A stretch of 64,000 nt of DNA from an uncultured cyanobacterium (GTDB taxonomy: Bacteria > Cyanobacteriota > Cyanobacteriia > PCC-6307 > Cyanobiaceae). The notes beneath the pieces are model-generated. The model ran no database searches. It was not told the DNA's origin and saw only the letters and a list, made by a program, of their open reading frames with translations. The translations under genes were made by a program, and so were the position numbers. Of the stretch, positions 1-64,000 are shown one piece after another (positions within the stretch are counted from its first letter, which is position 1; every line of letters begins with the position of its first letter). Location: contig CAVONQ010000016.1 in the NCBI GenBank assembly GCA_963697335.1, positions 65,965-129,964 of the forward strand, in the 5' to 3' direction.

Positions 1-304
1 GGTTGTAGCGCAGCTCACCGGCCTGGAGCAGCTGGCGGATCTGCCCCTCCAGCTCGGAGCCGATGTGGCGCAGGTTGTACTCGCTCAGTTCGGCGCCGGC
101 GTGGGCCGCCACCAGGTCGCGGAAGCGCTGCTGCACCTTCTCCAGCACCGCTGGCTCCCACAGGAACTCGTTGTCCGGGTCCACGTCCAGGGTGAGCTGG
201 CTGGGGTCGGGCACCAGGTCTTGCCCGTCAAGCCGGGCCGTGAACAGGCGCACGTGGCGGGTCGTGGATTTCAGCAGCGTGGCTGCGGAACTGGAATCAG
301 CCAT
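1..304 (-). CDS. ndhM: NAD(P)H-quinone oxidoreductase subunit M (3' end runs off window)
   Basis: Manual translation from ATG 304: [49 protein letters not shown]...; divergent from pds. Not in the ORF track. Confidence 0.9.
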
Positions 305-341
305 GGGGTGACGCGGGGCGCAGCCAACGGACCGACTTTAG

Positions 342-1843
<1,502 letters not shown>

Positions 1844-1844
<1 letters not shown>

Positions 1845-4462
1845 TGAGGCCCGCGGCCGCTGGTCGGGCCAAGGGTGGCGCCGGCGTGGATGCCCGGGCC
1901 ATCCGCTGGCGGGTCCGGCGCTTCACCCTCGCCTGGTATCTCGTGGTGACGGGCCTTCTGCTCGGGGCGGCGGGCATCACCTTCTGGAGGTTGCAGCTGA
2001 CCATCCAGGAGTTCGCCGGCCAGCGGGTGACCATGGTTCGGGAGAACCTGGGCAAACAGCTCAAGATCACCGACGAGACCTACCGAAAACTCGCCCTTGC
2101 GGCGATGCGGGTGTTGAAGGCTGATTTTCAGGTCCTGGGAGCGGCCCGGTTGGGATCGGGCAGCGTGCGCAGCGGTGACCAAACCGTGCCGGATCTGCGC
2201 TTTGGTGAGTCGCCGGTGGCCGACCAGGCCGCCCTCGTGGAGGAGGTGTCGGCCCAGCTGGGCGCGACCGCCACCGTGTTCGTGGCCCGCGGCGACCGGT
2301 TCATCCGGGTGGCTACCACGGTGAACGATCAGGAGGGCACCGCCGCCATAGGCACCGACCTGGAGCCGGGCGGTGAGGTCATTGAGGCCCTGCGGCAGGG
2401 CGGGGTGTTCATCGGCGTGGTGGACATTCTCGGAGCGCCCTACTTCTCGGCCTATGAACCGATCCGCGACGGCCAGGGTCGGGTGATCGGCGCCTTCTAC
2501 GCGGGCTACCCCATGGCCTCCCTTTCGGAGATCGGCCGCTCGGTGCGCGATGCCAAGATCCTTGAAAATGGCTTCGTGGCCCTCACCGATTCCCAGGGGG
2601 GCCAGCTGTTTCGCTCCTCGGGCGCCACCGCCGACCTTGTTGAGAGGGTGCTGCGCGAGGTTCCGGCCCCGACGGAAGAATCAGCCATCGGCGGGCTCGA
2701 CGGCTACCGGGTGACCCGCACCCGGTTCGCTCCCTGGGGCTTCGACATCGTGATCGCCCGGTTCAATCCGGACATCGATCAGCTGACCTTAAGGCTCACC
2801 GTCGGGGTGCTCTGGCTGATGGCCGTGGTGATCGCCACCGTGCTGGTGCTCTCCTGGTGGTTCAGCCAGCGGCTCTCCCATGCGCTGATTGCCGGGGAAA
2901 TCGCCAGGCGGCGGGCCGATCTGGAGCGCAGGTCGGCCCGGGCCGCCAAGCGGGTGGCTGACCAGGCCAGCCAAGCCAAGAGTGCCTTCCTGGCCAATAT
3001 GAGCCACGAGCTACGTACGCCGATGAACGCGATCATCGGCTACAGCGAGATGTTGATCGAGGAGGCCGAGGAGATCACCTCTGGCCAGATGGTGCTGGAC
3101 CTTCGAAAAATCCAGGCTGCCGGCAAACATCTTCTGGCCTTGATCAATGGTGTGCTCGATCTCTCCAAGATTGAGGCCGGAAAGATGACCCTCTATCTGG
3201 AAGACTTTGATCTGGCTGAGGCAATCCATGAGGCGGCCACCACGGTGACCCCGCTTCTGAGGGAGCATCAGAATCATTTCGTGCTCGACTGCCCAGATGG
3301 GCTGGGCACGCTGCGATCCGATCGCACCAAGTTTCGCCAGTGTCTTCTCAATCTTCTCAGCAATGCCAGCAAGTTCACGGAACGGGGAGAAATCAGCCTG
3401 CGGGTGATCAACGATCTCGCTGATCACCGCATTCGGGTGGTGGTTCAGGACACCGGCATCGGCATGACTGCCGAGCAGATGGAGCACTTGTTCGAGAGTT
3501 TCAACCAGGCCGACAGCAGCACCACCCGCCGCTACGGCGGAACCGGTCTGGGCCTGGCGATCAGTCGTCAATTCAGTCGGATGATGGGTGGCGACATCAC
3601 GGTGGCCAGTTGTCCCGGCCAGGGCAGTTGCTTCACCCTGACCCTCCCCCGGTCGCTGGAACAGCCCGGGCCCGCTTTGGCAGAGCCGGGCCAGCCGGAG
3701 CCTGGTCCCGCTGATCTGCTGGCCCCCAGGGGTCGGGTGCTGGTGGTCGACGATGACCCCGCTGCCCTAGAACTCGTCAGCCGTTTCCTGGCTCGGGACG
3801 GCTACGCCGTCACCACCACGTCCAGCGGGGATGAGGCGATCGCCCTGGCCCGCCAGATCAAGCCCGATGCCATCACCCTGGACGTGATGATGCCGGGACT
3901 GGATGGCTGGAGCGTGCTGGCGGCTCTTAAGGCCGATCCGGAGCTTGCCGCGGTTCCCGTGGTGATGATGAGCATGTTGGACAACCTCGAGCTCGGCTTT
4001 GCGGCGGGCGCGGCGGAATGCCTGACCAAGCCGGTGGACTGGAGCCGCTTCGAGCGGATCCTCGGCCGCCTGACTCCGGTCGATTCCCAGGCGCCAGCGC
4101 GGGCTCTGGTGGTGGAGGCTGACCCCGCCAGCGCCGACTTGCTCCGCCGCATGCTGGAGAAGGGGGGTTGGGCTGTGGATCAGGCCAGAGATGGGCAGGA
4201 GGCACTGAAGGTGCTGGCCCGCTTCCGCCCGACGGTCATCCTGCTCGATCTGATGATGCCCCGCATGGACGGCCTGGACTTCGTCGAGCGGCTGCGGCGC
4301 AACCCCGCCGCAGCGAGCATCCCTGTGATCGTGATCACAGCCCATACCCTGACGCCCGAGGACCAGGCCCGCCTCAATGGCCGGGTCAGCGATGTGATCA
4401 GCAAGGGATCCCTCAGCGCCGCCGCCCTTTCCGAGCAGATCAATGCGATTCTGGCCAGCTGA
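1844..4462 (+). CDS. Membrane hybrid sensor histidine kinase (TM-Cache-TM-HisKA-HATPase-REC-REC)
   Basis: ATG overlaps pds stop (TGATG). Cache-type segment GATATVFV..RVATTV..YFSAYEPIRDGQGRVIG; H-box FLANMSHELRTPMN; N box NLLSNASKFT; DTGIGM and GGTGLGL boxes; two receivers (LDVMMP, LDLMMP). Confidence 0.93.
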
Positions 4463-4489
4463 TTCCCCCTTGGCCGCCCGTTGCCAACC

Positions 4490-4876
4490 ATGACCCGTGT
4501 GCTGCTGGTCGAAGACAACGACATGAACCGGGATATGTTGTCCCGCCGCCTGACCCGCAGGGGCTTCACCGTGGTGATGGCGATCAACGGGGAAGCGGCC
4601 CTGGCCATGGTCGCTGCCGAGACCCCCGACCTGATCCTGATGGACATGAGTCTGCCCGTGATCGACGGGTGGGAAGCGACCCGCCGCCTCAAGGCGGATC
4701 CCGCCACCGCCACCATCCCCGTGATCGGCCTCACCGCCCACGCCATGGAGGGAGATCTGCAGGCTTGCCTGCAGTCGGGCTGTGATGATTACGACACCAA
4801 GCCTGTGGACCTGCCGCGCCTGCTCAACAAGATCCAGACCCAGCTGCAGCGGCTTCAGGCCGGGGCGGAGGCCTGA
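4490..4876 (+). CDS. Single-domain response regulator (DivK/CheY-like)
   Basis: VLLVEDN, LILMDMSLP, TAHAM, TKPVD; no output domain. Confidence 0.92.
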   Translation: MTRVLLVEDNDMNRDMLSRRLTRRGFTVVMAINGEAALAMVAAETPDLILMDMSLPVIDGWEATRRLKADPATATIPVIGLTAHAMEGDLQACLQSGCDDYDTKPVDLPRLLNKIQTQLQRLQAGAEA

Positions 4877-5922
4877 TGGGGCTTGGCCATCCACCTGCGG
4901 GCTCCGGCCCCCCCGATCCTGCGGGATCCGGAGACCAGTCAATGGCGGAGCTGCGCCATGACCTCATCAACCCGATCAACCAGATCCTCGGCTACAGCGA
5001 ATTGCTCGAGGAGGATGCCCGCGACCGGTACCCCGATGCCGTGGAGGACCTCGGCAAAATCCAGCAGGCAGCCGGCACCCTGCTGAGCCTGCTGCAGACG
5101 CGGCTCGTCGGGGCCCTCGAGAGTCCCGCTGGACCCAACCAGCTCCTTGTTAACCAACTGTTACCCAGCACGCCGCTGCCCGACCAGGAGTCCGGGGGGG
5201 CGGCCCCCCGGACGGGACAGATCCTGGTGGTGGATGACGATGCAGCCAACCTCGAGCTTCTCGCCCTGCGGCTGCAGCGCCAGGGGCATGGCGTCACGTC
5301 CGCGTCCGATGGAGAGGAGGCTCTGGAGCGGCTCCGCCATCACGCCTTCGACCTGCTGCTGCTCGACGTGATGATGCCGCGCCTGGATGGCTACGGCACC
5401 CTGGAGCGCCTGAAGATCCATCCCCAGTGGAGGCACCTGCCGGTGATCATGATCAGTGCTCTCGATGAGCTCTCCAGCGTCGTGCGCTGCATCGAGGCGG
5501 GGGCGGATGACTACCTGGCAAAGCCCTTCAATCCCACGCTGTTGCGCGCCAGGATCGGCGCCTGCCTCGACAAGAAGGCCAGCCGGGATCAGGAAATCGC
5601 CCTTTACAACACTCTGGTGAGAAGCCAGCAACGGCTTCGGGCCGACGTCGATGCCGCTCGCAGCCAGGTCGAGTCTCTGGCTCCGGAGCTGCGCGAAGAT
5701 GCCCGTGTCAGTCCCGTGCTGGCGGCGCTGGCCCGCATGGCCGGCGCGGTCTCCCTACGGGAGAATGACTTACGGGTCACCCTTCAGGAACTGGAGATCA
5801 AGATCAACCGGCAGGCCCTCACCACGCAAGTCAGCTCCATCGTCAGCGACCCTGCCTTCTCGGCACTTTCCGAACGGGCCAGGGCGATGCGGAGCCGCCG
5901 CCGGCCTCAGGGAGGCGACTGA
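4876..5922 (+). CDS. HisKA(DHp)-like + receiver + C-terminal helical tail protein
   Basis: LRHDLINPINQILGYSELL (H-box-like, no ATPase domain); receiver ILVVDDD/LLDVMMP/AKPF; TGATG overlaps at both ends; alternative start at ATG 4942. Confidence 0.88.
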   Translation: MGLGHPPAGSGPPDPAGSGDQSMAELRHDLINPINQILGYSELLEEDARDRYPDAVEDLGKIQQAAGTLLSLLQTRLVGALESPAGPNQLLVNQLLPSTPLPDQESGGAAPRTGQILVVDDDAANLELLALRLQRQGHGVTSASDGEEALERLRHHAFDLLLLDVMMPRLDGYGTLERLKIHPQWRHLPVIMISALDELSSVVRCIEAGADDYLAKPFNPTLLRARIGACLDKKASRDQEIALYNTLVRSQQRLRADVDAARSQVESLAPELREDARVSPVLAALARMAGAVSLRENDLRVTLQELEIKINRQALTTQVSSIVSDPAFSALSERARAMRSRRRPQGGD

Positions 5923-6869
5923 TGGACGCCCTGCTCTGCCACCATGGCCCTCACCACGGTCACCCTGTCGTGCTGCCCAGCCTCGACCAGGCCTACGAGG
6001 ACTGCCGCCAGGAGACCGCCCAGTGGGCCAAGACTTTCTATCTGGGAACCCTGCTGATGCCGACGGCCAAGCGCCGGGCGATCTGGGCGATTTATGTGTG
6101 GTGCCGCCGCACCGATGAACTGATGGACAGCGCCGAGGCCCAGGCGCGTCCCAAGGCGGAACTGGCGGCCCGGCTCGACCACTGGGAAGAGCACACCCGC
6201 GAGTTGTTCGAAGGGGTTGTGCTCGATGGCCTCGATCTGGTCATGCGCGACACCCTGGAGCGCTACCCCCAGCCCCTCCAGGCCTATCTCGACATGATCG
6301 AGGGCCAGCGCATGGATCTGCGTCGGCAGCGCTACCCCAGCTTCGACGACCTGGAGCTCTACTGCTACCGGGTGGCCGGCACGGTGGGATTGATGACACA
6401 GGAAGTCATGGGCCGGGACGCGGCATACACCTCGGCCCCCTGGAGCGACGCCCCAGACACCACCGCAGCGGCGGTAGCCCTTGGCATTGCCAATCAGCTC
6501 ACCAACATCCTGCGGGACGTGGGCGAAGACCGGGCCCGTGGCCGCATCTACCTTCCCCAGGAGGACCTGGCCCGTTTTGATTACGGCGAGGACCAACTTA
6601 TGGCCGGGGTCTTCAATGACAACTGGCGGGCTCTGATGCGCTTTCAGCTGGAGCGGGCCCGCCACTGGTTTGCCCGTGCCGAGGACGGCGTGCGTTGGCT
6701 GGCGCCTGATGCCCGCTGGCCGGTGTGGGCATCGTTGCGGTTGTACCGCGGCATCCTCGATGTGATCGAGCAGCAGAACTACGACGTGTTCAACAAGCGC
6801 GCCTTCGTGCCGAGCAGCGGCAAGCTGCTCGACCTGCCACTGTCATTCGTGGTCGCCCAGGTGCGCTGA
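5922..6869 (+). CDS. crtB: Phytoene synthase
   Basis: WAKTFYLGTLL, RRTDELMD, YCYRVAGTVG, NQLTNILRDVGED. Confidence 0.96.
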   Translation: MDALLCHHGPHHGHPVVLPSLDQAYEDCRQETAQWAKTFYLGTLLMPTAKRRAIWAIYVWCRRTDELMDSAEAQARPKAELAARLDHWEEHTRELFEGVVLDGLDLVMRDTLERYPQPLQAYLDMIEGQRMDLRRQRYPSFDDLELYCYRVAGTVGLMTQEVMGRDAAYTSAPWSDAPDTTAAAVALGIANQLTNILRDVGEDRARGRIYLPQEDLARFDYGEDQLMAGVFNDNWRALMRFQLERARHWFARAEDGVRWLAPDARWPVWASLRLYRGILDVIEQQNYDVFNKRAFVPSSGKLLDLPLSFVVAQVR

Positions 6870-6871
6870 CG

Positions 6872-8434
6872 GTGCCGCGACTTCCCTGGCTACCGCCGTT
6901 GGCCACGGCGCTCCTGATCTGCTGCCTTCCCCCCCTACCCCTACGCGCCGAGTGGGAACCCATCGTGCTCCCCAGCGATCTGGAGGTGGAGGCCCTGGGA
7001 AGTGGGTGGACCGGTGAACTGCCCCGCTCGGACCCGGCGCCGCTGCCGGCGGAGCAGCTCACGTCTCTGTCGATGGATCAGGCGGTTCGCTGGTCGAGCC
7101 AGCGCAATCCGGTGATCCGTTCGGCGTTTCAGAACCTGGTGGCCACCCAAAACAGCCTGGGAGCTCAGTACGCCCGCTGGTGGCCAGTGATCAATGTCTC
7201 GCTCACCGGGGGGCTCTACGGGCAGGATTCGGGTGTCAGCGGCACCAGCCTGAATGGGGGTGGCTTCGGCGGTGGCGGTGGCGGCGGCGGCGGCGGCGGC
7301 GGCAGTTTCGGCCCCGATGGGGGCTATTTCTCCTCGATTGCCCAGGTGGACGCCACCTGGAATCTGATCGACCCCTCCCGGGCACCGGCCATTTGGAAGG
7401 CCAAATATCAGGTGCGCCAGGCCGCCGATGCCTACGTCATCGCCTACCGCGACAACCGTTTGCAGGTGGAGTCGGCGTTCATTGCCCTGCAGGCCGCGGC
7501 GGCTCAGGTGCAGGCCAGCAGGCTGATCGTGGATAACGACGGCCTGCTCCTGCAACTCACGGAGGCCAAGCTCCGCCTTGGGGTAGCCTCGCGGCTCGAT
7601 GTGACCAAGCAGAAAACGGTTCTGTTTGCCGACCAGGTTGACCTTGAGCAGGGTGTCAAGGCGGTCGCGATCGCCCGCAGTCAGCTGGCTGAGTTGCTCA
7701 ACGTGGACCAGCCGGATCTGATCAACCCAGGCGCCGCCCTGGTTCCGCTGGGCGTGTGGCCCCACAGCCTTGATCAAACCGTGGAGGCCAGCCTTGCCTA
7801 CCGCAAGGTGATCCAGCAGAAGCTGCTGGATGTGAAAGTCTTTGAAGCTGATGCCCAGATTGCCCTGGCTGTCTACCAGCCCACGCTTCAGCTGATCAAT
7901 ACTCTTTATTGGAACCGCAATGCCTATTGGACAGAGTCGCTGAGAAGCTATGTGTTCAATCCGTCCTCTGCGTTGACTCTCACCTTCACTGGCTTCGACG
8001 GGGGGCAGGCACGGATGGAGGCAGAGGCCTCCAGGCGGAAGTCGGCGGCCGCTGCCCAGGACTACCTGGCAGCCAGGAATTCTGCGCGACAGGAGGCGCA
8101 GGCCGATTTCGCCAAGGTGGACGTGGGCCGCAAGGTGCTGTTGGCTTCGGCCAATGAAGTGGAGCAGGCCAACAAGGCGATTCGGCTTCAGAGCCTTCGC
8201 TTCAATGCAGGCTATGGCACGATCACCGATGTGGTTCAGGCTCAGTTGAGCCTTGCTCAATCAGTTCTCTCGTTTGTCGAAAATCTTAAGGACTACAATC
8301 AGTCCCTGACCAGTCTGGCCAGAAACACCGGACTTAATTATGTGACTGATTCAGTATTCAGCCGTGATGTGGGTCAGCCTTTGTCGGAATTAGAGCGCCT
8401 GCCCGAGCTATTCGATCGACGCACCGGCGGCTGA
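6872..8434 (+). CDS. TolC family outer membrane protein (accessory paralog) with poly-Gly insert
   Basis: Signal-like N-terminus from GTG 6872; twofold OEP repeat (LRLGVASRLDV / FNAGYGTITDVVQAQ); FDGG motif. Confidence 0.85.
   Translation: MPRLPWLPPLATALLICCLPPLPLRAEWEPIVLPSDLEVEALGSGWTGELPRSDPAPLPAEQLTSLSMDQAVRWSSQRNPVIRSAFQNLVATQNSLGAQYARWWPVINVSLTGGLYGQDSGVSGTSLNGGGFGGGGGGGGGGGGSFGPDGGYFSSIAQVDATWNLIDPSRAPAIWKAKYQVRQAADAYVIAYRDNRLQVESAFIALQAAAAQVQASRLIVDNDGLLLQLTEAKLRLGVASRLDVTKQKTVLFADQVDLEQGVKAVAIARSQLAELLNVDQPDLINPGAALVPLGVWPHSLDQTVEASLAYRKVIQQKLLDVKVFEADAQIALAVYQPTLQLINTLYWNRNAYWTESLRSYVFNPSSALTLTFTGFDGGQARMEAEASRRKSAAAAQDYLAARNSARQEAQADFAKVDVGRKVLLASANEVEQANKAIRLQSLRFNAGYGTITDVVQAQLSLAQSVLSFVENLKDYNQSLTSLARNTGLNYVTDSVFSRDVGQPLSELERLPELFDRRTGG
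7268..7303 (+). repeat. GGY tract encoding 12 Gly, ending in (GGC)8
   Basis: ggc ggt ggc ggt then 8 perfect GGC at 7280-7303. Confidence 0.9.
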
Positions 8435-8469
8435 TCTCTCTCTCAGCGTCTCGAGTCTCACGTTTCGTC

Positions 8470-9908
8470 CTAGGGAGGGTCAAGTGCGCGATTGCGCCGG
8501 GCCCGCATGGCCCGGGCCCGTTGGTTCAGCCGGGTGAAGTTGGGATCCTTGACAATGGAGCATATCTGGCCGTGGAGTTCCTCCTGGTTGATGTCGATTT
8601 CCAGGGTCTTGATCTTGGCGAGCAGGGAGTCTCCCCGGTCAGCTACGGCCAGGGCCATGGAGTTGAACGCCTGCACAAGCCGTCCTAGGGCATCATTGCC
8701 GGCGTAGCTGATGGCCTGGCGGCGTTGGCCGTTGCTGATCGCAGTTGCGGCTGCGGCAAGCTCACGTAGTTGCTGCCGAATGCCTTCAGAAATCCGCCAC
8801 GCCGCCAGTCCGCAGAAGCCGATCAGACCTAGGGTCGCTACCGATAGCTGCACCAGGATCCTGAAGGTGTCTGACTGCAACGGCCTGAGCGATTTCAGTA
8901 GGGCCTTATTGTCGACGCTCATCACACTGATCCAGTCCCAGGCTGGGAAGACAGAGATGAACAGGGTGCGCTCTTCCCCCACCGTCCGGGAGTCGCCGGT
9001 AGCGGCGCTCCGGCGTTCCATCAGGTAGGGATCGCCGCTGCCGGAGACCCTGGGCAGCCCACCGGTGGCCTGGAGATCCTTGATCAGATCCTGGCAGGCG
9101 GCTTGTCCAGGTTGGGAGTAGAGGCAGATGGGCCTGTTCGAGGCCGAAAGGCCAAGGAAGGCCAGTTGATGGTCAGCCTGGGGAACAGGTTTGTGGCCGT
9201 CTCCAGCAGACTGGAGGCTGCATCGGTTCGCACACTCACCGAGAGCACCAGTCGTGCGGGGACCGGGTCGGGGCCCAGGGCCGTCAGCTCGCTGAGGCGC
9301 CATCCGTGATCCTCCCTCACCAGAGTGCTCTGGGTGAGCAGTGTTCCGCTGGGGGTGAGATCCAGGGATTCCAACTGTTTTGCCGTTGTGTCTGGTACCC
9401 GCCAGAGCGTGGGGAGTGTTGTGTTCTTATCTGTGACGCCCGCCAGGCGAAGCCAGCTTTTCCCCTCACGGGTGTAGTAAACAGAGGCGCTCTTGTTGGG
9501 CGTGGCCAGGCCCAGCCTCAGGGCGTTGATGACGACCTGCTCGGCGGCCTCCCTGGAGAGCGGTTGCCCTTTCCAGCGGAACCCGCCGTCAGGATCCATA
9601 CCGAGATCCTGCAGGCTTGCCGCCAGACGCTTGCTGTCATCGGACAGATAGTCTGCGGTCTGATCGGCGCTGCTTTGAATCAATCGGGTGGCGGTCCTTA
9701 CCCGGGTCAGGTTGTCCTGGTCAATCAGCTTGGTGATGTCGTGCCCAGCCTCTCTGGAAAGCCGTAGAGCTGTCATGGAGGAAATCAGAAAGAAGATGGC
9801 CATGCTCACCAGCGGACCGCTGACACCCAGAACGATCAGCCGCGTTGAGAGCCCCATGGCTGGGCGCCGCGCTGGTGTTTCATCCTTGGGCGCTCCTTGA
9901 CGGCTCAT
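8470..9908 (-). pseudogene. Membrane sensor (TM-extracytoplasmic-TM-HAMP-conserved tail), split by a one-base frameshift near 9180
   Basis: ORF 9908-9084 has the first TM; ORF 9303-8470 has the second TM, HAMP (LRELAAAATAISNG..DALGRLVQAFNSMA) and tail. One extra base in the G4 run 9180-9183 joins them as ...NLFPQADHQLAF... Confidence 0.75.
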
Positions 9909-9931
9909 GGTCAGCTCTCAGAGGAGGGGTT

Positions 9932-9949
9932 TGAATGTAGGATGAATGT
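9932..9949. promoter_or_regulatory. TGAATGT direct repeat (11-bp period) in divergent promoter region
   Basis: TGAATGT-AGGA-TGAATGT between divergent starts at 9908 and 9983. Confidence 0.35.
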
Positions 9950-9982
9950 CCATGGGCGGTTCAGCCAGGGAGGGACTAAACG

Positions 9983-10753
9983 ATGGTGATGCCTAAAATC
10001 ATCTCAGTCCACTCTTTCCGTGGTGGTACTGGAAAGTCTAATCTGACTGCAAATCTTGCCTTCGCTTTCGCGATGCAGGGCAAGAAAGTTGCCGTCTTTG
10101 ATACCGATCTTGCCTCGCCAGGGATCCACGTTCTGTTTGGATTCTCGGTTCAGCCTGGCCAGACCACACTGAATGACCATCTGCAGGGATCGGCTCCGAT
10201 CAAGGACTGTGCCTACAATGTAACGCCAGAACAGGCTAAGTCCTCCCGCGGCCGGATCTGGTTGGTGCCAGCGTCCATGGAGAGCGACCGCATTGCCCGA
10301 TTGCTGCGGGAGGGATATCAGGTTGAGCGCCTGAATGACGCCCTCTTTGCTCTCGCAGAAACCCTTGGGCTCGATCTCGTGCTGATCGATACCCACCCCG
10401 GGATCAACGAGGAAACCCTCCTTTCTGCGGCCATCTCCGATGTCCTTGTCATCGTGATGCGTCCCGATTCCCAGGACTATCTCGGTACGGCGGTGGCGAT
10501 TGAAGTGGCGGAAAGGCTGGAGGTGCCCGCCATTCGTATGGTGGTCAACAAGGTGCCCAGTCATTTCGACCCAGATCAGGTGCGCGAACGGGTGGCCCGC
10601 AGTTACGGCGTTCCTATCGGGGCCTCCCTCCCCCTCAGCGAAGACCTGCTCACCATTGCCAGCGGCAGCCTGGCCCTGGTGGACGTTCCTGGCCACCCGT
10701 GGAGCGCCGGCGTGACCCAGCTCGCCACCGACCTGGCCGATGTGCTGCGCTGA
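9983..10753 (+). CDS. MinD/ParA family ATPase
   Basis: Deviant Walker A SFRGGTGKS, DTDLASPG, LIDTHPG, VVNKVP; purine-rich RBS upstream. Confidence 0.92.
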   Translation: MVMPKIISVHSFRGGTGKSNLTANLAFAFAMQGKKVAVFDTDLASPGIHVLFGFSVQPGQTTLNDHLQGSAPIKDCAYNVTPEQAKSSRGRIWLVPASMESDRIARLLREGYQVERLNDALFALAETLGLDLVLIDTHPGINEETLLSAAISDVLVIVMRPDSQDYLGTAVAIEVAERLEVPAIRMVVNKVPSHFDPDQVRERVARSYGVPIGASLPLSEDLLTIASGSLALVDVPGHPWSAGVTQLATDLADVLR

Positions 10754-11936
10754 TGCTCCAGGCCCCCCAGGGGATCCGGGGGGCAGGCCCGCCCAGGTCG
10801 CGTTGCCGGAGGGGCCCCTCTCCATGAGCCTGCTGCTGGCGGTGGAGCCTGTGACACTCCGACGGCTGCTCCGCCTCGGACTGCGGACCGGTCTGGAGGA
10901 AGGGGAGTTTGATCAGCTCTGCAGCGCCAGCGCCGACGCCATGGGCATGGCCCCGGCAGCCCTGCGTGAGGGCTTCAGGCACGGGGGTGGCTCGGCTGGG
11001 ACCCCGGCCGCGACCGCTGGCGGACGCGTCTAGGCGCCCCCTTCGCCCCGCCGCCTCAGGATTGTCCGGCCGCTGAGCGCGGTCCTGCAGCAGTGGGTTC
11101 ACCTGCTCCGGTGCCTCATCGTGGGGGCAATGGCCCAGCCCCGGCAGTTCATGCAGGCGGCGCACGCAGGCGAAGCGCTGCCAGCGGCGGGCTTCGGCCA
11201 CGGGTTCCCAGGGATCTGCCTGGCCGCAGATCAGGGTCACGGGCGTGGCCAGCTCGCCGAGCAGGTCCGGGGCCAGGTAGTCATCGAAGAGATTCACGAA
11301 GCCGCGGAAGGCCTCGCTGGCGCCGGGCTGCTGGGCGGGGGTGAGCAGCAATTCCACCAGCTGCTCATCCACGTTGCGGCCGCTGGGATAGGCCTGGAGC
11401 AGCACCCGGCGGATCGCCTGCGGGCGGGCGAAGGAGCGGAACAGCAACTGGGTCAGCCAGCGTTGGCGCACCACGCTCTTGAGCGCTGGGCGCAGGCGGC
11501 GCAGCCCTGCGGGCTGGTCAACCAGGCGCTTGTCATCGAGGGCTCGCTGGGCGCAGTCCACAAGCACCACGCCGAGGGCGGGATGGCCGCTGCGCTCCAG
11601 CTTGGCAGCGGCCGCCAAGGCCACGACGCCGCCGATGGAGTTCCCCACCAGCTGCACCGTCTCCAGCTGCTGGGAGGCGATGAACGCCACCACCTGATCG
11701 GCCCAGAGCTCCATGCCGTAGTGCAGGCAGCCCGGCAGGTCGGGTTCGTCCCGCAGGCGGGAGCGGGGCTTGTCGCTGGCCCCGAAACCGATCAGGTCAA
11801 GGGCATAGACGGGCCGCTGCTGCCGAAGCGCCTCCACGGTGTGGCGCCAGTGTTCCTTGCAGGCCCCGAAGCCGTGGATCATCAGCACGGGAGCCCCGGG
11901 GGTGGCGGTCAGGGCCGGTGCGGCCAGATACGCCAT
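10650..11936 (-). CDS. Alpha/beta fold hydrolase (family-like sequence ends ~11085; the rest of the ORF is probably spurious)
   Basis: IHGFGA, DLIGFG, GNSIGG nucleophile elbow, GHCPHDE. Confidence 0.88.
   Translation of the reverse strand: MAYLAAPALTATPGAPVLMIHGFGACKEHWRHTVEALRQQRPVYALDLIGFGASDKPRSRLRDEPDLPGCLHYGMELWADQVVAFIASQQLETVQLVGNSIGGVVALAAAAKLERSGHPALGVVLVDCAQRALDDKRLVDQPAGLRRLRPALKSVVRQRWLTQLLFRSFARPQAIRRVLLQAYPSGRNVDEQLVELLLTPAQQPGASEAFRGFVNLFDDYLAPDLLGELATPVTLICGQADPWEPVAEARRWQRFACVRRLHELPGLGHCPHDEAPEQVNPLLQDRAQRPDNPEAAGRRGRLDASASGRGRGPSRATPVPEALTQGCRGHAHGVGAGAAELIKLPFLQTGPQSEAEQPSECHRLHRQQQAHGEGPLRQRDLGGPAPRIPWGAWSISAAHRPGRWRAGSRRRSTGGQERPPGPGCRWQW
10824..11033 (+). CDS. Small probable winged-helix protein, apparently frameshifted near 10970
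   Basis: MSLLLAVEPVTLRRLLRLGLRTGL..AALREG; the -1 frame continues LQARGWLGWDPGRDRWRTRLG, which resembles a wing. Confidence 0.5.
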   Translation: MSLLLAVEPVTLRRLLRLGLRTGLEEGEFDQLCSASADAMGMAPAALREGFRHGGGSAGTPAATAGGRV

Positions 11937-12259
11937 CCGCCAACCCCGCCAGGTCGCAGGGGGGCGGGGCGGAGAGCCGGGTGCGGGATAGGCACGCAGA
12001 CGGCGGGGGCAGCGCAGAGCCCGGACCGGCGGGCGCCGGGGCGGGCGACGCGCAGCAGGCGGGCGCGGTGAGAGCCGCGACGCGCCGCAGATCAGGCGGC
12101 GGCGGACGGGGAGAGGAGAAGGAGACGGGGCAGGGCGCCGGGCGGCATGGCCGCGAGCCAGGCTGGGGGGTAGGGAGAGGTGACCATCGGGCTGGGGCGG
12201 GGGACTGATCGGTGCCGGCCGCCATCTCGTCGGCGCTGCGGGGCCGCCTCCAGCTGGTT

Positions 12260-12688
12260 TCAGACCGCAGCCTTCTGGTTGTCCAGCAGCTGCTTGAGCT
12301 TGGCCAGCTCGCCGGCCCAGCGGGGGTCGGGGGCCTCGCTGTCCACCTGGTCGGCGTGGACCACTTTGTTCACGGTCTTGCGTTGGGGGGCGGTGCCGGT
12401 GCCAGCACGGCGGTCCGAGGTGGGGGCGGCGCCGCGGGCGTCGCGGCGCTCGGAGACCTCGATGCGCAGGGTGTTGCCACCGAAGTCCTTGCCGTTGAGC
12501 TGCTCGATCACGGCGTCGGCCAGCTTCTGGTCGTCCACGTTGGCGAAGCCGAAACCGCGGCAGGCGCCGGTGTCGCGATCGTTGACGGCCTTGAAGCGCA
12601 CCCCTTCCCCGATGGCCGTGAACAGAGCTTCGAGCTCCTGGGCATCAAAAGACTGCGGCAGGTTGCCGACGTAGAGACGAATGCTCAT
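12260..12688 (-). CDS. RRM RNA-binding protein (Rbp family)
   Basis: RNP2 LYVGNL, RNP1 RGFGFA, C-terminal PDPRWAGELAKLK. Confidence 0.93.
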   Translation of the reverse strand: MSIRLYVGNLPQSFDAQELEALFTAIGEGVRFKAVNDRDTGACRGFGFANVDDQKLADAVIEQLNGKDFGGNTLRIEVSERRDARGAAPTSDRRAGTGTAPQRKTVNKVVHADQVDSEAPDPRWAGELAKLKQLLDNQKAAV

Positions 12689-12760
12689 GGCTGGGGAAGG
12701 AATAGGAAAACGTTTCGCAGGCGAGGAAAACCTCAGACACACGCCTATGACATCTGGAAG

Positions 12761-14029
12761 TTAACCACGCCGCCGGTCCAGCCAGGCCCTGGCGGCGATC
12801 AGAGCTGTCGTGCTGGCAGCCGGATCCTGCGGCGGGATCCGGCCAAAGGCCCGCTCCAGGGTGAGATGCCTGATCAGCACTCCCAGTTCGGGCCCCGGGG
12901 CCAGCCCGAGGGCCTGCTGCAGCTGCAGGCCGTTGAGGGGAGAGCTGGGGTGAAAGAGGGGGTCTTCCCCCCGCCGCCAGCGCTCCATCTGCTGGCGCGC
13001 CTGGGGGGCCGGCAGGGTGAGCAGCAGGGCTGGCAGGTCCGCCTCCAGGTCCAGGTGCAGCTGCAGCTGCTCGGCCTCCGTGAGGGCAGGGCCCGCTGCG
13101 GCCTGCGCCCACCGCCTTCTCCACTGGCGCAGGCGTCCGCAGCGCTGCTGCAGCTGGCGGCTGGCCCGGAGCTGGCCCAGGGCCTGGGGCGACAGCAGCG
13201 CCGCCAGCCGGGCCAGGGGCAGGGCCCAGGCTGCCGTGGTGCCCAGCCCACAGGCCTCGGCGTGCTCGGCGCTGAGGCTCAGCAGGGCGGGCTCGGCCAT
13301 GGGGTCGGCCCCCCACGGAGTCAGCAGATTCAGGGAGGCACATCCGGCCAGGCCCCGCTCGCCGCCAGGGGCCTTGGCCAGCTTCTCCAGTTCGGCGAGC
13401 ACCCGCTCCCCGGCCACCTCGGCCAGCCTCGCCGCGTGGCGCTGGATCCAGCTGCGGCTGCGCGCCTCCAGCACGAGCTCCAGCTCCACCTCCAGGCGCA
13501 GGCCACGCAGCAGCCGCAGCGGATCGGCCAGCAGGTTGGCCTCGCTCACGGCGGCCAGGCGGCCGGCCCTGAGGTCGCCCAGGCCACCGGTGGGATCCAG
13601 CAGTGGCCCGCCGGTGGCCAGGGGCAGGGCGATGGCGTTGGCGGTGTAGTCGCGGCGGTGGAGGTCGTGCTCGAGGCTGCTGCCCTCCTGCCGGGCCAGG
13701 TCCAGGGTCCATCCCCGCAGCACCAGCCGGGCGATGTCCCGGTCGGGGTCAAGCACCACACAGGTGCCGCCGTAGCGGCGGGCCAGCTGCCGGCCCAGGG
13801 TGATCGCTCCGCTCGGCACCACCAGGTCGAGGTCGGGGCAGGGCGCCAAGCGGCCGAGCAGGGCATCGCGCACGGCTCCCCCCACCAGGGCGGAGCCGGC
13901 GGGGAAGTGGGCCAGGGGCACTGGCCAGTGCTGGGGCGACAGCCGCTCCCACAGCCGCACCGCCCGCTCGTCAGCCGGCAGATTGCCCGCCACAATGGGC
14001 GCCTGGCGCGGCCTGGCCGGGATGTGCAT
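12761..14029 (-). CDS. tRNA nucleotidyltransferase (CCA/poly(A) polymerase family); start uncertain
   Basis: VGGAVRD, DLDLV, DLHRRDYTANAIA, DPLRLLR. Confidence 0.9.
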   Translation of the reverse strand: MHIPARPRQAPIVAGNLPADERAVRLWERLSPQHWPVPLAHFPAGSALVGGAVRDALLGRLAPCPDLDLVVPSGAITLGRQLARRYGGTCVVLDPDRDIARLVLRGWTLDLARQEGSSLEHDLHRRDYTANAIALPLATGGPLLDPTGGLGDLRAGRLAAVSEANLLADPLRLLRGLRLEVELELVLEARSRSWIQRHAARLAEVAGERVLAELEKLAKAPGGERGLAGCASLNLLTPWGADPMAEPALLSLSAEHAEACGLGTTAAWALPLARLAALLSPQALGQLRASRQLQQRCGRLRQWRRRWAQAAAGPALTEAEQLQLHLDLEADLPALLLTLPAPQARQQMERWRRGEDPLFHPSSPLNGLQLQQALGLAPGPELGVLIRHLTLERAFGRIPPQDPAASTTALIAARAWLDRRRG

Positions 14030-14273
14030 CTGCGTGAACTGCCGCTGGGTCGACCGCTGTCAGGCCTACCACGCGGTGGAGCGGCAGCACGGTGCACCCC
14101 ATCTCAGTGCCGAGCCCGACTTCCGCCCCTCCCAGCCCCGCATCCACGTGCAGGTGCTCGACCTGGAGGCCGAGGGTGTGGGGGTGGAATGGGACGTGCG
14201 GGGCTGTGACTCCTTCGCGGCCGATCCGGGCCGCTGGCAGCGCCTGCGCCCCGGGGAGGTTTGCCCCCCATGA
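14022..14273 (+). CDS. ycf34: Ycf34 family protein
   Basis: MCICVNCRWVDRCQAYHAVERQH..EWDVRGC. Confidence 0.9.
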   Translation: MCICVNCRWVDRCQAYHAVERQHGAPHLSAEPDFRPSQPRIHVQVLDLEAEGVGVEWDVRGCDSFAADPGRWQRLRPGEVCPP

Positions 14274-14884
14274 GCTGGCTCCTGGCCCTGCACAGTTCCA
14301 GCCCGGTGCTTGGCGTGGGCCTGCGCCGTCTCGATGGCGGTGGCTCTGACCAGGTGCGGCTGTTTCCCCTGGGCCGGGATCTCTCCAGCGGCCTGCTCGA
14401 GAGCGTCGAGTCGCTGCTTCCCGCCTCGTCCTGGCCTCAACTCTCGCGCCTGGCCGTGGCCACGGGGCCGGGTGGCTTCACCGGCACCCGGCTCACGGTG
14501 GTGCTGGCCCGCACGCTCGCCCAGCAGCTGGCGATTCCCCTCGATGGCCTGGGCAGCTTCCTGCTGGTGGCCCAGCGCCGGCAGCTTGCCGGGCCCACCT
14601 GGTTGAGCCAGGAGCTGCCGCGCCGGGGGGTCGTGGCTGGGGTCTATGGTCCCCGCCCCGACGCCCTGGGGGGCATGGCGCAGTGGCGTGAGCCCCGGCT
14701 CTATGGGGACATGGAGGCCCTGCGCGCAGTGGAGCCCGATCTGCCGCTGCTATCGGCGGAGGTGGATGTGGAGCGTGATGTGCTGCAGCTGCTGGCCCTG
14801 AGCGCCCAGGCCCACGCCGCCGCTGTGGCGGCGCCCTGGGAGCCGGTATTGCCGCTCTACCCCACCTCCCCGGTGCCGCTCTGA
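14270..14884 (+). CDS. tsaB: tRNA t6A biosynthesis protein TsaB
   Basis: LAVATGPGGFTGTRL. Confidence 0.9.
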   Translation: MSWLLALHSSSPVLGVGLRRLDGGGSDQVRLFPLGRDLSSGLLESVESLLPASSWPQLSRLAVATGPGGFTGTRLTVVLARTLAQQLAIPLDGLGSFLLVAQRRQLAGPTWLSQELPRRGVVAGVYGPRPDALGGMAQWREPRLYGDMEALRAVEPDLPLLSAEVDVERDVLQLLALSAQAHAAAVAAPWEPVLPLYPTSPVPL

Positions 14885-15519
14885 TGGCCCCTGCCTCCCG
14901 CCGGCACCAGCGGCCCAGGGGGCTTCCGGGTGCGGCACGCCCCCGGTCGCGCCGCCGGGGGGGTAAGCGCTGGCTGTTTCTGGCCCTGGCGGCCGGCCTG
15001 GCGGTGCTCTCCCGGGGCTGGTGGTGGCCGACGCCGCCACCGGCCCAGATGATCCTGGTGCTCGGCGGCGATGTGGAGCGGGAGCGCCATGCGGCCCAGA
15101 TCGCTGCCGAGCGGGGGCTTCCCGTGGTGGTGAGCGGCGGCAGCAATCCCGAATTCGCCCACTGGCTGTTCGAGGAGCGGCAGGGCCTGAAGCCTGGCCA
15201 GGTGAAGCTCGACTACCGCGCCAACGACACCCTCACCAACTTCACCTCGCTGGTGGACGACCTGCGCCGGGCCCGCATTCGCCACGCCCTGCTGGTGACC
15301 AGCCAGGACCACATGGACCGGGCCCTGCTCGTGGGCCGCATCGTGGCCGGCAGCAGGGGCATCCACCTCACCCCGGAACCGGTGGACTGTGCCGACCTCT
15401 GCAGCCCCGAGAGCCGCCAGAAGATCTGGGGTGATGGCCTGCGGGCGGCGCTGTGGGTGATCAGCGGCCGTGACCTCAGGAGCTGGGCGGCAGAGCGGCT
15501 GAGTCTGAAGCCCCGCTGA
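14884..15519 (+). CDS. YdcF/DUF218 family protein
   Basis: N-terminal TM, ILVLGG, VVVSGG, DTLTNF, LVTSQDHMDRA. Confidence 0.85.
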   Translation: MAPASRRHQRPRGLPGAARPRSRRRGGKRWLFLALAAGLAVLSRGWWWPTPPPAQMILVLGGDVERERHAAQIAAERGLPVVVSGGSNPEFAHWLFEERQGLKPGQVKLDYRANDTLTNFTSLVDDLRRARIRHALLVTSQDHMDRALLVGRIVAGSRGIHLTPEPVDCADLCSPESRQKIWGDGLRAALWVISGRDLRSWAAERLSLKPR

Positions 15520-16252
15520 GCCGGTTCCTGCCGATCAGTCCCTCGTCGAGCAGGGCATTGATCTGCTCCTGGCAGGCCCGGGTGGCCGCATCCAGATCGG
15601 GTCGACGGCGCGAGCTCGGCGCTGGAATCGGCGTGCCGATGCGGATGTGGATCGGCACCAGCCGGATGCCGGAGCCACCGGGCCCGAGGGCCCGGTGGCT
15701 GTTGAGGATCGCCACCGGCAGCAGGGCTGCGCCGCTGCGGGCGGCCAGCAGGGCGGCTCCAGCCAGGGGGTTGTTGACCCGGCCGTCGCTCTGGCGGGTG
15801 CCATCGAGAAACACGCCGGTGGCCCAGCCCTCCTCAAGGCGATCTGTGGCGGTGCGGATCGCCTCGCGATCGCCGGCGCCCCGGGCCACGGGATAGGCCC
15901 CGCAGGCCCGGATGATCGGCCCCAGCAGCGGCACCCGGAACAGCTCGGCCTTGGCCATGAAGGCCACGGGCCGGCCGAGGGCATGGCCCAGCAGGGGTGG
16001 ATCGAGATGGGAGCCATGGTTGGCCACCACCACCAGAGCCCCCTCGTGGGGCACATGGCCGTTGCCGGCGGTGCGTCCGCGGAACAGCAGGCGGTAGATC
16101 GGAAACACCAGCAGATAGCTGATCAGCCGATACACCAGGCTGGGTCTGGGGGTGCGGATCAGGGCCGGTGGCTCGCTGCGCTTGCGCCGCCGCAGCACCC
16201 GCTTCACGGCGTTGACGGGCCGACTGCCCGGGCGCAGACCGGAGCGGCTCAC
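15476..16252 (-). CDS. plsC: 1-acyl-sn-glycerol-3-phosphate acyltransferase
   Basis: NHGSHLDP (HX4D), FMAKAELF, FLDGTR. Confidence 0.9.
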   Translation of the reverse strand: MSRSGLRPGSRPVNAVKRVLRRRKRSEPPALIRTPRPSLVYRLISYLLVFPIYRLLFRGRTAGNGHVPHEGALVVVANHGSHLDPPLLGHALGRPVAFMAKAELFRVPLLGPIIRACGAYPVARGAGDREAIRTATDRLEEGWATGVFLDGTRQSDGRVNNPLAGAALLAARSGAALLPVAILNSHRALGPGGSGIRLVPIHIRIGTPIPAPSSRRRPDLDAATRACQEQINALLDEGLIGRNRLSGASDSAALPPSS

Positions 16253-17139
16253 AGCCCCAGGTCGGCGGCGCCACCGATCTGGGCGGTGGTGATCCCAGGG
16301 CAGCTGCGCTTCAGCAGGCCGCTGAGTACCGCTCCGGGGCCGATCTCCACGGCCGTGGTGATGCCGGCAGCTTCACACTGGGCCATGGTCTCTCGCCAGC
16401 GCACGCCGCTGGTCATCTGCTCTCGCAGCCTGGCCTTGAGCACGTCACCGCGGCTTTCCGGGGTGGGGTCGGTGTTGCTGAGCACGGGCACGCTGGCATC
16501 GGCGAAGGGCACGTCCTCAAGCTGGCGGGCAAAGGCCTCGGCGGCCTCGGCCATGAACGGTGAGTGGAAGGCTCCGCTCACCGCCAGGGGCACAGCGCGC
16601 CGGCAGTGCAGCGCCTCGCTCACCTGCGCCACGGCCTCGGGCGTTCCCGAGAGCACCACCTGGGCGCTGCTGTTGTCATTGGCGATCACCACCCCCGGGT
16701 TGGCGGCCACCAGCTCCTCCAGCAGCTCCCGCTCGAATCCCATCACCGCCGTCATCGCCCCGCCGCCGCCTGAGGCCATCAGGCTGCTGCGGCTGCGCAT
16801 CAGCTCCAGGCCGGTGGTCACGTCGAACACCCCGGCGGCGTAGAGCGCCACCAGCTCACCCAGGCTGTGCCCTGCCATCAGATCGGCCTGCCGGCCCTGG
16901 GCCCGCAGGCCATCCACCAGCAGGCTCTCCACCACGAACAGGGCCGGCTGGGTGTTGCGGGTGTCGTGGAGGTCGCTGAGCTCGCCCTCGGCCTCGCCGG
17001 CGCAGATCGCCAGCAGGTCGCGGCCAAGCAGCGCGGAGGCCTGGTCGAAACGCTGCCGCGCCCCCGGAAGCTCCAGCACGCCCGCGGCCATGCCCAGCTT
17101 CTGCGAACCCTGGCCGGGAAACACCCAGGCAATCCCCAT
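16249..17139 (-). CDS. fabD: Malonyl-CoA:ACP transacylase
   Basis: FPGQGSQ, GHSLGE, VSGAFHS. Confidence 0.95.
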   Translation of the reverse strand: MGIAWVFPGQGSQKLGMAAGVLELPGARQRFDQASALLGRDLLAICAGEAEGELSDLHDTRNTQPALFVVESLLVDGLRAQGRQADLMAGHSLGELVALYAAGVFDVTTGLELMRSRSSLMASGGGGAMTAVMGFERELLEELVAANPGVVIANDNSSAQVVLSGTPEAVAQVSEALHCRRAVPLAVSGAFHSPFMAEAAEAFARQLEDVPFADASVPVLSNTDPTPESRGDVLKARLREQMTSGVRWRETMAQCEAAGITTAVEIGPGAVLSGLLKRSCPGITTAQIGGAADLGL

Positions 17140-17193
17140 CCCGCTGCCCCTGATCACAACGCCAGAGGCTACGGCCAGACCCCACCGACGCCC

Positions 17194-18276
17194 TCAGGCC
17201 TCAGGGCTGGTGGTGGCCTGGGGACCAGACCAGCGCAGCAGGGCGGCTCCCCAGCTCAGACCGGCTCCGAAGCCACTGCTGCCCAGCAGCTGGCCCGGTT
17301 GCACCCGTCCATCGCGCACGGCCTCATCCAGCATCAGCGGGATGGTGGCGGCCGAGGTGTTGCCATAGGCGGCCAGATTGCTCAGCACCCGCTCGCGGGG
17401 CACGGCGAAGCGCTCCGCCACGGCATCGAGGATGCGTTGGTTGGCCTGGTGCAGCAGCAGCCAGTCCAGCTCGGCGGGCGTGGTACCCGTGCCTTCCAGC
17501 AGCTCGGCGAGGATCGCGGGCACTTCCCGCACGGCGAACTTGTAGACCTCCTGGCCGTTCATCTGGATGGCGGCAAATCCGCCGCGCTGGCTGGTGAGCC
17601 CGTCCAGCAGGGGCTGCTGATCCTCGGTCTGGGCCAGGGTGAGGCAGGCGTTGCGGGAGCCATCGGAGCGCATCCGGAAGCCCAGCAGCCCCGTGGCTTC
17701 TGGCGCACAGGCCTCCACCGCCACGGCACCGGCGCCGTCGCCGAACAGCACGCAGGTGCCCCGGTCGTCCCAGTCCACCCAGCGACTCAGCTGGTCGGCG
17801 CCGATCACCAGGGCCCGGCGCACGGACCCGGCGGCGATGTACTGCCCCGCGGTGATCAGGGCGAACAGAAAGCCGCTGCAGGCCGCCGTCAGATCGAAGG
17901 CCACCGCGTTCACCGCGCCCAGTTGCCCCTGCACCAGGGGGGCCGTGCCGAACAGGTCGTCGGGACTGGAGGTGGCCAGCAGGATCAGATCGAGATCCTC
18001 AGCCCGCCAGCCGGCGTGGGCCAGGGCGGCCGCGGCGGCCTGGGTCGCCAGGGCTGTGAGCGGCTCGTCCGGCCCCGACACCCGGCGGGCCCCGATGCCG
18101 GTGCGGGAGCGGATCCAGGCATCGCTGGTGTCGACCCGGCGGCTCAGATCCTCGTTGCTGACGCTGGCGCTGGGAACGCCACTGCCGCAGCCCACCAGGG
18201 CCATGCCCGGGGTGGCCCTGCCCTGGGTTTCTGCCTGGGAGAGCGAAACGCCGAGAGCCAAGGGCGGGCGACCCAC
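17194..18276 (-). CDS. fabH: Beta-ketoacyl-ACP synthase III (start uncertain, 18204-18276)
   Basis: AACSGF, LFGDGAGA, HQANQRI, GNTSAA. Confidence 0.95.
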   Translation of the reverse strand: MGRPPLALGVSLSQAETQGRATPGMALVGCGSGVPSASVSNEDLSRRVDTSDAWIRSRTGIGARRVSGPDEPLTALATQAAAAALAHAGWRAEDLDLILLATSSPDDLFGTAPLVQGQLGAVNAVAFDLTAACSGFLFALITAGQYIAAGSVRRALVIGADQLSRWVDWDDRGTCVLFGDGAGAVAVEACAPEATGLLGFRMRSDGSRNACLTLAQTEDQQPLLDGLTSQRGGFAAIQMNGQEVYKFAVREVPAILAELLEGTGTTPAELDWLLLHQANQRILDAVAERFAVPRERVLSNLAAYGNTSAATIPLMLDEAVRDGRVQPGQLLGSSGFGAGLSWGAALLRWSGPQATTSPEA

Positions 18277-18288
18277 AAGTGGGCTCAG

Positions 18289-19599
18289 TCAACCACAGGC
18301 CACAGCGCCGCTTTCCTGGCTGAGCGCGTGCAGATTCACCATCACGCCGTGGTTGGCGGCCGAGTGGGCGAGCCGCAGGGCACTCAGCACCGAGAGGGCC
18401 TTGCTGCTGCCATGGCCGATCACACACACACCGTCGACGCCGAGCAACAGGGCGCCGCCATGCTCAGCGTGGTCGAGGCGTTTCTTGATGCGGCGCAGGT
18501 TGTTGATCAGGAAGGCCGAGCCCACCTTGCCGCGGCGTCCCCTGGGCAGTTCCACCTTGATCACGTCCAGCAGCACGCTGCCCACACTCTCGAGAAACTT
18601 CAGCAGCACGTTGCCGGTGAAGCCGTCGCAGACCACCACGTCGAAGGCGCCGGAGAGAATGTCCCGCCCTTCGCAGTTGCCGGCGAAGTGGAAGCGGGGT
18701 TCTGAGCTCAGCAGCCCATGGGTGCGCAGACAGAGCTCGTTGCCCTTGCACGACTCCTCGCCGATGTTCACCAGGCCGATGCGCGGTTGGGCCACCTGCA
18801 GCACATCCCGGCTGTAGATGTTGCCGAGCAGGGCGAACTGCAGCAGCCACTCGGCCTTGCAGTCCATGTTGGCGCCCACATCCAGCACCAGCACCTGCTG
18901 CTCGGGGTCCTTGGTGGGGAACAGGGCGCCGATGGCGGGGCGGTCGATGCCCTTGAGCCGGCCCAGCCGAAAGATCGCGGCGGCCATCACGGCACCGGAG
19001 TTGCCGGCCGAGTACACCGCCGTGGCCTGGCCCTGCTTCACCAGGTCCATGGCCATGTTGATGCTGGCATCGCGCTTGCGGCGCACCACGGTGGCCTCCT
19101 CGTGCATGCCCACCGAGGGGCCACTGGGCACCAGCTGGACCAGCCCGGCGCTGATGGCGTCCTGGAGGCGGTCCTGCAGCCCGAGCTCGGCAGCAGCGGC
19201 CTGCAGCGGGGCGGTTTCCGCCACGAAGCGAATGCGCAGCGGCAGGCGCTCCACGGCCTGCAGGCAGCCCTCCAGGATCGGTCCTGGTGCGTGGTCGCCG
19301 CCCATGCCGTCCACGGCCACCCAGAGGCGGTCGGCGTCGTTGATGGGCTCGTCCTCATCGGGGCCGCCCAGGCCCCGCTGCAGGCGCCGCAGGGGGTCCA
19401 CCACCAGCGGCTGCAGCACGGTGTTGGCGGCGCTGCTGGCCACACCGGCGACACTGCCCGCCCCGGACACTGCCGTGCTGGCGGCGGTGCTGGCGGTGCC
19501 GACCAGGGAGGTCACCGCGGCATTGCGGCGATACCAGATCACCAGGCGGCGGATCGCCCGCCGCGGTTTGGTGCGCTTCTCAGGCTCCTTCGGGGGCAA
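18289..19599 (-). CDS. plsX: Phosphate acyltransferase PlsX
   Basis: VDGMGGDHAP, SAGNSGA, LDVGANMD, IGHGSS. Confidence 0.95.
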   Translation of the reverse strand: MPPKEPEKRTKPRRAIRRLVIWYRRNAAVTSLVGTASTAASTAVSGAGSVAGVASSAANTVLQPLVVDPLRRLQRGLGGPDEDEPINDADRLWVAVDGMGGDHAPGPILEGCLQAVERLPLRIRFVAETAPLQAAAAELGLQDRLQDAISAGLVQLVPSGPSVGMHEEATVVRRKRDASINMAMDLVKQGQATAVYSAGNSGAVMAAAIFRLGRLKGIDRPAIGALFPTKDPEQQVLVLDVGANMDCKAEWLLQFALLGNIYSRDVLQVAQPRIGLVNIGEESCKGNELCLRTHGLLSSEPRFHFAGNCEGRDILSGAFDVVVCDGFTGNVLLKFLESVGSVLLDVIKVELPRGRRGKVGSAFLINNLRRIKKRLDHAEHGGALLLGVDGVCVIGHGSSKALSVLSALRLAHSAANHGVMVNLHALSQESGAVACG

Positions 19600-20338
19600 C
19601 GGGATCGACGATGCGTTGGAACAGATAGCCGGTGCCCCGCGCCGTGAGGATCAGCTCGGGGTTGGCCGGATCATCCTCCAGTTTGGAGCGCAGTCGGGAG
19701 ATGTGGACATCCACCACCCTGGTGTCCACGTGACGCTCGGGGGTGTAACCCCATACCTCCTTGAGAATCTCGCCGCGGCTGAAGGGCTCGCCGCTGCGGC
19801 TCACCAGCAGTTCCAGCAGGCTGAACTCCATGCCGGTGAGTCGGATCCGCTCATCGCCGCGGTACACCTGGCGCTTGTTGGTGTCGATGCGCAGGTCACC
19901 CACACCGATCACCCCCGAGTTGGGGATGCCCGCCACCTGTTCCTTCTCCACCCGGCGCAGCACGCAGCGGATGCGGGCCTCCAGCTCCTTGGGGCTGAAG
20001 GGCTTCACCACGTAGTCGTCGGCGCCGAGCTCAAGGCCGGTGATCCGGTCGGCCACGTCGCCGAGGGCAGTGAGCATCACGATCGGCACGTCGGATTCCT
20101 TGCGCAGCTCCTGGCACACTCCGTAGCCGTCCAGCCGGGGCATCATCACGTCGAGCACCACCAGGTCGGGGGGCTGCTCGCGGAACCGCTCCAGGGCCTC
20201 CAGGCCGTCGGCGGCGGTCACCACCTCGTAGCCGATCATCGACAGCCGGGTCTCGAGGATCCGGCGGATACTGGCCTCGTCATCGACGACCAGGATCGTC
20301 TCTTTCTCTCGAACTGGACTGGTGGGTGACGCCGTCAT
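19580..20338 (-). CDS. rpaB: OmpR-family response regulator RpaB
   Basis: KETILVVDDEASIRRILETRLSMIGY..WGYTPERHVDTRVVDVHISRLR. Confidence 0.95.
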   Translation of the reverse strand: MTASPTSPVREKETILVVDDEASIRRILETRLSMIGYEVVTAADGLEALERFREQPPDLVVLDVMMPRLDGYGVCQELRKESDVPIVMLTALGDVADRITGLELGADDYVVKPFSPKELEARIRCVLRRVEKEQVAGIPNSGVIGVGDLRIDTNKRQVYRGDERIRLTGMEFSLLELLVSRSGEPFSRGEILKEVWGYTPERHVDTRVVDVHISRLRSKLEDDPANPELILTARGTGYLFQRIVDPVAPEGA

Positions 20339-20441
20339 CTCCTCCGTTCGACCTGTACATCAGATCGCCCTACTGAAAAGGCCAGAGGGGCGGTTATTTC
20401 ATGCAACGCCACCTTTCTTCATAGTCTCCGCCCACCAGCCC

Positions 20442-21863
20442 GTGGCCAAGCCCCTCTCCATCTACGTCTGCAGCGGCTGTGGGGCCCAGTCACGCCAGTT
20501 CTTCGGGCGCTGCAACGCCTGCGGCAGCTGGAACACCCTGGTGGAACAGGTCGGCTCCACCGACAACCGCCGCCTGCGGGCCGCCCCCGCCGCCCCCGGG
20601 GCCGCCTCCCCGGCCCAGCCCCGGCGCTCTAAGTCGATCCAGGCTGCCGGCGATCAGCCGCTGCAGCGCCTGGCCAGTGGCTACGGCGAGCTGGACCGGG
20701 TGCTGGGCGGCGGCCTGGTGCCGGGCTCCCTGGTGCTGCTGGGGGGGGATCCGGGCATCGGCAAGAGCACGCTGCTGTTGCAGAGCGCCCGCTCGATGGC
20801 CGAGCGGGCCTCGGTGCTCTACGTGAGCGCCGAGGAGTCTGCCCAGCAGGTGAAGCTGCGCTGGCGGCGCCTGGCTCCGCCGACGCAGGCTGCCGAGGCC
20901 GATGTGCAGCTGCTGGCCGAGACCGACCTCGAACTGGTGCTGCAGGAGCTGGAAGCCCTCCGCCCCGCCGTGGCGATCATCGACAGCATTCAGGCCCTGC
21001 ACGACGCCCAGCTCACCAGTGCCCCGGGTTCGGTGGCCCAGGTGCGCGAGTGTGCCGCCGCCCTGGCCCGCATCGCCAAGCGCCAGGACACGGCCCTGCT
21101 GCTGGTGGGCCACGTGACCAAGGAGGGCATGCTGGCCGGTCCCAAGGTGCTCGAGCACCTGGTGGATGCGGTGCTCACCTTCGAGGGCGACCGCTTCGCC
21201 AGCCATCGGTTGCTGCGGGCCGTGAAGAACCGCTTCGGGGCCACCCACGAGCTCGGGGTGTTCGAGATGCGGGATCAGGGGCTGGCGGAGGTGAGCAATC
21301 CCAGTGAGCTGTTCCTGGGGGGGGCGGAGCCCAGCAGCGGCAGCGCCACGATCGTGGCCTGTGAGGGCACCAGGCCCCTGCTGGTGGAGCTGCAGGCGCT
21401 GGTGAGCGGCACCAGCTACGCCAGCCCCCGGCGCAGTGCCACCGGCATCGCCGTGAACCGCTTGCACCAGATCCTGGCGGTGCTGGAGAAGCATCTGGGC
21501 CTGCCGCTGTCGCGCTTCGACTGCTACCTGGCCGTGGCCGGAGGCCTGGAGGTGGAGGAGCCCGCCGCGGATCTGGGCGTGGCGGCGGCGGTGGTGGCCA
21601 GCTACCGCGATCTGGTGCTGCCGCCGGGCACGGTGCTGGTGGGCGAGCTGGGGCTCGGAGGGCAGCTGCGGCCCGTGGGCCAGCTGGAGCTGCGGTTGCA
21701 GGAGGCGGAGCGGCTGGGGTTTGCCCGGGCCGTGGTGCCCCGGGGCAGCGGCCTGGGCGGGTCGGGCCGGGTTGCGGGGCTGCAGGTGCTGGAGGCGGGC
21801 ACCGTGGCGGAGGCCCTGGTGGCGGCCCTGGGGGTCTCCCTCGGGGAGGACGAGCCCGGTTGA
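20442..21863 (+). CDS. radA: DNA repair protein RadA/Sms
   Basis: C4 zinc finger, GDPGIGKST, KNRFG. Confidence 0.95.
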   Translation: MAKPLSIYVCSGCGAQSRQFFGRCNACGSWNTLVEQVGSTDNRRLRAAPAAPGAASPAQPRRSKSIQAAGDQPLQRLASGYGELDRVLGGGLVPGSLVLLGGDPGIGKSTLLLQSARSMAERASVLYVSAEESAQQVKLRWRRLAPPTQAAEADVQLLAETDLELVLQELEALRPAVAIIDSIQALHDAQLTSAPGSVAQVRECAAALARIAKRQDTALLLVGHVTKEGMLAGPKVLEHLVDAVLTFEGDRFASHRLLRAVKNRFGATHELGVFEMRDQGLAEVSNPSELFLGGAEPSSGSATIVACEGTRPLLVELQALVSGTSYASPRRSATGIAVNRLHQILAVLEKHLGLPLSRFDCYLAVAGGLEVEEPAADLGVAAAVVASYRDLVLPPGTVLVGELGLGGQLRPVGQLELRLQEAERLGFARAVVPRGSGLGGSGRVAGLQVLEAGTVAEALVAALGVSLGEDEPG

Positions 21864-21891
21864 GCGCGGGGGGAGGCCGTCGCCGCAAGCC

Positions 21892-22413
21892 TCAGAAGTA
21901 GACGTCCACGCTGCCGCGGCCGCTGGTTTTCAACCAGTTCTGGGCCTCGATGTAGTTGTTCGGGGCCATGCGGATCGCCTTGGCCCAGCATTCGGCGGCC
22001 AGGTCGTAGCAGCGGTCCGACTCATCCGCATCGCCCTTTTCCTCCGCGATCGAGCCCAGATGGTGGTGGATCACCGCCATGTTGTTGAGCACCTGGGGCA
22101 TCTTGCTGTTGAGGTCCAGGGCCTGACCGTAGAAGTCGAGCGCCTTCTGGTGCTCGCCGTTGGAGGCGAACACGAGGGCCATGTTGTAGAGGATGAAGGC
22201 CTTGTCGTTGGGGTCGTCCTCCAGGGTGAGAGCTTCCTCGTAGTTCTCGAGGGCCTCGGCGTACTCCCCATCCGCCTGGGCACTCATGCCATCGCGGTAG
22301 TACGCGAAGGCCTCCTTGGCCCGGCGGTTCGTGGGCAGCACCTTGAGGATCAGGTCGGCCATCACCGTGAAGCTCTTGTCGATGAAGTTGTCGTTGCGTT
22401 GGGAGCGGGGCAC
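21892..22413 (-). CDS. ycf3: Photosystem I assembly protein Ycf3
   Basis: [30 protein letters not shown]. Confidence 0.97.
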
Positions 22414-22506
22414 CGGCGGGTCAGCGAGCTTCGAGTGGCCCCATCCTGGCCGATCTGCCGGCGCCGGATCGGCCTGACCCGAGTGACCGGCCTAGCCTGA
22501 TCCCAC

Positions 22507-24945
22507 TTGCCTGCACCGGGTCTGGCCCCGCCCCTGTCTCCACAGCCGCTCGAGCCCCTGTTGCTGGAGATCGAAGGCATGAAGTGCGGCGGCTGCGTGC
22601 GGGCTGTGGAGCGGCGCCTGCTGGCCCAGCCCGCCGTGCGTCACGCCAGCGTGAGTCTGCTCACCCGCACGGCCTGGGTCGATCTCGAGCCCAGCCCGGC
22701 CAGCCCCAGCGGTCCCCAGGCCACCCTCTCCGGGCTGCAGGAGGCCCTGGCGGGCCTGGGTTTCGGGGTCCGGCTGAGGGAGGGTTCCGCCCAGGAGCTG
22801 TCGCTTGCGACGCGCCAGCAGCAGAGCTGGTGGAGCCGCTGGCGGCAGCTGCTGGCCGCCCTGGGGCTGCTGCTGTTGTCGGCGCTCGGCCATCTGGCTC
22901 CCCAGCCCGGTTCCTTCTGGCCCCATGCGGTGGTGGCCAGCTTCGCCCTGGCCGGTCCTGGCCGGGGCATCCTCATCGCCGGTGTCCGCGCCGCCCTCGC
23001 CAGGGTGCCCTCGATGGACACCCTGGTGGGCCTCGGGGTGGTCAGTGCCTACCTGGCCAGCCTGGTGGGTCTGCTCTGGCCGGCCAGTGGTCTGCCCTGC
23101 TTCTTCAACGAGCCCGTGATGCTGCTGGGCTTCGTGCTGCTCGGCCGCTTTCTGGAGGAGCGGGCGCGCTACCGCACCGGTGAGGCCCTGCAGCAGCTGG
23201 CGGCGCTTCAGCCCGATACGGCCCTGCTGGCCATGGACGACGGTCCGGCGCGGCAGGTCCGCGTCGGCGCTCTGCGCCCCGGCGACCGCATCCGCCTGCT
23301 GCCGGGGGATCGGCTGCCCGTCGACGCCAGGGTGCTCGAGGGCGAGTCGTCCCTGGATGTGTCCGGGCTCACGGGTGAGCCCCTGCCCCAGCCAGTGCAG
23401 CCGGGCGCCGAGCTGGGGGCCGGTTGCCTGAACCTGCTGGGCCCGCTGCTGCTGGAGGTGCGCCGCCCGGGATCGGAGAGCGCCGTGGCCCGGATCGTTC
23501 AGCTGGTGGAGCGGGCCATGGCCCGCAAGGCCCCGATCCAGGGGCTGGCCGACCGGGTGGCGGGCCGGTTCACCCTGGTGGTGCTGGCCCTGGCCCTGGC
23601 CACGTTTCTGTTCTGGTGGCAGTGGGGCACCCACCTGTGGCCCGAAGTGCTGCAGCCCGCCGGCGCCCAGGGAGCGGCCCATGCTGTGCATGGTTCCCAC
23701 GGCCTGCTGGGCGCGGGAGCCAGCACCCCCCTGTCGCTCGCCCTGGAGCTCGCCATCGCCGTGCTGGTGGTGGCCTGTCCCTGTGCTCTGGGGCTGGCGA
23801 CCCCCACGGCCATCGCCGTGGGCACGGGTGTGGCCGCCCGGCAGGGGCTGCTGTTCCGCGGCGGCGACGCGATCGAAACCGCCTCGCGGCTGCGCACGAT
23901 CCTGTTCGACAAGACCGGCACCCTCACCAGCGGACGGCCCTTGGTGCGGGCGGTGGTGGCGCTGGCTGCGGCGCCCCCTGCTGCCGGTCTCCCGGCCGGG
24001 CCCGCTGCGCCACTGGCCACGGCAGAGCAGCTGCTGCAGTGGGCGGCCAGTCTTGAGGCCAGCACCCGCCACCCCCTGGCGTTTGCGCTGCAACAGCAGG
24101 CCGAGGCGCGCGGGGTGCCCCTGCTGCCGCTGCAGAGCGCCCACACCAGGGCCGGCGCCGGCGTGGAGGGGGTGATCGCGGGCGTCAGCTTCCGGCTCGG
24201 ACGGCTCGACTGGGTGGTGCCAGGGGCGAGTGAAGCCAGCCTGGCTGAGGCCAGTCAGCGCCGCGATCAGCTCGAGCGGCAGGGAGCCACCGTGCTGGCC
24301 CTGGCCAGTGGCCAGAGCCTGCTGGGATTGATCGCCGTTGACGATCCCTGCCGGCCGGAGGCCGCCTGGGTGCTGGCGCGCCTGCGGCAGCGCGGTCTGC
24401 GCCTGGGCCTGTTGAGTGGGGATCGGGCCGAACCGGTGCGACGCCTCGGCGCCAGCCTCGGCCTGGCCCCCCAGGAGCTGGCCTGGCAGCAGACCCCTGA
24501 ACAGAAACTGGCCGCGATCGAGGCCCTCCAGGTTGACGCCGGCCCGGTGGCGATGGTGGGTGATGGCATCAACGATGCCCCGGCCCTGGCCGCCGCCGAC
24601 CTGGGGGTAGCCGTCGGTACAGGCACCGGCGTGGCCCAGGACACGGCAGCTCTGGTGGTGCTTGGGGAGCGTCTCGATGGCATTCCCCAGGCCCTGGAGC
24701 TGGCCGACCGCACCATGGCCAAGGTGCGCCAGAACCTCTTCTGGGCCTTCGGCTACAACCTGATCATGCTGCCGATCGCTGCCGGCGTGCTGCTGCCGAG
24801 CCGGGGGCTGCTGCTGAGCCCTCCCCTGGCGGCCCTGCTGATGGCCCTGAGCTCGATCACGGTGGTGCTGAATGCCCTGGGGCTCAATGCCCTCCCACCC
24901 CAGGCCTGCGCTGCCGCTGATCCCCTCGCCCCCTCCAGCCCATGA
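22507..24945 (+). CDS. Cu-transporting P1B-type ATPase (CtaA-like)
   Basis: GMKCGGC HMA domain, CPC, DKTGT, GDGINDAPALA, YN..P. Confidence 0.92.
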   Translation: MPAPGLAPPLSPQPLEPLLLEIEGMKCGGCVRAVERRLLAQPAVRHASVSLLTRTAWVDLEPSPASPSGPQATLSGLQEALAGLGFGVRLREGSAQELSLATRQQQSWWSRWRQLLAALGLLLLSALGHLAPQPGSFWPHAVVASFALAGPGRGILIAGVRAALARVPSMDTLVGLGVVSAYLASLVGLLWPASGLPCFFNEPVMLLGFVLLGRFLEERARYRTGEALQQLAALQPDTALLAMDDGPARQVRVGALRPGDRIRLLPGDRLPVDARVLEGESSLDVSGLTGEPLPQPVQPGAELGAGCLNLLGPLLLEVRRPGSESAVARIVQLVERAMARKAPIQGLADRVAGRFTLVVLALALATFLFWWQWGTHLWPEVLQPAGAQGAAHAVHGSHGLLGAGASTPLSLALELAIAVLVVACPCALGLATPTAIAVGTGVAARQGLLFRGGDAIETASRLRTILFDKTGTLTSGRPLVRAVVALAAAPPAAGLPAGPAAPLATAEQLLQWAASLEASTRHPLAFALQQQAEARGVPLLPLQSAHTRAGAGVEGVIAGVSFRLGRLDWVVPGASEASLAEASQRRDQLERQGATVLALASGQSLLGLIAVDDPCRPEAAWVLARLRQRGLRLGLLSGDRAEPVRRLGASLGLAPQELAWQQTPEQKLAAIEALQVDAGPVAMVGDGINDAPALAAADLGVAVGTGTGVAQDTAALVVLGERLDGIPQALELADRTMAKVRQNLFWAFGYNLIMLPIAAGVLLPSRGLLLSPPLAALLMALSSITVVLNALGLNALPPQACAAADPLAPSSP

Positions 24946-25589
24946 GCGGCCCCGGCCGCTTCGTGGTGCTGGAGGGCATCGATGGCTGCGGCAAGAGCAC
25001 CCAGCTGCAGGCCCTGGCGGGCTGGCTGCGGGGGGAGGGGCGCGGTTGCCTGCCCGAGGGCCGCAGCCTGCAGGTCACCCGCGAACCTGGCGGCACGCCG
25101 CTGGGCCAGGCCCTGCGCCAGCTGCTGCTGCATCCCCCCGGAGAGGCGGCTCCGGTGAGCAAGGCGGAGCTGCTGCTCTACGCGGCTGATCGGGCCCAGC
25201 ACGTGGAGCAGACGATCAGGCCGGCCCTGGCCGCCGGCGACTGGGTGCTCAGTGATCGCTTCAGTGCCTCCACGGCCGCCTACCAGGGCCATGGCCGCGG
25301 CCTGGACCTGGCCCTGATCACCGCCCTGGAGCAGGTGGCCACCGGCGGACTGCGGCCCGATCTGACCCTCTGGCTCGACCTGCCCCTGGCGGAGTCGCTG
25401 CGGCGCCGCGGGCCTCGGCCCGCCGATCGGATCGAGGCGGAGGGTCCCCTGTTCCTGGAGCGGGTGGCGCGGGGCTTTGCCGAGCAGGCCCGCCAACCGG
25501 GCTGGTGTCGCATCGATGCCGCGGCTCCGCCCCAGGGGGTCACCGAGGCCTGCTGCCAGGCCCTGCGGGAGCTTGCGGCCTCGCCATGA
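24942..25589 (+). CDS. tmk: Thymidylate kinase
   Basis: EGIDGCGKST, TREPGG, DRF..S..AYQG. Confidence 0.95.
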   Translation: MSGPGRFVVLEGIDGCGKSTQLQALAGWLRGEGRGCLPEGRSLQVTREPGGTPLGQALRQLLLHPPGEAAPVSKAELLLYAADRAQHVEQTIRPALAAGDWVLSDRFSASTAAYQGHGRGLDLALITALEQVATGGLRPDLTLWLDLPLAESLRRRGPRPADRIEAEGPLFLERVARGFAEQARQPGWCRIDAAAPPQGVTEACCQALRELAASP

Positions 25590-26548
25590 CCACCACCAAG
25601 ACCAGCCTGTTTGCCGATGTGCACGGCCAGGAGCGGGCGGTGGCCCTGCTGGAGGCCGCCCTGGGCCGTGGCCATCTGGCGCCGGCCTACCTGTTCAGCG
25701 GGCCCGAAGGGGTGGGCAGGGGTCTGGTGGCGCGGCGCTTTCTGGAGGGCATGATCGCCGGGCCCGAAGGGTCCACGGGCGTGCGCCGCCGCCTCGAGGC
25801 CGGCAATCACCCCGACCTGCTCTGGGTGGAGCCCACCTACCTGGACAAGGGCCAGCTGGTGCCGGCGTCCCAGGCCCTGGAGCGGGGGGTGAGCCGCCGC
25901 AATCCGCCCCAGCTGCGCCTGGAGCAGATCAGGGACCTCTCCCGCTTTCTGGCCCGCTCTCCCGTGGAGGCGCCGGGCTGCATGGTGGTGCTCAGCTGTG
26001 CCGAGGCGATGGCCGAGGCCGCGGCCAACGCCCTGCTCAAGACCCTGGAGGAACCGGGCCGGGGCCGGCTGGTGCTGCTCAGCGCCGCGCCGGAGCAGCT
26101 GCTCAGCACGATCCGCTCGCGCTGCCAGCAGATCCGCTTCGCCCGCCTGGATGCAGCGGGCCTGGCCAGGGTGCTGGCGGCAGAACCCGAGCCCCCAGCA
26201 CCCGACTCGGCGGAACTGCTGGAGCTGGCGGCCGGATCGCCGGGGGCCCTGCTGGCCCACCGGCTGCAGTGGCAGGCCCTGCCGGCGGGGCTGACGGAAC
26301 GCCTGGCGGCCCTGCCCCACAACACCGATCCCCTCGAAGCCCTGGGGCTGGCCAGGGATCTGAGCGAGGCCCTCGATGCTGACCAGCAACTCTGGCTGTT
26401 GCAGTGGTGGCAGCTGCTGTTGTGGCGCCAGCAGCATCAGTCCGGGCCTGTGCAGCGCCTGGAACAGCTGAGACGGCAGCTGGTGGGCCATGTGCAGCCC
26501 CGCCTGGCCTGGGAAGTGGCCCTGCTCGAGCTCGCGGCTTCGAGCTGA
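25586..26548 (+). CDS. holB: DNA polymerase III delta' subunit
   Basis: AYLFSGPEGVG, HPDL, AANALLKTLEEP, TIRSRCQ; follows tmk. Confidence 0.93.
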   Translation: MTTTKTSLFADVHGQERAVALLEAALGRGHLAPAYLFSGPEGVGRGLVARRFLEGMIAGPEGSTGVRRRLEAGNHPDLLWVEPTYLDKGQLVPASQALERGVSRRNPPQLRLEQIRDLSRFLARSPVEAPGCMVVLSCAEAMAEAAANALLKTLEEPGRGRLVLLSAAPEQLLSTIRSRCQQIRFARLDAAGLARVLAAEPEPPAPDSAELLELAAGSPGALLAHRLQWQALPAGLTERLAALPHNTDPLEALGLARDLSEALDADQQLWLLQWWQLLLWRQQHQSGPVQRLEQLRRQLVGHVQPRLAWEVALLELAASS

Positions 26549-26565
26549 GGGCCTGGCCTGGGGCC

Positions 26566-27333
<768 letters not shown>

Positions 27334-27775
27334 GGCTGATGAAGGGCGAAGCAGGGGGGGACGGGCTCGATCCTCGCCTTCGGCCCTGGGCCTGGCGGCT
27401 CAGAACAGGTCGGCGGCGGCTTCATTGTCCCCGCTGGACTCGCGGATGGGGCGATCAGCACCTGGCGGCCCAGCCCTGCCCGCAGGGGGCATCTGGGGAG
27501 TTTCCAGTGCAGGGCTGCGTTCTGTGCCGCTGCTGGCCCCAGTCTGAGCTGGATTCTTCAGAATTTCTTCGGAAAACTTCGTTGTAGCCCCACGAGTTTT
27601 CTGGCATGCATGGCGAAATCCTGTTCCCGACAGCAGCTCAGCGCTCGCAGCTCAGCCCTCAGCATCGTTCGGGCGGTCCGGGGCTGGAGCCCCCTGCCAC
27701 GCCAAAGCCAGCGCTGATGCCCTCCAGCAGGCTCAAACGCTCTGGGCTGCAGTCACCCCAGCTGACTCACTCAAG

Positions 27776-27847
27776 CTCCCCGGGCGGGATTCGAACCTGC
27801 GACCAATCGGTTAACAGCCGACCGCTCTACCACTGAGCTACCGAGGA
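27776..27847 (-). tRNA. trnN: tRNA-Asn(GTT), CCA not encoded
   Basis: TCCTCGGTAGCTCAGTGGTAGAGCGGTCGGCTGTTAACCGATTGGTCGCAGGTTCGAATCCCGCCCGGGGAG; cloverleaf with GTT anticodon. Confidence 0.97.
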
Positions 27848-27891
27848 AGGCGAACCACCAGGGTTCGGCCGGCGTCACCGGCCCAGAGACC

Positions 27892-28590
27892 TTACCCCTC
27901 GGGCTTGCCGCCCTGCAAGGGGCTGCCCAGCCGCTGCGCCAGCTCGCTGCCTGCCTGCCAGGGACCTGCGTGGCCGTCCTCCATCACGGCGGCGCCATCG
28001 CAGTGGCGCAGTTCCTCGAGCCGATGGGTGATCCACAGGGCCGTGAGGCCGCCCCCGGCGTCTGCGGTGAGTCTGCGGATCAGGCCCAGCACCTCCTGCT
28101 GGCTGTCGGGATCGAGCAGGGCGGTGGGCTCGTCGAGCAGCAGCAGGTTGGCGCCGCTGGCCAGGGCCGCGGCGATCGCCAGACGCTGTTTCTGGCCGCC
28201 ACTGAGGGTGTGGATGGGGCGGGCCGCCAGGCCCGGGAGCCCCACGGCTCCCAGCACCTCCTGGAGCCTGGCTTCCCGCTCAGGGCGCTGCAGGGCCGGA
28301 TCGATCGACAGCAGCAACTCACTGCCACAGCTGGGGAGCAGCAGCTGGTGGTCGGGGTTCTGGAACACCAGGGCGGGGCGCGCCAGGCTGGTGATCGCCC
28401 CAGAGCGCGGCTGCAGCAGGCCGGCGATCAAGCGCAGCAGCGTGCTCTTGCCACTGCCGTTGCTGCCCACCAGCATCCACAGGCCAGGCCGGGGAATCTG
28501 CAGGGCGCAGTGCCGCAGCGCGGCCTGGCCATTGGGCCAGGAGAAACTGAGGCGCTCCACCGTGAGCGGCGGTGCCTGGGCTGGGGGCAT
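27892..28590 (-). CDS. ECF/CbiO-type ABC ATP-binding protein
   Basis: GSNGSGKST, VFQNPDHQ, LSGGQKQR, LLLDEPT. Confidence 0.9.
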   Translation of the reverse strand: MPPAQAPPLTVERLSFSWPNGQAALRHCALQIPRPGLWMLVGSNGSGKSTLLRLIAGLLQPRSGAITSLARPALVFQNPDHQLLLPSCGSELLLSIDPALQRPEREARLQEVLGAVGLPGLAARPIHTLSGGQKQRLAIAAALASGANLLLLDEPTALLDPDSQQEVLGLIRRLTADAGGGLTALWITHRLEELRHCDGAAVMEDGHAGPWQAGSELAQRLGSPLQGGKPEG

Positions 28591-28600
28591 GGCGCTTGGC

Positions 28601-28864
28601 TCAGCCCTCGAAGCTGAAACCTGGGCGCTTGCCGCTGCTGGCGCTGGCCGACTTCTCATAGACCTGAACCGCCACCACTTCGCTGGTCAGCAGGCTCACC
28701 TTCTTGTCGGGTTCCTTCTCGCAGGTGAGCTCCAGAATCCGGGGGCCGTGGCCTTCAAGGCTCTGGCGCACGGTGTCATAGAGGCTCTGGGCATCGGCGA
28801 GTTCCTTGCGCTGCACCGCAACGGGCATGGGGCTGAGCTTGATGGAGAGCTCGACGACGTACAT
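28601..28864 (-). CDS. Conserved cyanobacterial hypothetical protein (UPF0367-like)
   Basis: [33 protein letters not shown]. Confidence 0.8.
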
Positions 28865-29039
28865 GGCTGGTGGGGGACTGGCGCCCACTCTGGCCTGTGG
28901 CGGCGGGGTCCGCGGCAGAAGCCTGCGGCTGATGGGCTGGCAGCTGAGTGCTTCTACCCAAATCGTGCCCCTAGAAGGCGCAGTTCGGGTCTCCGCCCCC
29001 TTACGATTCGGGTGTAACGCTTCGTTAAGTCCGCTTCTC

Positions 29040-30095
29040 ATGACGATCGCTGCAGGACGCTTGCCGCAGCGGGGATGGTTCGACGTCCTCGATGACTGGC
29101 TCAAGCGCGACCGCTTTGTCTTTGTGGGGTGGTCTGGTCTGCTCCTGTTCCCCACGGCCTACCTGGCCCTGGGCGGCTGGCTGACCGGCACCACCTTCGC
29201 CACCTCCTGGTACACCCACGGGATTGCCAGTTCCTACCTCGAGGGCTGCAACTTCCTCACCGCCGCCGTCAGCACCCCCGCTGACGCCATGGGCCACAGC
29301 CTGTTGCTGCTCTGGGGCCCCGAGGCCCAGGGTGACTTCGTGCGCTGGGTGCAGCTCGGCGGCCTCTGGCCCTTCGTGGCCCTGCACGGTGCCTTCTCCC
29401 TGATCGGCTTCATGCTGCGTCAGTTCGAGATCGCCCGGCTGGTGGGCATCCGCCCCTACAACGCCATCGCCTTCTCGGGCCCGATCGCGGTGTTCGTCAG
29501 TGTCTTCCTGATGTACCCCCTGGGTCAGAGCAGCTGGTTCTTTGCGCCCAGCTTCGGCGTGGCCGCCATCTTCCGCTTCCTGCTGTTCCTGCAGGGCTTC
29601 CACAACTGGACCCTCAACCCCTTCCACATGATGGGTGTGGCGGGCATCCTGGGCGGTGCCCTGCTGTGCGCCATCCACGGCGCCACGGTGGAGAACACCC
29701 TGTTTGAGGACGGGGAGCAGTCGAACACCTTCAAGGCGTTCGAGCCCACCCAGGAAGAGGAGACCTACTCGATGGTGACGGCCAACCGCTTCTGGAGCCA
29801 GATCTTCGGGATCGCCTTCTCCAACAAGCGCTGGCTGCACTTCTTCATGCTGTTCGTGCCGGTGATGGGTCTGTGGACCAGCAGCATCGGCATCATCGGC
29901 CTGGCGCTGAACCTGCGGGCCTACGACTTCGTGTCACAGGAGATCCGCGCCGCTGAGGACCCCGAGTTCGAGACCTTCTACACGAAGAACATTCTTCTGA
30001 ATGAAGGCATCCGCGCCTGGATGGCGCCGGCTGACCAGCCGCATGAAAACTTCGTCTTCCCTGAAGAAGTCCTGCCCCGCGGCAACGCTCTCTGA
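29040..30095 (+). CDS. psbD: Photosystem II D2 protein (monocistronic copy)
   Basis: [33 protein letters not shown]; followed by a terminator, not psbC. Confidence 0.98.
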
Positions 30096-30121
30096 TCTGG
30101 CCCGGCATTGGCCGCCCCAGC

Positions 30122-30146
30122 AGCGCCCCTTCGGGGGCGCTTTTTT
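30122..30146 (+). terminator. Intrinsic terminator of psbD
   Basis: AGCGCCCC-TTCG-GGGGCGCT followed by T run. Confidence 0.9.
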
Positions 30147-30157
30147 GTGGGCAGGCG

Positions 30158-31135
30158 TTACCGGCCAGGATCGGGATTGTCAGCGCGGTTTCCCAGGGAG
30201 CGGCGAAAGCTCCGCTCGGCGGCCTGCTGGTTCTGGTTGGCTTCACGCAGAAACGGGGCCAGGGCAGCCAGGCTCAGCAACCAGTGGTTGAACAGGTTCA
30301 CGGGCCAGCGCAACGGCCGGGCGAAGTCCACGAACAGCACCACCCGGTAGCCCTCGGTGTCATTCCACACCTGGTGGTTGTAGGTGTCGTCAAACACCAG
30401 GCAGCGGCCCTCCTCCCAGACGTGCAGCTGGTCGGCGATGCGGATCCGGCAGTGGTCCCTGGGCTCGGGCACGATCAGGGCCAGATGCAGCCGCAGCACT
30501 CCGGCCCAGGCACCGCGGTGGGGAGGGATGTGTTTGTGGGGCGAGAGGATCGAAAAGAAGGCGGTGCTGCAGTGGGGAATCTGCTCCAGCAGCGCCATGG
30601 TCTGGGGGCAGCGACGGGCGTTGTCGCGGCAATCCATGCCCACGCCCTTGAGAAAGAAGGTCTTCCACTGGTCGTCTTTCTGGATCTTGCCCACCTGGGG
30701 GAGGATCTGCTGGAAGTTGGGCATCGCCGCACGGTGGGGCATCACCTGCTCCAGTTCCTGGCGCACGCCCAGCCACTGCCGCTCCACCGTGTCGATCCAG
30801 GCGAAGCGGCTGGCATCGAACACCGGCACATCGCCGTGGATGGAGGCCCAGCACACCAGGCGTTCGAGGGCGTCGTGCAGGCCGCGCCGCAGCCGCGCTT
30901 TGCGGGAGCGGGCGGGGAACGTCCACTGCCGGCGGCGTCCTGCCTGCGGTGACTGCTGAGGGCTCGTCTGTTGCACCCGATCGTCCTGCTGCCGCTCGTG
31001 CCTGTGCCGGCACCCTATCGGTGGCGGGGCTGAGGCCCCGTCCTCGCTATGGTTTGGCGGTTCTGTCAGCAGTGCCGTGGCCGCCGGTCTTTGGACGGGG
31101 GGCCGAACACGTCGCCGGCTGGCGTCATCCCCCAA
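30158..31135 (-). CDS. Aspartyl/asparaginyl beta-hydroxylase domain protein (start uncertain, likely downstream of 31135)
   Basis: WKTFFL, CPQT..LL, FFSILSP..HIPPHRG, LRLHLAL, WEEG..FDDTYNHQVWN. Confidence 0.85.
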   Translation of the reverse strand: MGDDASRRRVRPPVQRPAATALLTEPPNHSEDGASAPPPIGCRHRHERQQDDRVQQTSPQQSPQAGRRRQWTFPARSRKARLRRGLHDALERLVCWASIHGDVPVFDASRFAWIDTVERQWLGVRQELEQVMPHRAAMPNFQQILPQVGKIQKDDQWKTFFLKGVGMDCRDNARRCPQTMALLEQIPHCSTAFFSILSPHKHIPPHRGAWAGVLRLHLALIVPEPRDHCRIRIADQLHVWEEGRCLVFDDTYNHQVWNDTEGYRVVLFVDFARPLRWPVNLFNHWLLSLAALAPFLREANQNQQAAERSFRRSLGNRADNPDPGR

Positions 31136-31418
31136 AGGAGGAGGTGCCCGTGAGTTCCAGTTGTTACACCAAGGGTCTGCTGATCGCGGAGAACGCCGCC
31201 TGATTACGGCGCCTCAACCCTGATCAAACGGTTCCGCAACCGCGGACCCGGCGAGAGCCCCCACCGTCCAGGTCCGCCTGGGCTGTGGGGGCATCGTTTT
31301 GGCAGCGGTGATCTGGCACCGGTTGGCTGAGGACCGCTTTGATGGCCCCATCCCTGTTGGGGACAGCGTCAGGGAGACCTGTGCCGCCCCGGGACGCAGC
31401 CCTGCATGGTGGGGCCAT

Positions 31419-31434
31419 TGTGACCTCTGGCACA
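31419..31434. promoter_or_regulatory. CRP-like box upstream of porin
   Basis: TGTGA-CCTCTG-GCACA, 9/10 match to TGTGA-N6-TCACA. Confidence 0.4.
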
Positions 31435-31510
31435 GGGGGTGGTGCCAGGAGCCAGAGGAGTGGTCATCATGCTTTTGCGGCGCATTGCGCCCAACTTGTG
31501 TGAGGATCCC

Positions 31511-32957
31511 ATGAAACTTTTCCAGCAACTGCTGGTTGCCCCCGCGGCACTCGGACTGCTGGCCCCTGTGGCCGCCACTGCTTCTGAGCTCAACTTCGAC
31601 GGCGTCGACCAGTACGCCTCCCAGGAGCAAGTCACCAGCATCTCCCAGTTCTCGGACGTGCAACCCACGGATTGGGCCTACCAGGCTCTCTCCAACCTGA
31701 TCGAGCGCTACGGCTGCGTCGCCGGCTACCCCGACGGCACCTACCGCGGCCAGCGGGCCATGACCCGTTTTGAAGCCGCTGCGCTTCTGAACGCCTGCCT
31801 CGACCGCGTCACCGAGGTGACCGACGAGCTCAAGCGCCTGATGGCCGAGTTCGAGAAGGAACTCGCCATCCTCAAGGGCCGCGTTGACGGCCTCGAGGCC
31901 AAGGTCGGTGAGCTGGAGGCCAACCAGTTCTCCACCACCACCAAGCTGAAGGGCATCGCCACGATGACCCTCGGCGGCGCTGGCGAAACCGGCTTCGGCG
32001 ACAACGTCACCGCGAACTACGACGTTCGCCTGATGTTCGACACCAGCTTCACCGGTAAGGACCTGCTGCGCACCACCCTGCGCGCCGGCAACTTCGGCAA
32101 CTCGGTGTTCGGCAACGGCAACACCACCCTGGAAGTGGCTTTCCAGGAAGAGAGCGGTGCTGACTCCGTCGGCATCAACCGCCTCTTCTACCAGTTCCCC
32201 GTCGGCGAGTCCTTCACCGTCACCGCCGGTGCCAAGGTCCGTCAGGACGACATGCTGGCTGTGTGGCCCAGCGCCTACCCCGCTGACACCATCCTCGACC
32301 TGTTCACCTATGCCGGTGCCCGGGCGACCTACAACCTGAACCTCGGCGCCGGTGTCGGTGCCTGGTGGCAGAAGGATGGCTTCAGCATCAGCGCCAACTT
32401 CGTCTCCAACGAGAACGCTGCTGAAAACTCCTTCATCGGCATCGGTGAGGACTACACCATTACCGGCCAGCTTGGCTACACGCGCGAGAACTGGGGCGCA
32501 GCCCTGGCCTACACCTACGCTGACTTCTCCGGCTTCAGCAACAGCAATGTTGGTCTGAGTGCCTACTGGTCCCCCTCCGAATCCGGTTGGGTGCCTTCGA
32601 TCAGCGTCGGTGGCGGTTGGTCTGATTCCCCCAGCACCACTGAAACCTTTGGCAGCGACGGCGACTCCTGGAGCTGGATGGTCGGCCTCCAGTGGACCGA
32701 CATGTTCATCAAGGGCAACGCCCTCGGCATGGCCATGGGTAGTGCTGGCCAGATCGGCGATGGCAAGTGCGGCACCACCGCAGCTCTGCACCGGCGGCAT
32801 CTGGGCCGACGGTGGACAAGAGACCCTGGCCTACGAGCTGTGGTACAAGTTCCAGGTCACCGACAACATCAGCGTGACCCCCGCCTTCTTCTGGATCGAG
32901 AACGACGGCGCCAGCGACACCTACGGCGGTCTGGTCAAGACCACCTTCAAGTTCTGA
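31511..32957 (+). pseudogene. som: Som-type (SLH + OprB-like) major porin with frameshift near 32780
   Basis: MKLFQQLLVAPAALG, SLH segment FSDVQPTDWAYQAL; the family C-terminus YELWYKFQVTDNISVTP..KTTFKF lies in a different frame. Confidence 0.88.
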
Positions 32958-32973
32958 TCGTCTGATCGGAACC

Positions 32974-33084
32974 GGGCCTGGCTCCTCACACTCTTCCCAG
33001 GCCCTTCGTCCTCTTTAACCGTCAGGAACCACTCTTCACACCGTTGTTCCTCTTCCCTCCCCGGCCTTTGGCCGGGTTTTTTTT
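32974..33084 (+). ncRNA. Candidate 3'-UTR sRNA with two Yfr1-type loop motifs
   Basis: Stem GGGCCTGG/CCAGGCCC with CTCCTCACAC in the loop; stem AGGAAC/GTTCCT with ACTCTTCACAC in the loop; then terminator. Confidence 0.65.
33060..33084 (+). terminator. Intrinsic terminator after porin
   Basis: CCCGGCC-TTT-GGCCGGG followed by T8. Confidence 0.9.
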
Positions 33085-33125
33085 GGCCCGATCTCCGCAG
33101 CCTGGCCGCTTAGGTTGCCCTGGAC

Positions 33126-33830
33126 GTGAGCTGGTGCGGAAGGAGGTGTCTCCTGCCTCAGGCTGATCCCTATGCGGTGCTGGGTGTGTCCCCCCAGGCC
33201 AGTGGCGCCGAGATCAAGGCCGCCTACCGCGCCCTGGTCAAGCGGCATCACCCCGATGCCGGCGGGGACGACACCACGATCCTGGCCCTCAACGCCGCCT
33301 GGGAGGTGCTGGGTGATCGCGAGCGCCGCCGCCGCCATGACCGCCGCCATCCCAGCCCTGGCAGGAGCGGGGGCGCGTCACCCCCTGCAGACACCCCGAG
33401 GGCAGGGGCCACCCCAAGGGCAGCAGCCCACGAGGCCGCCCTGCGCCTCTGGTTGCAGCAGGTGTACGTGCCGATCGACCGCCTGCTGGGCCAGGTGATC
33501 AACCCCTTCCCAGCCCAGCTGCGGGCCCTCGCCGCCGATCCCTACGACGACCGTCTGATGGAGGCCTTCTGCGCCTTCCTGGAGCTGAGCCAGACCCGCC
33601 TGGCCAGGGTGGAAACCCTCTACCGCTCCCATGCCTGCCCCCAGGCCCTGGAGAGCTTCTGCCTGGACCTTTACCACTGCCTCAGCCTGGTCAAGGACGC
33701 CCTGGTGGACCTGGAGCGTTACACCATGGGCTACGTGGACTCCTACCTGCGCGATGGCCGCGAACTGCTGCGCAAGGCCGGGGCACGGCGGCGCCAGCTG
33801 AAGCAGGACCGGCGCCAGGTGATGGCCTGA
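33126..33830 (+). CDS. DnaJ-domain protein
   Basis: DPYAVLGV..IKAAYR..HHPD J-domain; cyanobacterial-type helical C-terminus (LAADPYDD). Confidence 0.88.
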   Translation: MSWCGRRCLLPQADPYAVLGVSPQASGAEIKAAYRALVKRHHPDAGGDDTTILALNAAWEVLGDRERRRRHDRRHPSPGRSGGASPPADTPRAGATPRAAAHEAALRLWLQQVYVPIDRLLGQVINPFPAQLRALAADPYDDRLMEAFCAFLELSQTRLARVETLYRSHACPQALESFCLDLYHCLSLVKDALVDLERYTMGYVDSYLRDGRELLRKAGARRRQLKQDRRQVMA

Positions 33831-33831
33831 G

Positions 33832-34074
33832 TCAGCCCGGGAAGGCTTCCAGGACAGCGAGGGGCAGCCATACATCCGGAACAGGCCGCTGCCAGCGCAG
33901 CTGGGCATAGGCCCCCTTCACGGCCAGCACTTCGCCGGGGCCCTTGAGGATGTAGCCGGGGGGCTGGGGGGCACTGGCGGCCGCTTCGGCACTGCGGCCA
34001 TAGGCGTCGCTGTTCACCCGCACCAGGCTGCCCTTCTTCAGGGGGGGCTGGGCGGTGGAGGGCGTGTCGGCCAT
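33832..34074 (-). CDS. ndhO: NAD(P)H-quinone oxidoreductase subunit O
   Basis: LKKGSLVRV..SAEAAAS..PGYIL.GPGE..PVPDVWL. Confidence 0.9.
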   Translation of the reverse strand: MADTPSTAQPPLKKGSLVRVNSDAYGRSAEAAASAPQPPGYILKGPGEVLAVKGAYAQLRWQRPVPDVWLPLAVLEAFPG

Positions 34075-34155
34075 GACGAGCCTTGGGAGATGGCTGCCAG
34101 GTTAGGTCCCCCCCTGGCGTTGAGCTTGGCCCTAGCCTCCAGACGCGCTGAGGGA

Positions 34156-35100
34156 ATGGAGCGGGTGCGTCTCTTGTTGCTGGGTTGCTCCGGGTTCGTG
34201 GGGCTCGAGTTGGTGCCCTACCTGCTGGAACTGGGTCACACACTCACCGTGGTGAGTCGCCGCAGCGACCCCTTCCATACCCTGACCAGTGATCGGCTGG
34301 GCAGCCTGCAGCTCGATCCAGCCGACCCTGCCAGCTGGCAGAGCCCGGACTTGCTTGAGGCCCTGGCCGGCGCCGAGGGTGTGGTGAATCTCGCCGGTGA
34401 GCCCATCGCCGAGAAACGCTGGACTCCGGCCCATCGCAGCCTGCTGATGCGCAGCCGCAGCCGCACCACCGAGCTGCTGGTGCAGGCGATGGCAGCGCTG
34501 CAGACGCCGCCGCGGGTTCTGGTGAATGCCTCGGCGGTGGGGTACTACGGCACCAGCCTCGAGCAGCGGTTCACGGAGCAGAGCCCTGCCGGCAGTGATT
34601 ACCTGGCCGAGATCTGCAGCAACTGGGAGGCGGCGGCGGCCCGCTGCCCCGAGGCCTGTCGCCTGGTGATTGTGCGGATCGGCATCGTGCTGGGCGGCGA
34701 TGGTGGTGCCCTCGCCAAGATGCTGCCCGTGTTTCGGATGGGCTTCGGCGGGCCGGTGGGCTCCGGCCGCCAGTGGATGAGCTGGATCCATCGCCACGAC
34801 CTCTGCCGTCTTGTGGCCACCGCCCTGGAGGACGGGCGCTGGAGGGGCACGTACAACGCCGTGGCACCCCAGCCGGTGCGCATGGCGGCGTTCGCCTCGG
34901 CCCTGGGTCGGGTGCTGGGGCGGCCCAGCCTGCTGCCGGTGCCGGGGCCGATCCTGCAGCTGTTGCTGGGGGATGGGGCCCAGGTGGTGCTGGAGGGTCA
35001 GCAGGTGGTGTCCGAGCGGCTCCAGGCCGAGGGCTTCACCTTCCAGTACCCCGAGCTCGGCGCTGCCCTTGCTGCTGCCACCAGCTCAGCACCCCGCTGA
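34156..35100 (+). CDS. TIGR01777 family NAD-dependent epimerase/oxidoreductase
   Basis: GCSGFVG, VNLAGEPI, ASAVGYYG, GSGRQWMSWIH. Confidence 0.9.
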   Translation: MERVRLLLLGCSGFVGLELVPYLLELGHTLTVVSRRSDPFHTLTSDRLGSLQLDPADPASWQSPDLLEALAGAEGVVNLAGEPIAEKRWTPAHRSLLMRSRSRTTELLVQAMAALQTPPRVLVNASAVGYYGTSLEQRFTEQSPAGSDYLAEICSNWEAAAARCPEACRLVIVRIGIVLGGDGGALAKMLPVFRMGFGGPVGSGRQWMSWIHRHDLCRLVATALEDGRWRGTYNAVAPQPVRMAAFASALGRVLGRPSLLPVPGPILQLLLGDGAQVVLEGQQVVSERLQAEGFTFQYPELGAALAAATSSAPR

Positions 35101-35383
35101 GAATGGCGGCTCCCATCAGCAGCCCGATCGCCGGGGTGAACAGTGGCTCCCAGAGCCGCTGAAACAGCTCCAGGGGGGCTTCCACCTTCTGGCTGTGGCA
35201 CAGCACCGCCACGCCGAACCACAGGGCCCCGCTGATCACCACGAAGACGTTGGCCACCAGCAGGGTGTCCATCACCCCTTTGAGGCGCTGCAGAGGCGAT
35301 CGGGCCCAGGCAGATTTCTGCGGTGGGGGAGTGCTTCCCTCAGGCCCTGGGCTGGGCTCGCTCCTGGGCGGCTGATCTGACAT
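35036..35383 (-). CDS. Small two-TM hypothetical protein
   Basis: Two hydrophobic segments; FQRLWEPLFTPAIGLLM. Confidence 0.7.
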   Translation of the reverse strand: MSDQPPRSEPSPGPEGSTPPPQKSAWARSPLQRLKGVMDTLLVANVFVVISGALWFGVAVLCHSQKVEAPLELFQRLWEPLFTPAIGLLMGAAILSGVLSWWQQQGQRRARGTGR

Positions 35384-36614
35384 CGGCTGGGCGCAACAGC
35401 TCCATGATCGCCGTCGCCAGCCGTTCGGTGCCGCCTGGGGCACCGATCCGCTCCTCGGCTGTGCGGACCAGCCGTCCTCGCAGTTCCGGCCCCGCTGCCG
35501 GATCGGCCAGTTCGGCCAGCAGGGCCCCGGCCAGCCGGGCCGTGGCCTCCAGGGTCGTGGCTGTGCCGGGCTCGCCGCTGGCGCAATGCACCCCAGCACC
35601 GAGCAGCCGCCGCTGGGCTTCGGCGAAACCGCCGGTGAACTGGGGGCCCTGCCCCACCAGCTGCAGCACGGGCTTGCCCAGCCCCACCGCCTGCTCGGTG
35701 GCTGTGCCCGCCATGGCCAGCACCAGATCGGCCCGGGTCAGGGCGGCCCCGACCCCCGACCAGGTGAGCTCCAGCACCAGGCCCCCGCGCTCCAGGCGGT
35801 TGTGGGCCCGTGCGCTCCAGCCGTGGCTGGCGGCCAGCTGCCGCACCGTGGCGGCATCGAGGGCCTTCACCAGCACGGCCCGCAGCTGCAGGGCGCCAGG
35901 TTGGCGGAGGGCCTGGGGCAGCAGGGCCAGCAGGCGCAGCATCAGCTCCAGGTTCGCCCCGGCTTCCGGCATCCTGCTCCCCGGCAGCAGGGCCATGGAG
36001 AGCTGGCGTGGGGCGGCCGTCATGGCCACTGCAGCCGTCAATGCTGGGGAGCCAGCCACCCCGGGCTCCGCAGCGGCATCGAGAAAGGGATTGCCCAGAA
36101 AGCCCACCGGCCGCCGCAGCTGCTGGCTGAGGTCGCTGGCTGTGAGCGCATCGCGGCTCCAGACCTGGCTGACGCGGCGTCGTCGCAGCAGCCAGCCGCA
36201 GGGCCAGGGAAGCCGCAGCTTGCCCTCGTAGTGGCTGGAGTAGGCCACCAGATACACGGCGCAGCGGCCGCCGCCCAGCCAGGCCCCCAGCACCGCCACC
36301 AGGTCGCCGACGGCGACCACCAGCTGATACCGGCCACGCCGCCGCATCAGCCGCAGCAGGCAGGCCAGCACGTGCGCCACCTGGCCACCGAGCAGCTCGC
36401 TGAGCTGGCCATGGAAGCTGGTGAAGCCCAGTCCACCGGTGCGGAACTCCCGCGTGGGCCCGAGCAAGGCAATGCCCCGCTGGCGGTAGGCGTTGCCATG
36501 CCCCACCAGGGGCAACGCCTCCACCGCCACGCCCCTGGCCATCAGGGCCGCGCCCACGAGGGCACCGCTGAGATCTTCGCCATGGCCATTGCTGAGCAGC
36601 AGCACGCGAGCCAC
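35340..36614 (-). CDS. Lipid-A-disaccharide synthase-related protein
   Basis: LLSNGHGED, LPLVG.G, LLPGSR.PEA, MAGTATEQAVGLGKP. Confidence 0.88.
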   Translation of the reverse strand: MARVLLLSNGHGEDLSGALVGAALMARGVAVEALPLVGHGNAYRQRGIALLGPTREFRTGGLGFTSFHGQLSELLGGQVAHVLACLLRLMRRRGRYQLVVAVGDLVAVLGAWLGGGRCAVYLVAYSSHYEGKLRLPWPCGWLLRRRRVSQVWSRDALTASDLSQQLRRPVGFLGNPFLDAAAEPGVAGSPALTAAVAMTAAPRQLSMALLPGSRMPEAGANLELMLRLLALLPQALRQPGALQLRAVLVKALDAATVRQLAASHGWSARAHNRLERGGLVLELTWSGVGAALTRADLVLAMAGTATEQAVGLGKPVLQLVGQGPQFTGGFAEAQRRLLGAGVHCASGEPGTATTLEATARLAGALLAELADPAAGPELRGRLVRTAEERIGAPGGTERLATAIMELLRPADVRSAAQERAQPRA

Positions 36615-36639
36615 GGGCTTCAGGGGGTGAGGGGCGCGA

Positions 36640-37077
36640 TCAACCGTTCAACCAGGCCTGCACCTTCAGCATCGCGGCCCAGCCGGGCTTGCGTTTGAGG
36701 CCGTCGGCCATCGACTCCTGCAGCTCGGCGGCCAGCTCCGGCGCCATGGCCATCAGCCGCTGCACGATGCCGATGTGCTCCCGCACGCCCTTGGCGCCGG
36801 TCTCGAGCATGGCCAGGCTCAGGTTGATGCGGGCCTGGGGGTCCTGGGGGTTGAGCCGCACCGCCGTCCGGGCCGTGCGCAGGGCAGGCTCCGGCTGGTC
36901 GGTGAGCAGTTGCAGCCAGGCCAGACAGGTGTATCCCGCCGACTGGCGGGGTGCCTGGGCGGTGATCGCCTCGAACGCGTCGAGCAGTTCGGCCGGATCG
37001 GTGCCGGCGTTGTACCGGGCGATGGCGGCGTCGAACAGCGAGGTGGCTGGGCTGCTCTCAGCGGAACTGGCCGACAT
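36640..37077 (-). CDS. TPR-like hypothetical protein
   Basis: TCLAWLQLL, AVRLNPQDPQARINLSLA. Confidence 0.8.
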   Translation of the reverse strand: MSASSAESSPATSLFDAAIARYNAGTDPAELLDAFEAITAQAPRQSAGYTCLAWLQLLTDQPEPALRTARTAVRLNPQDPQARINLSLAMLETGAKGVREHIGIVQRLMAMAPELAAELQESMADGLKRKPGWAAMLKVQAWLNG

Positions 37078-37136
37078 GGCTGCAGGGCAGGGTCACAGCT
37101 GTTCAGATTCCCATGCGGCAGGCCTGAGGCGCTGGC

Positions 37137-37583
37137 TCAGACCGCGAAGGAGCTGCCACAGCCGCAGGTCTGACTGGCGTTCGGGTTGGTGAAGTTGAAG
37201 CCGCCTCCGATCAGGGCGCTGGAGAAGTCGAGCTGCATGCCGTAGATGTACAGCAGGCTCTTGGGGTCGCACACCACCTGGAAGCTGGGGGCTCCTGCGG
37301 GCTCGTAGGTGTAGGTCTCATCGTCGGGGCGGATGCCGTCGGGGCCGATGAAATCCATGGTGTAGCTCATGCCGCTGCAGCCGCCTGAGCGCACTCCCAC
37401 CCGCAGCACCCTGCCCTCGCCCTGCTGGCTGATCAGGCTGCCCAGCTGCTTCATGGCGGGCTCGGTGACCAGGATGCCCTTGCCGTCCCGGGCCGTGAAG
37501 GTGGCCACGGGGGCCGGGGCGGCCGGGCTCGGGGCAACGGGGCTGGCGGCGGTTTCGGTGCTCATCACTTCGGCCAGGGTCAT
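37137..37583 (-). CDS. Fe-S cluster assembly accessory protein (IscA/SufA/HesB)
   Basis: [22 protein letters not shown]. Confidence 0.93.
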
Positions 37584-37652
37584 GGGCCAACTCTATGGAC
37601 CTGCACCCGCACCTGTCGGATCCATAGAGTCTGTGCCAGTGCTACGGGAGCG

Positions 37653-39206
37653 TTGCGGGTGCAGGTCGCCATTGTGGGAGCGGGTCTGGCGGGTCTGGCA
37701 GCGGCGGTGGATCTCGTGGATGCCGGCCATCAGGTGGATCTCTACGAGGCCAGGCCCTTCATGGGGGGCAAGGTGGGCAGCTGGGTGGATGAGGGCGGCA
37801 ACCACATCGAGATGGGGCTGCATGTGTTCTTCTTCAATTACGCCAACCTGTTCGCCCTGATGCGCAAGGTGGGGGCGATCGACAACCTCCTGCCCAAGCA
37901 GCACACCCACCTGTTCGTGAATGCCGGCGGCGACCTGCGCGAGCTGGATTTCCGCTTTGCCCTGGGCGCCCCCTTCAACGGCCTCAAGGCCTTTTTCACC
38001 ACGCCCCAGCTCGACTGGATCGACAAACTGCGCAATGCCCTGGCCCTGGGCACCAGCCCGATCGTGCGCGGCCTCGTGGACTACGAAGGGGCCATGGGGG
38101 TGATCCGGGACCTGGATCGCATCAGTTTCGAGCAGTGGTTTCTGGGCCATGGCGGCAGCCGCCGCAGCATCGAGCGGATGTGGAACCCGATTGCCTATGC
38201 CCTTGGGTTCATCGACTGCGAGGCGATCTCGGCGCGCTGCATGCTCACCATCTTCATGATGTTCGCCTCCAAGACGGAGGCCTCCAAGCTCAACCTGCTG
38301 AAGGGCTCGCCCCACCGCTGGCTCACCGGTCCGATCCTCGACTACATCACCAGCCGCGGGGGACGCCTGCACCTGCGCCATCGCGTCACCGAGCTGCACT
38401 ACGAGGAGGTTCCCGACCCAGACGCACCTGGCTCCACCAGCGCGCCAGCGATCCGGGTGAGTGGCCTCAGCCTGGGCACGCCGGAGGGGGAGCGCCGGGT
38501 GCAGGCCGACACCTATCTCGCCGCCTGCGACGTGCCTGGCATTCAGCGCATGCTGCCCGAGGCCTGGCGCCGCTTTCCCCAGTTCGACAACATCTACAAG
38601 CTGGAGGCGGTGCCGGTGGCCACCGTGCAGCTCCGCTACGACGGCTGGATCACCGAGCTGGGGAACAGCCCCGCCAACAGAGCCGCCCGCGCTGACGTGA
38701 GCCACCCGGCCGGTCTCGACAACCTCCTCTACACGGCGGATGCCGATTTCAGCTGTTTTGCCGACCTGGCCCTCGCCAGCCCGGAGGACTACCGCAAGGA
38801 GGGGCTCGGCTCGCTGCTGCAGTGTGTGCTCACCCCCGGCGATCCCTGGATCCCCCGCAAGAGCGACGCCATCGTGGCCGCCACCGACGCCCAGGTGCGC
38901 CGCCTCTTCCCTTCAGCCCAGTCGTTGAATCTGGTCTGGAGCAATGTGGTGAAACTGGCACAGTCGCTGTACCGCGAGGCCCCCGGCATGGAGCCCTATC
39001 GGCCCAGCCAGCGCACGCCGGTGTCCAACTTCTTCCTGGCGGGAAGCTACACCCGTCAGGACTACATCGATTCGATGGAAGGTGCCACGATGAGCGGCCG
39101 CCTCGCGGCAGCGGCGATTCTGGATCGCCCCGCTCAACTGGCCGCCCAGGGCTCCAGCCAGAAGCCGCGCCTCAGCGCCGCCCTCACCGCCCCAACTCAC
39201 GAGTAA
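37653..39206 (+). CDS. zds: Zeta-carotene desaturase
   Basis: [31 protein letters not shown] start. Confidence 0.95.
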
Positions 39207-39210
39207 CCCG

Positions 39211-39669
39211 ATGGGCCGTTGGCTCGAGCACAGCGTCACCACAGAGATCGCCGCGCCCGTGGAGCGGGTCTGGGAGGTCTGGAGCGACCTGGAGGCCATG
39301 CCCCGCTGGATGCGCTGGATTGAGTCGGTGGTCACCGAGCCCGGCAACCCAGACCTCACCGACTGGACCCTGGCCGCCCAGGGATTCCGCTTCCACTGGA
39401 AGGCGCGGATCACGCTGCGGGTGGAGGCCCAGCAGCTGCACTGGGAGTCGGTGGGAGGGCTGCCCACCAAGGGGGGCGTGCGCTTCTACCCCCAGACCGA
39501 CGGCAACACCGCCGTGAAGCTCAGCGTGAGCTACGAACTTCCGGGCATCTTGGCACCCTTGATGGAGCCCACCATTCTGGGCGGCATCGTCACCAAGGAA
39601 CTTCAGGCGAACCTTGACCGCTTTCGAGACCTCGTCGAAGAACGTTCGATCGAGACCATCCCGAGCTGA
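39211..39669 (+). CDS. SRPBCC/polyketide cyclase family protein
   Basis: WLEHSV, MPRWMRWIESV; follows zds. Confidence 0.88.
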   Translation: MGRWLEHSVTTEIAAPVERVWEVWSDLEAMPRWMRWIESVVTEPGNPDLTDWTLAAQGFRFHWKARITLRVEAQQLHWESVGGLPTKGGVRFYPQTDGNTAVKLSVSYELPGILAPLMEPTILGGIVTKELQANLDRFRDLVEERSIETIPS

Positions 39670-40174
39670 GCACTGGCTCTCCGCTTCCCTGGTGGCCCTG
39701 CTGCTCACGGCGTGCGGCGGTGGAGCGACGCCTCCCGAGGCCACCCAGCCCCCACCCGCTCCTTCCCCCGCCAGCTCCCCGGCAGACGCCCGGCCGCCGC
39801 AGTTCACGGGCCTCACCCCCCTGCCTACGCCCAACCAGGTGTTGGCTGCGATCAACATCGGCCGCGACGATCCCTTCTCCCCCATGGCGCCGAGAGCCTC
39901 GGCCACTTCAGGCAGCCGGTCCGCCCCGATCCGGCCCGCCCAGGTCCCGCTCACCCTGCCGCCGTCGTTCCGCTTCACCGGCGTGATCAGCTCCGCCGGA
40001 AGGGCCAAGGCGATCGTGGACTACGGCACCACCAGTGGGGCCCTGAGCGTGGGCGACCGGGGCGGCAGCAGCACCGACCTGTTACCGCCGGGCTGGAGCG
40101 TGGCCTCGATCAACGTGGACCGAGGTTTGCTCACCCTGCGTCAGGGCCAGCAGACGGTTTCGGCTGAGCTCTGA
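39614..40174 (+). CDS. Putative lipoprotein (start uncertain)
   Basis: LLLTAC lipobox, Pro-rich linker, GRDDPF, LLPPGWSV. Confidence 0.6.
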   Translation: MTAFETSSKNVRSRPSRAEHWLSASLVALLLTACGGGATPPEATQPPPAPSPASSPADARPPQFTGLTPLPTPNQVLAAINIGRDDPFSPMAPRASATSGSRSAPIRPAQVPLTLPPSFRFTGVISSAGRAKAIVDYGTTSGALSVGDRGGSSTDLLPPGWSVASINVDRGLLTLRQGQQTVSAEL

Positions 40175-40958
40175 GGGCCTCGACGCAGGCCTGCACCAGG
40201 CCCTCGAGGTCGTGGGGATCGGCCTCGGCGTCCACCCGGCCGAGCTCCTGCTCACAGCGCCGGCTGGTCTGGGGGCCGATCGACACCACCGCCACATCCC
40301 GCAGACAGCGGGGCCAGGCCTCGCCGAAGCCAGCCTGCAGCAGCTGCACGGTGTGGCTCACTGTCTTGGCGCTGCTGAAGGTGATGGCGTCCAGTTCCCT
40401 GCGCTCGAGAGCCGCCACCGCAGCGGAGGGCAAGCCGGCCGGGCAGCGGGTTTCGTAGGCGGCCACCTCCACCACCCGGGCCCCGCCTGCGGCGAAGGCC
40501 TCGGCCAGCACGGTGCGGCCGCCGCTCTCCACCCGCGGCAGCAGCAGCCGCAGACCCCAGCCCGACACGGGGAAATGCTCCAGCAGGCTGTCGGCCACGA
40601 AGCTGGGGGGCACGAAGTCGGCGGGGGCGCCGATCGCCTCCAGCTGGTCGGCGGTCTTGCGGCCCACAGCGGCGATCCTGAGGCTGCGGGGGCGGTGGGC
40701 CAGGCTGCTTCCCCGCAACCCCAGCCGTTTCTCCACCGCCTCGACGCCATTGCCGCTGGAGAACACCAGCCAGTGGAAGTCCTCGAGCTCATCGAGGGCG
40801 TCGTCGAGGGGGCCCCAGGACTCGGGTGGCGTCACCACCAGGGCCGGCAGGTCCACCACCTGGGCCCCGGCCGCCTCGAACAGGCGCCGGGCGGCCCCAA
40901 TCTGGGTCTCGGCCCTTGTCACGGCAATGGTTCTGCCGGCCAGGCAGGGCTCAGACAT
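40131..40958 (-). CDS. hemD: Uroporphyrinogen-III synthase
   Basis: VTRA, WLVFSSGNGV, AVGRKTA, FSSAKTV, SIGPQTS. Confidence 0.92.
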   Translation of the reverse strand: MSEPCLAGRTIAVTRAETQIGAARRLFEAAGAQVVDLPALVVTPPESWGPLDDALDELEDFHWLVFSSGNGVEAVEKRLGLRGSSLAHRPRSLRIAAVGRKTADQLEAIGAPADFVPPSFVADSLLEHFPVSGWGLRLLLPRVESGGRTVLAEAFAAGGARVVEVAAYETRCPAGLPSAAVAALERRELDAITFSSAKTVSHTVQLLQAGFGEAWPRCLRDVAVVSIGPQTSRRCEQELGRVDAEADPHDLEGLVQACVEALRAQPKPSAGPDAG

Positions 40959-40977
40959 GGAGGCTTCAGACAGGGGT

Positions 40978-42177
40978 TCACTCCTCCAGCTTGACCAGGG
41001 CGGAGGCCCGTTGCCGCAGCGCCTCGGCCTCGCCCTGGCGGCCCTGACGCCGCAGCAGCTCCAGGGCCTGGCGAAAGGCGCTGCGGGCTGCGGCGATGTC
41101 GCCGCTGAGTAGCAGGGCCGCCCCGAGGTTCTGCTGGGCTTCGGCGTGCTGCGGGTCCAGTTCCAGGGCCCGGCGGTAGGCCGCGATCGCCTGGGGCAGG
41201 CGGCCGCGGCGGCGTTCGATCAGGCCCTGGTTGTACCAGGCGAGCCCCACCTCAGGGGCGATGGCGCAGGCCTGGCGGCAGAGCTCGGCCGCCTCGGCCA
41301 GGGCCCCCTGCTCGCACAGCAGGGCTGCCAGGTTGAGCCGGGCGCCCAGGCTCACCCGGCCCGGCAGGGGCAGGTCCAGGGCCTGGCGGTAGAGACCGGC
41401 AGCGGCGTCCTTGTCCTGGGGAGCCAGGGCGATGGCCAGATGCAGCAGCAGTTCGTAGCGCTCCGGAACCGCCTTGGCGGGGCAGTGCTGCAGCCCGCGC
41501 CGCAGCAGGCGGATGCCCTGCCGCAGGCGGCCTTCGCTCACCTCCAGGCTGCCGAGCTTGGCGCAGGCGTAGGCATCGTGGGGCTGGAGCCGCAGCTCCT
41601 GTTCCATCGCCTGGCGTAGGCGGCCGGCCTTGTTGCCCCGTTGCAGCAGGGCTGGGGCGTAGCCGTCGTGCACCAGGGCGGGGGTGTCGCAGTCGGCGAT
41701 GCGCCAGTGCGGCTGCTGCTGCTGGAGGGCCAGCACGCTGTCATCCACTTGGGCGTGGTAAGCGCCGCTCCAGTGGAGGGCGGGGTGGCGTCGAAACAGG
41801 CGGCTGACGCTGGAGTAAGGCGACTGCCTGGCACCGCGCTCCTGGCGCAGCAGGTTGACCAGCAGCAGGTCGGGCTGCTCCAGCAGGCGGCGCAGGGGCT
41901 CCCTGGCCGCCTCCAGCAGCTGCTCGTCGGCGTCGAGCACGAGCACCCAGTCGCCGGACACGTGGCGCAGGGCCTCGTTGCGGGCCGGCGCGAAGTCGCC
42001 CGGCCAGGGCAGGGCATGCACCACGGCACCGAGCCGCTCGGCCAGGGCCACGGTGCCGTCGCTGGAGCCGGTGTCGAGCAGCACCATCTCATCCACGAAG
42101 CCGGCCACCGAGGCCAGGCAGCCCTCCAGCCGTTCGGCCTCGTTGCGCACCACCATCGACAGGCTCAGCTTCGGCAT
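40978..42177 (-). CDS. GT2 glycosyltransferase with TPR repeats
   Basis: MVVRNE, DTGSSDGT, DFAPARN, LDADE; C-terminal TPRs. Confidence 0.9.
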   Translation of the reverse strand: MPKLSLSMVVRNEAERLEGCLASVAGFVDEMVLLDTGSSDGTVALAERLGAVVHALPWPGDFAPARNEALRHVSGDWVLVLDADEQLLEAAREPLRRLLEQPDLLLVNLLRQERGARQSPYSSVSRLFRRHPALHWSGAYHAQVDDSVLALQQQQPHWRIADCDTPALVHDGYAPALLQRGNKAGRLRQAMEQELRLQPHDAYACAKLGSLEVSEGRLRQGIRLLRRGLQHCPAKAVPERYELLLHLAIALAPQDKDAAAGLYRQALDLPLPGRVSLGARLNLAALLCEQGALAEAAELCRQACAIAPEVGLAWYNQGLIERRRGRLPQAIAAYRRALELDPQHAEAQQNLGAALLLSGDIAAARSAFRQALELLRRQGRQGEAEALRQRASALVKLEE

Positions 42178-42192
42178 GGTGTCTCCCGCGGT

Positions 42193-43856
42193 TCAGTCGG
42201 TGAAGGCCTGCTCGGCGCTGGGATCGGCGAGGCCCAGGCGCGCCAGCAGCCAGGCCTGGGCCCGGGGCATCTGGCCGGGGCTGTAGGCCGCCGGCAACGG
42301 CTCCGGCAGCAGGGGCAGCAGGGCCTCCCACAGGTAGGGGCTGCCGTAGATCGCCAGTCCCCCTAGCCGGCCGCTCCGCAGCAGCTGGGCGATGGCCGCG
42401 GGCCAGGGCTCATCGCCGCCGGCGCTGCCCCGGAAGGGGTTGCCGCGCACGAACAGCTGCAGCAGCACCGGGCCCTCGCCGAGCTGATCCAGGTCCAGGG
42501 GGGCCTGGGGATCGGGGCGCCAGAGGCTGGGGTGCAGGCCGTCGATCAGGCAGGGGCGCAGACCGGCCGCGGCCGGCAGGGTGAGGGCCGGGGCGGTGGG
42601 GGGCAGGAAGGGCGCCTGCAGGGCGGAGTCGAGGCGCAGCAGATTCAGCCCGGGGCCCAGGGGGCAGGCTCTGCGCAGGCCTCGCTGGTGGCTGCTGGCC
42701 AGGCTGTTGGACTGGCCCAGCTGCAGCCCCGTTGCTCCAGGGTGCGCTCCACCAGCACCTGCTCCAGGGGCAGATCGGGGTGGGCGGCCGTGAGGGGATC
42801 GCCCTCGAGGCCGGGATCGCCTCGGCCGGCCTGCAGCTGCCCCAGGGCGGCGCGCCGCCGCTCCACGCTCTCCTCCAGCCGCTGCCGGGGCAGCCGCCCA
42901 CTGCCGAGGGCGGCGACGATCGCCTCGATGGCCTGGTGCGCATCGGCGGGCATCAGCACCAGATCGGCGCCGGCCTCCAGGGCCAGCACCGCCGCTTCGC
43001 CGGCGCCGTGGTGCCGGCTGATCGCCTCCATCACCAGGGCATCGGTCACCACCAGCCCCCGGAAGCCCAGATCACGCCGCAGCAGCTGGCTGAGCACGGC
43101 GCTCGAGAGGGTGGCGGGGCGCTCGGGATCGAGGGCCGGCAGCAGCAGGTGGGCCGTCATCACCGCGGCTACCCCGGCCGCGATGGCGGCGCGAAAGGGG
43201 GGCAGCTCGATGGCTTCCAGCCGTTCGCGGCTGTGGGCCAGCACCGGCAGCTCCAGGTGGGAATCGCTGCTGGTGTCGCCATGGCCGGGAAAGTGTTTGG
43301 CGCAGCCGAGCACCCCCACGCTCTGCAGGCCCCGGCAGAAGGCGGCCGTCAGCGCCGCCACCACCACGGGGTCTTCGCCCCAGGCGCGCACGTTGATCAC
43401 CGGGTTGGCGGGGTTGTTGTTGACATCACACACCGGGGCCAGCACCCAGTTCAGCCCGGCGCGGGCGGCATCCCGGCCCGTGCAGCGGCCGTAGCGTTCG
43501 GCCAGATCCAGGGCCAACTCGGGATCGCGGCCGTGCAGGCGACCCAGCCCCAGGGGCGGCACCAGCCAGCTGGCGCCCTCGAAGCGCTGGCCCACGCCCT
43601 CCTCCACGTCGGCGCAGAGCAGCAGGGGCTGCCCAGCCCAGCCCCGCAGCTGGCGGCAGCGCAGGGCCAGCTCGGCGACCCCCGCCCCCAGCAGGATCAC
43701 CCCGCCCACGCCGAGCTCCAGCAGCGCCTGCAGCTCCGCATTGGGCAGCTCCCAGCGGGGGTAGCGGCGCTGGTGATCGGCCAGATGGCCGCTCGCCCTC
43801 ACCACCAGCAGCTCTGCGGCCAGCCGCCTCAGCTCCGGCTCCAAGGGCCTAGCCAA
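42193..43856 (-). pseudogene. GH3 beta-hexosaminidase/glucosidase with -1 frameshift around 42660-42731
   Basis: DVEEGVGQRF, KHFPGHGDT..DSH, VTDALVM; the C-terminal part LNLLRLD..LLQLFVRGNPFRG is in a shifted frame. Confidence 0.85.
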
Positions 43857-44280
43857 CGGCGTTGTCGGCCTCGCTGGGGGCCGACGCGGCACCGGTTTCA
43901 GGGCCACTGGGTTCCCCTTTCTCGAGCCGCTCCTCCTCCAGCCGGTTGAGCAGCCCCAGCACCGTGGTGCCGCGCTCCAGGCCCCGATCCAGCAGGAACA
44001 CCACCTCCGGCGTGCGCCGCATCTTCAGGCGCCGTCCCAGTTCACCCTTCACGTAGGGCGCGGCCGAACGCAGACCGGCGATCGCCTCATCGCGCTCGCC
44101 ATCGCTGCCGTAGATGCTCACGAAAATCTTGCAGTGCTGGAGGTCGCCCGCCACCTCCACATGGGTCACGCTCACCATGCCCTGGCTGACCCGCTCATCC
44201 TTGATGCCGGCCACCAGAAGCTCGCTCAGCTCCCGCCGGATCAGGGAAGCCACCCGCTCCACCCTTCGCCCCTGTGCCAT
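43849..44280 (-). CDS. rbfA: Ribosome-binding factor A
   Basis: [31 protein letters not shown]. Confidence 0.95.
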
Positions 44281-44282
44281 GG

Positions 44283-44489
44283 CTAAGCCACCGGAGTGGA
44301 GTTCACCATCGCATGCAGGATCAGCCCGAGGCTGAGCAGACCGCTGACGGCAGCGCCGATCAGGGCGACCGCGGTGACGGGATTGCGGCCCCGGGCCGCC
44401 AGGGGCTCCAGCACCGAGGTGGCCACCCCCAGCCCGAAGGCGATCAGGTAACGCGGATAGCGCGTCACGTTCAGCAGGAAGTCCTTCAT
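44283..44489 (-). CDS. DUF751 family protein
   Basis: [21 protein letters not shown]. Confidence 0.88.
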
Positions 44490-44555
44490 TGCCCCCGAAA
44501 ACGCCCATGGCGGTGCCTGCTGGCTACTCTGCCGCCTTGGCTTCGGGCTTGACGC

Positions 44556-45275
44556 ATGCAGCTGCACCAGTTCCGCCACTCCGCCTTCTGCGAGAAGGTG
44601 CGGCTCGTGCTGGCTGCCAAGGGGGTCGACTACAGCGTGGTGGAGGTGACGCCGGGGGTGGGGCAGCTGGAGCTGTTCCGGCTCTCGGGCCAGCGCCAGG
44701 TTCCGGTGCTGGTGGATGGCTCGGAGGTGATCGCCGACTCCACCGCCATCGCCCAGTACCTCGAGGTGCTCCACCCCGTGCCGGCCCTGCTGCCTGCCGA
44801 TCCAGAACAGCGGGCCCAGGTGCTGCTGCTGGAGGACTGGGCCGACACCGCCCTGGCGAGCGGGGTGCGAGCCGCCCTGCTGCAGGCCCTGGCTGGTGAT
44901 CCCGTGCTCAGGGCCGGCCTGCTGCCGGAGGCCACCCCCGGGCCCCTGCGCCAGCTGCTCTCCAGCCTGCCCGGCGCCGTGATGCACGGCATGGGCGATG
45001 CCGTGACGGGCCTGATCGGCACCCAGGAGCGCCGCCAGCTGCAGACCAACCTCGAGCAGCTCGCCACCCTGACGAGCGGCCGCGCCCACCTGGTGGGCGA
45101 CCAGCTCTCCCTGGCGGATCTGGCCGTGGTGGCCCAGCTCTCCCTGCTGCTGTTCCCGGCCAGCGCCGGGGCCCCCCTGGCCGGACACGGCATCAGCGGC
45201 CTGGCTGACCATCCGCTGCTGCAGCCGCTGTTCAGTTGGCGCGATGGGATCCTGGCCCAGTTGGGTCGGGCCTGA
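44556..45275 (+). CDS. Glutathione S-transferase family protein
   Basis: SAFCEKVRL, QVPVL, DSTAI, LSLADLAV. Confidence 0.9.
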   Translation: MQLHQFRHSAFCEKVRLVLAAKGVDYSVVEVTPGVGQLELFRLSGQRQVPVLVDGSEVIADSTAIAQYLEVLHPVPALLPADPEQRAQVLLLEDWADTALASGVRAALLQALAGDPVLRAGLLPEATPGPLRQLLSSLPGAVMHGMGDAVTGLIGTQERRQLQTNLEQLATLTSGRAHLVGDQLSLADLAVVAQLSLLLFPASAGAPLAGHGISGLADHPLLQPLFSWRDGILAQLGRA

Positions 45276-45921
45276 GCGGCACCAGCTTCAGGCTGATGCG
45301 CTGGCTGCTGCTCGCTCGGGCCGCCAGGCCGGCGGTGGGTGACGGGTAGGTGGCCTGCCACTGCTGGGCCTCGATGCTGCCGTCGCTGCGCAGTTGGAAG
45401 CGGCTGAGGGTTTCGACCCGGCTCAGCCGGGGTTGGCCCGGGCCATGCAGCACCTGCAGGGACAGCTCATCGGCCAGGAACTCCCCGGATGCAGGCTGGT
45501 CGCTGCGGCGGCCGATCACTGTGGATTCGAGCTGGAAGGGCGTGCCCTCAGGCCCCCGCAGCCGGGCGATCTGCCGGTTCGGGTCGGCCGGATCGCTCTC
45601 GACGCCCAGCAGGGCTTCCCCCAGCAGGGCGTTGCCGATGGCGCCGGCATTGAAGGCCCGATCCCCCACCACCGACCCTTGGCGGTCGCGGAGGAAGCGC
45701 ACCTGGTAATCGCTGCCGTCGTCGTCGCTGGCCTGCCAGGCTCCCTCAAACCAGGGTGGGTAGACCAGGTCGTGGCGGCCGGGGCGCGTCAGCGGGGCCG
45801 GCAAGGTCCAGGTGGGCCACTGGAGAATTCGCGCCTCCAGGGGCGATGGGCCGGGGCTGACGGCAGGCGGCCAGGCGGCGACCCACAGCGCCAGGATGAC
45901 TCCCACCAGCGTGATGCCCAT
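45232..45921 (-). CDS. Conserved cyanobacterial hypothetical protein
   Basis: Signal-like N-terminus; DLVYPPWFEG.W, DRAFN, DPNRQ. Confidence 0.7.
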   Translation of the reverse strand: MGITLVGVILALWVAAWPPAVSPGPSPLEARILQWPTWTLPAPLTRPGRHDLVYPPWFEGAWQASDDDGSDYQVRFLRDRQGSVVGDRAFNAGAIGNALLGEALLGVESDPADPNRQIARLRGPEGTPFQLESTVIGRRSDQPASGEFLADELSLQVLHGPGQPRLSRVETLSRFQLRSDGSIEAQQWQATYPSPTAGLAARASSSQRISLKLVPLRPDPTGPGSHRAN

Positions 45922-46198
45922 GTCCGACCCCCTGTTGCGGGAGCTTGATCATTACGTGGTGCTGGAGCCGGGCGGGGCCGATCAGATCCTCACGGCCGCC
46001 GAAACCGTGGCCTGGCTGGAGGCCCACCTCGGCGCCCTGGCCCAGGTGCCCCACGATCTCGCCGACCTTGTCGGCGGCCGGGACAGGGCTGAGCGGCTGC
46101 TCGAAACCGCCTGCGAGCTGGAGCTGGAGCCCGGCCGCGCCATCCAGTGGTTCGCCGTCAGGATTGATCCGCCGGGTGCCCATGGAGGGACGGGCTGA
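45920..46198 (+). CDS. Chlororespiratory reduction 7 (CRR7)-like protein
   Basis: MSDPLLRELDHYVVLEPG..LLETACELE..QWFAVR. Confidence 0.85.
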   Translation: MSDPLLRELDHYVVLEPGGADQILTAAETVAWLEAHLGALAQVPHDLADLVGGRDRAERLLETACELELEPGRAIQWFAVRIDPPGAHGGTG

Positions 46199-46805
46199 GA
46201 TTGCCGTCCTGATGGCGCAGCAGCACCGGCTGTTCAGGGGGGCTGAGCGGCTCCCGCAGCACCCTGGGCAGGGCCTCCAGCAGCCGCTGTGCCACCGCCT
46301 CGGGGGGCTCGCCGCCCTGGGTGACGCAGAGATCGGCCTGGCTGTAGAGGGGGCGACGGGCCTCCAGCAGGGCCCTGAGCCGGGCGGCGGGGTCCGGCTC
46401 TGCCAGCAGGGGCCTGGGGGTGGGGTCCTGCCGCAGCCGCTCCAGCAGCAGGGCCTCCGGGGCGTCGAGCCACACCACGAGCCCCTGGTGCAGGTGGCTC
46501 CAGTTCTGCGGACGGGTGACCACCCCTCCCCCGGTGGCCACCACCAGGGAATGCCAGCCAGCGATCTGGGCGAGGACGGCCGCTTCCAGCTCCCGGAAGG
46601 CCTGCTCCCCATCGCTGGCGAAGATCTCGGCGATGCCGCGGCCCGCGGAGGCCTCCAGCACGGCATCGGCATCGACGACGCGATAGCCGAGGGCCGCGGC
46701 CAGGGGAGCGGCCACCGCACTCTTGCCGGCCCCCATCATTCCCACCAGGTAGAGATTCACCCCCTGGAGTCGCTTGGCCAGGGCCAGGTGCGCAGCTGCG
46801 GCCAT
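46158..46805 (-). CDS. aroK: Shikimate kinase
   Basis: GMMGAGKS, GEQAFRELE, ATGGG, RPLL. Confidence 0.93.
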   Translation of the reverse strand: MAAAAHLALAKRLQGVNLYLVGMMGAGKSAVAAPLAAALGYRVVDADAVLEASAGRGIAEIFASDGEQAFRELEAAVLAQIAGWHSLVVATGGGVVTRPQNWSHLHQGLVVWLDAPEALLLERLRQDPTPRPLLAEPDPAARLRALLEARRPLYSQADLCVTQGGEPPEAVAQRLLEALPRVLREPLSPPEQPVLLRHQDGNLSPSLHGHPADQS

Positions 46806-46858
46806 CTCCCCGCTTCAACAGAGCCTGTTTCTAGGATGAACTCCATCGAACGAGCCCC

Positions 46859-47884
46859 ATGACGGCCAGCGCCAGTCTCAGGCCCGCCCCTGGGATCGCA
46901 GACTCCTGCCCCCCTGCCGCCGCTTCCGGCCATGGCCGGGGCCGGCCCTGCCTGATCACCCGCCGGGCCACCTTCTGTGCCAGCCACCGCTACTGGCTGC
47001 CCGAATGCTCGGAGCAGGAGAACGCCGAGCGCTTCGGCCTCTGCAGCCTGGCCCCTGGCCATGGCCACAACTACGAGTTGGTCGTGGCCATGGCCGGGCC
47101 CCTCGATGGCGACGGCATGGTGCTCAACCTCTCCGAGGTGAAGCACGCCATCCGCTCCGCCGTCACCGCCCAGCTCGACTTCCGCTTCCTCAACGACGTG
47201 TGGCCGGAGTTCGACCTCTCCCGGCCTGAGGGCTGCCTGCCCACCACCGAAGCGCTCTGCCGTGCCATCTGGGCGCGTCTGGGGCCGCTGCTGCCCCTGG
47301 CCGGTCTGCGGCTCTACGAGCAGCCGGATCTGTGGGTCGACCTGCTGCCCCCCGCCCCAGCTGCCGCCACCGAATCCGCCCCAGCCTCCGCTTCAGATCC
47401 CGCCGCCCCGCTCCCCATGGAAGCCTTCCTCTCGATCCGCACCCACTTCGCGGCGGCCCACCGCCTGGCCCGTCCGGAGCTCAGCCAGGCCGAGAACGAG
47501 GCCATCTATGGCAAGTGCGCCCGCCCCCACGGCCATGGCCACAACTACCTGCTCGATGTCACCGTGCGCGGCGCCATCGACCCGCGCACCGGCATGGTGT
47601 GCGACCTCTCCGCTCTCCAGAAGCTGGTGGCGGACCTGGTGGTGGAGCCCTTCGACCACACCTTCCTGAACAAGGACGTGGAGCACTTCGCCAGCTGCGT
47701 GCCCACCGCCGAGAACATCGCCCTCCACATCGCCGACCTGCTGGCCAGCCCGATCGCGGCCAGCGGCGCCAGGCTGCACAAGGTGCGCCTGCAGGAGAGC
47801 CCCAACAACGCCGCCGAGGTGTTCGCCGAAACCCCCCAGCTCGAGATGGTGCCTGCCGCCCTCGAGGCCCTGGTGGCCGGCTGA
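46859..47884 (+). CDS. 6-pyruvoyl/6-carboxytetrahydropterin synthase (tandem domains)
   Basis: Two HGHNY motifs, each with C and T(T/A)E. Confidence 0.9.
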   Translation: MTASASLRPAPGIADSCPPAAASGHGRGRPCLITRRATFCASHRYWLPECSEQENAERFGLCSLAPGHGHNYELVVAMAGPLDGDGMVLNLSEVKHAIRSAVTAQLDFRFLNDVWPEFDLSRPEGCLPTTEALCRAIWARLGPLLPLAGLRLYEQPDLWVDLLPPAPAAATESAPASASDPAAPLPMEAFLSIRTHFAAAHRLARPELSQAENEAIYGKCARPHGHGHNYLLDVTVRGAIDPRTGMVCDLSALQKLVADLVVEPFDHTFLNKDVEHFASCVPTAENIALHIADLLASPIAASGARLHKVRLQESPNNAAEVFAETPQLEMVPAALEALVAG

Positions 47885-47894
47885 GCCCAGCCCG

Positions 47895-48599
47895 GTGCCC
47901 ACGCCGGAGCGCCCCAGGCTGCGCCTGGTGCTGGCGGTGAGCCTCGACGGCCGCCTGGCGCCGCCCCAGGGGGGCGCGGCCCAGCTCGGCGGCCCCGGCG
48001 ATCGCCGCGTGCTGGAGGAGGCCCTGGCCTGGGCTGACGCTGGCCTGATCGGGGCGCGCACCCTGCGGCTGCACGGCAGCACCTGCCTGATCCGGGACGC
48101 CGATCTGCTGGCCCGGCGCCGCGATCGGGGCCTCTCGCCCCAACCGGTGGCCCTGGTGGTGAGCCGCACGGCCCTGCTGCCCGCCAGCCTCCCCTTCTGG
48201 TCGCAGCCGCTGCAGCGCTGGCTCCTGGCCCCCCAGGGCTCAGCCGTGGCTCCTGGCTTCCAGCGCCACCTGCCATTGGCCCCCTGGCCCCTGCTGCTGG
48301 CGGAGCTGGCTCGCCAGGGCCTGCAGCGACTCGTGCTGCTCGGGGGGGCCTCCCTGGCGGCCTCCCTGCTGGCTGGCGATCTCGTCGATGAGCTGCAGCT
48401 CACCTTCTGCCCCCGGCTGCTGGGCGGCCCCCACCTGTGGTTACCGGTCGATGGGGCCATCCCTGCCCTGGCGCCGGCCCTGCAGGAGCGGGCCTGGCAG
48501 CTGCAGGCCTGCCGCCAGTTGCCAGGTGAGGAGTTCCTGCTGCGCTACGTCCGACGGCCCAGCCCCGCCGCCCTCACCCCAGCCGACGCTTCCGGTTAG
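47895..48599 (+). CDS. RibD C-terminal (reductase) domain protein
   Basis: AVSLDGRLA, IGARTLR, LLGG, VDELQL. Confidence 0.85.
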   Translation: MPTPERPRLRLVLAVSLDGRLAPPQGGAAQLGGPGDRRVLEEALAWADAGLIGARTLRLHGSTCLIRDADLLARRRDRGLSPQPVALVVSRTALLPASLPFWSQPLQRWLLAPQGSAVAPGFQRHLPLAPWPLLLAELARQGLQRLVLLGGASLAASLLAGDLVDELQLTFCPRLLGGPHLWLPVDGAIPALAPALQERAWQLQACRQLPGEEFLLRYVRRPSPAALTPADASG

Positions 48600-48625
48600 C
48601 TTGCCGGCCCTGGAGCCCCCTTGCC

Positions 48626-49840
48626 GTGGCAGAGCTGCGTGCCCGCTGGCACCAATCGCTGGCGGAGATTCCAGAACAGGCCTGGGATGGGCTGCTGGCC
48701 GATGACCTCCCCTTCTACCGCTGGCGCTGGCTGCGGCAGCTGGAGGCCAGCGGCAGCGTGGTGCCCCGCCAGGGTTGGCAGGGTTGCCACCTGGGTCTCT
48801 GGCGCGGCGACACGCTGTTGGCGGTGGCGCCCCTCTACCTCAAGGGCCACAGCTACGCCGAGTTCATCTTCGACCAGAGCTTTGCCCAGCTCGCCGGCCA
48901 GCTGGGGCTGCGCTACTACCCCAAGCTCGTGGGCATGAGCCCGGTGAGCCCGGTGCAGGGCTACCGCTTCCTGATCGCCCCCGGGGAAGATGCCGCCGCG
49001 ATCACCGCCTTGATGCTGGAGCTGATCGATGGCTTCTGCCGCGACCAGGGCCTGCTGAGCTGCAACTTCCTCTACGTGGATCCCCAGTGGCAGCCCCTGG
49101 CCGAGGCCGCCGGCTGCGCGGCCTGGGTGAACCAGCAGAGCCAGTGGAGCAACCCCGGCCACCGCCACTTCGACGACTACCTGGCCAGCTTCAACGCCAA
49201 CCAGCGCCGCAACATCAAGCGCGAGCGCAAGGCGGTGGGCGCCGCCGGCCTGCAGGTGACCCCCCTGGTGGGCGAGGCGATTCCGCCCGCCATGGTGGAG
49301 CGGATGCATGACTTCTACGCCCAGCATTGCGAGCGTTGGGGGCCCTGGGGGAGCAAATACCTCACCGAGCCGTTCTTCGCGGCCGTGGGTGCTGATCCCG
49401 CCCTGCGCCGGGCCCTGGTGCTGTTCAGTGCCCACCGGGGGGATCCAGGCGATCCCGTGGCGATGTCCCTGTGTGTGCGCGGTGGTGATCACCTCTGGGG
49501 GCGCTACTGGGGCAGTGAAGTGGCGATCGACTGCCTCCACTTCGAGGTGTGTTACTACGCGCCGATCGCCTGGGCGATCGAGGCCGGCATCCGCCATTTC
49601 GATCCGGGGGCGGGCGGCAGCCACAAGCGGCGGCGGGGCTTTGTGGCCCAGCCCCGGGTGAGCTTGCACCGCTGGAGCGATCGGCGCTTCGACGCCATCC
49701 TGCGGGACTGGTTGCCCGGGGCCAACGCGGAGATGCTGCGGGAGATCGCCGCCATCAACGCCGAGCTGCCGTTCACGGCTGACTACGATCCCCCCCATGT
49801 CCCAGGCACCCTCCTCCCCCACCAGGATCCAGCGGCCTGA
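48626..49840 (+). CDS. GNAT/FemAB-like protein (DUF482)
   Basis: PLYLKGHSYAEFIFD, YYPKL, LWGRYWG, LHFEVCYY, GAGGSHK. Confidence 0.9.
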   Translation: MAELRARWHQSLAEIPEQAWDGLLADDLPFYRWRWLRQLEASGSVVPRQGWQGCHLGLWRGDTLLAVAPLYLKGHSYAEFIFDQSFAQLAGQLGLRYYPKLVGMSPVSPVQGYRFLIAPGEDAAAITALMLELIDGFCRDQGLLSCNFLYVDPQWQPLAEAAGCAAWVNQQSQWSNPGHRHFDDYLASFNANQRRNIKRERKAVGAAGLQVTPLVGEAIPPAMVERMHDFYAQHCERWGPWGSKYLTEPFFAAVGADPALRRALVLFSAHRGDPGDPVAMSLCVRGGDHLWGRYWGSEVAIDCLHFEVCYYAPIAWAIEAGIRHFDPGAGGSHKRRRGFVAQPRVSLHRWSDRRFDAILRDWLPGANAEMLREIAAINAELPFTADYDPPHVPGTLLPHQDPAA

Positions 49841-50210
49841 GCAGACTCGCCGGCAGCTGGATGAAGAGCTGTCGCGGCGCTTCATCGCCCTCGACCCGGC
49901 CGGCTATTTCCTGATCAGCGTTGATGCTGAGGCCGGCGAACTGGTGGTGGAGCACTACGGCAACGGCATCGATGAGCGGGGTTTAGCCACCGATCCCGAC
50001 ACCGGCGAAGTGCTCAGCTGCCGTGGCGCTGGCCCGAGGCAACCGTTGGCCACCTACCGCGGACGCACGGCCAAGCAGGTGGGCGCCGCCCTCACGGAGG
50101 GGGAGGGCCCCTTGCCGCTCAGTCGCCTCGACCACGCCCTTTACCTGGGCAGGGAACTCCAGAAGGCCGAGTGGTGCCTGGAGCAGGGGCTCACCTACAT
50201 CCAGGACTGA
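49797..50210 (+). CDS. DUF4346 domain protein
   Basis: LDPAGYFLI, GRTAK, LDHALYLGRELQKAE..YIQD. Confidence 0.85.
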   Translation: MSQAPSSPTRIQRPEQTRRQLDEELSRRFIALDPAGYFLISVDAEAGELVVEHYGNGIDERGLATDPDTGEVLSCRGAGPRQPLATYRGRTAKQVGAALTEGEGPLPLSRLDHALYLGRELQKAEWCLEQGLTYIQD

Positions 50211-50219
50211 GCCACGCGA

Positions 50220-51833
50220 TCAGGCCGAAATAAGCTCCGGCACTGGTGCGGGAGTGGGCTCGGGAGGCTCCGGTGGAATCTGGGCCAGCTGAGCTTCGAT
50301 CTCGTTGCGCACGATCGCCCGGTATTCGAGGAAGTGCTCGTTATGGGCCAGGATGGCGATGAATCCCTTGAAACGCTTGGGGTTGTGGCGGGCCATCCCA
50401 TAGAGCGCCTTCCAGAAACGGAAGCGGGTGCTGCGGCGAATTCCCTGGCGCCACACAATGATCGCCAGAGCGCGAAGATCCACCCAGTTCACAGGTTTTT
50501 TGGGGCTGCCTTCGGGTTCTGGGGTAAGGAACTCCTTGTACTTCTGGGGGGGCAGCTTCAGGAAATAGTTGTAGACGCGGTCGATGTAGGCGTGGGGCTC
50601 GTAGAGCTTGGAGAAGGCATCCACGTACTCATTGGCGATGTCGCGGAGCGGCCTGGTGGGAACAAAATTGAGCAGGTTGGTCTGATTCACACCCTTCGCG
50701 GCGGAGGAATCCTGAACCAGCCGCCCTTCCCGCTCCAGGCGATGCCACAGGGCGGTGTTGGGCAGGGCCTGCAACATGCCCATCATCGCGTGGGGGATGC
50801 CGGTGCGGGTCACAAACTCAACGATGCGCTCGCCAGCTCCCTGCTTCTCGCCATCAAAACCGATGATGAAGCCTGCCATCACCCGCATCCCATAGGAGGT
50901 GATCTTGTTGACGGAATCATCCAGGGAGCTGCGGGTGTTCTGGAGCTTGCCCGCCACCTCCAGGCTGGCTTCGTCGGGAGTTTCGATGCCGAGGAACAGA
51001 CTTTCGAAGCGGCATTCCACCATCATCTGCATCAGCTCGTCGTCGGCCGCTAGATCCACCGATGCTTCGGTGGCGAAGCTGAAGGGGTAGCGATGCTCAA
51101 TCTGCCACTGCTTCAGCGCCGGCAGCAGGCGCTTGACATTGCGTTTGTTGCCGATGAAGTTGTCGTCCACCAGAAATACCGAGCGCCGCCAACCCAGGTC
51201 GTAGAGGCGCTGCAGCTCAGCGATCAGCTGCTCCGGTTCCTTGGTGCGGGGCTTACGCCCGTAGAGCACGATGATGTCGCAGAATTCACACTGGAACGGG
51301 CAGCCCCGGGAGAACTGCACGGACATTTCCGAGTAGGCATCCATCTCCAGCAGGTCGAACCGGGGAATGGGGGTTCCGGTGACATCGGGCTTTTCGCCGC
51401 CGGAGTTGAAGCGACCCTGCTGATCACCCCGTTCCAGGGCTTCGATGAACATCGGCAGGGTGATCTCACCCTCATCCAGCACCTTGAAGTCGGCCAGGTC
51501 GAGCTCGGGCGCATCTGGGGTGGAGCTGGCGAAGGGCCCGCCCACGGCCACGGGCAACCCCCGCTGCTTGGCCCGGGCGATCTGGGCGGCCATGTCGCCC
51601 TTCTGAACGATCATGCCGGAGATCACCACCAGCTCGGCCCAGTCCCACTCGGCCTCGGTCACCTCGCGCACGTTCCGATCCACCAGCTTCATCGGCCAGT
51701 CCTGGGGCAGCAGCGCCGCCACCGTGACCATGCCCAGGGGAGGCAGGAGCACCTTGCGGTTCACCAGCTCCAGGATCTTTTCGTAGCTCCAGAAGGTCTT
51801 GGGGAATTCCGGATAGATCAGCAGGGTGCGCAT
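50220..51833 (-). CDS. B12-binding radical SAM protein (DUF4070 C-terminus)
   Basis: PPLGMVTVAA, VGGP, SRGCPFQCEFC, DDNFIG. Confidence 0.9.
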   Translation of the reverse strand: MRTLLIYPEFPKTFWSYEKILELVNRKVLLPPLGMVTVAALLPQDWPMKLVDRNVREVTEAEWDWAELVVISGMIVQKGDMAAQIARAKQRGLPVAVGGPFASSTPDAPELDLADFKVLDEGEITLPMFIEALERGDQQGRFNSGGEKPDVTGTPIPRFDLLEMDAYSEMSVQFSRGCPFQCEFCDIIVLYGRKPRTKEPEQLIAELQRLYDLGWRRSVFLVDDNFIGNKRNVKRLLPALKQWQIEHRYPFSFATEASVDLAADDELMQMMVECRFESLFLGIETPDEASLEVAGKLQNTRSSLDDSVNKITSYGMRVMAGFIIGFDGEKQGAGERIVEFVTRTGIPHAMMGMLQALPNTALWHRLEREGRLVQDSSAAKGVNQTNLLNFVPTRPLRDIANEYVDAFSKLYEPHAYIDRVYNYFLKLPPQKYKEFLTPEPEGSPKKPVNWVDLRALAIIVWRQGIRRSTRFRFWKALYGMARHNPKRFKGFIAILAHNEHFLEYRAIVRNEIEAQLAQIPPEPPEPTPAPVPELISA

Positions 51834-52081
51834 GGGGGGTCTCGACGGGGCCGGAGCAACGGGGCCAACGGGCATGGCCGTCGGAACGTGGCTCAGGAGG
51901 AGGGTGCTGACGGAAAGGATGCTGTCGTGAACGGAGAAGGGCGGGCTGTCCCTGAGGCTCGATGGCAGGACCAGGATCGTCAAGATCCCTAGTGGGCGCA
52001 CCTTAGGCAGAAGGCCAAGCCAGTGCCTGGTGAGTCGGGCCTCTGCTGTAATGGGCACACGACTTTGCAGCAGAGGCCACG

Positions 52082-52174
52082 ATGGGTGTAGCGATCTACC
52101 TGGGTCTGGTTGGAGGCGGCCTGGTTGCCGCGTTCCTGGGCTCTGTGCTGTTGCGCAGCATCAAGCTGATCTGA
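52082..52174 (+). CDS. petL: Cytochrome b6f subunit VI (PetL)
   Basis: 30-aa single [32 protein letters not shown]; below the ORF-track size cutoff. Confidence 0.88.
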
Positions 52175-53564
52175 GCCGGCTGGCCGCCTTGGCATCGCCC
52201 ACCATGGCCGCGGCGCCCACCACCTCGCCCACGAGGTCGTAGGTGTCCGCTGCGCTGATTCGTACCGGCACCATGGTTCCTGGCGCCGCGCAGAGCCCCC
52301 CGGCCCCCGGCAGCACCCGCACATCCCCGTCCACGTCAGGCGCGAAGCGGGCACAGCGGCCCAGCATCTCGCCGCTGGAGGGGTTCTCCTGCTCGATCAG
52401 CACATCCACGATCCTGCCCACCCAGGCGGCGTTCCGCTCGGCGGCGATCGGTTGCTGCAGGGCCATCAGCTGATCCCTCCGCTGCTGGGCCACGGCCGCC
52501 GGCACGGGGTTCGGCAGGTCCACGGCCGCGGTGCCGTCCTCGGGTGAGAACGTGAACACCCCCACATGGTCGAAGCGCTGCTCGGCCACGAAGTTCAGCA
52601 GATGCTGGAAGTGCTCCTCGGTTTCACCGGGGAAGCCCACGATGAAGGTGGTGCGCAGCACGGCATCGGGAAGTTGCTCACGGATGCGGTGCAGCAGGTC
52701 ACCGGTCACGTTGGCCTGCCAGGGGCGATTCATGGCCCGCAGCACCTGCGGATGGCTGTGCTGCAGCGGCAGATCAAGGTAGGGCAGCACATTGGGCACG
52801 TCCCGATAGGCCGCCAGCACCTCGGGAGTGAGCCCGGTGGGATAGGCGTAGTGCACGCGGATCCAGGGGATGTCCACTTCCCCGAGGGCCCGCAGCAGCT
52901 CGGCCAGGTGGGGCTTGCCGTAGAGGTCGAGGCCGTAGTTGGTGCTGATCTGGCTGATCAACACCAGTTCCTGCACCCCTTGGGAGGCCAGGCTGTGGGC
53001 TTCGGCCACGATCGATTCGATCGGCCGGGAGCGCTGGTCGCCGCGCAGCTTGGGGATGATGCAGAAGGCGCAGCGGTAGTCGCAGCCCTCCGCCACCTTG
53101 AGATAGGCCACGGCCTCCGAGGTGGTGCGGTAGCGGGGCAGGTGCTCGTCGGCCACGAAGGTGGGGGTGGCGCTCACCTGGTTGACCCGCTCGCCGGCCT
53201 CCACCCGCTCCAGCACGCTGACGATGTGCTGATAGTCGCCGGTGCCCACGATCGCCTTGGCCTCAGGCAGGCTTTCGAGCAACTCCTCCTGAAAGTGCTG
53301 GGCCAGGCAGCCGGCGATGATCAGTTCCTTGCCCTGCTCAGCGAGCTCCACCAGGGTCCGCACCGATTCCTCGCGGGCGTCCTGGATGAAGCTGCAGGTG
53401 TTCACCACCACCACGCTGGCCTCGCTCTCATCGGCGCTCACGCCGTAGCCCGCCTCCGCCAGCAGGCCGAGCATGTGCTCGGTGTCCACCCGGTTCTTCT
53501 CGCAGCCGAGGTGGGCGAAAGCGATGGTGGCCGGGGAGGAGCCGGTGGGGCGCGCGGAGCTCAT
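52161..53564 (-). CDS. rimO: Ribosomal protein S12 methylthiotransferase
   Basis: [29 protein letters not shown] domain. Confidence 0.95.
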
Positions 53565-53690
53565 GGGCAGGAGTTGGCCGATCCACCACCCTATGGGGGA
53601 GGTGATTGCGCTGGGCCGAGTGTCCCCCTGCTCCGACCAGGCCGATGAGGCTGCTGCGAGAATCCGCAGACTGCCCACCTCCCGCTGTCG

Positions 53691-54614
53691 ATGACCTCCA
53701 GCCGACTCAGCGACCGCCTCAACAGCTCCCGCCGCCGGGGTGATCCAGGCAAGCGCTGGGTGCGGGTGGTGTTGTCCGTGCTGGCCACGGTGGGCGTGAT
53801 CGACACGGGCACCATCACCCTGAAGCGCTGGGGCCTGTTCGGCCAGCTGGCTTGTCCGGGCGGCGCCGAGGGTTGCGACAAGGTGTTGAACAGCGCCTGG
53901 GGCAGCCTGCTGGGCCAGCCGCTGTCGCTGTTTGGCTTCCTGGCCTACCTGGCCATGCTGCTGATGGCGGTGGTGCCCCTCGTGCTCAAGGGCGACCTGC
54001 GCGATCGACTCGGCTCCCTGAGTTGGTGGGGCATGTTGCTCACCAGCATCGGCATGGCGGTGTTCAGCCTGCTGCTGATGGCCGTGATGGTGCTGAAGAT
54101 CCAGGCCTTCTGTTTCTTCTGCGTGCTCTCGGCTGTGGTCAGCGTGTCCCTGCTGGTGTTCACCCTGCTGGGCGGCAGCTGGGACGACCGCGGCCAGCTG
54201 CTGTTTCGCGGCGTGCTGGTGGCCCTGGCGGTGGGGCTGATCGGCCTGGGTTGGGCCACCGCCGTCGACCGCCCCGTGGCCGAGACGCTGCCTGGGACTC
54301 CGCCAGCGGTGGAGACCGAGAGCACCCCTCAGACCCTGGCCCTGGCCGAACACCTCACCGCGAGCGGAGCCGTGATGTACTCCGCCTACTGGTGCCCCCA
54401 CTGCCACGAGCAGAAGGAGCTGTTTGGCCAGGAGGCCAGCAAGAAGCTCAAGGTGATCGAATGCGCTGAGGATGGCGTGGGCAGCCAGAAAGCCCTCTGT
54501 GACAGCAAGGGTGTGCAGGGGTTTCCCACCTGGGAGATCAATGGCCAGCTGGACTCCGGTGTCAAGCCCCTGGAGCGCCTGGCCCAGGTGACCGGCTTCC
54601 GCCCCCAGGGCTGA
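53691..54614 (+). CDS. VKOR-thioredoxin fusion disulfide-bond protein
   Basis: [25 protein letters not shown]. Confidence 0.92.
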
Positions 54615-54619
54615 CGGCT

Positions 54620-56314
54620 TCAGGCCTCGCTGTGCTGATGGCCAGCGGGCCCCTGCTTCACGGCAGCGGTGCTGATCGGTCGGCCACGCCCCTGGCAGCT
54701 GTGCACCCGCCAGAAGGGCTGGCTGCTGGGCGTGTCGGTGCGGAAGTGGCCACCGCGGCTCTCCTGGCGGAACAGGGCGGCCTCCAGCAGCAGCTCCGCC
54801 AGGACCAGGCGCTGGTGCAGTTCCTGGTGCAAGGGCCAGGTCTGCCGGGATGCCGGCGTGAGCTCGATCCGCTGACCCACGCCCAGCCCTTGAACCCGTT
54901 GCCAACTGGGATCGCGCTCCAGGCCGCGGCGCTGGCGACGAATCGTGGCCAGACCTCTTGCCAGGGCCTGGCCCTGCCGTTCCACCCCCGCCACCTGCCA
55001 GCACAGCTCTCTCAGGGCCTGGATCTGGCCCTTCAGGGCTGCGGCCCCCAGGCTCGGGGCGGCGAGCACTTCCACTCCTTCCGACTGGCCGGGTTGGTTG
55101 GCGGGGCACGCCGTGTTCGTCAGCCTTCCCGCGCCAACTGAGGGGCCAAGCGCGATGTGGCGCAACTGCCGGGCGAACACCAGGCACTCCATCAGGGAGT
55201 TGCTGGCCAGCCGGTTGGCCCCGTGCACGCCGCTGCAGGCCAGTTCCCCCACGGCATAGAGCCCAGGCAGGGTGGTGGCGGCAGCCAGGTCGGTTCGCAC
55301 ACCGCCCATCCAGTAGTGGGCCGCTGGTGCCACAGGCAAGGGCTCTGCTGTGGGCTCCAGCCCCAGCTCCCGGCAGCGCCCCAGGATGGTGGGGAACTGG
55401 CGGCTCAGGTGCTCCTGGCCGATCGGCCTGAGGTCGAGCCAGAGATGGTCCACCCCTTGCTGCCGCATCCGCCGCGCCAGGGCCCGGCTCACCTGGTCCC
55501 TCGGGGCCAGGTCCCCGCCCCCCAGCTCCGCCACCGGGCTGGCCCCGGTTCCGTCCAGCAGCCGGGCCCCTTCGCCGCGCACCGCCTCGGAGATCAGGAA
55601 ATGGGGGGCCCCGGGCAGCATCAGGGCTGTGGGGTGGAACTGCACGAATTCCAGGTCGCGCACCTCCGCGCCGGCCTGCCAGGCCATCGCCAGGCCATCG
55701 CCACTGGAATGGGTCGGGTTGGTGGTGTGGGCGAACAGGTGGCCACCGCCGCCGGTGGCCAGCACCACGGCCCGAGCCCGCAGCCAGTGGATCTCATCCC
55801 CCTCCAGCACCTGCAGACCGCAGCAGCGCCCCGCCTCCACCAACAACCGCAGGGCCACCACCCCCTGGCGCTGCTCCAGCCTGGGGCGGCGACGCACCTC
55901 CCGCTCCAGGGCATCCACGAGGGCGCCGCCGGTGCGGTCCTGGGCATGCAGCACGCGCCGGTGGCTGTGGGCGGCCTCCAGGGTGGTGCTGAGGGCGGAA
56001 CCCTGGCGGTCGAAGGCCATGCCGAGCTCCAGCAGGCGTTGCACGCAGCTGGGGGCCTCATGCACCAGCAGTTCCACGGCCTCGAGGTCGCACAGGCCGG
56101 CGCCGGCCTTGAGGGTGTCGTCGCGGTGGCTGGCGAAGCTGTCTGTGGCGCTGGTCACGGCGGCGATGCCCCCCTGGGCCCAGCGGCTGGCGGAGCGGGG
56201 TTTGCGCTCCTTGCTCAGCAGCAGCACCCGCAGCCCTGCGGGCAGCTCCAGGCAGCTCATCAGCCCGGCGGCGCCACCGCCCACCACCACCACATCCCAG
56301 TCACACTGCGCCAT
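54620..56314 (-). CDS. nadB: L-aspartate oxidase
   Basis: [39 protein letters not shown]. Confidence 0.95.
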
Positions 56315-56347
56315 GGGTGCTGCGGGCTCAGGGCCGCCGCCGGCATG

Positions 56348-56375
56348 AAAAAGGCCGCCGGAAGGGCCCGACGGC
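56348..56375 (-). terminator. Probable intrinsic terminator of psbU
   Basis: Minus strand GCCGTCGG-GCCCTT-CCGGCGGC, C, then T5. Confidence 0.65.
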
Positions 56376-56407
56376 GTTCAACGGTGCAGGAAGCCTAGGG
56401 ACTGGCT

Positions 56408-56785
56408 TCAGCGGTACTGCCCGTCGTTGATGCGGTCAAAGCCCTCGTTCAGAGCAATGGACGCCGGGGTCACGGTGAAGTTCTCCTTGTACTTGTTGAA
56501 CAGCTCCTTCTGGCGCTCGGTGAGGTCGAGGTTCAGCACGTCATCGACGCTGTCGTAGGGACCGCCGAGCACGATCTTGCCGGCCAGGGTGGGGTACATG
56601 CCTGGGTAGTCCTGGAAGCGCCGCACGGAGCTGTTGTTGAGGTCCACCTTGCCGCCGCGTTCAGCGATCTTGTCGTCAGCCGTGTTGCGACGCTCCGCCG
56701 CCACTGCCGCCGGAGGCAGCACCAGGGCGACCAGCAATCCGGCCAGCACAAGACCACTCATCAGCCAGGCAGCCAGCCTTTTCAT
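56408..56785 (-). CDS. psbU: Photosystem II extrinsic protein PsbU
   Basis: KVDLNNSSVRRF..PGMYPTLA..DRINDGQYR. Confidence 0.95.
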   Translation of the reverse strand: MKRLAAWLMSGLVLAGLLVALVLPPAAVAAERRNTADDKIAERGGKVDLNNSSVRRFQDYPGMYPTLAGKIVLGGPYDSVDDVLNLDLTERQKELFNKYKENFTVTPASIALNEGFDRINDGQYR

Positions 56786-56899
56786 CACGAGAACTTTCCG
56801 GAGAAGGACAGGAACAGGTGGTGGGCAGCCCACCGATCGCTAACCGTACAGAAAGGAATCGTCTGAAATCCCCCCAGCTGTTCAGGCATTTGCAGATCT

Positions 56900-57625
56900 T
56901 CAGATCAGGCCGGTGAAGGTGGGGGCCACCAGGGCCAGCAGCAGGAAGAGGCCGTCCACGGCCAGGGTGGTGATCAGGGTGGCGCCCACCACCTGCCCCA
57001 GCTCACCCTGCTGCCCCAGCCAACGGCCGGCCACGAGCAGCAGGGCTGCGAAGCCGGCCACCAGGGCCAGACAGGCCGGCTGCAGCACCTGCAGGCCTGC
57101 GGCGTGCAGCACCAGCAACGCCTCGCCGGCCGGGGCGGCGAGGGCTTCGGGCCACAGGGGCATCAGGCCGGTGGCGGCGATGGCCGCGTCGGTGGCGGCC
57201 GTGCCGATCAGGGAGCCCAGGTAGAAGCCGCAGGCCAGGCGCCAGCGGCCGCCCAGGCCCGCCAGGGCCAGGGGGAGGGCAAAGGCTTCGATCGGCAGGT
57301 GCCAGAGGGGATGCAGGCGGGCCCAGCCCCAGAAGAACGAGCCGGCCAGCCAGCTGCCGGAAAAGCCCACCAACAGAAGCCCGAGATGGCGCAGCTCGGG
57401 CTCGCCGCGGCGCTCCAGCCCCAGGCCGATCGCCACCAGCACCAGCGTGAACAGGGCTGAGCTGGCGGGGGCGAACCGCACCCAGGGGGCCTGAAGGAAT
57501 ACCGGCACGGTCACCAGGAGCACGCTGGTGCCCACCAGGCCAGGGGTCAGATCGTCGGAGACGCGCTGTCGAGGCAGTGTGCTGGCGGGAGCCCCGATCA
57601 CCGTGTTGTGAAGAAAGTTGTGCAA
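56900..57625 (-). CDS. DUF3120 family membrane protein (start uncertain)
   Basis: VPVFLQAPWVR, WLAGSFFWGW, HLPIEA, GTAATD. Confidence 0.82.
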   Translation of the reverse strand: MHNFLHNTVIGAPASTLPRQRVSDDLTPGLVGTSVLLVTVPVFLQAPWVRFAPASSALFTLVLVAIGLGLERRGEPELRHLGLLLVGFSGSWLAGSFFWGWARLHPLWHLPIEAFALPLALAGLGGRWRLACGFYLGSLIGTAATDAAIAATGLMPLWPEALAAPAGEALLVLHAAGLQVLQPACLALVAGFAALLLVAGRWLGQQGELGQVVGATLITTLAVDGLFLLLALVAPTFTGLI

Positions 57626-57687
57626 CCTTAAAGGGTCTGCAGCACCCGCCTGGCCATAGGGTCGGCCATCGATGCGCGCCCACCGGG

Positions 57688-58566
57688 ATGCAGGCAGCTG
57701 GATCGATCGCTGAGGCGGGGCTGCAGCCCGGCCTGCTGGAGGCCTGTTGGCGAGCCCTGGTGCTGGGGGTGGTTCAGGGGCTCACCGAGTTTCTGCCCAT
57801 CAGCAGCACGGCCCACCTGAAGGTGGTGCCGGTGATGCTCGGCTGGGGGGATCCGGGCGTGGCCGTGACCGCCGTGATCCAGCTCGGCAGCATCGCGGCG
57901 GTGGTGGCCTATTTCCGCCGCGACCTGCGCGAGGTGCTCTGGGCCATGGGGCGAGCCTGCCGCCACGGCCAGTGGAGCGACCCCTCGGCCCGGCTGGGGG
58001 TGGCGATCGGCCTGGGCAGTGTGCCGATCGTGCTGGCGGGCCTGGCCATCAAGCTCTGGGTGCCGGACTACGACAATTCACCGCTGCGCAGCCTCACCGC
58101 CATTGCGGTGGTGTCGATCGTGATGGCGCTGCTGCTGGCCCTGGCCGAGGCCCTGGGTCGCCGCCGCCGCCAGCTGGTGGCCGTGCGGCCCTGGGACGGC
58201 ATTCTGGTGGGCCTGGCCCAGATGCTCGCCCTGGTGCCCGGCGTGTCCCGCTCCGGCAGCACCCTCACCGCGGCCCTGTTCGACGGCTGGCAGCGGGCCG
58301 ATGCCGCCCGCTTCTCCTTTCTGCTGGGCATCCCGGCGATCAGCCTGGCCGGTCTGGTGCAGCTCAAGGACGCCCTGGAGGCTCCGTCTGCAGGGGGCGT
58401 CATTCCGATGCTGGTGGGCATCGCTTCGGCGGCGGTGGTGTCCTGGGCGGCCATCGCCTGGCTGCTGCGCTACCTGCAACGCCACAGCACCTGGCTGTTC
58501 GTGGGCTATCGCCTGCTGTTCGGCCTGGCCATCCTCGCGGGCCTGCGCGCCACAGTGGGGCCGTGA
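57688..58566 (+). CDS. uppP: Undecaprenyl-diphosphate phosphatase
   Basis: QGLTEFLPISSTAH, PGVSRSGST, RFSFLL. Confidence 0.95.
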   Translation: MQAAGSIAEAGLQPGLLEACWRALVLGVVQGLTEFLPISSTAHLKVVPVMLGWGDPGVAVTAVIQLGSIAAVVAYFRRDLREVLWAMGRACRHGQWSDPSARLGVAIGLGSVPIVLAGLAIKLWVPDYDNSPLRSLTAIAVVSIVMALLLALAEALGRRRRQLVAVRPWDGILVGLAQMLALVPGVSRSGSTLTAALFDGWQRADAARFSFLLGIPAISLAGLVQLKDALEAPSAGGVIPMLVGIASAAVVSWAAIAWLLRYLQRHSTWLFVGYRLLFGLAILAGLRATVGP

Positions 58567-58592
58567 ACGCGGATTCCTGAACAGCGGCGACC

Positions 58593-59987
58593 ATGTGGAA
58601 CGAACCTTCCGCCGGGATCGCTCTGGCCGGGCCATCCGGCGAGCCCCTCAGCCTGCCCCAGCCGGCGGTGGTGGCCAGTGTGGAGCCCGAGTCGATCGGG
58701 GCCGAGCTGGGCGTTGAGCCCGGCGACCGTCTGCTCAGCATCAACGGCCGCCGCCCCCGCGATCTGATCGACCTGCAGATGCTGGTGGGGGAGGAGGAAC
58801 TCGTGCTGGAGATCGAGGATCCAGGCGGCACGCTCCACACCGTGGAACTGGAGAAGGACCTCGATGCGGGCCTGGGGCTGGTGTTCACCGAGGCCCTCTT
58901 CGATGGCCTGCGGCAGTGCAACAACGCCTGCGCCTTCTGCTTCATCGACCAGCAGCCCCCCGGCCGCCGCCGCAGCCTCTATCTCAAGGACGACGACTAC
59001 CGGCTGAGCTTTCTCTACGGCTCCTACCTCACCCTCACCAACCTCACCCCAGCCGACTGGCAGCGGATCGAGCAGCAGCGCCTCTCGCCCCTGTTCGTAT
59101 CGGTTCACGCCACCGATCCGGAACTGCGCAGCCGCCTGCTGGTGAACCCGAGGGCCGCCCTGCTGCTGGAGCAGCTGCGCTGGTTCGAGGCCCGCGATCT
59201 GCAGATCCATGCCCAGGTGGTGGTGTGCCCGGGCCTCAACGATGGCCCTGCCCTGGAGCGCACTCTGAGGGATCTGGCCGGTTTCGGCGGCGGCGACTGG
59301 CCGGCGGTGCTCTCGGCGGCCGTGGTGCCTGTGGGTCTGACCCGCTTCCGCCCCGATGACGATGCCCTGCGGCCGGTGGACCGGGCCTGTGCCCGCCAGG
59401 TGGTGGCCCAGGTGGAGGCGCTCCAGGCCGAGTTCGAGCCGGCCCTTGGCAGCCGCTTCGCCTGGCTCTCCGACGAGTGGTACCTGCTCGCCGGCCTGCC
59501 GCTGCCGCCCCGGCGCGCCTACGAAGACCTGCCCCAGCAGGAGAACGGCGTGGGCAGCATCCGTGCCTTCCTCGAGGCCCTCGACGCGGCCACCGCCGCC
59601 CTGCCCCGCCGCCTCGATCGCCCCCGCCGCCGCAGCTGGGTGGTGGGCCAGCTGGTGGCCGAGGCTCTCCAGCCCGTGGTGGATCGTCTCAATGCCGTGG
59701 AGGGCCTGGAGCTGGTGCTGCACGGGCTGGAGAGCCCCTATTGGGGGCAGCAGCAGGTGGTGACCGGGCTGCTCACCGGCTCCGACCTGCTGGATGGCTT
59801 GAGGGGCGCCGACCTCGGCGATGCGCTGCTCCTGCCCAGCGTGATGCTCCGCCAGGGGGAGCCCGTGTTCCTCGACGACATGACCCTGGAGCAACTGCGT
59901 TTGGCCCTGCCGGTTCCCGTGCTGCTGGTGGGGAGTGCGGCCGATCTTGTGGCCTCCTGTATCGGCAGTGACGAGCTGCATCCTTAA
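58593..59987 (+). CDS. TIGR03279 family PDZ/radical SAM-like Fe-S protein
   Basis: CNNACAFCFIDQ, KDDDYRLSFLYG, QENGVG. Confidence 0.9.
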   Translation: MWNEPSAGIALAGPSGEPLSLPQPAVVASVEPESIGAELGVEPGDRLLSINGRRPRDLIDLQMLVGEEELVLEIEDPGGTLHTVELEKDLDAGLGLVFTEALFDGLRQCNNACAFCFIDQQPPGRRRSLYLKDDDYRLSFLYGSYLTLTNLTPADWQRIEQQRLSPLFVSVHATDPELRSRLLVNPRAALLLEQLRWFEARDLQIHAQVVVCPGLNDGPALERTLRDLAGFGGGDWPAVLSAAVVPVGLTRFRPDDDALRPVDRACARQVVAQVEALQAEFEPALGSRFAWLSDEWYLLAGLPLPPRRAYEDLPQQENGVGSIRAFLEALDAATAALPRRLDRPRRRSWVVGQLVAEALQPVVDRLNAVEGLELVLHGLESPYWGQQQVVTGLLTGSDLLDGLRGADLGDALLLPSVMLRQGEPVFLDDMTLEQLRLALPVPVLLVGSAADLVASCIGSDELHP

Positions 59988-60015
59988 ACTCCGGCAGAAC
60001 CGTAAGGACTTCGGC

Positions 60016-61719
60016 GTGTCCCGACTCGCATCCCGCCTGGCCTTGCTGGGCGTTCTGGGCCTGCCCTTGACCACTGGTGTGCTGGGGCCTGCTGCCGCCC
60101 TGGCCCAGGAGGAGTCTCCAGGCAGCGAGACGCCCGAGCCAGGTCAGGCCAGCGATGTGCCCGAGGCGGCAGCAGCCAGCGAGGCGCTGCCCCTGGCCCC
60201 GGACATCAAGGGCGAGCGCCCGCGGTTGAACCCCGCCCTCGTGACCCCGGCGGCCACCGAACTGCAGCCTGGTCTCCAGGATCTCCCCGCCCCGGATTCC
60301 CTGGCCCTGCCCACCAAGCCGGAGCAGGTGGTGATCCAGGAGTTGCGGCCACTCACCCTGGTCCAGGTCGAGAACCTCGCCGAGGTCAACAATCCCAACC
60401 TCAAGGCGATCGCCTCCGAGGTGGATCAGGCCCAGAGCGCCCTGCGTGCCCAGATCGCCCTTTGGTATCCCAACATCGATCTGAATGCCAATGCGCTGCC
60501 TTCCTTCAACTATTCAAGGCAGCGCAACAGCCTCAGCAATGGCGACGTCGAGACCCGTTCCCAGGACCGCTGGTCTGCGGGCCTGGCCATCACCGCCCAG
60601 TGGGCCCTGATCAACCCGCAGCGCACGCCCACGATCGCGGCGGCTCGCGACCAGTTCGAGAGTGCCAAATACCAGTACGTGATCGCCCTGCGGGATCTGC
60701 GTCTGCAGGCGGCGCAGCTCTATTTCACGCTGCAGCAGCGCGATGATCAGGTGAGGATCGGCCAGCAATCGGTGCGCGCCTCCCTGATCAGCCTCAGGGA
60801 TTCCCGCGCGCGCTTCCAGGCCGGCGTGGCCACCAAGCTCGAGGTGCTCGAAGCCGAGACCCAGCTGGCCCGCGACCAGCAGCTGCTCACCACGGCCCTG
60901 GCTGAGCAGTCGATTTCACGACGCCGCCTGGCCGCCCTGCTCGACCTGCCCCAGAACGTCGTCGCCACGGCGGCCGATCCCTCCCGGGTGTTGGGGGTGT
61001 GGCAACCCTCGATCCAGGAGAGCATCGTGGCGGCCTATGCCTTCCGCGAAGAGCTCGACCAGATCCTGCTGGCCATCTCCATCTCCAACAGCAACGCCAA
61101 CGCCGCCCAGGCCGCCAGCCAGCCCTTCCTGAACGTCTTCGCCGAACTCGGCTCAGACTTCGTCAATGGCGGTCAGGACGTGGGGGACGTCACTGTTGAT
61201 TCCTCCAGAACCTTCGACACCCGCGTGGGGCTCAATTTCAGCTGGAGCCTCTTTGATGGCGGGGCCTCGGCGGCCCAGGCCCGCCAGAGCCGCCAGCAGG
61301 CCCAGCAGAACCGCTTCCTGTTCGCCGATCGCCGCGACTCGATTCGCGAGGAGGTGGAGGAGAGCTTCTACAACCTCGACAAGAACAATCGCAACATCAC
61401 CACAACGGCCCGCGAGGTGATCTCCGCCCGGGAATCCCTGCGCCTGGCGCGCTTGCGCTTCCAGGCCGGCGTCACCACCCAGCGGGAGGTGGTGGACACC
61501 CAGCGGGATCTCACCCAGGCCGAGGTGCGCTACGCCGACGCCATCACCGAATACAACGTGAACCTGGCCCAGCTGCGGCGCCGCACTGGCCTCGATCAGA
61601 TCACCACCTGTCCGCCCCGCAGCCTCTCGCCGATCAAACCGGCGTCGGCAGCCGACATTCCGGTTGAGCCCACCCCTCTGCTGCCGGCCTGCCAGGCCGC
61701 TGTGCCCGGGCCGGCCTGA
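60016..61719 (+). CDS. TolC family outer membrane efflux protein
   Basis: RFQAGVATKLEVL / RFQAGVTTQREVV repeats, LFDGG. Confidence 0.9.
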   Translation: MSRLASRLALLGVLGLPLTTGVLGPAAALAQEESPGSETPEPGQASDVPEAAAASEALPLAPDIKGERPRLNPALVTPAATELQPGLQDLPAPDSLALPTKPEQVVIQELRPLTLVQVENLAEVNNPNLKAIASEVDQAQSALRAQIALWYPNIDLNANALPSFNYSRQRNSLSNGDVETRSQDRWSAGLAITAQWALINPQRTPTIAAARDQFESAKYQYVIALRDLRLQAAQLYFTLQQRDDQVRIGQQSVRASLISLRDSRARFQAGVATKLEVLEAETQLARDQQLLTTALAEQSISRRRLAALLDLPQNVVATAADPSRVLGVWQPSIQESIVAAYAFREELDQILLAISISNSNANAAQAASQPFLNVFAELGSDFVNGGQDVGDVTVDSSRTFDTRVGLNFSWSLFDGGASAAQARQSRQQAQQNRFLFADRRDSIREEVEESFYNLDKNNRNITTTAREVISARESLRLARLRFQAGVTTQREVVDTQRDLTQAEVRYADAITEYNVNLAQLRRRTGLDQITTCPPRSLSPIKPASAADIPVEPTPLLPACQAAVPGPA

Positions 61720-61722
61720 TCG

Positions 61723-63147
61723 GTGGCCACGGCAGAGCCTCCGATGCAGAGCCAGGTCCCCGGACTCGGCCTGGCTCGCACCCTGCGCCTCGGGCTGTTC
61801 CAGGGCTGCCTCGGCTGCCTGGCGGTGATCTTCGCGGGCCTGCTGAACCGGGTGATGATCAGTGAGCTCAACATCCCGGCCCTGCTGGTGGGGGTGGCCT
61901 TGGCCTTCGAGCAGTTCGTCTCGCCGGCCAGGGTGCTGGTGGGTCAGGTGTCGGATGCCCACCCCCTGGGCGGCCGCCATCGGCTCCCCTACATCTGGAT
62001 GGGCACGGCGGCCTTCTGCGCCCTGGCCGTGCTCTCGATTCCCCTGATCTTCCTCGTGGCCCGCCTGCTGCAGGCCGGTGAGCCCCATACCCTCACGGCG
62101 GGCGTGCTCGCCCTCTGCGGCCTGTTTGCAGCCTACGGACTGGCCATTTCCACGGCCTCCACGCCCTACCTGGCCCTGGTGATCGACCGCACCAACGAAC
62201 AGGAGCGCCCCCGGGCGGTGGGCATCATCTGGTGTCTGCTCACGGTGGGCATCGTGGTGGGAGCCATCAGCATCGCCATCGGCCTGCGCGGCCTCGATGG
62301 GGTCCAGGACCCGGCCGTGCTGGAGCCGGCGCTGTTCGCCTTCATGGTGAAGGTGGTGCTGGCGGTGCTGCTGATCACCCTGGTGGCCACCGTCGGCATG
62401 GAACGACCCCAGACGGTGCAGCAACTCAGCACGGCAGCCTCTCGCCAGGATTCGATCACCCTTGAGCAGTCCTGGGCCCTGATCACCTCGAGCCGCCAGG
62501 TGCTGGTGTTTTTTCTGTTCCTGGTGCTGTTCACCCTGGCCCTGTTCCTCCAGGACCCGATTCTCGAGAGCTACGGGGCTGAGGTGTTCGGGATGCCGAT
62601 CGCAGCCACGGCCTCGCTGAATGCCCTCTGGGGGATCGGCACCCTGCTGGGCCTGCTCCTGGCCGGCCTCTGGATCGTGCCCAAGGCCGGCAAGCTGGCC
62701 ACGGCGCGTCTGGGTTGCCAGCTGATCCTGGCGAGCCTTCTGTTGTTGATGGCGGCAGGCGCCCTGGGCCAGATCCCGGTGTTACAGGTCGTGATGGTGC
62801 TGTTCGGGCTGTCCGCCGGTATCGGCACCAACAGCGCCCTGGTGCTCATGCTCGATCTCACCCTGCCCCAGGCGGCCGGCACCTTTGTCGGGGTCTGGGG
62901 CCTTGCCCAGGCCATGTCCAGGGCCCTGGGCAAGGTGATCGGCGGCGGCCTGCTCGATCTGGGGCGGTGGCTCCAGGACATCAGTGGGGTATCCCCAGGG
63001 CCGCTGCCCCCCTTCGCCCTGGTGCTCGGCGTTGAGGCCCTGGTGGCGCTGGCGGCGCTCGTGGCCCTCAGCCGCGTCAACCTGCGCCAGTTCAGGGAGG
63101 ATACCGGCAGAAGTCTCAGTAAGGTCCTGGCCCTCGAGATTGGATGA
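61723..63147 (+). CDS. BCD (PucC) family MFS transporter
   Basis: RLGLFQ, LNRVMISEL, QDPILE.YG, GTFVGVWGLAQA. Confidence 0.9.
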   Translation: MATAEPPMQSQVPGLGLARTLRLGLFQGCLGCLAVIFAGLLNRVMISELNIPALLVGVALAFEQFVSPARVLVGQVSDAHPLGGRHRLPYIWMGTAAFCALAVLSIPLIFLVARLLQAGEPHTLTAGVLALCGLFAAYGLAISTASTPYLALVIDRTNEQERPRAVGIIWCLLTVGIVVGAISIAIGLRGLDGVQDPAVLEPALFAFMVKVVLAVLLITLVATVGMERPQTVQQLSTAASRQDSITLEQSWALITSSRQVLVFFLFLVLFTLALFLQDPILESYGAEVFGMPIAATASLNALWGIGTLLGLLLAGLWIVPKAGKLATARLGCQLILASLLLLMAAGALGQIPVLQVVMVLFGLSAGIGTNSALVLMLDLTLPQAAGTFVGVWGLAQAMSRALGKVIGGGLLDLGRWLQDISGVSPGPLPPFALVLGVEALVALAALVALSRVNLRQFREDTGRSLSKVLALEIG

Positions 63148-63974
63148 CCACAACACCCACCCGCCCTGCACTGGATCCGAGGCTTGCGGCCCTGCTTGAT
63201 CGGGTGGCCGAGCGGCAGCGCGCGGATTTCGGTCACGCTGTGTCGGATCTGAAGGCCGACGGCAGCCTGATCACGGCCTGTGATCGCTGGAGCGATGCCA
63301 CCCTGGTGCAGGGTCTGGGTGAGCTCTTCCCCGAAGAAGGGGTGTTGAGTGAAGAGGGGGACAAGCAGGTCCCCCTGAGCGAGGCCTTCTGGGTGGTTGA
63401 CCCTCTCGATGGCACCACCAACTTCGCGGCCGGCATTCCCTATTGGGCCATTTCCCTGGCCCGTTTCGAGGACGGGCGACCGGTGCTGGCCGTGCTCGAT
63501 GTGCCGCCGCTGCGCCAGCGCATCGTGGCAGTGCGCGGCCAGGGCGCCTGGCGCAATGGCAAGCCCCTGCACCCTCCATCGCTCCAGGACCATCCCGCCG
63601 GCTGCGCCTCCCTCTGCAGCCGCTCGATCGGGGTGCTGCAGAAGCTTCCCAACCGCCGCTTCCCCGGCAAGATCCGCCTGCTTGGGGTGGCGAGCCTGAA
63701 CCTGGTGAGTGTGGCCATGGGCCAGACCGTCGCGGCCCTGGAGGCCACGCCCAAGATCTGGGACCTGGCGGCGGCCTGGCTGGTGCTCGAGGAACTCAGC
63801 TGTCCAGTGCGCTGGCTGCAGCGCTCTCCCGAGGATCTCCTGCCAGGCAGCGATCAGACGCTGGCCGACTATCCCGTGCTGGCGGCCGATCGGGGCGCAA
63901 CGCTGGAGCGCTTCATGCCGTGGGCGGAAGCCCTGGTGGCCCTCGCGCCCGAGGCTCCGGCCATTGAGGGCTAA
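63144..63974 (+). CDS. Inositol monophosphatase family protein
   Basis: SEE, WVVDPLDGTTNF, WDLAA. Confidence 0.92.
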   Translation: MTTTPTRPALDPRLAALLDRVAERQRADFGHAVSDLKADGSLITACDRWSDATLVQGLGELFPEEGVLSEEGDKQVPLSEAFWVVDPLDGTTNFAAGIPYWAISLARFEDGRPVLAVLDVPPLRQRIVAVRGQGAWRNGKPLHPPSLQDHPAGCASLCSRSIGVLQKLPNRRFPGKIRLLGVASLNLVSVAMGQTVAALEATPKIWDLAAAWLVLEELSCPVRWLQRSPEDLLPGSDQTLADYPVLAADRGATLERFMPWAEALVALAPEAPAIEG

Positions 63975-64000
63975 GCAGGTGCTATGGTTTTGAACTGCTC

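Follow-up and report, generated by a model that had tools for sequence, protein, structure and literature searches.

A candidate C-terminal output module that may connect diverse sensors to a MinD-like ATPase in cyanobacteria

How does a sensor protein pass on its signal when no known output domain follows its input domains? This question is raised by a cluster of about 9 kb in an uncultured cyanobacterium of the Cyanobiaceae, which lies in the 64,000-nucleotide stretch of contig CAVONQ010000016.1 that we analyzed (the window). A preliminary description had listed seven elements there: a Cache hybrid kinase, a lone receiver (REC), a DHp-REC-tail protein, TolC, a transmembrane (TM) sensor-HAMP-tail protein, a MinD/ParA ATPase, and a small winged-helix-like ORF. 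It had proposed that a phosphorelay branch and a HAMP branch control one shared tail. Through Pfam, NCBIfam, and ORF analysis, we found all seven elements approximately where they had been placed, and no regulator in the cluster has a cyclase, phosphatase, GGDEF, MCP, or DNA-binding Pfam domain. The list was incomplete, as it overlooked the upstream pds and also crtB, which separates the DHp-REC-tail gene from TolC; as a whole, the observation was partly confirmed.

Two branches ending in a shared tail

The first branch is predicted to be a phosphorelay that starts with an 872-aa hybrid histidine kinase (1844 to 4462, + strand). Its Pfam architecture is a periplasmic Cache_3-Cache_2 domain, a TM segment, HisKA, HATPase_c, and two REC domains (Cache_3-Cache_2, E = 5e-38; HisKA, 3.3e-18; HATPase_c, 1.8e-29; Response_reg in two stretches). 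The lone REC that follows is 131 aa long (4481 to 4876, +; Response_reg, 6.6e-27). Next is a 348-aa protein (4876 to 5922, +) composed of a DHp domain (HisKA without ATPase, 8.4e-6), REC (Response_reg, 2.5e-30), a helical linker, and the tail at about residues 281 to 342. Its H-box histidine, H28, and the acidic, Asp, Ser, and Lys positions of its REC are invariant in 13 homologues, and its AF2 model has a DHp hairpin (18 to 82), REC, a long helix (220 to 267), and helices at 279 to 310, 313 to 324, and 326 to 342. In 8 related loci, the three genes form a cassette that moves as a unit, and an orthologue of the lone REC (60 to 78% identity) keeps the same position there.

The kinase ATG overlaps by 1 base the stop codon of pds/crtP (405 to 1844, +), the gene for 15-cis-phytoene desaturase (TIGR02731, 878 bits, cutoff 569.4; Amino_oxidase, E = 1.1e-91). 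Downstream of the cassette is crtB, for phytoene synthase (5922 to 6869, +; SQS_PSY, 247.6 bits, 2.3e-73), whose match to the cyanobacterial CrtB model NF045686 (442 bits) is below the cutoff of 550. Thus, the cassette is placed between pds and crtB. In all related loci pds flanks the island, and it adjoins the module in 14 loci (tblastn). A second, island-specific TolC/OEP outer-membrane channel follows (about 6870 to 8434, +; OEP, 5.9e-37); its start is uncertain, and its ORF opens at 6725, within crtB. Close orthologues of this TolC (E ≤ 1e-107) were found only in the 15 genomes with the same module type, and the other genomes have only TolC at about 30% identity to it. The second branch is a TM sensor-TM-HAMP-tail gene (8470 to 9908, − strand; HAMP, 26.0 bits, cutoff 25).

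Tail copy 1 (66-residue profile region, 5701 to 5898, +), defined by alignments and a signature in 150 carriers, reads ...ALARMAGAV..RE..L...L.ELEIKIN....QVSSIVSDPAFSALSERARAMRSR. Copy 2 (8497 to 8694, −), defined by BLASTP against copy 1 and alignment, reads ...LVQAFNSMALAV..R...L...I.TLEIDIN....QICSIVKDPNFTRLNQRARAMRAR. The two are identical at 25 of 57 positions (BLASTP, E = 6e-8), which establishes that the shared tail is real, and they are the only copies in the 2.58-Mb genome. In an exhaustive search of 1.84 billion proteins, a 66-column tail profile matched 1,616 cluster representatives at E ≤ 1e-3, of which 185 also passed E ≤ 1e-10. In the best 150 of the 1,616 carriers, fifteen positions are 86 to 99% conserved, and the median distance from the end of the match to the C terminus is 9 residues (30 or fewer in 141). 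The inputs before the tail in these 150 were HAMP without REC in 84, REC in 16 (10 HisKA-REC and 1 full hybrid kinase), cNMP_binding in 8, GAF in 5, and others in 2; the remaining 35, mostly fragments, had no Pfam match. The membrane parts of the HAMP-type carriers are dCache_1, sCache_2, sCache_3_2, CHASE3, Tll0287-like, or ECF-type, and PAS-tail and CHASE2-tail forms also occurred among the loci that we read.

Pfam found no output domain besides the tail in the tail proteins of the window and the best 150 carriers. The tail itself does not correspond to a characterized output domain: there were no Pfam matches over it in 150 carriers, and the best PDB sequence match, myosin VI (E = 0.029), was not significant. 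The tail is a conserved module that spans about 65 residues; in our reading, it is an undescribed signaling output. It consists of the last HAMP-like helix followed by L-x-I-x-I-[DN], a short helix with V-x-x-I, and a capped basic helix with F-x-x-L-x-x-x-A-x-x-x-R.

Linkage of the tail to an RGGTGKS ATPase

The MinD/ParA-like P-loop ATPase (256 aa; 9983 to 10753, +) matches CbiA, ParA, and AAA_31 above their cutoffs and belongs to an RGGTGKS subfamily, with the P loop HSFRGGTGKSN in the window. Invariant in 19 members are HS[FY]RGGTGKSN, DTHPG, and RPDxQD[YF]xGTAV. Among solved structures, it is closest to those of archaeal MinD, Aquifex MinD, and FleN, and its best NCBIfam match, minD_arch, gives 87.9 bits, below the cutoff of 201.75. 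Assignment as a MinD equivalog was rejected (TIGR01968, 41.3 bits, cutoff 212.9).

We compared the distributions of tail and ATPase, calling the latter as an RGGTGKS ATPase at E ≤ 1e-30 in a sample of 201 genomes of the same family. The ATPase was present in 32 of these genomes and absent from 169. In each of the 32, a tail gene lies no more than about 3.1 kb away, counting one case cut by a contig end and one divergent tail that was missed by the profile and read by eye only. Their layouts are divergent, convergent, or codirectional, and there are four or more input types. Across 401 cyanobacterial genomes, 67 had both, 4 the ATPase only, 9 the tail only, and 321 neither, so that 67 of the 71 ATPase-holding genomes carry a tail somewhere; these counts overstate the support because related genomes are not independent. 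A tail match was 10 kb or less from 59 of the 88 ATPase genes in this phylum sample (median gap, about 440 bases). However, the other 29 had none within 10 kb, 45 of 106 tail matches were not close to an ATPase, and six fetched loci had no tail gene within 4.5 kb. Thus, linkage is frequent but not obligatory. A background set of 79 hybrid-kinase loci from many phyla held no tails and no such ATPases.

The idea of two inputs with one target fits 16 related (type-1) loci, where either branch or both stand beside the same ATPase (both branches in 4, REC only in 4, HAMP only in 6, and 2 cut by contig ends). The small winged-helix-like protein had also been named as a candidate target. Its gene (10821 to 11035, +; ORF 10740 to 11033) is directly 3' of the ATPase gene, encodes 71 to 73 aa in relatives, and is kept behind the ATPase in 13 related loci. 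The AF2 model (pLDDT 76.5) has the topology H-b-H-H-b-b, and the top Foldseek matches are winged-helix domains, with a best E of only 0.023. The gene was found in 14 of the 201 family genomes, all 14 with a type-1 ATPase. Because it is limited to one sub-type, its product cannot be the general target. The genes around the tail/ATPase pair vary by sub-type (glutaminase, DUF7005, cNMP proteins, transporters, TolC, and the winged-helix protein), and no common downstream target was visible across these neighborhoods.

Predicted docking and alternative readings

We modeled tail copy 1 together with a monomeric ATPase without nucleotide. The runs gave ipSAE values of 0.73, 0.74, and 0.72, which may partly reflect memorized MinD-MinE or ParA-partner structures, compared with 0.00 for the best of 3 controls. 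Among solved complexes, 116 of 157 reach the mark used for such models, as do 2 of 215 mismatched pairs; because we used our own alignments, these counts apply here only approximately. At least 97% of contacts were common to the runs, and partner pLDDT was at least 76 in the complex, versus 52 to 64 for the tail in the monomer model. On the tail side, the predicted interface leaves out the HAMP helix and uses residues 28 to 66, which are specific to the tail. Its ATPase side comprises residues 114 to 122, 141 to 151, 161 to 180, and 194 to 207, including the family-invariant RPDxQDYxGTAV. Predicted contacts covary: Q at ATPase residue 167 goes with D at tail residue 36 in 21 pairs and L with N or S in 13, with 2 exceptions overall; this covariation comes from a single clade and thus represents about one evolutionary event.

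From sequence comparison and modeling, we propose with moderate confidence that the tail serves as a previously undescribed output module at the C terminus, which docks onto a dedicated RGGTGKS MinD/ParA-like ATPase and controls it. Computation shows the module itself, its place at the C terminus, the variety of its inputs, and that it is linked to and co-occurs with the ATPase, and the complex model is supportive; we infer that the two bind in the cell, which of them controls the other, how the ATPase is affected, and what the final output is. One input would run from the Cache hybrid kinase through the receiver(s) and reach the 348-aa protein at its DHp histidine and its REC aspartate, and the other would come from the transmembrane sensor with its HAMP domain. 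REC phosphorylation or HAMP rotation may alter the helical linker so that the tail is exposed or reregistered. The tail would then bind the ATPase helix after the DTHPG switch-II motif and control the ATPase dimer and ATP cycle. We assume, rather than derive from superposition, that this docking face is equivalent to the one on which MinE and MinC touch MinD and ParB-type peptides touch ParA. In the type-1 sub-type, the ATPase is probably cotranscribed with the 72-aa winged-helix-like protein and always accompanied by the second TolC; these two would be the most likely downstream parts. Three results had been named in advance as refuting the preliminary interpretation. We examined all three in silico, none went against it, and we consider it supported. 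If it is true, many sensor kinds would transfer their signals to one MinD-like ATPase by an undescribed route.

Control could also run in the reverse direction, with the ATPase a positioning motor and the tail a cargo tag that places or spaces sensors, which signal by other means. The linkage and the complex model are equally compatible with a tag and with a regulator, and ParA-like PpfA and ParC place chemoreceptor clusters via short receptor or adaptor peptides. According to the portion of a preprint available here, ParA has been recruited to chemotaxis receptors on several occasions (bioRxiv 10.64898/2026.10.19.760177). However, the tail proteins have no other output domain, and positioned sensors would leave the signal nowhere to go. 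Furthermore, soluble 240-aa cNMP-tail proteins would be odd cargo, and the signature lysine is absent from the ATPase. We consider a cargo tag unlikely. A different explanation is that the tail is a generic coiled-coil or signaling-helix extension for dimerization, found next to the ATPase through inherited gene order and not function. Profile positions 1 to 25 comprise the HAMP AS2 helix and, behind it, a heptad-like stretch with a conserved R-E; this part resembles the S-helix motif region, and many of the counted genomes are close kin. Yet the best conserved positions, 31 to 64, are past the coiled coil and make the predicted contacts. The pairing also recurs with unrelated inputs, in all three orientations, and with ATPase paralogues that are 38 to 46% identical and lie at separate loci. 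The 79 control kinase loci hold none. Finally, the tail module is terminal, whereas S-helices link two domains. We regard a generic dimerization helix as highly improbable.

Known systems and the state of the genes in this genome

A literature search found no description of a tail-ATPase system. Among known systems, the Min system resembles it in that the ATPase is in the MinD clade (best solved relatives, Archaeoglobus MinD-1 [1HYQ, E = 1e-21] and Aquifex MinD [4V03, 4V02]) and our model places a short helical segment of the partner on the helix that follows switch II. However, the signature lysine is arginine (RGGTGKS) in 19 of 19 members, and the partner is a sensor-protein C terminus with no PDB sequence likeness; no division role is implied. 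ParA-ParB, McdA-McdB, and other ParA-type pairs likewise join an ATPase to a partner with a short, basic, helical contact peptide, and type-1 loci share with them a small gene behind the ATPase. Here, in contrast, signal-input proteins carry the contact module, the small protein encoded downstream occurs in one sub-type only (those 14 of 201 genomes), and the locus adjoins pds/crtB instead of a carboxysome operon. FleN, a MinD-like ATPase that serves as a regulatory switch and not in partition, is among the closest solved relatives of the ATPase (5J1J, E = 2e-13), and the type-1 operon appears to couple the ATPase to a winged-helix-like protein. Unlike for FleN/FlhG, whose MinD-like proteins regulate a transcription factor or the number of flagella, there is no FleQ-type partner and there are no flagellar genes here, and the winged-helix protein is absent from the other sub-types.

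In PpfA-TlpT and ParC-ParP, a signaling receptor is physically tied to a ParA-type ATPase by a short peptide. A similar joining is predicted here, but with no MCP signaling domain, CheA, or CheW, and with receptors that have no other output. The S-helix shares with the tail the upstream domain kinds (HAMP, REC, GAF, PAS, and cNMP), a helical continuation, and a conserved R-E about 8 residues past the HAMP AS2 motif. The S-helix joins two domains, whereas the module here is terminal and is predicted to have two further conserved helices outside the coiled coil. Repeated ParA recruitment to chemotaxis loci is covered in section 12 of the preprint (bioRxiv 10.64898/2026.10.19.760177); the portion of it available here does not describe the sensor-tail/ATPase pairing, and "HAMP" and "receiver" occur 0 times in the preprint.

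In the assembly, the HAMP-tail gene is two ORFs in different frames (9084 to 9908 and 8470 to 9303, −), separated by a single base that is missing behind a run of C near 9179/9180; this is a 1-base gap relative to a same-genus relative. In relatives, the gene is a single ORF for a 456- to 500-aa protein. The small gene is frame shifted between 10961 and 10973. The frame-shifted state of these two module genes in this genome's assembly counts against the tail-ATPase reading.

In this genome only, the module could be decaying; the HAMP-tail and winged-helix genes would then be true pseudogenes, leaving the phosphorelay branch and the ATPase as the sole working parts. The two 1-base frameshifts are at short homopolymer runs less than 1.8 kb apart, the neighboring long genes (the 872-aa kinase, pds, crtB, TolC, and the ATPase) are intact, and the 3' ends of the small gene and a hydrolase gene are irregular too. 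However, in 4 of 4 related public runs there are contigs, 90 to 99% or more alike, that have an extra G behind 9179, and one of these contigs, of 159 bases, has just 1 other difference. An extra base behind 10970 is present in contigs of 2 runs. This fits an error in the assembly or a lesion of very recent origin, with the proviso that rare variants may escape contigs, and we regard decay as distinctly unlikely. The hydrolase gene is a 428-aa alpha/beta-hydrolase ORF (10650 to 11936, −) that overlaps the small ORF, and its homologues align to residues 1 to 293 only.

Gene content of the cluster

Across window region 400-12000 the GC content was 0.58-0.74, in a cyanobacterial genome of 2.58 Mb that is assembled in 18 contigs. 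From ORF lists combined with Pfam and NCBIfam searches, we assigned a hybrid kinase with the arrangement Cache_3-Cache_2/HisKA/HATPase_c/REC/REC (1844-4462), a lone REC (4481-4876), a 348-aa protein made of HisKA (DHp only), REC and the tail (4876-5922), a TM-sensor/HAMP/tail gene on the minus strand (8470-9908), and the MinD/ParA-like ATPase (9983-10753). The same region holds pds, a phytoene desaturase of the plant/cyanobacterial type (405-1844; TIGR02731, 878 bits); crtB, a cyanobacterial-type phytoene synthase identified with NCBIfam (5922-6869); an OEP/TolC gene identified with Pfam (about 6870-8434); and a small ORF taken from the ORF lists (10740-11033). All elements named in the preliminary description were recovered, but that description had missed crtB and had not noted the strand of the HAMP gene, and two of the listed genes are broken in this assembly. 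With crtB in place, pds and crtB prove to be separated by the kinase cassette. At the related locus L037, the same kinase/REC/DHp-REC-tail cassette stands after TolC, and pds and crtB are adjacent; thus, the cassette moves as a unit. A regulatory tie between the cassette and the carotenoid genes on either side of it (window 405-6869) is possible.

Pfam confirmed the preliminary description in that none of the regulators in the cluster carries a catalytic or DNA-binding output domain. The HAMP domain scored 26.0 bits against a cut-off of 25 in the C-terminal ORF of the window gene and 32.2 bits in an intact relative (L039). In the 348-aa protein, Response_reg was above its cut-off at 105.3 bits, and D120-D122, D164, S194 and K216 were invariant among 13 homologues; we take these to be the acidic pocket, phospho-acceptor Asp, Ser/Thr and Lys of the REC domain. 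Its HisKA match reached 26.2 bits, under the cut-off of 26.9, with H28 invariant in the same 13 homologues. HATPase_c was absent from this protein by Pfam, and it does not qualify as a histidine kinase; lacking that domain, it may at most transfer or remove phosphate. The TolC protein gave an OEP match of 127.7 bits in two stretches, above the Pfam cut-off, and only 75.3 bits against TIGR01844, whose cut-off is 225.15. The TolC ORF opens in another frame 145 bases inside crtB (6725-6869), and the true start is probably just past the stop codon of crtB, at the beginning of a stretch that resembles a signal peptide.

Two genes are interrupted in this assembly. The HAMP gene consists of two overlapping ORFs in different frames, and one base is missing near 9179/9180, behind a C run, by comparison with a relative of the same genus; the HAMP-tail relatives are single proteins of 456-500 aa. 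A frame change is also present in the small gene, between 10961 and 10973. We compared both sites with contigs from four public sequencing runs. Sequencing runs contained at most 0.48 of the sampled words, so that none can be taken as the window's own strain. All four runs (90-99% or more alike) have one additional G behind 9179 in their contigs, and two of the four (X18 and X2) have one additional C behind 10970. Thus, the frame breaks are either assembly errors or very recent strain-specific lesions, and the contigs cannot tell which. The HAMP-tail and ATPase genes are divergent and 74 bases apart, and in this spacer the contigs of X18, X2 and X6 contain one additional G, behind 9967. Further along, an alpha/beta-hydrolase ORF of 428 aa (10650-11936, minus strand) aligns with its homologues over residues 1-293 only, and its C-terminal part runs antisense through the small gene. 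Related contigs differ here by a number of indels and, at 11037-11180, by a replaced stretch; the hydrolase stop may have been lost, or the region may be mis-assembled.

The tail module and its co-occurrence with the ATPase

The two window tails are identical at 25 of 57 C-terminal residues (E=6e-8), and the tail motif occurs nowhere else in the 2.58-Mb genome. With a profile (A2) built from 23 tails of related genomes, we searched 1.84 billion representatives exhaustively and retrieved 1616 at E<=1e-3, 185 of them at E<=1e-10. Among the best 150 of the 1616, the tail has a signature of F10, M13, R20, E21, L24, L31, I33, I35, D/N36, V44, I47, F53, L56, A60 and R64, each conserved at 86-99%. 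In the same set, the match ends a median of 9 residues before the C-terminus and within 30 residues of it in 141 of the 150. The tail had been put forward as an output without a characterized counterpart, and no such counterpart was seen: no Pfam model covered it in the window proteins, the related loci or the best 150 carriers, and a profile search of the PDB gave nothing below E=0.029. The best PDB matches, among them myosin VI, are coiled-coil noise, and the tail has no sequence or profile similarity to a solved ATPase partner of the MinE/ParB type. As modeled by AlphaFold, the 348-aa protein has a DHp hairpin, then REC and one long helix, followed by helices at 279-310, 313-324 and 326-342; the tail comprises the last two helices and the end of 279-310, and its confidence is low when the protein is modeled alone (pLDDT 52-64). 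The S-helix, which joins two signaling domains, is about 40 residues long and has an E-R-T-like motif at its center. Compared with it, the tail has R20-E21 conserved at 95% and 93% but is C-terminal, with no domain behind it. A homologue search with the tail region returned only 15 close HisKA-REC-tail proteins and no longer ones; this weak evidence gives no sign that the tail is a linker left over from a larger output domain since lost.

The inputs in front of the tail are diverse. By Pfam tally, HAMP without REC was found in 84 of the best 150 carriers, preceded by dCache_1, sCache_2, sCache_3_2, CHASE3, Tll0287-like or ECF-type membrane parts. REC was found in 16 (10 HisKA-REC, one a complete hybrid kinase), cNMP_binding in 8 and GAF in 5; 35 had no Pfam match and were mostly short fragments, and 2 were gene-call artefacts. 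The related loci added PAS-tail, dCache-HAMP-PAS-tail and CHASE2-tail forms. Public names of the carriers are generic ("HAMP domain-containing protein," "response regulator"), and NCBI names one as a protein of a Chloroflexota MAG.

We then asked how often the tail accompanies the RGGTGKS ATPase, as the preliminary description had predicted. In 201 genomes of the window's family, studied by single-sequence searches, profile searches of discordant genomes and reading of the loci, the ATPase was present in 32 and a single-sequence tail search matched 28. All 32 ATPase genomes had a tail gene within about 3.1 kb. These included 15 type-1 genomes with HAMP-tail and/or HisKA-REC-tail proteins, one of them cut by a contig end that leaves the HAMP gene visible at its N-terminus only. 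At 14 loci, a cNMP-tail protein of approximately 240 aa and a paralogue of the ATPase with 38-46% identity are about 1 kb apart (four confirmed by Pfam, two by reading and the others by coordinates only). Four loci have the ATPase, then a glutaminase, then a Cache-HAMP-PAS-tail protein, and two have further HAMP-tail forms, one of which the profile missed and which was identified by eye only. A tail match without the ATPase was seen in two genomes; in one the contig ends inside crtB, and in the other the match is weak (E 0.006-0.04).

In a sample of 401 genomes of the phylum, we found 88 ATPase genes in 71 genomes. Tail matches initially fell in 84 genomes; we set aside about 27 listed matches that were confined to the HAMP helix and stopped short of profile position 45, which left 106 matches in 76 genomes. 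Both partners occurred in 67 genomes, the ATPase only in 4, the tail only in 9 and neither in 321, counts that overstate the significance because related genomes are not independent. The prediction of co-occurrence was thus borne out in both samples. A tail match lay within 10 kb of 59 of the 88 ATPase genes, and the gap had a median of about 440 bases. At a density of about 1.4 tails per 5-Mb genome, we roughly estimate that fewer than 1 of the 88 is expected by chance. Against a fixed linkage, 29 of the 88 ATPase genes and 45 of the 106 tails were unlinked, and six loci had no tail gene within 4.5 kb. Linkage is therefore not obligatory. Inherited gene order alone does not account for the pairing, since it recurs with different inputs, paralogous ATPases and different orientations. 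Neither tails nor ATPases were found at 79 hybrid-kinase loci from many phyla, which had matched P0113, a 962-aa hybrid kinase-tail protein, through its kinase and REC parts only. One genome (G217; loci L056-L059) has five ATPase paralogues and eight tail matches, including two tandem PAS-PAS-tail/ATPase pairs at L058.

The ATPase subfamily and predicted docking of the tail

The ATPase was above the Pfam cut-offs for CbiA (59.0 bits; cut-off 25.4), ParA (58.0; 27.1) and AAA_31 (49.6; 27). It was far under the MinD equivalog cut-offs, with 41.3 against 212.9 for minD_bact TIGR01968 and 87.9 against 201.75 for minD_arch TIGR01969. Among solved structures, archaeal MinD, Aquifex MinD and FleN are nearest to it. 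The deviant Walker A motif of MinD/ParA ATPases begins with a signature lysine, KGGxGK[ST]. In all 19 aligned members of this subfamily, HS[FY]RGGTGKSN was invariant, with arginine in place of that lysine, and DTHPG and RPDxQD[YF]xGTAV were likewise invariant. The family of KGGVGR-variant AAA ATPases, NF047398, gave 80.5 bits against a cut-off of 90; it has arginine at the second Walker A lysine, whereas the window ATPase keeps the second (GKS) and has arginine at the first. With the ATPase of a related locus (L068) as the query, at least 7999 proteins were found at E<=1e-40, out of 8000 candidates that were scored. In public annotation the ATPase goes by "MinD/ParA family protein" or "septum site-determining protein MinD." A review table lists Synpcc7942_0220, All2033 and All2797 as additional MinD homologues of model cyanobacteria and gives no function for them (PMC7766704), and another paper names Synpcc7942_0220 simply as part of MinCDE (PMC7381316).

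We folded the ATPase (alignment A4) together with the 66-residue tail (A2) in three runs with three controls, a complex proposed in the preliminary description. The runs scored 0.73, 0.74 and 0.72, and the best control scored 0.00; of 157 solved complexes 116 come up to the mark, as do 2 of 215 mismatched pairs, a calibration that is rough because our own alignments were used. At least 97% of contacts were common to the runs, with a partner pLDDT of at least 76. The predicted interface involves tail residues 28-66, leaving the HAMP helix uninvolved, and ATPase residues 114-122, 141-151, 161-180 and 194-207; the RPDxQDYxGTAV helix, invariant in the subfamily, falls within these. The model supports binding of the tail to the ATPase without demonstrating it, and part of its pass may come from memorized structures, since MinD-MinE-like complexes have been solved. 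At one predicted contact, ATPase residue 167 was Q with tail D36 in 21 neighbor pairs and L with tail N/S36 in 13, with 2 exceptions. This apparent covariation is a hint only, because all of the L/N cases come from one clade.

A proposed signaling pathway and its neighboring genes

In type-1 systems, a second TolC, at least one tail protein, the ATPase and a 71-73-aa protein always occur together beside pds/crtB. Close orthologues of this TolC (E<=1e-107) were confined to the 15 type-1 genomes; in the non-type-1 genomes, the only TolC is about 30% identical. The small protein lies directly downstream of the ATPase in 14 of the 201 family genomes, all type-1. Its model has an H-b-H-H-b-b topology (pLDDT 76.5), and its top Foldseek matches were nearly all winged-helix domains, with TM 0.5-0.65. 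The earlier label of wHTH-like is therefore plausible from the predicted topology and structural neighbors; however, none of these matches was significant (best E 0.023), and Pfam gave no match for the protein. As a universal partner of the ATPase the small protein was rejected, its HMM finding no relative in 30 loci of other sub-types. At many type-1 loci (L035-L038, L043-L045 and L055), though not in the window, a Rieske-type ORF recognized by eye (CPHKGASL...C.YHGW) follows about 300 bases past the small gene. At L054 (5563-6777, minus strand), the next gene after the ATPase encodes a 404-aa protein with an alpha/beta-hydrolase-3 domain (HGGGW motif); its N-terminus looks by eye like the small protein, and the small-protein HMM did not detect it.

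The cluster had been described as two inputs converging on one target. The branches were mixed as this predicts among 16 type-1 loci: both were present in 4, the kinase/REC branch only in 4 and the HAMP branch only in 6, and 2 were cut. We propose that, in the phosphorelay, phosphate would pass from the His of the Cache kinase to its own REC(s) or the lone REC and then through H28 to D164 of the 348-aa protein, an order that we infer; in the membrane branch, a periplasmic sensor would signal to HAMP. Either branch would alter the helical linker, and the tail would dock on the ATPase and set its nucleotide or dimer state. MinE, MinC and ParB peptides set the nucleotide or dimer state of their ATPases and are the model for this proposed action. 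What would be new here is that the predicted partner peptide of a ParA/MinD ATPase is fused to signaling inputs. The ATPase would then act on partners specific to each sub-type, in type-1 probably the winged-helix-like protein and the private TolC, the latter either directly or by way of gene expression; in other sub-types, this place may be taken by glutaminase, by DUF7005 with double-cNMP proteins, or by transporters.

The main rival reverses the direction: the ATPase would position the sensors. We rate this lower, because the sensors carry no other output. Carboxysome positioning of the McdAB type was rejected, the locus being at pds/crtB and the ATPase being present in only 32 of the 201 family genomes; McdAB has not been found in alpha-cyanobacteria (PMC7182216). 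Immune ParA systems were rejected as well: in their variant, arginine takes the place of the other lysine of Walker A (bioRxiv 10.64898/2026.10.19.760177), and we saw no effector genes at the loci examined. The passages of that preprint that we examined do not describe the tail-ATPase pairing, and its supplement might list this ParA branch; a full-text literature search found no description of the pairing either.

With the tail as output and the ATPase as receiver, there is a fair chance that the pair is a signaling class of its own. The full reading, in which one-component sensors, transmembrane HAMP receptors, second-messenger receptors (cNMP, GAF) and phosphorelay regulators all end in an ATPase-docking module that switches a dedicated MinD-like ATPase without the signature lysine, and through it sub-type-specific targets, is in our estimate somewhat short of an even bet. 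Such a class would be cyanobacteria-centered and widespread, parallel to two-component, chemotaxis and c-di-GMP signaling, and overlooked by domain censuses. Many cyanobacterial sensors carry generic names without a known output, and their partner is named just MinD/ParA or septum MinD; if the reading holds, more than 1000 orphan sensors (1616 tail clusters) would gain a testable pathway. MinD/ParA-type ATPases would then act as switches under the control of signals from classical input domains, and there would be a handle on the control of a private TolC and winged-helix pair beside picocyanobacterial carotenoid genes. With 66 residues in the module and 250 in the ATPase, both partners are short, and testing in vitro should be easy.

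Other sub-types have their own neighbors. In the cNMP sub-type (L046 at 7881-11879; also L047-L051), the cNMP-tail protein is convergent with an operon of the ATPase paralogue and a 290-aa polytopic membrane protein, with an MscS-like channel carrying its own cNMP domain next door. The ATPase, a glutaminase (Pfam Glutaminase, about 1e-122) and a dCache-HAMP-PAS-tail protein occur together in several families (L052, L061, L062, L063 and L066), and L056 has the ATPase-glutaminase arrangement without a tail gene. At L073, an Asp/Glu racemase, a solute-binding protein and a dicarboxylate symporter lie between the tail gene and the ATPase; together with the glutaminase loci, this gene set points to an amino-acid/nitrogen theme. 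DUF7005 (about 400 aa, E about 1e-170) is directly beside the ATPase at L069, L072 and L075, often with a double-cNMP-binding protein, and at L075 the ATPase lies between a TolC-type OEP and an MscS-type channel.

Follow-up and report, generated by a model that had tools for sequence, protein, structure and literature searches.

A C-terminal module shared by diverse sensor proteins and predicted to form a helical hairpin is genomically coupled to one MinD/ParA-like ATPase subfamily

Two otherwise unrelated signalling proteins encoded in a 64,000-nucleotide stretch of DNA from an uncultured cyanobacterium of the Cyanobiaceae (here called the window) end in the same tail of about 60 residues. 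This tail is a widespread C-terminal module which follows several kinds of sensor domain, is predicted to fold as a helical hairpin and tracks one dedicated subfamily of MinD/ParA-like ATPases in the genomes. We consider it probable (roughly 60%) that the tail couples diverse sensors to this MinD/FlhG-like P-loop ATPase subfamily, which suggests an undescribed route for bacterial sensors to relay a signal.

Two signalling proteins of the window share a C-terminal tail

BLASTP of the whole REC protein against the whole HAMP protein matched the tail segment only, with 25 of 57 residues identical, no gaps and an E-value of 6e-8 for the pair. The same tail on two otherwise unrelated proteins, as proposed by the original prediction, was thereby borne out. 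Its hand count of 28 of 55 identities without gaps agrees with the 28 invariant columns found inside a 55-residue span of the two-row alignment, and the tail peptides it quoted are identical to the translations of 5737-5904 (+) and 8491-8658 (-). The extent of about 55 residues was too short, since the conserved unit begins around five residues earlier and comprises about 60 residues in all (Table 1).

Table 1. Features of the window discussed in the text
Feature	Position	Strand	Remarks or basis
Hybrid histidine kinase, Cache-HisKA-HATPase-REC-REC	1655..4462	+	Pfam
HisKA(DHp)-REC-tail protein P0003, 348 aa	4876..5922	+	Pfam, alignment, AF2
Tail module, copy 1	5722..5904	+	61 aa, C-terminal end of REC protein
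TolC/OEP-like outer-membrane protein paralogue, conserved type-I locus	6725..8434	+	Pfam OEP 127.7 bits
Membrane sensor-HAMP-tail gene, split by 1-base frameshift near 9179	8470..9908	-	
Tail module, copy 2	8491..8673	-	61 aa, C-terminal end of HAMP sensor
MinD/ParA-like P-loop ATPase, 256 aa	9983..10753	+	Pfam CbiA, ParA, AAA_31

In the REC-tail protein, Pfam identified a Response_reg domain (PF00072; 105.3 bits versus a cut-off of 30.2, residues 116-227) and a HisKA domain at residues 23-74 which scored slightly below the cut-off (26.2 versus 26.9 bits). In the orthologues P0026 and P0070, HisKA is above the cut-off with about 40 bits. The protein contains an H-box histidine (His28) and a REC domain with Asp164 and Lys216, and lacks a kinase ATPase domain. 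Across 11 orthologues D120/D121, D164 and K216 are invariant, and so is H28 in the alignment. The AlphaFold2 (AF2) model consists of a DHp hairpin, the REC domain, a helix (220-266), a connector and the helices 279-324 and 326-342. A hybrid histidine kinase, whose true start probably lies near 1900, is encoded nearby. Its gene is always located directly upstream of the REC-tail gene (L127, L128, L129, L131) and is absent wherever the REC-tail gene is absent (L130, L132). The hybrid kinase is likely the phosphodonor of the REC-tail protein.

The second protein does carry HAMP and tail, as had been predicted, but its gene is not a single intact ORF in this assembly. The N-terminal half is encoded by ORF 9084-9908 (-) and the C-terminal half by ORF 8470-9303 (-), where Pfam HAMP covers residues 176-218 (8650-8778), and the related HAMP-tail proteins P0007 and P0008 (462-475 aa) are in one piece. 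The break is situated in a C-run near 9179. In public contigs of all four runs inspected, from four studies, this C-run has one more base, which leaves an assembly error or a strain-specific change as the cause of the break. BLASTN of the region against L004 gave no match because L004 is too divergent. Translation of the gene likely starts at the second Met, near 9857.

The tail terminates sensor proteins of several architectures

A profile built from 19 tails retrieved 1945 cluster representatives at E <= 1e-3, 508 of them at E <= 1e-10. The similarity is thus not limited to this genome, as a recent duplication would be. In nearly all of the 150 proteins listed, no more than about 30 residues follow the tail match; P0102, P0073, P0116 and P0030 are the exceptions. 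P0102 has a winged-helix domain fused to a sensor-tail protein.

The Pfam scan covered 102 of these 150 proteins; the 48 shortest, fragments for the most part, were excluded. By our tally HAMP was found in 74, cNMP_binding in 6, REC in 5 (four of them also with HisKA), GAF in 4 and nothing in 12. Overall, the domains preceding the tail are HAMP, cNMP-binding, GAF, PAS or HisKA+REC, and some of the HAMP proteins also carry dCache_1, Tll0287-like, 4HB_MCP or ECF-ribofla_trS-like parts. Kinase ATPase, cyclase, GGDEF/EAL, PP2C and DNA-binding families were absent from all 102 proteins at E <= 1e-4. The idea of a modular output domain is well supported by a family of 1945 clusters ending at least five sensor architectures. 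A signalling helix or inter-domain linker was considered as the identity of the tail, including the case of a helix left over from truncated proteins; it was ruled out by the position at or near the C-terminus in nearly all matches listed and by the absence of a downstream Pfam domain in all 102 proteins.

The module is distinct from HAMP. HAMP (PF00672) did not match the tail alone (P0001, P0002) at E <= 1. The two overlap only at the end of AS2 in P0004, where HAMP matches up to residue 218 and the module begins with residue 211. When relaxed cut-offs were applied to the non-HAMP architectures, HAMP matched weakly in P0093 (E 0.055) and P0070 (E 8e-6) and in none of nine others.

The tail is predicted to form a helical hairpin with a conserved signature

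AlphaFold2, with the tail alignment as input, predicted a helical hairpin with a pLDDT of 93.8, in which a long helix (residues 2-41) leads through a turn into a short, basic one (44-60). The 'LEIxIN' stretch lies inside the continuous long helix of this model. A ribbon-helix-helix DNA-binding domain was ruled out as the identity of the tail, as the model is without a strand. The consensus reads F-x2-M-x3-V-x2-RE-x2-L-x3-V-x2-L-x-I-x-I-D-x7-V-x2-I-x5-F-x2-L-x3-A-x3-R. Conserved hydrophobic residues occupy positions L17, V21, L24, I28, V37, I40, F46, L49 and A53, and the polar residues R13, E14, D29 and R57 are each conserved in 80-92 of 92 aligned tails.

The module has no name in Pfam, NCBIfam or PDB sequences. 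Foldseek of the tail model against the PDB gave no match at E <= 10, and a profile search of PDB sequences yielded only chance-level coiled-coil matches (best E 0.063). A literature search, with subscription journals outside its scope, found nothing on the module or on a pairing of sensors with MinD/ParA proteins.

A dedicated ATPase subfamily accompanies the tail

The ATPase gene of the window is transcribed divergently from the HAMP-tail gene and lies 4.1 kb from the REC-tail gene. Its product is, judged by sequence, a member of the wider MinD/ParA superfamily with the Walker A motif 'FRGGTGKS'. Where a deviant Walker A motif has its signature Lys, there is an almost invariant Arg, R13; the stretch 'SFRGGTGKS' aligns with 'SGKGGTGKT' of 1hyq. 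MinD proper was ruled out as its identity (TIGR01969 87.9 versus a cut-off of 201.75; TIGR01968 41.3 versus 212.9). No second gene of the genome belongs to its subfamily: it scores 360 bits, the other MinD/ParA genes at most 52 bits.

In Cyanobacteria and Chloroflexota a MinD/ParA-like cluster neighbours the tail in 53 of 80 loci, a set drawn with a five-row alignment and biased towards one HAMP-tail orthologue group. Among picocyanobacteria, the tail gene has an orthologue of the window ATPase next to it in 22/22 HAMP-type loci (L004-L020, L022-L026), 11/11 cNMP-type loci (L033-L042, L044) and 2/2 Cache-HAMP-type loci (L043, L046). No such orthologue is adjacent in L045, which is a spurious GGDEF match. 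Genomes with only the REC-type tail protein retain the ATPase in the same locus. The starred clades of the ATPase tree follow the architecture of the neighbouring tail protein (HAMP/REC 100, cNMP 100, Cache-HAMP 98, Cache-HAMP-PAS 99).

Co-occurrence was counted in three genome samples, in which the figures overstate independent events because related genomes are not independent. In the order sample (201 genomes) the tail was present in 41, the ATPase in 41 and both in 39. The two tail-only genomes have chance-level matches (E 0.004-0.007), and in the two ATPase-only genomes a Cache-HAMP-PAS protein with a divergent tail is encoded next to the ATPase. The phylum sample (301 genomes) contained 48 genomes with the tail, 51 with the ATPase, 46 with both and 248 with neither, leaving five ATPase-only and two tail-only genomes. 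In the second phylum (151 genomes; tail 29, ATPase 27, both 27) there was no ATPase-only genome and one strong tail-only genome (G576). Incomplete MAGs and a ceiling on the number of candidates scored in the search may explain such singletons. Adjacency is incomplete: 45 of 71 tail matches lie within 10 kb of an ATPase match, and 10 of the 46 phylum-sample genomes with both have no tail and ATPase within 10 kb of one another.

These data bear on the possibility that the tail is a mere structural cap or dimerisation tip of a HAMP-type coiled coil, with the sensors signalling via other surfaces and the ATPase linked by shared operons only. A simple helical hairpin, two copies of which could make a four-helix bundle, would suit such a cap, and the conserved hydrophobic positions fit a packing core. 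However, the tail is the sole element common to the HAMP, cNMP, GAF, PAS and REC proteins found beside the ATPase, the strong conservation of R13, E14, D29 and R57 is not required of a cap, and the co-occurrence persists where the genes are non-adjacent. We regard the cap as unlikely.

Other genes of the loci vary with locus type

The TolC-like ORF is part of the conserved type-I locus, and its translation probably begins near 6950. High-scoring orthologues (E <= 1e-106) were found in 30 of 201 genomes, the same 30 that have a type-I ATPase with at least 65% identity. Of the 201, 154 have a general TolC paralogue, at about 30% identity. For the small ORF 10740-11033, which follows the ATPase gene, neither a family nor relatives among the loci turned up, and it probably does not represent a gene.

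The other co-travelling genes, TolC-like or membrane proteins, could encode the true contact of the tail, with the ATPase acting elsewhere in the same pathway. Several counts speak for another locus partner of this kind, either a membrane/transport or a winged-helix protein: in the same biased set of 80 loci an MFS/TLC-like membrane protein (65/80) is more frequent than the ATPase, in 11/11 loci the ATPase and the cNMP-tail gene flank an unnamed membrane protein, the TolC-like paralogue occurs in exactly the 30 type-I genomes, and P0102 joins tail and winged helix. Yet these partners differ among locus types and none is universal, whereas the ATPase subfamily is present in every type, and the queries used recovered neither the winged-helix nor the MFS/TLC-like protein from this genome. 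A contact of this kind therefore seems rather improbable to us.

The basic end is frequent but not universal

The original prediction had described the tail as possibly an Arg-rich, ATPase-binding or activating helix. For the ATPase part, the genomes give strong though indirect support: persistent neighbourhood with one MinD/ParA-like subfamily, almost complete joint presence in two phyla and ATPase clades specific to each architecture. The basic character was confirmed: K and R together number at least three in the last 12 columns of 91 of 92 tails (median 5), and all 92 have K/R at position 57. Three divergent Cache-HAMP-PAS tails, outside this alignment, have lost the basic end and terminate in acidic residues, and an Arg-based activation mechanism therefore cannot be universal.

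The basic C-terminal helix might itself be the output and bind DNA, RNA or a membrane. Its K/R content would suit this, but the divergent tails beside the same ATPase end acidic, no DNA-binding family or fold matched, and the module occurs on membrane-anchored and soluble sensors alike, which makes this explanation improbable indeed. That the tails are leftover signalling-helix linkers of sensors deprived of a PP2C, GGDEF or similar catalytic domain is hardly credible: two REC-tail homologues are called 'RsbU' by JGI and the NCBIfam model SiaA (HAMP-PP2C) partially matches the HAMP region, but the 1945 clusters have their own conserved signature, 0/102 proteins have a downstream domain, and the SiaA match (residues 105-233) enters the module by only about 23 residues, short of the conserved core.

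A proposed coupling of sensors to the ATPase

In our preferred reading, in which the tail couples sensors to the ATPase, the tail would serve as a C-terminal output module of about 60 residues. Its long helix would prolong AS2 of HAMP or, after REC, cNMP, GAF or PAS domains, a HAMP-like helix, and the short basic helix would fold back after the turn. In the window two inputs would converge on the single ATPase: a phosphorelay from the hybrid kinase to the DHp-REC-tail protein, and the transmembrane HAMP sensor. Phosphorylation, ligand binding or HAMP rotation would alter the register or exposure of the hairpin tip, which is presumably dimeric. By direct contact, the altered tip may control binding of the ATPase and hence its ATP/dimer cycle or its location; the direction of this control could run from sensor to ATPase as drawn here. 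The targets of the ATPase, in turn, would be the variable downstream components of the locus: in the window the TolC-like paralogue, elsewhere the unnamed membrane protein (290 aa), a MarR-like winged-helix domain or the MFS/TLC-like membrane protein. In L057 a winged-helix domain is fused to the ATPase.

A bolder version, which we put forward only tentatively, would see here a third prokaryotic wiring scheme, where classical sensor domains (HAMP, REC, cNMP, GAF, PAS), having neither an enzymatic nor a DNA-binding output, signal through a 60-residue hairpin tip to a dedicated MinD-type ATPase acting as response regulator. The ATPase would be an ATP-driven dimer switch for a winged-helix DNA binder or for membrane transport/export proteins, and one such switch, beside the carotenoid genes, would receive both the phosphorelay and the transmembrane sensor in picocyanobacteria.

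If the tail does couple sensors to the ATPase, thousands of output-less HAMP, cyclic nucleotide-binding and response regulator proteins of Cyanobacteria and Chloroflexota, now dead ends in signalling censuses, are supplied with a common output module and a concrete candidate partner. Likewise, a large group of 'orphan' MinD/ParA ATPases gains a candidate partner of a new kind, which is C-terminal, folded and signal-regulated.

Comparison with known systems

In PpfA-TlpT and FlhG-FliM/FliY, signalling or motor-switch proteins engage a MinD/ParA-type ATPase via a short motif, which in FliM is 'EIDAL'. In those chemotaxis or flagellar systems the motif sits at the N-terminus. The tail core L-x-I-E-I-D resembles 'EIDAL', a likeness we treat as a lead only. 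Chemotaxis or flagellar genes were not seen in the loci examined.

S-helices are coiled-coil segments linking a sensor to a downstream catalytic domain. Like these, the tail is a coiled coil directly after HAMP, GAF, PAS or REC domains; unlike them, it is terminal, folds back through a second helix and has a distinct sequence signature. Similar to MCPs, the tail prolongs AS2 of HAMP, its first ~10 residues overlapping the Pfam HAMP match, and ends in a hairpin with a possible dimer contact tip, comparable to the CheA/CheW-binding tip. In contrast to the MCP signalling domain it is far shorter, has no MCPsignal match and also follows non-HAMP sensor domains.

A published account of ParA/MinD ATPases describes their partners as having a disordered, positively charged N-terminus, and each ATPase paralogue as having its own partner, which links the ATPase to the positioned cargo (PMC10241942). 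Compared with the partners in that account, the arrangement resembles MinE-MinD, ParB-ParA and McdB-McdA in that the tail gene lies beside its cognate ATPase gene and the tail has a positively charged segment. Unlike partners of the MinE/ParB/McdB type described there, the tail is C-terminal, comprises ~60 residues, is predicted to be a folded hairpin and is attached to signal-sensing domains (HAMP, REC, cNMP, GAF, PAS). The likeness to the short basic segments of MinE and ParB that had been drawn at the outset does not hold for a C-terminal hairpin of this length, predicted with confidence. As a further lead only, the ESM Atlas clusters nearest the tail come from Cyanobacteriota and Chloroflexota and are labelled 'hypothetical protein', without a Pfam family.

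The tail shared by the two sensor proteins

The original prediction held that two unrelated signalling proteins in the window end in the same tail, with 28 of 55 residues identical. Both tail peptides were reproduced exactly upon translation, and a two-row alignment gave 28 identical columns within a 55-residue span. When the two whole proteins were compared by BLASTP, the tail segment was the sole similarity (25 of 57 positions identical without gaps, E 6e-8). No further copy turned up when the whole 2.58-Mb genome was searched. The tail similarity is real, and the finding reaches further than the initial observation.

Coordinates of the features (window positions unless another locus is named)
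Feature	Position	Strand
pds	405-1844	
Hybrid kinase	1655-4462	
REC-tail protein	4876-5922	+
Tail, copy 1	5722-5904	+
crtB	5922-6869	
TolC-like gene	6725-8434	
HAMP-tail gene, ORFs	9084-9908 and 8470-9303	-
Tail, copy 2	8491-8673	-
Frame break, C-run near 9179	9084-9303	-
MinD/ParA-like ATPase	9983-10753	+
Alpha/beta-hydrolase ORF	10650-11936	-
ORF overlapping the hydrolase ORF	10740-11033	+
Membrane protein, example in locus L037	2094-2948	
ATPase with winged helix, locus L057	1679-2806	
Tail-ended cNMP-GAF protein, locus L113	191-2212	

The REC-tail protein (348 aa) starts with a DHp/HisKA-type hairpin (H-box His28) and lacks a kinase ATPase domain. A disordered linker leads to the receiver domain, in which D164 and K216 are invariant, and long helices come next, ahead of the tail. 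In its AF2 model (mean pLDDT 75.9) helix 5 of the receiver domain extends to residue 266 and is followed by a short connector and helices 279-324 and 326-342. The HAMP-tail protein is a transmembrane sensor in which HAMP precedes the tail. Its gene is split into two ORFs in the assembly; its relatives are single proteins of 462-475 aa. One base is missing from a C-run, and contigs of four out of four public runs, from four studies, carry the extra base that restores a single frame. Thus, the gene is intact elsewhere, and its break in the window reflects either an assembly error or a private mutation.

The tail is a sensor-output module

The ~60 columns of the module were set by aligning 19 tails and later 92. 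Across the 92 tails positions M6, R13, E14, L17, L24, I26, I28, V37, I40, F46, L49, A53 and R57 are near-invariant, F46 being kept in all 92, and position 29 holds D in 80 tails and N in 9. The closing helix is basic (median 5 K/R across the final 12 columns; at least 3 in 91/92). The module is predicted to be a helical hairpin: the AF2 model from the 19-row alignment (pLDDT 93.8) has helix 2-41, a two-residue turn and helix 44-60. A ribbon-helix-helix fold, suspected early, was ruled out by this model. Pfam and NCBIfam gave no match to the tail, PDB sequences contained no relative and Foldseek returned no match to the tail model. The ESM Atlas places the tail among 'hypothetical protein' clusters without a Pfam 38.1 family. 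A literature search, with most subscription journals outside its reach, found nothing on the module or its ATPase pairing.

Searched by profile, 1.84 billion representative proteins yielded 1945 matches at E <= 1e-3, of which 508 reach E <= 1e-10; among the 150 matches listed, the tail was nearly always at the C-terminal end. Pfam was run on 102 of these 150, the 48 shortest, mostly fragments, being omitted. By our own tally, HAMP occurred in 74 (some with dCache_1, Tll0287-like, 4HB_MCP or ECF-ribofla_trS-like membrane parts), cNMP_binding in 6, REC in 5 (4 with HisKA) and GAF in 4; one GAF and one REC protein also had HAMP, three more proteins had Cache or ECF-type parts alone, and 12 had no family. 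Kinase ATPase, cyclase, GGDEF/EAL, PP2C and DNA-binding families were absent from the 102 at E <= 1e-4. Picocyanobacteria added one more architecture, Cache-HAMP-PAS-tail. From a one-pattern genome scan (355 relatives) 80 loci were retained; those assigned to a lineage all belong to Cyanobacteria or Chloroflexota, and the titles of two say no more than 'uncultured bacterium'. As a sensor-output module, the tail is both widespread and unnamed.

A MinD/ParA-like ATPase as the proposed partner of the tail

The window ATPase matches CbiA, ParA and AAA_31 in Pfam and did not reach the curated MinD cut-offs. By sequence, the solved structures nearest to it are archaeal MinD-1 (1hyq), Aquifex MinD and FleN/FlhG. 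Walker A Lys18/Ser19, D40 and D136 are conserved, and the signature Lys is replaced by a nearly invariant Arg. The subfamily is sharply delimited in the window's own genome (360 bits for the window ATPase versus at most 52 for other MinD/ParA genes).

The ATPase gene and the HAMP-tail gene are transcribed in divergent directions, and the ATPase is ~50% identical to the ATPases of the 80 loci. For each of the three picocyanobacterial architectures with the tail gene itself as neighbour, an orthologue adjoins it: in 22/22 loci of HAMP type, 11/11 of cNMP type and 2/2 of Cache-HAMP type. The single spurious GGDEF match has no orthologue next to it. Clustering of all ORFs in the 80 loci identified MFS/TLC-like membrane proteins in 65, MinD/ParA-like ATPases in 53 (often 2-3 paralogues), an unassigned ATP-grasp in 23, radical-SAM aminomutase-like proteins in 21, cNMP-GAF-PP2C in 19, Ddl-like ligases in 17, SET in 13, adenylate cyclase in 11, PrsW in 9 and RsbW-like proteins in 8. 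The wider locus pds-[hybrid kinase-REC-tail]-crtB-TolC-like-[HAMP-tail]-ATPase is constant, with REC-tail alone, HAMP-tail alone or, as in the window, both. Over all locus types, a tail-bearing sensor and the ATPase are the only constant parts.

Co-occurrence of tail and ATPase subfamily, as counts without a probability because related genomes are not independent
Sample	Genomes	Tail	ATPase	Both	Tail only	ATPase only
Order	201	41	41	39	2	2
Phylum	301	48	51	46	2	5
Phylum of a Chloroflexia MAG	151	29	27	27	2	0

Both tail-only genomes of the order are chance-level matches (E 0.004-0.007), one to a GGDEF protein; in both ATPase-only genomes an unfiltered search found a divergent tail adjoining the ATPase (E ~1e-6). 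The tail-only pair of the 151-genome sample comprises one strong and one partial match. In the phylum sample both partners are absent from 248 genomes, an ATPase match lies within 10 kb for 45 of the 71 tail matches, and 10 of the 46 genomes with both lack an adjacent pair. When 72 ATPases were placed in a quick maximum-likelihood tree, the picocyanobacterial sequences fell into four clades with good support, each corresponding to one architecture of the adjacent tail protein: HAMP/REC (7 rows, SH-aLRT 100), cNMP (7, 100), Cache-HAMP (2, 98) and Cache-HAMP-PAS (2, 99). Several long branches make the placement of other rows unsure.

We assign a probability of roughly 0.8 to a functional link of the tail with this ATPase subfamily. 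From genomic context, we infer that the MinD-type ATPase is the specific partner of the tail; direct contact is predicted with somewhat less confidence. PMC10241942 describes a charged, disordered N-terminus in known ParA/MinD partners, and many ParA/MinD ATPases as 'orphans' because their partner is unknown. The tail would serve as such a segment for this subfamily, with sensor domains controlling it. The DHp-REC-tail protein would receive phosphate from the hybrid kinase, the HAMP sensor would relay a signal from outside the cytoplasm, and both would act on the single window ATPase. The tail might recruit, sequester or activate the ATPase, whose target could be the TolC-like protein or others. 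Arg-dependent activation, raised in the original prediction, is no more than one among several possibilities.

Other genes at the loci

Between the two tail genes lies a special TolC-like paralogue, whose high-scoring form is present in 30/201 genomes, exactly the 30 with the type-I ATPase; an ordinary TolC paralogue occurs in 154/201. The first third of the special paralogue contains a run of ~13 glycines ('GGGFGGGGGGGGGGGGSFG'). The carotenoid genes pds and crtB are split by the hybrid kinase and REC-tail genes, the REC-tail stop overlapping the crtB start at 5922; in relatives without REC-tail (L130, L132) they are adjacent. The alpha/beta-hydrolase ORF runs ~150 residues past the Pfam domain and overlaps another ORF. 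Since neither overlapping extension has relatives, the hydrolase is probably shorter than its ORF. The frames here are held open by high G+C content.

A membrane protein of 284-299 aa without a Pfam match follows the ATPase in 11/11 cNMP-type loci (L033-L042, L044); its gene often overlaps the ATPase stop and faces the cNMP-tail gene in all 11. A MarR-like winged helix accompanies the ATPases of the 80 loci, either fused or as its own gene (~110 aa). It forms the ATPase C-terminus in L057, and also the C-terminus of a sensor-HAMP-tail protein (P0102, 522 aa), past a long disordered linker. With the queries used, the window's genome yielded no winged helix and no MFS/TLC-like protein. Some cNMP-GAF proteins (in L113, L107, L119, L125 and L126) are also tail-ended, so one locus may hold 2-3 tail-bearing sensors and 2-3 ATPase paralogues. 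In filamentous cyanobacterial and Chloroflexota loci (L047-L126) a recurring set surrounds the HAMP-tail gene: the unassigned ATP-grasp (441 aa), a radical-SAM aminomutase-like enzyme, a D-Ala-D-Ala-ligase-like ATP-grasp, a SET-domain protein, an unnamed 263-aa protein and the MFS/TLC-like membrane protein. This set looks like a small-molecule or peptide-modification pathway under a tail-ATPase signalling pair.

Follow-up and report, generated by a model that had tools for sequence, protein, structure and literature searches.

Yfr1 and Yfr2 are among the most conserved small RNAs (sRNAs) of cyanobacteria, and the som porins are the best-verified targets of Yfr1. The locus described here raises the question of why a som-type porin gene should carry the seed of Yfr1 downstream of its own stop codon, and what such an arrangement might do. 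The locus lies in a window of 64,000 nucleotides, defined here as the whole stretch of DNA analyzed, which comes from an uncultured cyanobacterium of the family Cyanobiaceae. All features described below are on the plus strand and are numbered from the first nucleotide of the window. The arrangement was noticed in an original prediction made from the nucleotide sequence, and the outcome of its claims is given with the results that bear on them.

The porin gene and its leader

The porin gene (31511..32957) encodes an SLH domain (Pfam PF00395, 40.9 bits) and an OprB domain (PF04966, 39.4 bits), which is the architecture of the cyanobacterial Som porins. The features by which a Som-type porin is recognized are all present, namely an N-terminal SLH domain, a barrel of the OprB family, and a C-terminal aromatic residue (...TTFKF). 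The reading frame is broken by an extra C at position 32786. This is a 1-nucleotide insertion relative to the intact orthologue of the nearest relative (genome G012), in which the whole OprB profile is matched with 66.2 bits, and two environmental RNA-library contigs likewise lack the extra nucleotide. The frame opened at 31511 ends in a nonsense tail with a stop at 32963-32965. The true C-terminus of the porin (...TTFKF*) is in the other frame and has its stop at 32955-32957, such that two frames are needed to read the whole porin. The original prediction placed the end of the gene at 32955-32957, and this stop does belong to the intact frame; the frame from the ATG at 31511 that was taken to lead to it is broken. 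The extra C is either an assembly error or the mark of a young pseudogene. Unless it is an assembly error, the frameshift implies that the circuit considered below may be decaying in this strain.

The leader contains the sequence GUGUGAGGA (GTGTGAGGA) at 31498..31506, placed over the Shine-Dalgarno sequence and 4 nucleotides before the AUG at 31511, exactly where it was first reported. It is of the type that Yfr1 uses as a docking site on som mRNAs in Prochlorococcus MED4, in agreement with the original reading; in the available text of that study, Yfr1 pairs at the ribosome-binding site of two som mRNAs, PMM1119 and PMM1121, and thereby represses them (PMC2796815). Porins are also among the Yfr1 targets of Nostoc, according to the accessible part of a second study (PMC6974561). 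Directly upstream of the docking site, a small hairpin, GCGGCGCAUUGCGCCC, can be read from the sequence (31477..31492), and a GGCGCAUYGCGCC hairpin often precedes the docking site in the porin leaders of other genomes. The sequence GUGUGAGG is located 2 to 6 nucleotides before the AUG in nine of the 11 porin leaders that were located by script at other loci. Of the two leaders without it, one reflects a wrongly called start codon, since the site is present in G012.

The genome (2.58 Mb) was searched on both strands for the 9-mer GTGTGAGGA or its complement, and eight copies were identified. Two are porin ribosome-binding sites (this porin and a paralogue on contig 9), one is in Yfr1, and one is in hairpin 1 of the 3' UTR described below; the remaining four have no hairpin-and-terminator context. 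These two porins are the only places in the genome where a perfect 9-mer target is found at the start site of a plausible gene. Because the contig 9 paralogue has the same perfect leader site, cross-regulation between the two porins is possible. The full motif ACTCYTCACAC has two genomic copies, one in Yfr1 and one in hairpin 2 of the 3' UTR. Within the window, the 10-mer with up to one mismatch is not enriched (four found versus 5.6 expected), and three of the four copies are on the porin gene.

The 3' untranslated region and its predicted pairing

The region downstream of the porin is composed of a short single-stranded stretch, two hairpins, and a terminator. The stop codon and two GAUC repeats (UGAUCGUCUGAUCGG, 32955..32969) precede hairpin 1 and may form a processing region. 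Hairpin 1 (32974..33004) starts 17 nucleotides past the porin stop and is composed of an 8-base-pair stem (GGGCCTGG/CCAGGCCC) and a 15-nucleotide loop (CTCCTCACACTCTTC). The loop contains the motif CUCCUCACAC at 32982-32991, of which TCCTCACAC (32983-32991) is a perfect 9-nucleotide complement of the leader site, as had been claimed. Hairpin 2 (33024..33051) has a 6-base-pair stem (AGGAAC/GTTCCT), and its loop displays ACUCUUCACAC (ACTCTTCACAC, 33031-33041). Both loops of the 3' UTR therefore carry the Yfr1 seed, and on this point the original prediction is borne out. The intrinsic terminator (33060..33084), also noted originally, has a stem at 33060-33076 with seven G-C pairs, followed by a run of eight T that extends to 33084. 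No other terminator is present, and the porin mRNA and the putative 3' fragment would both end here. The element is thus located in the UTR of a protein-coding gene and ends at a common intrinsic terminator, which is the location that defines a 3'-UTR-derived sRNA.

When positions 32955-33090 are folded with RNAfold, exactly hairpin 1, hairpin 2, and the terminator are obtained, with an energy of −43.9 kcal/mol and a z-score of −3.25; this energy was matched by one of 200 shuffled sequences. In the predicted ensemble, both loops leave their seeds unpaired, with an opening energy of approximately 0. The core duplex formed with the leader site has a predicted energy of −14.2 kcal/mol for hairpin 1, identical to the value for Yfr1, and −11.5 kcal/mol for hairpin 2. 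The single C-to-U change in hairpin 2 was expected to be tolerated as a G-U pair, and the full 9-base-pair duplex with the leader is indeed retained. Opening of the leader site costs approximately 6.6 kcal/mol, a value computed for an arbitrarily chosen stretch of sequence. With RNAcofold, ∆∆G values of −7.1 (leader and UTR) and −9.5 (leader and Yfr1) were obtained, compared with means of −5.8 and −8.7 for shuffled sites. The real leader site was not separated from shuffled sites by this method, which is blind to pairing between a loop and its target. Opening energies and duplex energies were used in its place for this reason.

The evidence from RNA libraries is limited to contigs. Metatranscriptome contigs from two runs cover the gene and the UTR to approximately position 33046 and none extends beyond it, although contigs of this kind show neither the ends nor the levels of a transcript. 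One RNA-library contig covers 32840-33039 with one difference and joins the coding end to hairpin 1, with the reservation that DNA may be present in such libraries. No reads were obtained from the raw-read RNA runs X23 and X24, which therefore have no bearing either way. A scan of 31200-33300 for sigma-70-type promoters found no promoter-like site; the scan is insensitive and misses the promoter of the porin itself, so it is uninformative on an internal promoter.

One possible use of these loops would be in cis. They could pair with the GUGUGAGGA site of their own mRNA and lower its translation or promote its decay, with no separate sRNA involved. The complementarity and accessibility described above, and the conservation described below, serve this reading equally. 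The element is always carried by an mRNA that bears the site, and one contig, as noted, connects the coding end to the UTR. There is also a precedent in the icaR mRNA of Staphylococcus aureus, in which, as far as the available text describes it, a 3' UTR motif is complementary to the Shine-Dalgarno sequence of the same mRNA (PMC3868564). The likeness stops there, as icaR is from another kind of organism and has a single motif, and action in cis has been demonstrated for icaR and is conceivable for the porin. The build of the element also differs from what a single anti-Shine-Dalgarno patch would need; two seeds, a 5' hairpin, and a terminator resemble the module of a stable sRNA. Where som genes lie in tandem, the following one carries this site too, which fits action in trans equally well, and translating ribosomes would hold the ends of a 1.5-kb mRNA apart. 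Action in cis without an sRNA is for these reasons considered unlikely.

Conservation of the element

The 126-nucleotide UTR was compared by BLAST with 31 other genomes of the same genus. Matches were found in five, each directly after the orthologous porin (...TTFKF*). A covariance model (R1) was built from six sequences, that is, this UTR and the five BLAST matches, and was used to search 151 genomes of the family, 46 of which matched at E ≤ 0.01. The best 30 R1 loci can be sorted into three types. The first, with 18 loci (this genome included), shows a hairpin immediately downstream of a porin gene, with a loop of the YUCCUCACAC type. The second, with two loci in genus g70, has ACUCCUUCACAC or ACUCUUCACAC in unpaired form behind a porin-like gene, and the 10 loci of the third are mere terminators behind unrelated genes. 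At several of the best 30 loci, two som genes lie in tandem and the element separates them. The flanking genes vary, with a DnaJ-domain gene here and a second som gene elsewhere, while linkage to the porin stop is kept in at least eight genera.

The stem of hairpin 1 covaries. In a 22-sequence alignment, both sides of seven of the eight pairs have changed, the paired cells amount to 97.6%, and the observed covariation was reached by none of 500 shuffles; these figures are supportive and do not amount to a formal test, because the alignment was fitted to the model and the genomes are related. The loop motif is fixed while the stem covaries, and it is kept in 20 of the 22 sequences. Variants of the loop are mostly transitions (UUCUCACAC and UCCUCGCAC; C-to-U or A-to-G), by which pairing with GUGUGAGGA is kept through G-U pairs. 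A third variant, CCCUCACAC, loses the end pair alone. The loop in genus g81 holds the full ACUCCUCACAC. The terminator is kept in all 22 sequences.

A second, degenerate Yfr1-like motif (approximately CACUUCUCACAC) is present at the place of hairpin 2 in 17 of the 22 sequences, compared with a mean of 1.5 and a maximum of 5 in shuffles. The regular expressions used for these and the following motif counts were written after the sequences had been seen, and the related genomes are not independent. The stem of hairpin 2 exists only in this genome (G000) and in G012. Tandem loops, as originally predicted, are accordingly specific to these two genomes; in the others, the second motif is degenerate and the fold prediction leaves it unpaired. 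That hairpin 2 is not conserved as a structure counts against an sRNA module.

For a matched count, 30 genomes of the family with at least 95% completeness were used, and the best-scoring C-terminal porin match was taken from each, which gave 31 3' UTRs of 250 nucleotides. By regular expression, the motif is present in 23 of the 31 (23 of the 30 genomes and eight of the 13 genera). The reverse strand, used as a control, contains it in two of the 31, where both copies prove to be the leader site of the som gene that comes next. Some of the misses are variants of the CCCUCACAC type (genera g77, g63, and g88). The motif was absent from all 35 porin 3' UTRs searched in 28 genomes of other cyanobacterial families, and from all four searched in two small AT-rich Prochlorococcus-like genomes. 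A scan of other som 3' UTRs had been proposed as a check on the original prediction, and it finds the motif conserved after orthologous porins in many genera. The conservation across genera rules out chance as the origin of the element. Its restriction to one lineage, which includes many genera of the Synechococcus/Cyanobium type, is informative and offers a clean comparative handle.

A different arrangement is found in genus g5, where the 3' UTR of one som paralogue contains a hairpin, a single-stranded UUCCUCACAC, and a terminator, followed by another som gene. This variant was found by direct inspection; R1 matched only unrelated terminators and a Yfr2-like RNA in the five genomes of genus g5 that were searched.

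The stretch between the stop codon and the motif is also distinctive. TGATC opens 26 of the 31 orthologue 3' UTRs. GATC occurs 58 times in the 1052 nucleotides between stop and motif, compared with 3.8 times in shuffles (maximum 12) and a genome-wide frequency of 8.5 per kb. Any role of this GATC-rich stretch in processing is conjectural. In several genera the hairpin starts only 17 to 25 nucleotides past the stop codon, too close for an intergenic promoter to fit between the two.

These data bear on two further ways of accounting for the element. It might be a structural stabilizer of the 3' end with a meaningless resemblance to the seed, as stable 3' hairpins generally protect mRNAs; a loop that stays invariant while its stem covaries is more than a pure stabilizer would require. 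It might also be an independent Yfr10-like gene that lies behind som. In the available text of PMC6778093, Yfr10-type genes are free-standing and poorly syntenic and, in high-light Prochlorococcus, are located upstream of Yfr2 homologues. The locus matched by a published WH8102 probe (described in the next section) is free-standing as well, with no porin nearby. Against an independent gene stand the linkage to the porin stop in at least eight genera despite differing flanks and a gap that is as short as 17 nucleotides. An independent gene or a stabilizer, taken together, is improbable.

On the sequence evidence, the som 3' UTR is best read as a conserved regulatory RNA module that would consist of hairpin 1 with the Yfr1 seed, a second degenerate seed, and the terminator.

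Candidate functions and comparison with known RNAs

The explanation ranked first is that this module gives rise to a 3'-UTR-derived sRNA of approximately 110 nucleotides that mimics Yfr1 and represses som leaders, to which we assign an even chance. We infer the existence of the discrete sRNA, the way it is made, and its repression of som leaders. The last 110 or so nucleotides of the transcript (32974-33084) would accumulate as the sRNA, either released by a cut within the single-stranded, GAUC-rich stretch that follows the stop codon or transcribed from a promoter inside the coding end. The exposed YUCCUCACAC seed would pair with the GUGUGAGGA ribosome-binding site in the leader of the same porin and in that of the contig 9 paralogue, and would block som translation as Yfr1 does. 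Transcription of the porin would in this way limit porin synthesis.

Four considerations place this sRNA model first. The module is built like a stable sRNA, with a hairpin at its 5' end, seeds that are exposed, and a terminator; the 17- to 25-nucleotide gap excludes an intergenic promoter in several genera; loops of the Yfr10 type are known to act in trans; and autoregulation of this kind is shown by OppZ and CarZ, as far as the accessible text of PMC7398697 describes them. An sRNA derived from a 3' end is also known in cyanobacteria, according to the available part of PMC8136909. On the other side, this seed is already supplied by canonical Yfr1, which is abundant, and a further repressor may therefore be superfluous.

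The partner of the seed could also be Yfr2. The genome contains one Yfr2/Cyano-1 RNA (Rfam RF01701, 56.1 bits), which a search by regular expression had failed to match. Comparison of the sequences shows that UUGUGAGGAGUG, in the 5' part of this RNA, complements the loop CUCCUCAC, and pairing of the Yfr2 5' end with the loop, which is a property of Yfr10-type RNAs, is predicted between GUGAGGAG and CUCCUCAC. Since the single Yfr2 of the genome begins with UUGUGAGGAGUG, the same seed could be bound by Yfr2 too. The available text of PMC6778093 describes binding of Yfr2 to both Yfr1 and Yfr10 by way of the motif, and cancellation by Yfr2 of the repression of a som leader by Yfr1. On these grounds, the som mRNA might serve mainly as a docking site for Yfr2 or another partner; it would titrate Yfr2 and so free Yfr1, or Yfr2 would control the stability of the som mRNA. 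The evidence fits Yfr2 and the som leaders alike as the partner, the C-to-U variants of the loop included. As the explanation of the element in its own right, such docking is quite unlikely. Neither pairing in cis nor binding of Yfr2 is exclusive of the sRNA model, and in the sRNA model the binding of the seed by Yfr2 would link the module to the published network of Yfr1, Yfr10, and Yfr2.

A broader proposal can be made, tentatively and with more doubt than confidence. In picocyanobacteria of the Synechococcus/Cyanobium type, the most abundant porin mRNA may not only be targeted by the Yfr1 seed but also serve as a second source of that seed. A 3' mimic would be released in proportion to porin transcription, would repress som leaders (self-limitation, and cross-talk in tandem loci), and would compete with Yfr1 for the Yfr2 sponge. 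If this is true, feedback is built into porin synthesis, the supply of Yfr1-type seeds varies with how much porin is transcribed, and outer-membrane porin output feeds directly into the Yfr1/Yfr2 network, a global regulator of carbon and nitrogen metabolism. It would also be a first cyanobacterial case of autoregulation by a 3' UTR, and an unusual copy of a global sRNA seed embedded in an mRNA. The hypothesis is open to direct testing with the GFP reporter system already used for Yfr1.

No description of the Yfr1 motif in som 3' UTRs was found in the searchable literature, which did not extend to Gierga et al. 2012 (ISME J). That microarray survey of marine Synechococcus ncRNAs, or supplementary data outside the searched literature, might list an RNA at this place. 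The element is provisionally classed, from its sequence features, as a Yfr1/Yfr10-seed RNA fused to its own target mRNA, in which the type of seed is known and the fusion appears to be new.

Comparison with Yfr1 itself begins with the Rfam search that had been proposed as a check on the original prediction. This search placed neither Yfr1 nor any other relevant family on the UTR. The Yfr1 family (RF01116) had no match at E ≤ 10 in positions 30500-34500 of the window and none at E ≤ 1 in 12 related loci. Canonical Yfr1 is on contig 2, with 60.4 bits compared with a gathering score of 38, and, as judged by eye from the sequence, a gene resembling guaB ends on one side of it and a gene resembling trxA begins on the other. 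The position between guaB and trxA is conserved for Yfr1 in picocyanobacteria. The element was considered as a candidate Yfr1 and was rejected, as it follows a porin, has no RF01116 match, and is on a different contig from canonical Yfr1. In Yfr1, ACUCCUCACAC is single-stranded between a 5' stem-loop and the terminator, whereas GCUCCUCACAC and ACUCUUCACAC of the element are both in loops. What the two share is the seed and the predicted target site in som leaders. They differ in the placement of the motif, which is in a hairpin loop in the element, in the first base of the motif (G in hairpin 1, A in Yfr1), and in genomic position. Only in genus g5 does a som 3' UTR have the Yfr1-like order of hairpin, single-stranded motif, and terminator.

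Further sRNAs with the Yfr1 motif are Yfr10, Yfr12, and Yfr18 of Prochlorococcus MED4, and "Yfr10-like" RNAs have been reported from other cyanobacteria. They were described by Steglich et al. 2008 (PMC2518516) and Lambrecht et al. 2019 (PMC6778093). In Yfr10 the motif is in a loop atop a stem, and RNAs of the Yfr10 type act on targets and bind Yfr2 (PMC6778093, available text). Hairpin 1 has this same placement of the motif in a loop on a stem. It differs in being fused to the 3' end of the som mRNA with conserved linkage, while the members described in the accessible text are free-standing; the only Yfr2/Cyano-1 gene of the genome, moreover, is on another contig and not beside the element. 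Identity with the "Yfr10-like" RNA of WH8102 was considered and rejected using the probe given in Table S4 of PMC6778093. A scan of the family gave one exact match to the probe (genome G358, locus L050). That locus consists of a single-stranded CCUCCUCACAC and then a terminator hairpin, and no porin is present within 1.5 kb. As it is free-standing with no porin nearby, it is a different locus from the element. Searched against a set of genome contigs, the probe matched only three unrelated bacteria.

The closest functional parallels are OppZ and CarZ of Vibrio cholerae (PMC7398697, described here from the accessible text). In these, the 3' end of an mRNA is cleaved off as an sRNA, which pairs with the ribosome-binding region of that same mRNA and provides negative feedback, and this is the arrangement proposed here. 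OppZ and CarZ belong to a proteobacterium, depend on Hfq and RNase E, and have private seeds. The som element, unlike them, carries a seed that copies a separately encoded global sRNA, and the feedback proposed for it is a prediction from sequence.

Leader and reading frame of the porin gene

The porin leader contains a small GC hairpin (GGCGCAUUGCGCC) at window positions 31477-31492, directly 5' of the Yfr1-type docking site (31498-31506). Hairpins of this type are found again in the porin leaders of other genera, and a -10-like hexamer, CAYCAT, lies about 7 nucleotides upstream. Possibly the porin mRNA starts with this hairpin as its 5'-terminal stem.

The porin reading frame (31511..32957, plus strand) is broken by a single surplus C at position 32786. 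This nucleotide is absent from the nearest relative (G012) and from two environmental RNA-library contigs, and the shifted frame reaches a stop merely 8 nucleotides past the normal one. The extra C is either an assembly error or the mark of a recent pseudogene.

Sequence downstream of the porin stop codon

A GATC-rich stretch is located at positions 32955-32969 and is also present in the orthologous 3' UTRs (L111-L140). GATC is strongly enriched in the interval from the porin stop codon to the Yfr1-like motif: it occurs 58 times in 1052 nucleotides, whereas shuffled sequences give 3.8 and the genome as a whole has 8.5 per kb. The sequence TGATC begins 26 of the 31 porin 3' UTRs. The repeats could serve as methylation sites, form mini-hairpins, or mark a site of processing.

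The next gene 3' of the terminator (33060..33084) encodes a DnaJ-domain protein (33126-33830, plus strand; PF00226, 55.9 bits). Its place behind the terminator is taken in other genera by another som gene, the second at the locus. Across the entire window, the sole Rfam match over the gathering score is a tRNA gene (27776-27847, minus strand).

Porin paralogues and a shared stretch in the source genome

The second porin paralogue (L005, contig 9 of the source genome, G000) has a perfect GUGUGAGGA in its leader. Its 3' UTR contains (in order) a hairpin, CCCACACCUCACG, and a terminator, and may be a decayed form of the element. The third paralogue (L004:1381-1440, contig 5) has neither the Yfr1 site nor the 3' motif. 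Upstream of it lie a CobW/G3E-like GTPase gene and GATAATGATTCCCATTC, which resembles a Fur box; expression of this porin may thus respond to iron or another metal.

Contigs 4 (about position 3800) and 17 (about position 2180) of the same genome are identical over at least 120 bases. Within this stretch, GTGTGAGGA precedes a GTG-started open frame. Either the sequence is repeated in the genome or the end of a contig has been duplicated.

Comparison with the Yfr10-like RNA of WH8102

The published probe for the Synechococcus WH8102 'Yfr10-like' sRNA (PMC6778093) matches a locus in family genome G358 (L050:1380-1560), where a single-stranded CCUCCUCACAC is followed by a terminator hairpin. This Yfr10-like locus is kept in two genomes of genus g5, G358 (L050) and G174 (L052).
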